DNA from: Candidatus Rokuibacteriota bacterium | GTDB lineage: Bacteria > Methylomirabilota > Methylomirabilia > Rokubacteriales > CSP1-6 | Assembly: GCA_016184305.1 (NCBI GenBank) | Contig: JACPCX010000093.1 | Span: 1-11,334, forward strand | Length of the DNA stretch: 11,334 bases | Reading direction: 5' to 3' | Part shown: piece after piece, positions 1 to 11,334 of the stretch | Numbering within the stretch: the first letter of the stretch is position 1 | Layout of the letters: every line of letters begins with the position of its first letter | Notes under the pieces: generated by a model | What the model was told of the DNA's origin: nothing | The model's database searches: none | Seen by the model: the letters and a program-made list of their open reading frames with translations, nothing else | Position numbers and translations under genes: made by a program

Positions 1-132
1 GCCTATCGCAGGGGCACCAACGTTGTCCTCCTCGATCCTGATGTGGCAGAGGTGTTCAAGGATTCCACGGCGGTGAACACAGCCCTGCGTCTGCTATTAG
101 CCCTCGCTCGAGAACAGGCCGCCAAGCAGTGA
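1..132 (+). CDS. 3' end of a putative antitoxin of the type found downstream of BrnT/DUF497 toxins (partial)
   Basis: Frame 1 reads AYRRGTNVVLLDPDVAEVFKDSTAVNTALRLLLALAREQAAKQ*. This resembles the 'V.LDPDVA..F.DS.AVN.ALR' C-terminus of BrnT-associated antitoxins. The stop at 130-132 directly precedes attC1. Not in the ORF track. Confidence 0.7.
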   Translation, partial: AYRRGTNVVLLDPDVAEVFKDSTAVNTALRLLLALAREQAAKQ

Positions 133-135
133 CGC

Positions 136-205
136 GTCGAACTTCGCGCTTCAGCGGTCCGGAGTTCGCGTTGCTCACCCCGGCCGGTGACCGCCGGCGT
201 TAAGC
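136..205 (+). mobile_element. attC site 1 (70 bp)
   Basis: R'' GTCGAAC 136-142; R' GTTAAGC 199-205. Arms TCAGCGGTCCGG / CCGGCCGGTGA pair with a bulged base and one mismatch. Confidence 0.82.
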
Positions 206-222
206 AGACAAGGGAACGGAAA

Positions 223-564
223 GTGGTGGGTGACATTCCGAAACGAGTGAAACGTCTTCTCCGCGAGTACGCATCGGCCGCTCACGAGGAGGAGTTGCGT
301 CGGGCTCTCCTGCCGCTCGCCGAGGCCTTCAAGCGCTGGGAACACAGCGACCTCGACAGCGGGGAGTTGAGCGATCTGATCCACCGATTCCATCAAGGCC
401 CGGCGCGCGAACTCTTCCTGCGTTACAACACCTCCAACCTGGTGGCGCCCGTGGCCTATGCGATCGCCGCGGGTATCGTGGATCGAACGGCGGTGCCCGG
501 TGAACTCCTGGAGCACCTTACCGGGATGATCGAGTTCTACGAGAAGGAGTTGGCGACGTCATGA
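223..564 (+). CDS. Cassette-encoded hypothetical protein (~113 aa, probably helical)
   Basis: The track ORF 187-564 starts inside attC1. A more likely start is GTG 223 (or 226) after AAGGGA at 210-215. The ORF fills the cassette between attC1 and attC2. Confidence 0.8.
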   Translation: MVGDIPKRVKRLLREYASAAHEEELRRALLPLAEAFKRWEHSDLDSGELSDLIHRFHQGPARELFLRYNTSNLVAPVAYAIAAGIVDRTAVPGELLEHLTGMIEFYEKELATS

Positions 565-571
565 GGCGGCT

Positions 572-673
572 GTCTAACGCCGCGCTCGACCTGTCCGGCC
601 GCGCCGAAATCGGGCGTGGCGGCGCTGAAGGGCTGGATGCGGCGCGGCCGGCAGGTCAGCGCGAGCGTTCGGC
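572..673 (+). mobile_element. attC site 2 (102 bp)
   Basis: R'' GTCTAAC 572-578; R' GTTCGGC 667-673. Arm GCT(C)GACCTG(T)CCGGCCGCGCCG pairs perfectly with CGGCGCGGCCGGCAGGTCAGC except for two extrahelical bases, the attC hallmark. Confidence 0.92.
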
Positions 674-726
674 CTCACCAAGGAGGAGGGCGTGCCGAAA
701 GAAGTAAGCCCTGATGTGCTGACGTG

Positions 727-915
727 ATGAAAGTTAGCGAGGTGCTGCGGATGCCGCACGACGACGATTGGCGGCTCGTCGCGATGAGGGGCAGCCACCG
801 CCAGTTCAAGCACGGCTCCAAACCAGGGCGCGTCACCGTCCCCGGGAAACCGAGCGACGAGCTCGCCCCAGGCACCCTGAACAGTATCCTCAAACAGGCT
901 GGACTCAAGAAGTGA
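727..915 (+). CDS. hicA: HicA family toxin (mRNA interferase), type II TA
   Basis: 62 aa with the RGSHRQFKH..KPGRVTVPG motif and C-terminal GTLNSILKQAGL, directly upstream of hicB. Confidence 0.93.
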   Translation: MKVSEVLRMPHDDDWRLVAMRGSHRQFKHGSKPGRVTVPGKPSDELAPGTLNSILKQAGLKK

Positions 916-922
916 GGTAGCT

Positions 923-1135
923 ATGCGGTACGCGATCGTGATCGAGAAGGCCGAGAGCAACTACTCGGCCTATGTCCCAGATCTTCCTGGCTGCGTCGCC
1001 ACCGGCGCTTCTCTCGAAGAGGTGGAGGCCGAGATCCGCGAGGCCATCGAGTTCCATCTCGAAGGCATGCGCGAAGACGGTGTGCCCATTCCGACTCCTC
1101 AGAGCAAGGTTGACTACGTCGAAGTGTCGGCATGA
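923..1135 (+). CDS. hicB: HicB family antitoxin, short form without a C-terminal DNA-binding domain
   Basis: MRYAIVIEKAESNYSAYVPDLPGCVATGASLEEVEAEIREAIEFHLEGM is a typical HicB N-terminal domain. SD GAGG lies just upstream. Confidence 0.95.
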   Translation: MRYAIVIEKAESNYSAYVPDLPGCVATGASLEEVEAEIREAIEFHLEGMREDGVPIPTPQSKVDYVEVSA

Positions 1136-1210
1136 CAAGCCGTTTCACCTGACGCGGGCCCCGCTCCCTGCGGTCGCTCGGTCCGCCGCAGGTGAACGGC
1201 AACGTTAGGC
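1130..1210 (+). mobile_element. attC site 3 (81 bp) with R'' triplet altered (GAC instead of AAC)
   Basis: R'' GCATGAC 1130-1136 contains the hicB stop; R' GTTAGGC 1204-1210. Arms GCCGTT(T)CACCTG(A)CG / CGCAGGTGAACGGC have two bulges. Confidence 0.88.
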
Positions 1211-1256
1211 CAACGAGCATGGACAACGGCTGGCATACGGAGTCCGCCGCGAGGCG

Positions 1257-1265
1257 TGGTAGGCT
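1257..1265 (+). promoter_or_regulatory. Putative extended -10 promoter of the brnT/antitoxin cassette (leaderless transcript)
   Basis: TG-G-TAGGCT ends 6 nt before ATG 1272, which has no SD. TA cassettes typically carry their own promoter. Confidence 0.45.
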
Positions 1266-1271
1266 CGAGCA

Positions 1272-1577
1272 ATGCGATTTCGGCGCCTGCAGGCGGAATA
1301 GGACGAAGACAACGTCGAGCACATCAGCCGCGACGGCGTCCAGCCCGAGGAAGTGGAAGAAATCGTCTATGAGGACTGCCAACCCTCTCGGATCGTTCGC
1401 GTCCGACGGCGAGACATTCGCGAATCCCGCTGGCTGGTGTTCGGACAAACGTGTGTCGGCCGCTATCTCCTCGCGGTGGTTGCCCCGTATCCGCAACGTG
1501 GCGTGTGGCGGGCCGTGACGGCTCGCGAGATGACTGGTCAGACCAAGCGGAGATAGCAGCAGTGGCGCAAAAGCTGA
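1272..1577 (+). pseudogene. brnT: BrnT family toxin pseudogene with two in-frame TAG stops
   Basis: Reads MRFRRLQAE*DEDNVEHISRDGVQPEEVEEI...RWLVFGQTCVGRYLLAVV...RAVTAREMTGQTKRR*QQWRKS*. TAG 1299-1301 replaces the W of the EWD motif; TAG 1554-1556 sits where the Y of 'RRY' is expected. Confidence 0.85.
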
Positions 1578-1858
1578 GCGCCTCGGATCGGCGCGCACTG
1601 CGCGCGGAGGCCGCGGACTGGGACCGCCTCAGTGATGAAGAGCTCACTCGTCTCTTCGAGAACGATCCGCCCCTCGGTACACGAGTCCGGCGCCCGCTAC
1701 CGAAGGTTGTACCGATTGCTCTGGACGAAGCCAACTTGAATCGCCTCAAGCGCGTCGCACGCCGAAAGCAGGTTCATGTACATCAGCTCGTCGCGATGTG
1801 GATAGCCGAGCGCCTTGCCCAGGAACAGGTCGAACGCCGTCCGCGCCGAATGGCCTAA
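1562..1858 (+). CDS. CopG/ribbon-helix-helix-like antitoxin, partner of the BrnT pseudogene
   Basis: GTG 1562 follows a GGAG SD and overlaps the original toxin 3' end. The C-terminal VPIALDEANLNRLKRVARRKQVHVHQLVAMWIAERL has an RHH pattern. The TAA stop lies inside R'' of attC4. Confidence 0.78.
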   Translation: MAQKLSASDRRALRAEAADWDRLSDEELTRLFENDPPLGTRVRRPLPKVVPIALDEANLNRLKRVARRKQVHVHQLVAMWIAERLAQEQVERRPRRMA

Positions 1859-1912
1859 CTTCCGGCTGGAGCGGCCGGGCGGGACGCCGGCCGAGCGGCC
1901 GGCGCATTCGGC
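1853..1912 (+). mobile_element. attC site 4 (60 bp), degenerate; R' reads ATT instead of GTT
   Basis: R'' GCCTAAC 1853-1859. The right arm CCGGCCG-AGC-GGCCGG only partly complements the left. ATTCGGC at 1906-1912 is assigned as R' because TTCGGCGG is the exact complement of CCGCCGAA at the next cassette's R'' (2437-2444). Confidence 0.7.
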
Positions 1913-1981
1913 GGACAGAGAGCGCCTTCGAGCCCCGGACCTGGCGATCCGTGAGGGACGAGGCCAAGGAGGAATCACTAC

Positions 1982-2416
1982 GTGAGGAACGGAGAACAGG
2001 GCTGGGAGGCCGACTTCCCGATGCGCGAGGAGGTCGAGGACTACGCGGGTCGGACGCGATCCTTCGTGATCAACTGTCATGAGGGCGGCCTGGGCTTCAC
2101 GGTGCGCGCCCAGGAGGACGGTCGTCCGGGCGCTGGCTACGAGTTTGCCGCCTACAGCGAGACCAGCCCCTACAGCGCCCTCGGCCGACTGAGGCAGAAG
2201 ATGTACCGGGGTGTGGCAACGCGGCACATCAGCGGCTCAACCGGCGGGTATCACATGCTCCACGACAAGCTGAGCGGCCGAATCACATCGGACGGCAAAG
2301 GCGGCGTAGTACTGGTCGTCGACGGGATCCCGTTTGGGATCGAAAACCTTGCGTCGATGCTGCTGACGCATGAAGGCTGGGGATTTGAACTGCAGATCGT
2401 GGACGCACTCGAGTGA
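1982..2416 (+). CDS. Cassette-encoded hypothetical protein (144 aa)
   Basis: Strong SD AAGGAGG before GTG 1982. Fills the cassette between attC4 and attC5. No family confidently recognised. Confidence 0.85.
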   Translation: MRNGEQGWEADFPMREEVEDYAGRTRSFVINCHEGGLGFTVRAQEDGRPGAGYEFAAYSETSPYSALGRLRQKMYRGVATRHISGSTGGYHMLHDKLSGRITSDGKGGVVLVVDGIPFGIENLASMLLTHEGWGFELQIVDALE

Positions 2417-2438
2417 TGCGCGAGCACCAGCGGAGGCC

Positions 2439-2510
2439 GCCGAACCTCGCGTTTGAGCGGGCCGCTGGCTCGCATTCGTTCGCCGCGGCCGCTCATCGTG
2501 CGCGTTCGGC
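2439..2510 (+). mobile_element. attC site 5 (72 bp)
   Basis: R'' GCCGAAC 2439-2445 and R' GTTCGGC 2504-2510 are exact complements. Arms TGAGCGG(G)CCGC / GCGGCCGCTCA. Confidence 0.9.
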
Positions 2511-2542
2511 GATCTAGGCTGTACCAATCAAGAAGGCTCAAT

Positions 2543-2986
2543 ATGAGCAACTTCCTCTTCTGGCAGAAATGGCTCTTCGGTATTGGTTCGCTTCTCACCG
2601 TCTTCGGCTTGGCGTTGACCTGTTTCAATCAGACGCCGGTCTTTGATGCTCTGTTCAACAATCAGATCACTCCAGTCTTTTGGCCAGCCCACGAGATCAC
2701 CCCTCAGATAATCAGGTTTCAGCAATGGATCTGCGGCGTCCTCGGCGCCACCATCGCCGGTTGGGGTATCTTCACAGTCTTCCTCGCCCACTATCCATTT
2801 CGAAACAAGGAACGCTGGGCTCGAAATGCAATTGCTCTGGGTATAACGGTTTGGTTTGTTACGGACACCTCCCTTTCGGTGTACTTCCTGGCCATGTTCA
2901 ACGCCGCCTTCAAGACGGTGGTGTTTGTGGCAGTCTTACTGCCGTTGCTGTTCACAAGGCACGAGTTCAATCAGGGCCGCGCCTAA
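2543..2986 (+). CDS. Cassette-encoded membrane protein (147 aa, about 4 TM helices)
   Basis: ATG 2543 follows AGAAGG; the longer track ORF starts inside attC5. Four hydrophobic stretches. TAA stop lies in R'' of attC6. Visibly lower GC than the flanking core genes. Confidence 0.85.
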   Translation: MSNFLFWQKWLFGIGSLLTVFGLALTCFNQTPVFDALFNNQITPVFWPAHEITPQIIRFQQWICGVLGATIAGWGIFTVFLAHYPFRNKERWARNAIALGITVWFVTDTSLSVYFLAMFNAAFKTVVFVAVLLPLLFTRHEFNQGRA

Positions 2987-3110
2987 CCCTTCGCTCCAGC
3001 GGACAGCGGCTCGCGCCGCCGGGGCAACCAGCCGGCTTGACTCGCACAGGTTTGGGTTCACAATCTTGTAGCACTCGCGCCGCCGCTGCCGCTGAGATCA
3101 ACCGTTATCC
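2981..3110 (+). mobile_element. attC site 6 (130 bp), last site of the array
   Basis: R'' GCCTAAC 2981-2987; R' GTTATCC 3104-3110. Arms CTC(C)AGCGG(A)CAGCGGC / GCCGCTGCCGCTGAG give the canonical extrahelical G and T on the bottom strand. Confidence 0.92.
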
Positions 3111-3274
3111 GTACAAGACGTAGTGGGGACGACGACGGCTGGCCGGGAGACTTTCGCAGTTGCGCATTCCGAACGCGCATCGCGCCATCATTGAGTCGGT
3201 GAAGCTGGGGTGATAGTCAACATGACGACGATTGGCGGCGATCAAGCGCCACCGCCCCCCCCCGCAGCGGACGC

Positions 3275-3358
3275 TCATGGCAGCAGCCCTCGCATGTCCA
3301 GGAACTCCCCTGGCGTCACGAGCCGGACCCCGGACCGCTCCGCCCCGGCGGAGTCCCG
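3275..3358 (-). pseudogene. C-terminal remnant of a PIN-domain (VapC-like) toxin
   Basis: Minus frame RDSAGAERSGVRLVTPGEFLDMRGLLP* resembles the 'RDF.GAERFG.R..TP.EFL' end of PIN-family toxins. No N-terminal part is recognisable. Confidence 0.55.
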
Positions 3359-3564
3359 CCCGGGAGGTCGCGATCGAGCACAGCAGCGCGCGGTAAACTA
3401 AGTGCTGGAACGGGTCGCGGCTCCGGCGAGCCAAGGAGGCCCGCAGATGGCTGCGCCGCGCGGGCTTCGGGAGCTGGCAGAGGAGGGAAGGGCATGAGCG
3501 ATACGCCGATTCCGGGGTTCTCGTACTTGTGGAGGAGTGAAGAGCTGTCGCCGCGGTCCGGCGC

Positions 3565-4488
3565 TCAGGCCGAGAGACGCGGGCGGATGTCGCGGGCGAA
3601 GGCCTCGTAGATCCCGACCATGTCTTCCAGGTCCCGGAGGCGCGTCTCGAACAGCACCGTGTGCACCCCGAGATCCCGGTAGCGGCTGAGGTCGGAGACG
3701 ATCTGCTCGGGCGAGCCCTGCAGGGGCTTGCGATCAGGACCGGCCGGGGCCGAGCGGATCGAGAGCCCCGCGCGCACGCTCAGGGTCAGGTCCTCGAAGC
3801 GCCGGCCCTGTCTCGAGCACTCCTCGCGCAGTAGCGCGAGGCCCTTCTCGAGCGCCTCCACGGACGGGAACGCCGCATGCCACCCGTCGCCAAGGGCGAC
3901 CACGCGCTTGAAGGCGCTCGGCGTGTGTCCGCCGATCCACACGGGGATCGTCCGGCGCAAGGGCAAGGGTGCGATGCTGACCTCGTCGAAGGAGAAGAAG
4001 CGGCCGTGGTGGCTGGCCCGCTCGGTCGCCCAGCACGCGCGCATGATCCGGATGGCCTCGTCCGACCACGCGCCCCTGCCGTCGAACGGCGCGCCCAGGA
4101 GCTCGATCTCTTCCCGCATCCACCCCACCCCCGCGCCGAGGATCACGCGCCCTCCGGAGAGGTGGTCGAGGGTCGCCAGCATCTTGGCCGCCAGCACGGG
4201 GTGACGGTGGGGCAGCACGAGGATCGTCGTCCCCAGCCGGACGCGCTCGGTCACGCCGGCGACGAGGGCCAGCGTGGTGAGGGGCTCGAGGAAATTGGCG
4301 TCGGCCGGCAGGGGGAACTGCCCGGTCTCGCTGTACGGGTAGCGGGAGCGGATCGCGTGCGGGAGCGCCACGTGGTCGCTGGCCCAGAGGGAGTCATAGC
4401 CGAGCGCCTCCATGCGCCGCGCGAAGGCGAGCACGCTGTCGCGAGTGGCGATGGGGCCGAAGACGGGGAGGTGGCAGCCGAAATCCAT
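3565..4488 (-). CDS. LLM class (luciferase-like) oxidoreductase, probably F420-dependent
   Basis: Start MDFGCHLP. Motifs GYDSLWASDHV, EPLTTLALVAGVTERVRLGTTILVLPHRHPVLAAKMLATLDHLSGGRVILGAGVGW and PVWIGG. Confidence 0.92.
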   Translation of the reverse strand: MDFGCHLPVFGPIATRDSVLAFARRMEALGYDSLWASDHVALPHAIRSRYPYSETGQFPLPADANFLEPLTTLALVAGVTERVRLGTTILVLPHRHPVLAAKMLATLDHLSGGRVILGAGVGWMREEIELLGAPFDGRGAWSDEAIRIMRACWATERASHHGRFFSFDEVSIAPLPLRRTIPVWIGGHTPSAFKRVVALGDGWHAAFPSVEALEKGLALLREECSRQGRRFEDLTLSVRAGLSIRSAPAGPDRKPLQGSPEQIVSDLSRYRDLGVHTVLFETRLRDLEDMVGIYEAFARDIRPRLSA

Positions 4489-4492
4489 GGCG

Positions 4493-6085
4493 CTACTCGC
4501 GGTGGCCGCCGGAGGCGTACAGGAGCCGGCCACCGAGCTCGCTGCCGGCGATCATCTGCCCGAGGCGCGAGCGCTGGATCTTCCCGCTGGAGGTCTTCGG
4601 GATCGTGCTGGGTTGCACCAGCAGCACCTTGGCGGGACGGTGGCCGCGGCCGTGGTGGACGCGCTGCACGATCTCGCGGACGAGGCCTGACAGGGTCTCG
4701 TGGTCGGCGATCCCCTCCCGCACCTCGGCCACCACGTGGAGGCGCTGCGTCCCGAGCCGATCGCTCTCGATCCCCACCGCGGCAGAGTAGCGCACCCCGG
4801 GCACGTCGTCCACGATCTCCTCGATATCCACTGGGATGATGTTCTCGCCGGCGAGAAGGATGAGGTCTTTCAGGCGGCCCGTGATGAAGAGGTAGCCCTC
4901 GCCGTCCACGAAGCCGAGATCCCCGGTGCGCAGCCAGCCGTCCGGGGCGAGCACTTGCCGCGTGGCCTCGGGGTTGTTGTAGTAGCCCTGCATCACCCCC
5001 GGGCTCCGTACGCAGATCTCCCCCTCGACGTCGGCGCCCAGGACCTGGCTCTCCTGCATGATGCGGACGGAGACGCCGCGGCATGGCTGCCCCACGGACA
5101 TGAAGCGGCCGGAGCGGTCGGAACGGAGGGGGACGGCGCGCGACCAGATGGCGACGGCCAGCGTCGCCTCGGCCAGCCCATACGCCGGCGTGATCACGTT
5201 ACGCACACCGAACTTCTCCTCGAAGGAGTGGATGGTGCTGAGTCGCACCGGCTCGGCCCCGGACATCGCCTGCTTCAGGGATGACAGGTCGAGGCCGCTG
5301 GTGTCGTGGATGTTGCGCACACAGTTCCGGTATCCGAAGTCGGGAGAGACGGTGAACGTGGCCCGCACCCGGGTGATCAGCTCCAGCCAGTGGCGCGGGT
5401 TCCTGAGATCGGGCGGCAGGAGGTAGAGCGGCGAGCCCGTGGTCGGCGGCGTGAAGGCGCAGCCGATGAGCCCCATGTCGTGGTAGAGCGGCAGCCACGA
5501 CACCACGACGTCGTCGCGCGTGAGCTGGGCGGCCTCGGCCATGAACTCCACCGTGCGGCAGACGTTGGCGTGGCTGAGGACCACTCCGCGGGGATGCCCG
5601 GTGCTGCCGGAGGTGTACTGGATGAAGGCGATGTCCTCCTCGCGCGCCGTCGGCAGGACGGGGAGGGGCGCATCCGTCTCCAGATCGGAGGGCTCGAGGA
5701 TCGCGCGCACGTTTCCGGCGCCGGCGCCCGCCTCCTCCACGCCCTGCCGGAACCAGCCGATCGTGACGACGACCTTCGCCTCGGAGTCGCGGAAGATGTT
5801 GGCGGTGCCCTCCACGCCCATCGTGGGGTAGAGCGGCACGGGGATCGCGCCCAGCCTGAGCGCGCCGAAGAACGTGTAGAAGAACTCGGCGCAGGTCGGG
5901 TAGATCAGGCAGACCTTGTCCCCACGCTCCACACCGAACCGCGCGAGGCCTGCCGCGTGGCGCGCGCTTTCGCGCCAGAGCGCACCGTAGGTGATGGCCT
6001 CGTCGAAGAGGTGGAAGTACGGGGTCTCGGGATCGGCGGCGGCCCGCAGCCCGATCAGCTCGGTGAGGGTCGAGGCCTTGATCAT
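4493..6085 (-). CDS. AMP-binding adenylate-forming enzyme, fatty acyl-AMP ligase (FAAL)-like
   Basis: Motifs QYTSGSTGHPRGV, SWLPLYHDMGLIG, YGLAEATL, WLRTGDLGF, GRLKDLI and IPKTSSGKIQR. Confidence 0.92.
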   Translation of the reverse strand: MIKASTLTELIGLRAAADPETPYFHLFDEAITYGALWRESARHAAGLARFGVERGDKVCLIYPTCAEFFYTFFGALRLGAIPVPLYPTMGVEGTANIFRDSEAKVVVTIGWFRQGVEEAGAGAGNVRAILEPSDLETDAPLPVLPTAREEDIAFIQYTSGSTGHPRGVVLSHANVCRTVEFMAEAAQLTRDDVVVSWLPLYHDMGLIGCAFTPPTTGSPLYLLPPDLRNPRHWLELITRVRATFTVSPDFGYRNCVRNIHDTSGLDLSSLKQAMSGAEPVRLSTIHSFEEKFGVRNVITPAYGLAEATLAVAIWSRAVPLRSDRSGRFMSVGQPCRGVSVRIMQESQVLGADVEGEICVRSPGVMQGYYNNPEATRQVLAPDGWLRTGDLGFVDGEGYLFITGRLKDLILLAGENIIPVDIEEIVDDVPGVRYSAAVGIESDRLGTQRLHVVAEVREGIADHETLSGLVREIVQRVHHGRGHRPAKVLLVQPSTIPKTSSGKIQRSRLGQMIAGSELGGRLLYASGGHRE

Positions 6086-6153
6086 CCAGGGATCCTCGGG
6101 GAGATGCCGGTGGCGGCGGGGGCGATCATCGTCAGGGGGTCATTCTATCCCAA

Positions 6154-6855
6154 CTAGCGCTCGATCAGGATGCGGTCGAAGGTCTCCGCGTACGTGTAGC
6201 CCTTGAGCCGACCGAAGCGGGCGGCCCGGTCGCGCACGCGCGCCTCCACGGCGACCATGTCCTGGATCTGGCTGGCGTGGCAGGCCAGGGCCTTGAACTT
6301 CAGGTCGATGGTGTCGGAGATGTCCACGACCACCTCGGGGTTTTCCCACCACATGAGGTGGACCTCCTTCACCTTGTGCGGCTCGAGCCCCTGGGCGAGA
6401 AGCTCGGGGAAGGCCATGTGATCCCGCGCGAGCGGGTAGACGACGTCGAGGACGAGCCCTGCGGTGATGCGGTGGTCGCGGTGCGAGGCGAAGAGGTTCT
6501 TGGTGCGGTGCGGGTTCTGCGTGATGATCAGGTCCGGGCGGTTGCGGCGGATCGCGGCGGTCACGGCCATGCGCGACTGGTGCGTGTCCTCCAGCTCGCC
6601 GTCTGGAAAGCCGAGGAAGTCCACCGTCTCGACGCCGAGGACCCGCGCGGCCGCGCGCTGCTCCTCCGCGCGGATCTTCACGAGTCGGTCCGGGGTCATC
6701 GCGCGGTCGCCCGATCCCTTGCTGCCGTCCGTGACGATGCAGTAGGTGACCTGCTTGCCTTCCTTGGCGAGCCGGGCGACCGTGCCGCCGGCGCCGAACT
6801 CGGAGTCGTCCGGGTGGGCCGTGATCACCATCACACGCTGGATGCGCTCAGCCAT
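6154..6855 (-). CDS. PIG-L/LmbE family deacetylase
   Basis: Metal-binding motifs AHPDDSEFG and HRDH, plus K..AL.CHASQ. SD AAGGAG upstream. Confidence 0.93.
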   Translation of the reverse strand: MAERIQRVMVITAHPDDSEFGAGGTVARLAKEGKQVTYCIVTDGSKGSGDRAMTPDRLVKIRAEEQRAAARVLGVETVDFLGFPDGELEDTHQSRMAVTAAIRRNRPDLIITQNPHRTKNLFASHRDHRITAGLVLDVVYPLARDHMAFPELLAQGLEPHKVKEVHLMWWENPEVVVDISDTIDLKFKALACHASQIQDMVAVEARVRDRAARFGRLKGYTYAETFDRILIER

Positions 6856-6875
6856 GAGTTCTCCTTTAGCTCAGC

Positions 6876-6881
6876 TATAAT
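6876..6881 (+). promoter_or_regulatory. Putative -10 box in the divergent intergenic region
   Basis: Perfect TATAAT in a GC-rich genome, inside the 56-bp gap between divergent genes. An overlapping TTGCTT-N16-CATTAT is present on the minus strand. Confidence 0.55.
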
Positions 6882-6911
6882 GCGGGCCGTGGCGAAGAAA
6901 GCAAGCGCGGC

Positions 6912-7226
6912 ATGAGCATATCACCCCATGCGCGCCGCGAGCCGTCCTCGACGCCTTCGACCTCGATCACGCACCTCCGCGCCGCCGGCGTCATCCTCGT
7001 CCTCCTGCTCGCGGCGTTCCCGCTGCTCGCGATGCTGCCGAATGACGTGGCCGGCATCCGGGTCGCGGGGCTGTCCATTCTCTGGTGGTACGGGGGCGTG
7101 CTGGCGCCGCTGGCCGCAACGGCGGTGGCGACGCTGGCCGGCGGGCGTGGCGCCGCGGAGACCCCGTTCTCGCCCGATGCGCCGGCGGCGGGAGCGTCGA
7201 GCGCTCGGCCGCCGGATCTCTCCTGA
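6912..7226 (+). CDS. Small two-TM membrane protein, DUF485/DUF4212-like symporter companion
   Basis: Two hydrophobic segments around 'IRVAGLSILWWYG'. Its stop overlaps the start of the symporter-like gene (TGATG), the layout seen in yjcH-actP type pairs. Confidence 0.6.
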   Translation: MSISPHARREPSSTPSTSITHLRAAGVILVLLLAAFPLLAMLPNDVAGIRVAGLSILWWYGGVLAPLAATAVATLAGGRGAAETPFSPDAPAAGASSARPPDLS

Positions 7227-8710
7227 TGGGCGCGCCGGGCCTGCTGGCCGTCTGGCTCACGCCCGCGGTGTGGCTCACGCTCCCGGCGCTGATCCTCGCC
7301 GGCGGTCCCGATGGCCTCTGGGTCGGGTTCGCGGCCGTGGTGGCGCCACTCGTGGCCGTGCGTGCACGAGTGAGGCAGGCGCGGTCCGGCGACGGCGGAC
7401 CCGTCCCCCTGTTCCACGTGGCCGTGCTCTTCCTCGCGGTGGCAGGTCTCATCTGGGCGAACCTCGTCGTGGTGGGCGACCTCGTGGGTCGGCTGGGCGC
7501 CCCGCGCTGGCATGGGATTGCCATCGCGGCGGCCGGGGGGCTCGTGCTCACCGCGTGGCGAGGGGCCGAGCGGGTCGCCGTCCCCCTCCTTGTCGTGACC
7601 CTCGGCGCAGCCGTCGTGCCGCTCCTGCTGGTTGCGCTCGCCTCCGGGATCAGCCCCGTGGGCGCCTGGGGCGCCGTCGCGAGCCGCACGGGTTTTCACT
7701 TCGCGCGGCAGAGCCACTGGGTCACCGAGGGCCGGGACCTGCGTCTTGCCCATGGACATGCCGGCATCGTCTTCGACGAGGAGCATCGCATCACCGCGTC
7801 AGGGGAGGGCAACCTCCGGCTGTACAGCAAGGATGGCGGCAGCGGTGCGGAGCGCGAGTGGAAGCTCTCGCCGGGTCAGTCGATCCTCGCGCGGCCTGGC
7901 GACCGCCTGGAGCCGGCGCCGGGGATGCGCGTGCGCTTCGAGGCGGACAAGCGCGTGCCCGGCGCGCCGCCGTCGGGCATCGCCTGGGCCGCCGGGCGCC
8001 GCCTCCGGGCGGTTGATGCGCTCGGGCTCGCCGTGACGCTGATGGGCGGAGCCATCGCGCTCCTGGCCCCCGCTCTCCCCTCACGGCCATCGCGGCTCAC
8101 CGTCGGGCTGCTCGGCACCGGGCTCGTGCTCGCGCTCTTCTGGGCGCAGGGGTGGGCCATCTACGCGGCGCTGGGAGCCCCCGATGTCTTTCTCGGCGGG
8201 GTGACGGCCGAGGGGCTCTTGGACGTGCCGCGGCTTGTGCTGGGGGAGAGCGTGGGGGCGCTCAGGCTCCAGGGACTCCTGCTCGTCGGCCCGTTCGCGA
8301 GCTTCCTCGCCTCCACCATCGCGCTCAGGGGCCGGGTCGCCCGCGTGGACGCCCCGGGCGGGGGGGAGATCGGGCGCGACCTCGGGCTGTGGGCGATGGC
8401 CTTCGGGGGCGCCGGCGTCGCCAGCCTCTGGCCCCTGGACCCCTGGGCGCTCGTCCTGCTCGTCCTCGGGGCCGCAGCCTCGGCGCTGGCGCCCGCGGTC
8501 CTCCTGCCGCGCCACGGCAACCAGCCGCGCGCCGCGACGCTGGCAGGGTGTGTCGGGCTCACCGTGTTCGCCCTGCTCGCTGCGGCAGGACCGGTCCGGG
8601 GTCGCGCTCTCGACGGCCTGCTGGCCGTGGCGGCCGGCTTCCCCGCCGTCGCGGCGCTGCCGGCGGCGCTCGGCGTGCTCTGGCTCGCGGGCCGTCGAGC
8701 GCCGGAGTAG
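7226..8710 (+). CDS. Polytopic membrane protein, divergent sodium:solute symporter (ActP-like) candidate
   Basis: 494 aa from ATG 7226, with roughly 12-13 hydrophobic segments and a soluble insert of about 100 aa. The family call rests on topology and the small companion gene. Confidence 0.6.
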
Positions 8711-8722
8711 AATGAGGCCTCG

Positions 8723-11334
<2,612 letters not shown>

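Follow-up and report, generated by a model that had tools for sequence, protein, structure and literature searches.

The window, by which we mean the whole 11,334-nucleotide stretch of DNA analysed here, opens with a run of attC-like repeats and continues into conserved chromosomal genes, raising the question of whether the repeats form a genuine integron cassette array and, if so, which integrase assembled it and whether the array originally ended where the repeats stop. We identified six co-oriented attC-like sites of 60–130 bp, as the initial annotation had proposed, although the fourth does not form the intact hairpin it described. Scored on the bottom strand with a covariance model of our own (R1, distinct from that of IntegronFinder and built from 51 attC sites at loci outside the window), attC1 to attC6 reached 51.3, 48.0, 37.3, 18.5, 64.7 and 40.3 bits. 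Five of the six gave 37–65 bits on the bottom strand against 9–24 on the top strand, site 4 being weak, and the best R1 match in the rest of the window, past position 3110, was at most 11.3 bits. When 69 non-window sites were used to train a two-arm weight matrix, it recovered five of the six sites (scores 44.7–51.2) against a maximum of 19.3 over 100 Markov-simulated 3.2-kb controls, and the reversed genome returned no weight-matrix match scoring 24 or more. Within the attC family 92 % of cells were paired and covariation scored 0.433 versus 0.118 after shuffling, a figure that leans high because the sites had been selected for pairing. R''/R' boxes with AAC and GTT, L''/L' boxes, extrahelical bases and bottom-strand polarity were all present, and ORFs and Pfam bore out the suggestion that one gene or one toxin–antitoxin pair lies between successive sites, with the gene ending at R''. 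Rather than standing in fixed synteny without hairpins in relatives, the genes move: cassettes 1, 2, 3, 5 and 7 (five of seven) recur elsewhere beside different neighbours, and for cassettes 2, 3, 5 and 7 the homology begins at the crossover. The repeats are a genuine integron cassette array and, with two or more attC sites in the window, reach the site number of a CALIN. No Rfam family fitted, PADLOC found no defence match among six cassette proteins, and a home-made folding probability was set aside as evidence, having given similar values for both strands and failed one intact site.

The contig starts inside cassette 1 and cuts its second gene, leaving the 3' end (1..132; features are on the plus strand unless stated). 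Positions 1–142 share 95 % identity with the first cassette behind attI in another genome of the lineage (G024), where the first gene encodes BrnT (PF04365, E 3e-27); the second gene encodes a putative BrnA-type antitoxin, an inferred label for a product that Pfam did not match. The following attC1 (136..205, crossover 199) is mismatched at two L-box positions, its minimum-energy fold is non-canonical, and it is possibly a chimera of two attC bodies; one contig from sequencing run X4 tracks window positions 1–202, diverging just beyond the crossover. Cassette 2 (223..564, approximately 113 aa) gave no match in Pfam or PADLOC and only unnamed clusters in the Atlas, and a 97 % identical copy beginning at the crossover is present in another genus (G101). 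Its attC2 (572..673, crossover 667) folds canonically (z −5.9). Cassette 3 encodes a HicA toxin (724..915; PF07927, E 2e-19) and a HicB antitoxin (923..1135; PF15919, E 3e-14), a pair that would help keep the array in place, and an 89 % copy with different neighbours was found in G003. The R'' of attC3 (1130..1210, crossover 1204) reads GAC in the window versus AAC in G003 and in four sequencing runs. These four runs, X1–X4, come from one study and are possibly the source of the assembly itself; the further runs, X5–X20, hold small shares. Cassette 5 (1982..2416; DUF7686 and DUF7713 by Pfam) has an 86 % copy as the third cassette of a G002-type integron (L086), where its start is a canonical GTT, and is followed by attC5 (2439..2510, crossover 2504). 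Cassette 6 (2543..2986) encodes a hydrophobic, predicted membrane protein of 147 aa at 55 % GC; none of 182 other genomes from the order gave a DNA match and the Atlas gave no named family, and it is the only window cassette that looks foreign. The last site, attC6 (2981..3110, crossover 3104), has a 78 % relative in G005, and close relatives of attC3, attC5 and attC6 are present in related genomes. The variety of the attC sites had been read as a sign of several donors, which does not follow, as the five intact sites fit one model, itself built from related loci and from metagenome arrays sharing a cassette.

Cassette 4 and its site are decayed. The BrnT-like toxin gene (1272..1556; PF04365, E 3e-6) is a pseudogene with two premature in-frame stops; its homologue in G026, open in frame, is followed by a homologue of the second ORF of the cassette (1562..1858), which we label an antitoxin-like partner by inference, Pfam giving no match. 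The homologue of the cassette is only 67 % identical. In attC4 (1853..1912, crossover 1906), the four-base loop of the L' arm (1893–1896) is inverted inside a perfect 8-bp palindrome (1885–1904), so that the site folds into this local palindrome, and the crossover carries A instead of G (R' ATTCGGC, crossover ATT). The sequence is the same in contigs from all four runs, and no other inverted loop was seen among 238 strong left arms. Comparison with the intact relatives in G001 and G177 suggests that a template switch during replication at a near-palindrome likely inverted the loop, a reading that depends on these two relatives. As a consequence of the damage, cassette 4, with its dead toxin, and cassette 5 would mobilize only jointly, as one unit. 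Degenerate attC sites have been proposed as a step to fixation (PMC4889954), and attC4 offers a concrete route, whereby one mutation destroys an attC arm.

The right end of the array is a break. Beyond the crossover of attC6, the sequence begins with GTTATCC, the last six bases of which had been taken for the array terminus; this was mistaken, as GTTATCC starts a mobile DUF6883/DUF4926 cassette. Only the first 103 bp of this cassette 7 remain (3104..3206), comprising a leader and 16 codons from a TTG at 3160. Intact copies are approximately 690 bp long and carry domains PF21814 and PF16277. The same opening was found at 43 metagenome loci in 29 distinct upstream contexts, the window stub being identical to each at 67–83 of 103 bases; a complementary R'' follows 576–672 bp downstream in 35, whilst six are ended by contig edges and two are truncated. 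Because GTTATCC is thus a normal mobile-cassette start with an exactly complementary R'', the right end must be a break, and the unusual sequence beyond the last crossover does not mark the original end of the array. TTATCC had also been considered as host DNA or as attI's right half; both readings were rejected, since it starts cassettes behind many attC and three attI-like sites. The remainder of cassette 7 was sought elsewhere in the window's genome (G000) and not found. From 3207 the DNA is not of cassette origin: 3207..3400 (minus strand) holds the 3' end of a putative PIN-type toxin, so labelled from its translation, together with the start of its partner, a relic 71 % matched by an intact-looking pair in G001 and without a Pfam match, and 3494..3529 holds the opening 12 codons of a gene for a DUF433 antitoxin, complete in G003 as a DUF433/DUF5615 pair. 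The segment 3207–3529 shares 97 % identity with G003; its interpretation as a structured RNA was rejected in favour of toxin–antitoxin relic DNA. The array had been described as adjoining housekeeping genes, and it does so only across approximately 440 bp of broken-cassette and toxin–antitoxin relics (3104–3545). As to whether arrays generally end in broken cassettes, 82 post-terminal stretches compared with 215 internal cassettes gave few matches, so no general rule is shown.

It might be argued that the junction between array and chromosome, along with the damaged attC4, arose in assembling a metagenome bin. Similar cassettes abound in these communities, and around hicB the window and the runs disagree at about nine bases within 998–1200, which shows that local assembly or strain differences exist. 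Independently assembled contigs from all four runs nevertheless bridge both the 3206/3207 junction and attC4 without differences, making an artefact very improbable. Microhomology at 3206/3207 amounts to one base at most, and an illegitimate rearrangement there probably removed the rest of cassette 7 after the array had formed and put other DNA in place of the housekeeping block's ancestral neighbours.

That block (3565..11334, 71 % GC) comprises, by Pfam, a luciferase-like oxidoreductase, an AMP-binding ligase and a PIG-L deacetylase on the minus strand and membrane proteins and uvrA on the plus strand, and the host is Rokubacteria-like. The block is present without the array in 13 relatives, none of which gave an attC match at the orthologous locus, and nine of the 13 retain a common left neighbour block. 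This left block was not found in the G000 assembly, which is 89 % complete, so that the block could be unbinned. The neighbourhood of the array in the window is derived. The initial annotation had held that distal cassettes are usually the oldest; with a broken right end, a derived neighbourhood and a cassette 2 that is 97 % identical in another genus, this is unproven.

The form of attC that IntI binds is the folded bottom strand; the enzyme cuts between G and TT and inserts cassettes at an attI. No intI, attI or Pc lies within the window; the array head is outside it. The suggestion to look to the left for an integrase holds, except that in Rokubacteria the gene would point towards the cassettes. 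G000 carries an N-terminal intI piece at the end of contig C170 and an internal fragment on C229. The C170 piece is 97 % identical to the full-length intI of G002 (TIGR02249, 454 bits against a cut-off of 265) and lies at a locus common to G000, G001 and G002. Across the Rokubacteria family, attI lies about 200–260 bp past the integrase stop codon, attC sites occur as scattered clusters in 100 of 108 genomes, and attC sites are downstream of and co-oriented with the integrase at 22 of 28 loci (one pair among these 22 attC-bearing loci being the same DNA), with no head-to-head case. With the same model, other phyla showed the canonical layout at 16 of 71 loci and the inverted layout at nine. 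The Rokubacteria IntIs form their own clade in a quick tree (SH-aLRT 95, one row being labelled Binatia), unresolved relative to a Treponema/Cyanobium clade. We also considered that the intI–attI platform might hop as a cassette, which is unsupported: the model detected co-oriented upstream attC sites at only two of the 22 loci, at distances of 1.8 and 5 kb that include other genes, and one more degenerate site was seen by eye. In sum, these results make it very probable that the window carries the final six attC sites, together with seven cassettes, of an array that is broken at its right end inside cassette 7 and was likely built by the reverse-oriented integrase of Rokubacteria, which, by analogy with established integron biology, would assemble it by inserting cassettes at attI.

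The genome's own integrase runs off another contig, and no physical link between contigs C136 and C170 was found. Continued attachment of the array to the C170 integrase, in which C170 intI and attI would be followed by cassette 1 as the first or an early cassette, the window being the distal part of a complete inverted-integrase integron, has in our view slightly less than an even chance. The C170 gene runs off its contig towards the position where the array would be expected, and the window's population contains a near-identical integrase and attI, with tiles that cover attI and the gene throughout, at depths similar to the window's. In five near-complete genomes intI adjoins four of seven clusters with five or more attC sites. 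In run X1 the attI contig extends 260 bases beyond the crossover and the window's contig begins 163 bases left of position 1; given the 399-base offset of the G024 cassette, the two would overlap by 27 bases, where adjacent unitigs expect 30. On the other hand, the population contigs of all four runs part from the G002-type reference precisely at its GTT, which locates attI; cassette 1, presumed to open with GTTCG, should have matched for two bases more. Two more G000 arrays (C224 and C20) are likewise open at their 5' end, and in the near-complete G163 orthologues of the window flank and the C170 flank lie 395 kb apart. A detached CALIN served by the integrase in trans is, on balance, the slightly favoured arrangement.

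A further scenario is that a CALIN grew in place, with IntI acting in trans at an attG site and then at attC sites, TTATCC being host DNA. Insertion at attG is established in E. coli (10.1101/2022.09.11.507474), and near-complete Rokubacteria genomes carry 3–17 scattered attC clusters; in G163, which has five, there is no intI. The DNA beyond the last crossover is nevertheless cassette rather than host DNA, refuting the right-end version, and the host block was not found next to its ancestral left neighbours, leaving this scenario improbable and confined to an attG origin at the left end, beyond the window. The original description of an integron array, integrase-linked or CALIN, in a GC-rich environmental bacterium is supported.

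Comparison of recurring cassettes suggested that attC sites themselves change hands. Related cassette gene ends carry unrelated attC bodies, five on the window's first cassette and three on the DUF4926 cassette, with 79–100 % identity before a switch point directly after the AAC of R'' and background levels after it. From these alignments the Rokubacteria integrase may routinely act on attC top strands as well, recombining two sites at R'' and trading whole attC bodies, a proposal we regard as rather doubtful. IS91-like elements, found inserted right after the GAAC of R'' in two loci, are a rival route for the swap, and attC-targeting introns are another. Were integrase activity responsible, these arrays would preserve, as a footprint in nature, a reaction so far known from engineered sites alone, and genes would have a route to new, host-adapted attC sites, bearing on the question of cassette genesis. 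The R'' switch is a lead, open to testing, on the way in which cassettes exchange one attC site for another.

We found no published integron description for Rokubacteria. Loci of the family, outside the window's own array, resemble the inverted-integrase sedentary integrons of Treponema and others, as described by Cury et al. (2016; PMC4889954) and in PMC13323075, in having IntI on the attC-bearing strand, cassettes downstream of the integrase gene, short attC sites with two extrahelical bases, and toxin–antitoxin cassettes, but the family lacks a single fixed locus, its genomes having intI copies or fragments that number up to several, besides the 3–17 attC clusters. The window also resembles the CALINs of Cury et al. 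(2016; PMC4889954) in its attC cluster with no integrase in view and an IntI elsewhere in the genome; the contig, though, starts mid-cassette, so that an intI could lie beyond it. CALINs of Xanthomonas (10.1101/2025.06.18.660453) are reported at positions fairly conserved across species, whereas the window's locus is empty in 13 relatives. Cassettes inserted at attG and SALINs (10.1101/2022.09.11.507474) likewise lie away from the integron platform, but the window's right end is a break inside a cassette rather than a GTT junction with host DNA. The array belongs to a known system and is for the most part an ordinary example of it, from a lineage that has been little studied; this uncultured lineage, of phylum level, has a near-universal cassette system in which the integrases are uniformly inverted and the arrays are many, scattered and often broken.

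The six attC sites of the window were assessed with R1, a covariance model made in this analysis (distinct from that of IntegronFinder) on an alignment of 51 hand-chosen sites of 57–75 bp from among 70 distinct attC-like sites gathered at non-window loci. R1 matched attC1 at 136–205 (51.3 bits), attC2 at 572–673 (48.0), attC3 at 1130–1210 (37.3), attC4 at 1853–1912 (18.5), attC5 at 2439–2510 (64.7) and attC6 at 2981–3110 (40.3), all on the bottom strand. Top-strand R1 scores of these sites were 9–24, and past position 3110 no R1 score exceeded 11.3. Judged by single-strand folding alone, sites 1, 4 and 6 were weak (z of -1.4, -0.7 and -1.4). A weight-matrix scan with clean controls agreed with R1, and together these matches bear out the integron cassette array proposed in the initial annotation. 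GC content is 56–65 % in the cassette zone versus 71 % in the remainder of the window; the genome (3.2 Mb, 89 % complete) has 70 % GC. The window is an entire contig, therefore nothing is assembled to the left of position 1. We also noted 9 base differences and two gaps between the assembly and metagenome run X1 across 998–1200, a G at 1134 that is A in all four runs, and a direct repeat (18 of 19 bases) between 757–775 in hicA and 3221–3239 in the relic zone, probably by chance.

Copies of most cassettes were found elsewhere in related genomes. Cassette 1 matches the cassette directly behind attI in G024 at 95 % identity; a 97 % copy of cassette 2 occurs in G101, with homology beginning at the crossover; the G003 copy of cassette 3 (HicAB) is 89 % identical and flanked by different neighbours; and an 86 % copy of cassette 5 stands third in integron L086. 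For cassette 4 there is a homologue in G026, 67 % identical, and cassette 6 had no match among 182 other genomes. One contig of run X4 departs from the window just beyond the crossover at 199.

The fourth site is damaged. Its left arm is the top-scoring unpaired left arm genome-wide, its right arm is broken, and its crossover at 1906 has A in place of G. The motif GAGC is the reverse complement of GCTC in intact relatives (G001 and G177) and sits within a perfect 8-bp palindrome at 1885–1904; the window site is predicted to fold into this local palindrome, and the relatives into attC. Contigs from four runs carry identical letters. An inverted loop together with a perfected palindrome is the hallmark of template switching during replication; a literature search for such switches in attC sites returned no such report, only unrelated IS26 work. 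The cassette 4 toxin gene contains two premature stops relative to its G026 homologue, and we infer that this cassette is dead and can no longer move apart from cassette 5.

The array had been read as terminating at its last crossover, which is wrong: 3104–3206 is the start of a further cassette, also present at 43 metagenome loci by pattern scan and directly behind the attI of G016. A complementary R'' lies 576–672 bp downstream in 35 of these loci, six are cut by contig ends and two show the G016-type truncation; the 43 include several near-duplicates and 29 distinct upstream 40-mers. Intact copies encode DUF6883 and DUF4926. The window has 67–83 of 103 bases in common with each locus and breaks off after base 3206. 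The segment beyond is 97 % identical to G003 and includes the opening codons of a DUF433 gene and a toxin relic, presumably PIN-type. In four runs, all from one study, contigs span this junction without differences. Thirteen orthologous loci, several with less than 4 kb of flank, gave no attC matches, and G003 and 8 of the 12 others have a common left neighbour block, whose genes we take from their translations to be a methyltransferase, a sigma factor and a transaldolase. Neither this block nor the remainder of cassette 7 was found in the window's own assembly. With cassette DNA cut at 3206, a relic beyond and the ancestral block missing, the right end is therefore a derived break. Elsewhere in this genome, an array on contig C224 (~17,700, minus strand) seemingly ends within a toxin-like cassette start, by a single weak match.

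Strong IntI matches occurred in 23 of 61 genomes (16 above the family cut-off), and the named integrases nearest to the IntI of a same-genus relative carry the labels Candidatus Rokubacteria, Rokuibacteriota or Methylomirabilota, which is the basis on which the lineage was assigned here. At 22 of 28 integrase loci, comprising the family and its nearest matches (L087 and L177 being the same DNA), attC sites were present, all downstream of and co-oriented with the integrase; most of the six without sites lie near a contig end. Of 71 control loci from other phyla, 16 had the canonical layout and 9 the inverted one, 1 was of another kind and 45 gave no matches. In L124 (Chloroflexi), attC lies downstream of intI but faces it, neither canonical nor inverted. 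Attachment (attI-like) sites lie ~200–260 bp behind the integrase stop codon, and in all four runs contigs track L086 through intI and depart exactly at GTT. attC sites were found in 100 of 108 family genomes, with 8, 5, 17, 7 and 3 attC clusters in five near-complete ones. Four of seven clusters of at least five sites adjoin an intI gene (two intact); near-complete G163 has no intI.

In the window's genome, the IntI N-terminus runs off contig C170. That the window array is still linked to this gene has, in our estimate, slightly less than an even chance: the unitig overlap between the attI and window contigs is near-exact by arithmetic (27 vs 30) and sequencing depths are similar, but the base after GTT argues against the link, two competing open arrays exist, and the orthologous flanks lie 395 kb apart in G163. 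An internal intI fragment (C229:6493–6780; model positions 65–160) is fused in frame to a cassette gene end; the array that holds it is flanked by similar host genes at its two ends, and a mosaic or misassembly is possible.

Among 254 distinct attC sites, 19 gene-end families had at least two members, and in six of these the attC bodies differed between members; one of the six is an insertion-element end and another diverges ~9 bases before AAC. Fifteen pairs from four families showed identities of 0.79–1.0 in the 40 bases ending at AAC, against 0.44–0.51 beyond it (background between unrelated sites 0.37–0.60), but body exchange is a lead only, because pairs were picked for differing bodies, some were motif-anchored and the G101 member lacks an attC beyond AAC. 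As a reciprocal of such swaps, the body at C224:18845–18902 is 92 % identical to that of the DUF6883 cassette, on unrelated genes. In the accessible text of PMC2727003, the crossover of engineered sites shifts to R'' under top-strand recombination; this route is disfavoured, since it is ~thousandfold rarer than bottom-strand recombination (PMC5371416 and PMC5027507, accessible portions), and those of PMC1382264 and PMC12614218 hold nothing on attC swaps. An element with its own tyrosine recombinase (L086:3186–5746; 85 % copy on C59 of the window's genome) lies directly after GAAC of R'', separating site from body, and a similar one is likewise placed in L166. Exchange may instead have proceeded via these elements, which we assume to be IS91-like. 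Other transposase elements, presumably IS110-family-like, lie at the GTT of attC R' boxes in two other arrays of the window's genome (C224 ~20,450–21,940; C229 ~7,910–9,450). In several genomes (L086:7098 onwards, L170, L187, L101), a common ~25-base start lies behind attC/attI crossovers and is followed by apparent recombinase genes, as though some larger element came into arrays in cassette form. Inverted repeats of a REP-like family (L009 ~6,010–6,060; L090:50–215), present in dozens of copies in the window's genome, mark the G001 junction at the same locus.

Literature searches, in part judged by title or opening of the abstract, gave no integron description for Rokubacteria/Methylomirabilota, although subscription papers and supplementary tables may list such genomes, and both names are absent from the taxon-specific attC models in the accessible part of PMC8352920. 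As far as the available text of each source goes, inverted-integrase integrons (PMC4889954, PMC13323075, PMC9668308), CALINs and their origin by rearrangement (PMC4889954, 10.1101/2025.06.18.660453), attG insertion (10.1101/2022.09.11.507474) and toxin–antitoxin cassettes of sedentary integrons (PMC11023631) are already known. The window array is thus a true cassette array, partly decayed, of an already known type of system.
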